Assembly: GCA_031367385.1 (NCBI GenBank)
Contig: JANLPS010000275.1
Coordinates: forward strand, 1-11,061
Length of the DNA stretch: 11,061 nt
Source of the DNA: Archangium sp.
GTDB lineage: Bacteria > Myxococcota > Myxococcia > Myxococcales > Myxococcaceae
Direction of reading: 5' to 3'
Positions 1 to 11,061 of this stretch are shown here, one piece after another (within the stretch, counting starts at the first letter, position 1; each line of letters starts with the position of its first letter). The notes below the pieces were generated by a model that was given only the letters and a program-made list of their open reading frames with translations, was not told the origin of the DNA and did no database searches. A program made the translations under genes and the position numbers.

Positions 1-394
1 CGACGGTGTCGTCGAGGGCGCAGGTCGAGACGTCGTAGCCCTGGCAGTTGCTGCGGCAGCTCGCCATGCCCGATTTGTACGAAATGGCGAGCGTGCTGCA
101 AGCGACCGTGTCTGAGTCGCACAGCTCCGCGCCAGTGACGATGGTGTCTCCGCACGCTGACTGGCTACCAGCGTCGGTCGCGACGGTACCGGCATCGGTT
201 GTCACCGTACCGGCGTCGGAGGTGCGATCTCCGCCGTCGGTGATGGCAGCGCCTGAATCGGTGCTCATTTGCCCTGCGTCAGGCTCGCCTTGCATGCCGC
301 CGTCAATGGCTCTGCCCGAATCAGAGCGGCCGTTAACCTCGGGAGCGCCGCAGGCCACAAAAGCGAAGAAGAAACAGACGAGCGTAGGTCGCAT
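1..394 (-). CDS. Cys-rich lipoprotein with DAG/DGG linker and myxobacterial cysteine-rich repeat; partial, runs off the left edge
   Basis: Hand-translated, not in the ORF track. ATG at 394, open to base 1: MRPTLVCFFFAFVA-C-GAPEVNGRSDSGRAIDGGMQGEPDAGQMSTDSGAAITDGGDRTSDAGTVTTDAGTVATDAGSQSA-CGDTIVTGAELCD-SDTVACSTLAISYKSGMASCRSNCQGYDVSTC. Short signal peptide with lipobox FVAC (Cys15, 352-350). CGDxIVxGxExCD resembles the Myxococcus cysteine-rich repeat. Confidence 0.85.
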   Translation of the reverse strand, partial: MRPTLVCFFFAFVACGAPEVNGRSDSGRAIDGGMQGEPDAGQMSTDSGAAITDGGDRTSDAGTVTTDAGTVATDAGSQSACGDTIVTGAELCDSDTVACSTLAISYKSGMASCRSNCQGYDVSTCALDDTV

Positions 395-490
395 GCGGCG
401 CGAACACCCGGCGTGGGGGCGGGTTGCGCGGGCTCTGGCCGGGGTGCGAGCCCAGCGAGACCTGCGCATGCGTGACGTCACACCACAGTC

Positions 491-1033
<543 letters not shown>

Positions 1034-1069
1034 GGCGAGCCTCGTAATCGCGTTTTGAAACGCATGCCA

Positions 1070-1100
1070 GACCGTTCACACCGCCAGGGCGACCATTCGC
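1070..1100 (+). promoter_or_regulatory. Candidate LytTR-family binding site: imperfect direct repeat GACCGTTCAC-N11-GACCATTCGC
   Basis: Two 10-mers (1070-1079, 1091-1100) match at 8/10 with a 21-bp period, about 50 bp upstream of the kinase start. Spacing and ACCGTTC core fit known LytTR (AlgR/AgrA-type) sites. Confidence 0.6.
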
Positions 1101-1149
1101 GGCGAAGGGGGCGTGACGTCGGCCGCGGCTGTGCGACGCTGCCAGGCAG

Positions 1150-2169
1150 GTGATTCCCCAGACCTCCATAGTGCGGGCGACGTGGCGAGCGCTGCTGCAA
1201 CCGCGGCGGCTGTTGCCGATTCTGGCAGTGAGCGCGCCGCTGGTCATCGCGCAGGCCCGGTGGAGCAGAGACGGCTTGGCCACGCCGCTGGCGATCGCGA
1301 TGTGCGTCGCCTTCGTCACCCTGGCCCCGGTGTCGTACCGTGTGCTCTTTCCCGATGGGCTCGACTTGAGCCACGGCGCGGTGCGGCTGGTGCTCTACGC
1401 GCTCATCGGCGCTGGCGTGATGCTCTCTCTGGGCGTCGGAGTGCCGCGCTTTCTCAACATGAACGGCACCTTCTTGACCGAGCGCACCTCGCTGGCCGTG
1501 ACCATCGCGATGTTTCTGGTCGGCGGCTGGGGTCTCGGGCGAGACATCGGCTTCGAGCAACGGGTCGAGCGGCTGCAAGTCGAGGCCGAGCGGGCCCAGC
1601 TGCTCGCGCTCCGCTCGACCGTCGACCCGCACTTTCTGTTCAACACCCTCAACGCGATCGCCGAGTGGTGCCGCCTCGATGGCGTGGTGGCCGAGCGTGC
1701 CGTGCTCGAGCTGTCGGCGATGCTGCGCGCGGTGCTGTCGGGCGTGAAAGAGACCCGCTGGCCGCTGAGCCGTGAGCTCGAGCTGGCCAAGCAAGTGTTC
1801 GATTTGCACCTGCTGCGAGACCGCGAGCTGTTCGAGCTCGAGCTGAAGGTGCCCGAGCCGGTGCCGGCGGCCCAAGTGCCTCCGATGTGCGTGATGACGC
1901 TGGTCGAGAACGCGATGAAGCACGGCCCGGGCGCGGGGCATCGAGGCAAGGTGTCGTTGACGGTGACGACCGAGGGCTCGACCTTGCGAATCGCGCTCGA
2001 GAACCCGGGGCGTTTCGCTGGCCCCCGCGCCGGGAGCGCTGGCCTGCCGTCACTCGAGCGGCAATTGGCGTTGGCGTACCGAGGTCGGGCGCGGTTTTCA
2101 ATCGCCGCAGCCGGTGCCAATGGAGAGCGAACCCGCGTCGAGCTCGAGCTGCCAGGAGATGCCGCATGA
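1150..2169 (+). CDS. LytS/YehU-family sensor histidine kinase with membrane-embedded N-terminal sensor
   Basis: About four hydrophobic segments, then the LytS H-box LALRSTVDPHFLFNTLNAI (His161), RELEL and the N-box TLVENAMKHG; stop overlaps the regulator start (ATGA). Confidence 0.93.
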   Translation: MIPQTSIVRATWRALLQPRRLLPILAVSAPLVIAQARWSRDGLATPLAIAMCVAFVTLAPVSYRVLFPDGLDLSHGAVRLVLYALIGAGVMLSLGVGVPRFLNMNGTFLTERTSLAVTIAMFLVGGWGLGRDIGFEQRVERLQVEAERAQLLALRSTVDPHFLFNTLNAIAEWCRLDGVVAERAVLELSAMLRAVLSGVKETRWPLSRELELAKQVFDLHLLRDRELFELELKVPEPVPAAQVPPMCVMTLVENAMKHGPGAGHRGKVSLTVTTEGSTLRIALENPGRFAGPRAGSAGLPSLERQLALAYRGRARFSIAAAGANGERTRVELELPGDAA

Positions 2170-2900
2170 GAGTGCTGATTGCCGACGACGAGCAGCTGGG
2201 CCGCTCTCGGTTGCTGCGACTGCTGCAAGTGCTGCCTGACATCGAGGTGGTGGGCGAGGCGAAAGATGGCGAAGAGGTGCTCACGCGGGTGCGAGCGGGC
2301 GGCATCGACGTGGTGCTGCTCGACATTCAAATGCCCAAGCTCACCGGCACCGAGGCCATGGCGCTGTGGCCAGTCGATGGGCCGATGGTGATTTTCTGCA
2401 CCGCGCACGCCGAGCACGCGGTGAAGGCCTTCGACACCGGAGCGGTCGACTATCTGCTCAAGCCCGTCGAGCCCGAGCGACTGCAGCGAGCCTTGGAGCG
2501 AGCGCGCTCAAGAGAACGCAAAGAGGTGTTCTCGAATGAGGTGAAACGGCATCAGCTCTCGCGGTTGCCGATCTCGACCCGGCAGGGGGTGGTGCTGGTC
2601 GACCCGGAGACGATTACGCACGCGGTGCTGGAGGACGAGCTGGTGACCGTGTTCACTCGCGAGGGGAAACATCTGAGTGATTTCACCTTGAATGACCTCG
2701 AGCAGCGGTTGCCGCCGGGCAAGTTCGAGCGGGTGCATCGTCGGGCGATTCTGAACCTCGAGGCGGTGGCCCGGCTCGAGCCGCTCGAGACCGGCGGGTA
2801 TCTGGCGAAGACCCACACCGGTCACTCGGTTGAAATCTCGCGGCAGGCGGCGCGTGAGCTTCGAAAGCGACTCGGTCTGCGCAAGGGAGATGAGGAGTAG
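2166..2900 (+). CDS. LytTR-family response regulator (REC + LytTR DNA-binding domain), 244 aa
   Basis: True start is the ATG at 2166 inside track ORF 1887..2900: MRVLIADDE, VVLLDIQMP (phospho-Asp), FCTAH..AVKAF..GAVDYLLKP, and the LytTR signature FERVHRRAILNL. Confidence 0.95.
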   Translation: MRVLIADDEQLGRSRLLRLLQVLPDIEVVGEAKDGEEVLTRVRAGGIDVVLLDIQMPKLTGTEAMALWPVDGPMVIFCTAHAEHAVKAFDTGAVDYLLKPVEPERLQRALERARSRERKEVFSNEVKRHQLSRLPISTRQGVVLVDPETITHAVLEDELVTVFTREGKHLSDFTLNDLEQRLPPGKFERVHRRAILNLEAVARLEPLETGGYLAKTHTGHSVEISRQAARELRKRLGLRKGDEE

Positions 2901-2918
2901 CCAGGGGGGCGTGGTTCG

Positions 2919-3021
2919 TGGTTCGACAGGCTCACCATGAGAGGGAGTGGGCGCACCTCCAAGCGAGCCACGAAAATCTCCAAGCGAGCCACGAAAATCT
3001 CATGGTGAGCCCGTCGAACCA
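2919..3021. repeat. REP-like/MITE-like inverted repeat with 24-bp arms
   Basis: TGGTTCGACAGGCTCACCATGAGA (2919-2942) is the reverse complement of TCTCATGGTGAGCCCGTCGAACCA (2998-3021) at 23/24; intergenic. Confidence 0.85.
2957..3001. repeat. Perfect 21-bp tandem duplication
   Basis: CTCCAAGCGAGCCACGAAAAT at 2957-2977 and 2978-2998, plus a partial third copy CTC. Confidence 0.95.
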
Positions 3022-3045
3022 TGCGCCTAGATTCAACCGCCCCCC

Positions 3046-3642
3046 GTGACGCCCAGCCTCCTCGTCGAAATCTTCTTCCTCTGCCTGGCGATCATCCCGC
3101 CGGTGATGGTGTTGCTCTACCGCACCCGCCCAGTGCCCTGGGGCACCCTGCGCTACGGCCTCGCCCTGCGACTCTTCGCGCTGTTCTTCGCCGTCTGCGT
3201 TTTAGCCTTCGGAGTCGGCTTCACGACGTCAGCGATCAAGACCCCGTCGACTGAGATCGACCAATGGGCCTGGCCGCTGCTCGCCCTGGCCGCCTTTGCG
3301 CCCGTCGCCGCGTGGCTCGTGGGCGACACGTTCTTCATTCGTCATCGCTTCGACGCCGTCGGCATCTACTACCGATCACCCTGGTCGCCCCACCGGCACC
3401 TCCTGTGGTCCGACGTGACGTCAGTGCGCTGGGGAGCGGCCTCACAGCGCGTAACGCTGGTCGACACGCGCGGTCGCGTCTTTCATTTCGCCGGCATGCT
3501 CGCGGGTCTCGACGCCTTCGCCAAAGCCGCGCTCACCGAGCTGCCGCCCGAGGTCACAGCGCGACACCCGCGCGAAATGAAGGTGCTCGAAGCCCTCGTC
3601 GAAGGCCGCGCGGTGCAGCTGAGCGGTATGAACCGGCTGTAA
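3046..3642 (+). CDS. Membrane protein (about 3 TM) with C-terminal bacterial PH-like domain
   Basis: Three hydrophobic segments, then RFDAVGIYYRSPW...HLLWSDVTSVRW, the pattern typical of bPH-type domains; high third-position GC. GTG start uncertain. Confidence 0.7.
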   Translation: MTPSLLVEIFFLCLAIIPPVMVLLYRTRPVPWGTLRYGLALRLFALFFAVCVLAFGVGFTTSAIKTPSTEIDQWAWPLLALAAFAPVAAWLVGDTFFIRHRFDAVGIYYRSPWSPHRHLLWSDVTSVRWGAASQRVTLVDTRGRVFHFAGMLAGLDAFAKAALTELPPEVTARHPREMKVLEALVEGRAVQLSGMNRL

Positions 3643-4794
3643 CTACTTCTCGGGCTCGACCACGTAGGCCTTGCCGATGTTGGCGAAGCCAGCCCGCGCA
3701 AACTTGCCGTTGTCATCGACGATCAACCCGGAGTTCTGCACCGGTTCGGTCGGCGCATGCACCCGCACCTGTGGAAACAGCTCGTGCAGATAGTTTGCGA
3801 GATTGTTGGGCTTGGCCTTGTCGCCGCCGGGCCCGCCCTTGCCGGTCGAGCAGCTCATCAGCACCAGGTCTGCCCCCTTGGCGAAGCGGGCCTTGAGCGG
3901 CGCCAAGATGTCGGTGTCAGAGAAGTCGAGGAACTTGTCTTCATCGATCTTGGTGAGCGCCTCGAACGCCTCGGCGCGGTCGGCGTCATTCACAGAGCTG
4001 AGCTTCGCGCGAAGCGCCTCGGGCAATCGCGCCGGGTCATCGGCACCAAAGGCCGCGAGCGTGGCCTCACCGTGGCCTCCGACGAAGACCAGTTCGGCGG
4101 GCTTTCGCTCGGTGCCGCTCTTGATGGCGTTGACGAACTCGGTGTCGCTGCCCACCTGGTAGAACATCACCCGGTACCGCTTGGTCAGCGGCGCGAGGTC
4201 GCCGGTCGACGCGAAGAACTGGCCGTTCCAATCGTCTTTTGGGTACACGACCACGGCGAGCGGCCGCGAGTCTTTGCCCTTCAGGTCGACCCGGTTCTCA
4301 ATCAGCGTCGCGAGCAGCCGTCGGTTGTTCACGATGGCGGGGTTGAGATCAGGCACCTGCGCGAACTTGGCCTTCAGCGCGGTCACCGCCTTGGCGACGT
4401 CGGGGTCGGCCAGCAATTTCTCTCGGCGCGCGGCCGGCAGCACCGCGTCGATGGCCTTGGCGGCGTACTCGTCTTGAAGCTCGGGCATCAGCAGCAGGGG
4501 GTTGGCGAGGGCCGCTTTCTTCGCGAACGCATCTTGTTTGCGCAGCGTCGGGTGCGCGAACTTGAACGCCTCTTCGTAGGTGGTGATCGCCGCCAGCGCG
4601 ACCTCTTCATTCTTCGGAGCGCTCTGAATCGCGCTCATCGCGCCGCTCCCGGTGGCCTCATCGAGCAGCTTGGCCAGCGACGGAGACGCCGCCACCGCGT
4701 CGGCCACTTTCACCAGCTTCGGGGGCTTCACCACGTCAGCCACTTCAGCAGCGATGCGCGGCGCTCGAACCAGCTTCGTGAGAATCTTGACCAT
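3643..4794 (-). CDS. Hypothetical protein, probable caspase-fold (clan CD) cysteine peptidase with N-terminal DUF4116-like helical segment
   Basis: Hydrophobic strand + GGHG (His241) and LVLMSCSTG (Cys315) reproduce the clan CD His-Gly/Cys dyad layout; residues ~62-110 (EEVALAAITTYEEAFKFAHPTLRKQDAFAKKA) resemble a DUF4116 unit. The ORF itself is well supported; function is inferred. Confidence 0.7.
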   Translation of the reverse strand: MVKILTKLVRAPRIAAEVADVVKPPKLVKVADAVAASPSLAKLLDEATGSGAMSAIQSAPKNEEVALAAITTYEEAFKFAHPTLRKQDAFAKKAALANPLLLMPELQDEYAAKAIDAVLPAARREKLLADPDVAKAVTALKAKFAQVPDLNPAIVNNRRLLATLIENRVDLKGKDSRPLAVVVYPKDDWNGQFFASTGDLAPLTKRYRVMFYQVGSDTEFVNAIKSGTERKPAELVFVGGHGEATLAAFGADDPARLPEALRAKLSSVNDADRAEAFEALTKIDEDKFLDFSDTDILAPLKARFAKGADLVLMSCSTGKGGPGGDKAKPNNLANYLHELFPQVRVHAPTEPVQNSGLIVDDNGKFARAGFANIGKAYVVEPEK

Positions 4795-6141
4795 CTAGTG
4801 TGACCTCGCGGGGACCAACTCGGTCTCGCGAGAGACCGTTCGGGTGACCTCGGCCGACGACGCCGGGGGCTTGGGTTTGTGCACTTTGACGCGCTCGAGC
4901 TTGGGGCCCTCTTTCGAGTGCACCACGAAGCTGAAGCCGTTCGAGCTGAAGCGCTCTCCGACCTCGGGTATCGCCCCGGCGAGGTGCGACAAGAAGCCGC
5001 CCAGCGTCTCGAATTCACCGTCGGGAAAACGAAAGTCGAACATGCGGGTGAACTCTTCGCGGGGCAGCATCGCGTCGACCAGAAAGCTGCCGTCGGGCTG
5101 CTTCTCGTAGGCCTTTTCTTCTTCGTCGAACTCGTCGCCGATGTCGCCGACGATCTCGCGCAGAATGTCTTCGAGCGTCACGATGCCCGAGAAACCGCCG
5201 TACTCATCGACCACCACCGCCATGTGAATGCGCTGGCGCTGCATGTCTCGCAGCAGGTCTCCGATCGGCTTGACCCACGGCACGAACACCGCCGGGCGCA
5301 GCAGATCTTCGAGCACGATCAGCTCGGGGTTCTCGATCAGCGGCACCATGTCGCGCACGTGCAAGATGCCCGCGATGCGGTCGACGTCATGCCGGTAGAC
5401 CGGCAGCCGCGAGTGGTTCTCTTCGGCGATCAGCTGAAGAATATCGACCATCGGCGTCGCCAGATCGACCGTCACCACTTCGGTGCGCGGCACCATCACG
5501 TCGCGGCAGGTCTTGTCGCTCAGCTCGAAGATCGACCGAATCATCTGGGTCGCGCCCTTGTCGATCTCGTGCTTCTGGGCCTTGCGAATCAGCTGCTTCT
5601 CGAGCTCCTCGAGGGGTGGCACCGGGGGCTGAAAGGTCACCTTGGCGTGAAAGGGCCGCAAGATCAGGTTCACCGGAGCAACCAGCACCCGAAGCACCGG
5701 CGCGAACACGTACATCGCGAGCAGCGCCACACCCGAGAACTGCATCGCCCAGGCCTCGGGCTTCTGAATCGCGGCCGAACGAAACGAGACATCGAAGAGG
5801 GTCGCCAGCAGCGCCACCACGATGGCCGAGGTCAACGGCGAGAGCCAATGCAGCCAGTCGGTCGGCGCCAAGAACCCGAGGGGAAAATCGAAGAGCTGCT
5901 GCAGCATCAGGGCGCCCAACGCACCCGCCATCACCCCCGCCAGCACCGTGCCCAACCGCAGCGCCGAGGCCGTGCCTTCAGGGTCTGCCTTGATTCGAAC
6001 CAGCCGGTTGCCACGTCGGGGGTTCTCGACGGCCAGCTCGCGTGCCCGCGGGTCGCTGACGGTCTGTAAAGCGACCTCGATCGCGACCAAAAGGCCTCGA
6101 ATCGTCAGCAAAGCTGCCAAAAGCACCCACACGGCCCACAT
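4795..6141 (-). CDS. Hemolysin-family HlyC/CorC protein (CNNM/DUF21 transmembrane + CBS pair + CorC_HlyC), 448 aa
   Basis: MIRSIFELSDKTCRDVMVPRTEV, HSRLPVY, HMAVVVDEYGGFSGIVTLEDILREIVGDIGDEFD and FETLGGFL. Start placed at ATG 6141 (MWAVWVLL) because the track start at 6351 overlaps purS. Confidence 0.93.
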   Translation of the reverse strand: MWAVWVLLAALLTIRGLLVAIEVALQTVSDPRARELAVENPRRGNRLVRIKADPEGTASALRLGTVLAGVMAGALGALMLQQLFDFPLGFLAPTDWLHWLSPLTSAIVVALLATLFDVSFRSAAIQKPEAWAMQFSGVALLAMYVFAPVLRVLVAPVNLILRPFHAKVTFQPPVPPLEELEKQLIRKAQKHEIDKGATQMIRSIFELSDKTCRDVMVPRTEVVTVDLATPMVDILQLIAEENHSRLPVYRHDVDRIAGILHVRDMVPLIENPELIVLEDLLRPAVFVPWVKPIGDLLRDMQRQRIHMAVVVDEYGGFSGIVTLEDILREIVGDIGDEFDEEEKAYEKQPDGSFLVDAMLPREEFTRMFDFRFPDGEFETLGGFLSHLAGAIPEVGERFSSNGFSFVVHSKEGPKLERVKVHKPKPPASSAEVTRTVSRETELVPARSH

Positions 6142-6273
6142 TCGATGAAGTCTTAGCGCAAGCGACCCTCGAGTGCTGCCCAGCGCTCGATTCAGCCTGT
6201 CATTCAAGGCGGTTAGCCAGGCGGCGAGGTTCGAGCGTCGGCGTTTCGGGCGTTTTGATAAGCACGGCAGCCC

Positions 6274-6516
6274 ATGCGAGCCCGTGTCTACGTGACCCTG
6301 AAGCCCGGCGTATTGGACCCCGCCGGAAAAGCCGTCGAATCGTCTCTGCACTCCCTGGGCTTCCCCGAGGTGGGTGATGTGCGCCTGGGCAAGTTCGTCG
6401 AGCTCGAGGTCAAGGCCGCCGACAACGCGGCCGCCAAGGCCCGGGTCGAGCAGATGGCGGCCAAGCTGTTGGCAAACACGGTGGTCGAGAACTACCGAGT
6501 GGAGATTCTCCCGTGA
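6274..6516 (+). CDS. purS: Phosphoribosylformylglycinamidine synthase subunit PurS
   Basis: [26 protein letters not shown] and [11 protein letters not shown]; 80 aa; GTGA overlap with purQ. Confidence 0.97.
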
Positions 6517-7169
6517 AGTTCGGCGTCGTCACGTTTCCCGGGTCGAACTGCGATGAAGACGCGGCGCACGTGGTGGGCCAGGTGTTGGGCCAGAGCGTCG
6601 CGCGGCTGTGGCACAAAGACCGAGACCTGCAAGGCAGTGACGTGGTGATCGTGCCGGGGGGGTTCAGCTACGGCGACTACCTGCGCTGCGGGGCCATCGC
6701 CAAGTTCTCGCCGATCATGGAGTCGATCGTCGCCCATGCCAACCGCGGCGGCCGAGTGCTCGGCATCTGCAACGGGTTTCAGATTCTGACCGAAGCCGGG
6801 TTGTTGCCGGGCGTGCTGCTGAGAAACTCGTCGCTCAAGTTCATCTGCCGCACGGTGGGGCTCGAGGTGACCAGCGCGGCGACTCCGTTTACCGGCAAGT
6901 ACAAGGCGGGCGCCAAGCTGCAGCTGCCGATCGCCCACGCCGAGGGTAACTATTTTCTCGATGACGACGGCATCAAGCGGCTCGAAGACCAGGGTCAAAT
7001 CGTCTTTCGCTACACCGATAACCCGAACGGCTCGCGCAACGACATCGCCGGGGTCTGCAACGAGGCCAAGAACGTGCTGGGCATGATGCCGCACCCCGAG
7101 CGCGCGGCAGAAGCGATTCTGGGCAGCACCGACGGGCTGGGCCTCTTTGAGTCGATGCTCGCCGCGTGA
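6513..7169 (+). CDS. purQ: Phosphoribosylformylglycinamidine synthase glutaminase subunit PurQ
   Basis: [45 protein letters not shown] and LGMMPHPER (Cys-His-Glu triad). Confidence 0.98.
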
Positions 7170-7855
7170 GAGCGGTCGTCGTGGCGCTGGTGCTGGTGCC
7201 GTTGGCAGCGCGCGCGTGGCCGGTCGACTGGGTGCATGACGTGCCGGCGTCGGGCGAGAAATTCATCAAGCTGCCTCGGGTCGATTGGGTCGAGGTCGAT
7301 GACGCCGCGGTCGCGCAGGCCGAGTGGTTCGAGGCGAGCAACGAGCTGTTGCTGGTCGGGCTCAAGCCGGGGCGGGCGCTGGTGCTGCTGGGCTCCGAGG
7401 GCAAGGTGGCGGCGTGGCGGGTGCGGGTGGGTGGCAAGTCACTGCTCGACGACGCGGCATATGCCTCGGCGCAGAAGGCGTGCCCCGACTTGAAGCCGAC
7501 GCCGTTGGAAGAGGTGAAGCTCACGGTGACGGTGAAGACCGAGGCGTGCCGCGTGGCGCTGGCCGCGCTGTTTCAGACCGATGCTTTCGAGGCGCGGCAC
7601 CTCGAGCTGACCTTCGAGGGCACGGTGCTGCAGACCCAGCTTCGGCTGCTGCAGGCGGCCATCGACAAGGTGGTGAAGGGCAAGGTCACGGCTCGGTACG
7701 TGGGCGCCGGGTTGGTGCTCGATGGCGGCAAGGTCACGCAGGCCCAGTACCGCCGCATCTTGTGGGAGGTGCTGCGACATTCGCTCGGCCGGTTCGCGCT
7801 CGACAGCCGGGTCGAGGTCGAGGCGCCCCCGAGCATGGATGGGGGAGCCAAGTAG
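7166..7855 (+). CDS. Secreted hypothetical protein, probably with a pilus/secretin N-terminal (T2SS-T3SS_pil_N-like) domain
   Basis: Signal peptide [49 protein letters not shown] resembles the CpaC/RcpA N-terminal pattern; GTGA overlap with the purQ stop. Confidence 0.7.
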
Positions 7856-7880
7856 CGGGCTCGCGAGTCGGGGCAGGGTC

Positions 7881-7926
7881 CCCTTCGATTCCTCAGGGCG
7901 GGCTTCGAGTGCCTCAGGACGAACGG
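7881..7926. repeat. Degenerate REP-like tandem units between convergent genes
   Basis: CCCTTCGATTCCTCAGGG (7881-7898, bulged hairpin) and CTTCGAGTGCCTCAGGACGAACGG (7903-7926); same TTCGA..CTCA core as the 2919-3021 arms. Confidence 0.6.
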
Positions 7927-7929
7927 TGG

Positions 7930-9435
7930 TTAACAGCCCTGCGAGCAGTCGAAGGCAGGCTGGGTCGCGTAGGTGACGCCGTTCACGTCGTGCTCGTCTT
8001 CGAAGTTGGTGTCGGTGACGCCCAGTGACACGTTGAGCTCGCCGGTGCGCTCATCCAAAGTCCACCGGGAGTGGGACCGCTTTCGCAGCCACGATCGCGC
8101 CTTGGCATCGCTCGGCGCGGCCACCACTCCGAACTCGGTGCCCTGGTAGGCAGACGACTCGACCCGCACGACGGTCTTCGAGGTGCCGAGCGGCATCACC
8201 AAGCGCCGAATGTGAGCCCGGTACATGTCGACCTCAACCTCTTGCGTGCCCGCGCAGGCGTCATGGGTGCGGACATCGGTCGAGTAGAACCACAGCACCC
8301 GCGGCCGTGTCGCATCGACCACCAGCTGCACCACGGTGCCTTGCACAATCGCCGCCTTCTCGAGCACCTCCACCCGCTTCTGCCAGGGCCCCTGGCTCTT
8401 CTCGCTGCACGGCTTGCGCACATCGACGTGCGACAAGCAGAACGAGTCAGACAGCTTCGCCGGGAGCTTGCCGCTCACGAACGAGACCCACTTCGCGGTG
8501 GCGGGCTCACCGACGCAGGCCCAGGCGACGTCGATGCGCTTGGGCGCGACGTGCAGCTGCGCCGTGGCGGCGTTGACGACCCACGAAGCGCGGTTGGCGA
8601 CCCAGGCGGCGTCGAGCCACGCCGAGCGAGCGTCTTCGGTACGATCGATCAAGAACGCACGGTGCAGCAGCACGACCGCCTCGTCTTGCTTCGCGGGGCT
8701 GCCCGTCTTGCTCGCCGCCCACGCCGACAACGCGGCCGCGTCGATTGGGTTGGTCGAGAGCCACTTGAGCTCGACCGCTCCGGTCTTCGAGGTGCCGGTC
8801 GACGCGATCGGGTCAGACCCCGCCTTGCCGAAGCGAACGTCGGTCGCGAGCTTGACCGACACCGTGGCCCAGGCCCCCTCGACCTTGGTCACCGCGAGCT
8901 CGGTGTTGATCGGCAACAACATCACCTGCGGCGCGCGTGCCTTGGCCGAGGCTCGCAGGGGCAACAGGGCGGTGGCCACATAGGCGATGCCCGCGTCGTC
9001 GGTGAACGGAGCGCCGGTCGACTCGACCTCGGGCAGCGCCGATTCGGGCACCAGATCAGGGCCGCTTTCTCCGCGCTTGAGCAGCAGCTGGGCCAGAATC
9101 GCGACCTGCCACGCGTCAGGCGTGCCGACGGTCTCGAGGGCCTTGGTGGCGGCTTCAGGGTCGCGCAGCAGCAAGCGTTTCAGCGCCAGACCCTCGACGG
9201 CACCCGTGTCGATGGCGGCATCGTCAGGCACGCCCTCGGTCTCTTGAGCGTCATCGGCCGGCTCGCCGACCTTCGGCTCAACGGCCTCAGCCACTGCCGC
9301 ATCGGGCGGTGGGGTGACGGGCGGAGGCGCGGGGATCGGAGCCGGCACGACGACCAGTGGCGGCCGCTCGCGGTCTTTGTCACACGCCATCACCACCAGA
9401 CCCACTGCGCACAGGCCCACCCAGAGTTGTCGCAT
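7930..9435 (-). CDS. Lipoprotein with Pro-rich linker, SH3b-like domain and Cys-containing C-terminal domain, 501 aa
   Basis: ATG at 9435 gives MRQLWVGLCAVGLVVMA-C (lipobox); Pro-rich linker; AYVATALLPLRASAKARAPQVMLLPINTELAVTKVEGAWATV...TGAVELKWLS fits bacterial SH3; six further Cys in the C-terminal half. Confidence 0.8.
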   Translation of the reverse strand: MRQLWVGLCAVGLVVMACDKDRERPPLVVVPAPIPAPPPVTPPPDAAVAEAVEPKVGEPADDAQETEGVPDDAAIDTGAVEGLALKRLLLRDPEAATKALETVGTPDAWQVAILAQLLLKRGESGPDLVPESALPEVESTGAPFTDDAGIAYVATALLPLRASAKARAPQVMLLPINTELAVTKVEGAWATVSVKLATDVRFGKAGSDPIASTGTSKTGAVELKWLSTNPIDAAALSAWAASKTGSPAKQDEAVVLLHRAFLIDRTEDARSAWLDAAWVANRASWVVNAATAQLHVAPKRIDVAWACVGEPATAKWVSFVSGKLPAKLSDSFCLSHVDVRKPCSEKSQGPWQKRVEVLEKAAIVQGTVVQLVVDATRPRVLWFYSTDVRTHDACAGTQEVEVDMYRAHIRRLVMPLGTSKTVVRVESSAYQGTEFGVVAAPSDAKARSWLRKRSHSRWTLDERTGELNVSLGVTDTNFEDEHDVNGVTYATQPAFDCSQGC

Positions 9436-9445
9436 CGAGGGCAGG

Positions 9446-9451
9446 AGCCTA
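9446..9451 (-). promoter_or_regulatory. Possible -10 element (TAGGCT) for a near-leaderless transcript of the lipoprotein gene
   Basis: TAGGCT on the minus strand ends 10 nt before ATG 9435; no Shine-Dalgarno sequence and no convincing -35. Confidence 0.3.
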
Positions 9452-9963
9452 CCCGCGCTCTGCTCGCCGGCCGAAGGCAATCTCATGTCTCAAAGGCATT
9501 GATGCCGAAGGGTCAGGCGACGAGATCGTCTCGATGCTGCCGTTGTCTAACCACGTGGGCTGGAGGCGAACGTCGATGAAGGCCATCGCGCATGGGAGCG
9601 CCACCGTGGCGGCCCGCGTCTGTGCATACTCTTACCCAACCATGAGCTGAGAGGCAGTCGCTGTGCTGTTCCTCCCAAACGCTGGTTTTCGGCGAACGAT
9701 CCTCGATCGGTTCCCCTCCGCGGATCCCCGATGCGTTCCGAGGCGGGTAACGACACACGTACAGAGCAGGGCACGGCTTCGATTGGGTGCACGTCTGCGT
9801 GCAGAACTTTTTCGAAGGCTTTAACCCGCACCACCGCCAACCCGCACCCTCACTGAATCTGCAAAAACACAAGGCACACCCTTCGGGTCACAAGTAACGC
9901 AACTATGATTTCTCCAAGAACGCAGCGACGGCGCAAGCCTCTCAAATGACGTCAATCGGCGCA

Positions 9964-9979
9964 TGGCGCAGTTGATGCA
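9964..9979 (+). promoter_or_regulatory. Sigma-54 (RpoN) -24/-12 promoter
   Basis: TGGCGC-AGTTG-ATGCA versus consensus TGGCAC-N5-TTGCW, with exact GG-N10-GC spacing (GG 9965-9966, GC 9977-9978). Predicted TSS near 9990, about 35 nt before ATG 10025. Confidence 0.75.
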
Positions 9980-10024
9980 AACTCAAGGCGAGCAGTCGTC
10001 ATCCCAACCCCCCGGAGAACCACC

Positions 10025-10126
10025 ATGGCCAGCCCGAAAAAGCCCCTGCAGCTCGAAGTCAAGAAGCTGAAGACCCTCTCTGACCCGTCGACGGTGAAGG
10101 GCGGCCTGAGCTGCACGACCTGGTAA
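10025..10126 (+). CDS. 33-aa double-glycine-leader precursor-like peptide MASPKKPLQLEVKKLKTLSDPSTVKGG-LSCTTW
   Basis: GGAG RBS at 10014-10017 (7-nt spacer); 29 of 32 non-start codons end in G/C; upstream sigma-54 motif; downstream terminator. Shorter than any ORF in the track. Confidence 0.85.
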   Translation: MASPKKPLQLEVKKLKTLSDPSTVKGGLSCTTW

Positions 10127-10141
10127 AGACCCAGCCGGCTC

Positions 10142-11061
10142 CTATTCCAGCCGCCCCTGCCCGTCTGCGACGGAGCAGGGGTGTGTTCGTTTTGACAGGG
10201 CATCGTTGACCAGCTCGACGGTTGGCCGACACCCGGCGGCCCGCTTCTTCGCCTCCGTGAGCACCGGGGGAAAGATCTCCATTCGCGACACTTCGCCCTT
10301 GGGGCCGCGCAGTGTCACCTCGCCGCCCTCGAGCCGAACCTGATCGATGCCATGCCCAATCGTCAGACGAGAGATTCGCTTTTGTGTGGCCCAGTCGAAG
10401 ACTGAGACGACTCCCGCGCGGCCGATCAAAGCCACCAGAGACCCAGAAGCGCTCTCCGTCAGTGGGAGCTTGGTAAACTCCTCGTCCGTCTCCAACCTCA
10501 GGTCAGGTTTTTCGAGATCTCCCACGTCAAGTCGAAGAATCTTTCCGTCCATTCCGAACGTGAGCAATTTGCCTTTTCGCGGTGACTGCCACACATAGAA
10601 GAAGCCGCTGTGCGCGGGGCTGGTTCTCTTGAGCGAGCCGTCGGTCAACGACAACGCGTACAACTTGCCCGAGTTCGACGCCGCAAGAAGCTCGGTGTTG
10701 GTGAAAACCACGTTGGTGATGAAGTCATGGGGAATCGTGAAAAACCGGCTCGACCCGTCTTTCGCCAAGACCAGAACCCTTTCAAGCGTCGGCACCGCGA
10801 TCAGATTGGAGTCAGCTGAGGCTGCACCGAGCTGCTCGGTTCGCGGGGTCAAGGTTCGCTGCGTCTCGACGATGAACTCTTCGCCGACTCTGCGAAGAAC
10901 GAGCACTCGGTCTCCAAGAGAAATCACCCCCCAGCTGTCATCGGGAGCAATCGTGCTGTTGAAATCGGAGACGTTGTCGAATGGGTAGCGAATCGGCACC
11001 ACTTGGAGGCTCTTGGTGCGAACGACCCCCTGCGCGCCCCGAATCGAGACCTGGGCGCCCA
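10142..11061 (-). CDS. C-terminal part of a WD40-like beta-propeller protein; partial, continues beyond the right edge
   Basis: The frame stays open upstream of the track start 11002 to the edge (GAQVSIRGAQGVVRTKSLQVVPI...). About 40-residue beta-rich blades: ITNVVFTNTELLAASNSGKLYALSL, AHSGFFYVWQSPRKGKLLTFGMDGKILRLDV, SASGSLVALIGRAGVVSVFDW. Confidence 0.75.
   Translation of the reverse strand, partial: GAQVSIRGAQGVVRTKSLQVVPIRYPFDNVSDFNSTIAPDDSWGVISLGDRVLVLRRVGEEFIVETQRTLTPRTEQLGAASADSNLIAVPTLERVLVLAKDGSSRFFTIPHDFITNVVFTNTELLAASNSGKLYALSLTDGSLKRTSPAHSGFFYVWQSPRKGKLLTFGMDGKILRLDVGDLEKPDLRLETDEEFTKLPLTESASGSLVALIGRAGVVSVFDWATQKRISRLTIGHGIDQVRLEGGEVTLRGPKGEVSRMEIFPPVLTEAKKRAAGCRPTVELVNDALSKRTHPCSVADGQGRLE
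10153..10193 (+). terminator. Intrinsic terminator downstream of the small peptide gene
   Basis: GCCCCTGC-CCGTC-tgc-GACGG-a-GCAGGGGT stem (13 bp, one bulge) followed by GTGTTCGTTTT. Confidence 0.7.

What the first reader, a model, noticed from the sequence alone, without database searches (positions are those of the whole stretch)
9964..10193. Hidden sigma-54-driven gene for a double-glycine precursor with a 6-residue core (LSCTTW)
Seen: a complete mini transcription unit absent from the ORF track: -24/-12 promoter (9964-9979), C/A-rich leader, GGAG RBS, ORF 10025-10126 MASPKKPLQLEVKKLKTLSDPSTVKGG|LSCTTW with 29/32 GC3, and a terminator (10153-10193). Known: Lys/Leu-patterned leaders ending V-x-G-G are typical of RiPP and pheromone precursors cut by C39 peptidases; Ser/Thr/Cys/Trp are the residues most often modified; myxobacteria make very short-core RiPPs (cittilin, crocagin). 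The match to the classic LSxxELxxIxGG leader is only partial (Val at -4, no Leu at -7). Inference: precursor of an undescribed hexapeptide RiPP or signal. No maturase or exporter is in the window, so processing would be in trans.
Basis: partly seen in the sequence, partly recalled or inferred. Interest (0 to 1): 0.85.

Follow-up and report, generated by a model that had tools for sequence, protein, structure and literature searches.

The report
Peptide gene paired with NLR-like kinase
A 33-codon gene sits tail-to-tail with the gene for a giant membrane kinase, a pairing repeated at dozens of loci in myxobacteria-like genomes, and it likely makes a short secreted peptide that this kinase would sense, a predicted cell-to-cell signalling system of a build not found in the papers searched.

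Summary
The small ORF (10025-10126), its RBS, its -24/-12 site and the hairpin are real. It is not an orphan. Its stop codon lies 15 nt from the stop of a 1794-aa gene that the contig break hid: Ser/Thr kinase, unknown 275-aa domain, nSTAND1 NTPase, one membrane helix, about 700 aa of beta-propeller. This genome has 8 such receptors, and 7 have a double-glycine peptide gene beside them. Elsewhere 26 to 37 of 60 receptors do, against 0 peptides in 20 control loci. Leaders and cytoplasmic parts are conserved; cores and ectodomains are hypervariable. Sigma-54 sites are enriched (20 of 72, 1 expected), and one FHA-sigma-54 activator subfamily, C39 exporters and LanB recur nearby. Best reading (0.55): exported peptide, cognate receptor kinase and sigma-54 feedback, working like BlpC/BlpH with unrelated parts. 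Main rival (0.27): the receptor senses something else and switches on the peptide as an effector. Binding, expression and modification of LSCTTW are untested. One covariation test was negative, and another was positive but confounded by linkage.

The parts
9963..9979 (+). sigma-54 (-24/-12)-type promoter site, 9 of 13 consensus positions, 62 nt before the ATG
   Evidence: same site class at -53 to -70 in 7 of 8 receptor-linked paralogues; rpoN present; function untested
10014..10017 (+). GGAG ribosome-binding site, 7 nt before ATG
10025..10105 (+). 27-aa leader ending in Gly-Gly; basic N-terminus, L-x-L-x(7)-L pattern; divergent relative of LxLxKx5L...GG leaders
10106..10126 (+). predicted core LSCTTW plus stop; tied for shortest of 58 cores examined
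   Evidence: cleavage after GG is inferred
10152..10195 (+). GC-rich hairpin with weak U-tail (likely terminator), overlapping the last codons of the receptor on the other strand
   Evidence: not called by the scan
10142..11061 (-). 3' end (last 305 aa, second beta-propeller region and C-terminal Cys pair) of a 1794-aa kinase / 275-aa domain / nSTAND1 / TM / WD40 receptor; the 5' part is on contig C284 (L070), which overlaps the window end by 25 nt in frame
   Evidence: intact protein P0001 from another assembly is identical to the join

Best explanation
The small gene and the convergent receptor-kinase gene form a two-gene cassette that recurs across many genomes, and the gene likely encodes a secreted peptide signal that the neighbouring receptor is predicted to bind. 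Shown: the gene, the receptor's domain order, intact kinase and Walker motifs, one membrane helix, and the recurrent linkage. Inferred steps: (1) a C39-ABC exporter encoded elsewhere cuts after Gly-Gly and exports LSCTTW, unmodified or dehydrated/cyclised by the single LanB/LanC pair (open); (2) the core binds the extracytoplasmic double beta-propeller; (3) the STAND NTPase oligomerises and the Ser/Thr kinases trans-phosphorylate; (4) an FHA-domain sigma-54 activator reads the phosphothreonine and fires the -24/-12 promoter of the peptide gene and other targets, giving positive feedback. Eight receptor/peptide channels in one genome would allow kin- or density-specific signalling.
For: Linkage: 7 of 8 receptors in G000 have a peptide gene next to their 3' end, six within 250 nt (binomial about 6e-14, post hoc). 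Other genomes: 26 of 60 or 37 of 60 receptors with >=600 nt flanks, and 19 of 29 clusters at 60% identity. Density was 72 peptides in 230 kb near receptors, 12 in 423 kb of farther flank, and 0 in 262 kb around 20 other nSTAND1 kinases. The link survives four gene arrangements (25 downstream, 11 convergent, 9 divergent, 8 upstream, of 53). Topology: TM helix with more K/R on the N-terminal side; 48 of 64 ectodomains end in a Cys pair, against 2 of 64 in a matched window. Variation: cytoplasmic part 49% median identity, ectodomain 26%, cores unalignable, leaders conserved. Among pairs with similar cytoplasmic parts, cores resemble each other in 6 of 10 pairs with similar ectodomains and 1 of 21 with dissimilar ones. 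Output: -24/-12 score >=10 in 20 of 72 upstream regions, shuffle mean 1.0, max 4, wrong spacers 0-4. One FHA-sigma-54 activator subfamily lies in 16 of 109 receptor loci and 0 of 20 controls, C39-type exporters in 7 and LanB in 9. Catalytic motifs are kept in 72-79 of 80 receptors.
Against: No expression or binding data. Over all 48 pairs, core similarity did not follow the ectodomain (partial rho -0.19, permutation p 0.996), and with better core parsing rho was 0.06. The positive subset is confounded, because ectodomain and peptide gene are usually neighbours and would be swapped together. 23 of 60 receptors have no peptide within 1.5 kb, including C360, the closest relative (33%) of this receptor's ectodomain. 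At least 12 leader-bearing genes in G000 have no receptor beside them. One linked peptide (C480) has no -24/-12 site, and 52 of 72 elsewhere score under 10. No -24/-12 site was found before the exporter or LanB genes checked. LanB, LanC, ATP-grasp and VKOR neighbours fit a bioactive RiPP effector equally well.
Confidence: 0.55

Rival explanations
1. The receptor senses an outside cue (prey, competitor, envelope damage) and, through the same FHA-sigma-54 activator, switches on the neighbouring peptide gene. The peptide is the output, an antimicrobial or otherwise bioactive RiPP, not the ligand.
For: Explains the linkage, the sigma-54 sites and the activator neighbours equally well. LanB in 9 of 109 loci, LanC-like genes recurrent, ATP-grasp, VKOR and TolC/HlyD export genes at some loci. 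Global core/ectodomain covariation was absent.
Against: Does not by itself explain why each peptide keeps its own divergent receptor when one activator subfamily would serve all, nor the matched split of cores and ectodomains among close receptors (6 of 10 against 1 of 21). A 6-aa core and Cys-free cores such as those of L109, L121 and L196 are unlike known lanthipeptide antibiotics (recalled knowledge).
Confidence: 0.27
2. An NLR-like conflict or defence system: the propeller detects an invader in the envelope, the STAND/kinase triggers dormancy or death, and the peptide is an alarm signal or effector.
For: nSTAND1 was named in conflict systems (PMC8195603, passages); WD40 sensors occur in defence STANDs (PMC13581612, passages). 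Patchy spread (11 of 401 genomes), fast-evolving sensor, and a weak HEPN-like fold match for the 275-aa domain (Z 8.5, rmsd 2.9, 132 aligned to Roquin).
Against: PADLOC gave only generic kinase, AAA, HEAT and partial mad2/mad3 hits for P0001 and the 113 nearest of 416 neighbour proteins, and no Avs model among the 25 of 31 families shown for P0001. No conserved R-x4-6-H motif in the HEPN-like part. The sensor is predicted to be outside the cytoplasm.
Confidence: 0.1
3. The peptide is an orphan member of a dispersed precursor library processed in trans; at this locus the receptor is only a co-inserted neighbour or the pair has decayed.
For: About 23 leader-bearing genes are scattered in G000, many beside unrelated maturases (YcaO/TfuA, MNIO, JmjC, methyltransferases). 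The core is minimal and has no orthologue.
Against: The linkage statistics above; intact promoter, RBS and coding bias; an intact 1794-aa receptor 15 nt away.
Confidence: 0.08

Closest known systems
BlpC/BlpH/BlpR/BlpAB and ComC/ComD/ComE/ComAB of Streptococcus pneumoniae (10.1101/087247, passages)
   Same: Double-glycine precursor cut and exported by a C39-type ABC transporter; adjacent polymorphic membrane receptor; signal and receptor diversify together; positive feedback on transcription.
   Different: The receptor here is a Hanks-type kinase with a STAND NTPase and beta-propellers, not a histidine kinase; the likely output is an FHA-sigma-54 activator, not a response regulator; Gram-negative host; up to 8-11 channels per genome.
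Class I lanthipeptide precursors with LxLxKx5L...GG leaders (NCBIfam NF038153; PMC7268733, passages)
   Same: Leader family: 15 of 25 receptor-linked or nearby relatives hit NF038153 at E <= 0.01; ESM Atlas leads at 0.86; C39 protease logic.
   Different: This peptide has no HMM hit and Val for Lys in the motif; no LanB/LanC beside it; its only Cys follows the Ser and precedes both Thr; some family cores lack Cys.
Single-pass Ser/Thr kinases with periplasmic WD40 arrays in Planctomycetota (PMC11032199, passages)
   Same: Cytoplasmic kinase, one TM helix, periplasmic WD40 array.
   Different: No ligand or peptide gene in the passages seen; the receptors here add a 275-aa domain and nSTAND1.
Prokaryotic STAND/NLR sensors: Avs, nSTAND1 conflict systems, BASS amyloid pairs (PMC13581612, PMC8195603, PMC10907252, 10.1101/2020.01.06.895854; passages)
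   Same: Effector / STAND / variable repeat sensor layout; adjacent gene pairs in BASS.
   Different: A membrane helix separates NTPase and sensor; the partner gene is an export-type precursor, not a Bell/amyloid effector; no defence neighbours found.
FHA-domain sigma-54 enhancer-binding proteins of Myxococcus xanthus (Jelsbak 2005: title seen in a reference list only; content recalled)
   Same: Proposed link from Ser/Thr kinases to sigma-54 promoters.
   Different: No upstream receptor or peptide ligand is recalled for those.

Membership tests
Double-glycine leader precursor (C39/PCAT substrate) | Short ORF with conserved leader ending in GG/GA before a variable core | tested here: met
   Alignment A1: L18, G26, G27 invariant, V24 nearly so, in 17 sequences; leader HMM scores far above shuffled decoys
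Double-glycine leader precursor (C39/PCAT substrate) | C39-ABC exporter available | tested here: met
   Two in G000 (C277, C365), not adjacent to this gene
Double-glycine leader precursor (C39/PCAT substrate) | Cleavage and export occur | not testable with these tools
   needs LC-MS
Class I lanthipeptide (NF038153 type) | Leader reaches the NF038153 model | tested here: not met
   No hit for this peptide, although many relatives hit
Class I lanthipeptide (NF038153 type) | LanB and LanC in the cluster | tested here: not met
   None in the window or on C284; one pair in trans at C455
Class I lanthipeptide (NF038153 type) | Core with Ser/Thr and Cys able to form a thioether | tested here: inconclusive
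   LSCTTW has S, T, T and one C, but any ring would span only 2-3 residues
ComCDE/BlpCHR-type peptide quorum sensing | Cognate histidine kinase and response regulator adjacent | tested here: not met
   The adjacent gene is kinase/nSTAND1/TM/WD40; a LytTR-type pair at 1150-2897 is 7 kb away and did not recur among neighbour clusters
ComCDE/BlpCHR-type peptide quorum sensing | Signal and receptor sensor domain covary | tested here: inconclusive
   Negative over all pairs, positive among close receptors but linkage-confounded
ComCDE/BlpCHR-type peptide quorum sensing | Peptide activates receptor and its own promoter | not testable with these tools
   needs experiment
nSTAND1 NTPase protein (receptor) | PF20703 over cut-off with Walker A and B | tested here: met
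   C284 E 8e-101; Walker A at 666 and B at 742 of P0001
Avs / defence STAND | Match to Avs models or defence-island context | tested here: inconclusive
   Only generic domain hits in PADLOC 2023 (113 of 416 neighbours scanned); newer clade tables in the PMC13581612 supplement not read
HEPN RNase (275-aa domain) | HEPN fold | tested here: inconclusive
   Best Z 8.5, rmsd 2.9, 132 aligned, helical bundle; no Foldseek hit at E <= 0.001
HEPN RNase (275-aa domain) | Conserved R-x4-6-H catalytic motif | tested here: not met
   At most 8 of 50 sequences share one in any 10-residue bin
sigma-54 promoter | GG-N10-GC with consensus flanks; rpoN and activators present | tested here: met
   activity untested

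The most novel reading that the evidence does not exclude
A Gram-negative peptide-signalling class in which an NLR-type STAND receptor, turned into a single-pass receptor kinase, reads a self-made double-glycine peptide outside the membrane and drives sigma-54 feedback through an FHA activator; one genome runs 8-11 orthogonal channels. It would be a bacterial parallel to plant peptide/receptor-kinase signalling, assembled from immune-receptor parts.
Probability: 0.5. Interest if true: 0.92.

Novelty: new variant of a known kind. Interest (0 to 1): 0.8.

Why it matters
Myxobacteria and planctomycetes carry tens to hundreds of receptor-like Ser/Thr kinases (PMC11032199, passages), and few have a known ligand (recalled). 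Here each receptor has a candidate ligand encoded beside it, so about 50 receptor/peptide pairs can be tested directly with synthetic peptides. If binding holds, it gives STAND/WD40 receptors a self-made ligand, extends peptide quorum sensing to Gram-negative social bacteria with unrelated parts, supplies an input for FHA-sigma-54 activators, and suggests a function for many 'orphan lanthipeptide precursors'. Even under the main rival, it is a regulatory module for RiPP genes that the searches did not find in print.

Tried and rejected
Complex prediction of ectodomain (1105-1794 of P0001) with the 33-aa precursor: no answer, score 0.00 in two runs, controls not folded; no evidence either way. 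RNA runs: none was listed. Rfam on 9400-10300: no match at E <= 1. Pfam and NCBIfam on the peptide: no hit. Orthologue at the syntenic site: the flanking 518-aa gene's homologues in G001 and G006 show no peptide upstream, and the G012 contig ends there. Closer relatives of this ectodomain: none above 33% over its length. Partial Mantel test of core against ectodomain: negative; six peptides without a parseable GG were dropped before the second test. Fold of the 275-aa domain: model pLDDT 95, no clear match; ESM Atlas look-alikes are unnamed, mostly Bacteroidota. rSAM/SPASM, PqqD and YcaO loci of G000 were checked as possible maturases: none has a link to this gene. The cittilin/crocagin-like reading was rejected: no such enzymes nearby and a different leader (recalled comparison). 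Contig joins for the other four split receptors: no end overlap found, so their pairing is inferred.

Full report
Observation. The window is the whole contig C73 of G000 (7.97 Mb, 562 contigs, 65% GC, 98% complete). The organism is likely a member of the Myxococcaceae; this is inferred from the record titles of the closest receptor homologues. Only 10 of 17,135 ATG ORFs of this size combine its codon score, an RBS and GC3 >= 0.9. The -24/-12 site has the right spacing but only 9 of 13 consensus matches. The hairpin is stable (-26.8 kcal/mol) but has a weak U-tail and overlaps the convergent gene. Pfam and NCBIfam do not recognise the peptide.

A family, not a singleton. A leader profile run over all 77,810 short ORFs of the genome gave 18 hits at 16.6 bits or more, with shuffled decoys topping out at 9-11 bits. 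A later profile gave 23 hits at 10 bits or more, of which the 3 weakest look spurious; further members were found by eye at C365 and C438. Leaders share a basic N-terminus, an L-x-L-x(7)-L pattern and V-x-G-G; cores are unrelated. In other genomes 15 of 25 relatives hit NF038153, the class I lanthipeptide leader, which PMC7268733 (passages) describes as LxLxKx5L with a GG end and a C39 protease. Some members lie beside varied tailoring enzymes.

The partner the window hid. The ORF at 10142-11061 (-) ends 15 nt from the peptide's stop. The last 25 nt of C73 equal the first 25 nt of C284, where the frame continues into a kinase, a 275-aa domain, nSTAND1, a TM helix and WD40 repeats. Protein P0001 from another assembly is the intact 1794-aa product, identical to the join. 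Kinase and Walker motifs are intact here and in 72-79 of 80 homologues. The helix near residue 1054 has more K/R on its N-terminal side in nearly all 48 receptors examined; 2 truncated ones had no real helix. 48 of 64 ectodomains end in a Cys pair. Both fit a propeller outside the cytoplasm.

Linkage. G000 has 8 receptors: 3 whole and 5 split over contigs, of which only this join is shown. Seven have a peptide gene by the 3' end. Twenty more regions came from handles. After collapsing identical sequences there were 109 receptor ORFs outside G000, 60 with >=600 nt on both sides. A G000-trained profile plus a pattern rule, written after I had seen, found a peptide within 1.5 kb for 26 of 60. A profile retrained on these loci, and so partly circular, found 37 of 60. 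Densities were 72 per 230 kb near, 12 per 423 kb far, and 0 per 262 kb around 20 nSTAND1 kinases of another class; those controls come mostly from other genera, so the far flanks are the fairer control. Kin are not independent: at 60% identity 19 of 29 clusters carry a peptide. Four gene arrangements occur. The subfamily is patchy: 11 of 401 genomes sampled from the phylum and 11 of 363 in the order, where only two candidates per genome were scored. The unpublished genome G280 enters only that denominator.

Output side. A -24/-12 score of 10 or more was found before 20 of 72 receptor-linked peptides (shuffles: mean 1.0, max 4; reverse strand 1; shifted spacers 0-4), mostly 39-72 nt before the start. 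In G000, 7 of 8 linked peptide genes score 9 or more, against 0 of 12 unlinked ones. rpoN is present. Recurrent neighbours are other Ser/Thr kinases, one subfamily of FHA-sigma-54 activators (16 of 109 loci, 0 of 20 controls), LanB (9), C39-type exporters (7), LanC-like, HlyD and TolC-type genes. G000 has 5-7 of these activators, one beside the 5' half of a receptor (C259) and one beside an exporter operon (C277). No -24/-12 site was found before the exporter or LanB genes checked.

Does the peptide fit the receptor? The cytoplasmic parts are 49% identical at the median and the ectodomains 26%. Over all pairs, core similarity does not follow the ectodomain (partial rho -0.19; rho 0.06 after better parsing). 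Among 31 pairs with similar cytoplasmic parts, cores are alike in 6 of 10 pairs with similar ectodomains and 1 of 21 with dissimilar ones; physical linkage would give the same pattern. This receptor's ectodomain has no relative above 33% over its length, and that relative (C360) lacks a peptide.

Mechanism. Best (0.55): exported peptide, binding to the propeller, STAND-driven oligomerisation, kinase activation, FHA-sigma-54 feedback. Gene content, architecture and linkage are shown; export, binding, phosphotransfer and autoinduction are inferred by analogy with BlpC/BlpH (10.1101/087247, passages) and from recalled STAND and FHA biochemistry. Rival (0.27): the receptor controls the peptide gene but senses another cue. 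Defence (0.10): PADLOC gave only generic hits, and the weak HEPN-like fold lacks the catalytic motif. Incidental neighbour (0.08). Whether LSCTTW is modified is open. One LanB/LanC pair exists in trans, but the ring would be very small and 6 of 58 family cores have no Cys.

Comparison and novelty. It works like a three-component peptide pheromone system but fails membership (no histidine kinase, no response regulator). It is not shown to be a lanthipeptide or a defence system. Kinase/TM/WD40 receptors are described in Planctomycetota (PMC11032199) and nSTAND1 in conflict systems (PMC8195603, PMC7159879, PMC10907252); none of the passages seen mentions an adjacent peptide gene. Ten literature searches listed no paper describing the pairing; the library lacks most subscription papers. 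All papers were read as passages only: also PMC13581612, PMC13220807, 10.1101/2020.01.06.895854, and PMC11980068 for its reference list. Jelsbak 2005 was not held and is recalled. No supplements were read; those of PMC13581612 and PMC8195603 may list this clade. Two earlier scan notes describe dispersed GG precursor libraries in other genomes and, in the lines shown, mention no receptors; I did not test them.

Verdict. The important object is the peptide/receptor-kinase cassette. Novelty: new variant of a known kind by its logic, with a receptor type not found described; interest 0.8.

Noticed in passing
G000:C438 (L032): Four GG-type precursors with Cys-rich short cores beside an MNIO/DUF692 enzyme, a partner protein, a YcaO and a TauD dioxygenase; an unusual enzyme mix.
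   Followed up: no
G000:C215 (L033), C451 (L034), C413 (L035): Three related precursors with P-S-(C)-H-A-A cores, each with different tailoring genes: YcaO/TfuA plus TylF methyltransferase; methyltransferases; a cupin/JmjC protein.
   Followed up: no
G000:C512 (L037), C201 (L036): Precursors ending FCVTPWD beside a JmjC protein (C512) or a GMC oxidoreductase (C201); both lie at contig ends and may be one cluster.
   Followed up: no
G000:C19 (L031:7621-10809): Receptor 3' end, ATP-grasp gene, then two identical precursor copies flanking a lone LanC-like gene; both copies have -24/-12 sites.
   Followed up: partly
G000:C365 (L047) and C259 (L074): Probable complete cluster: FHA-sigma-54 activator, HlyD, receptor, 4-Cys peptide, TolC-type protein, C39-ABC exporter, C39-VKOR fusion, two metallo-beta-lactamase-fold genes; the join of the two contigs is inferred only.
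   Followed up: partly
G000:C455 (L044:6482-11230): The only full LanB/LanC pair found in the genome has no adjacent precursor; candidate maturase in trans.
   Followed up: partly
L121 (duplicate of a G001 locus): Four peptides around one receptor share an F/W-P-R-M motif: a good candidate binding epitope for experiments.
   Followed up: no
window 9717-9820: A 103-nt intergenic stretch 90% identical to G000:C257:14642-14744; no Rfam match.
   Followed up: partly
window 6274-7169 and L070:4893-7142: The cassette and a 518-aa gene lie between purS/purQ-like genes and a purL-like gene (names recalled from the sequences); in G001 a different cassette sits on the other side of the same genes (L060).
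   Followed up: no
L070:2649-3467 (-): The 275-aa domain that marks this receptor subfamily models well (pLDDT 95), has no Pfam hit in the two receptors scanned, and has unnamed look-alikes in Bacteroidota.
   Followed up: partly
window 1150-2897 (+): Sensor-like gene plus LytTR-type response regulator (BtsR-like, below cut-off); not linked to the cassette.
   Followed up: no
G000:C360 (L072:13752-16393): The one receptor without a peptide is followed, about 270 nt past its stop, by an IS21-like transposase pair (recalled from the sequences), which may have removed it.
   Followed up: partly
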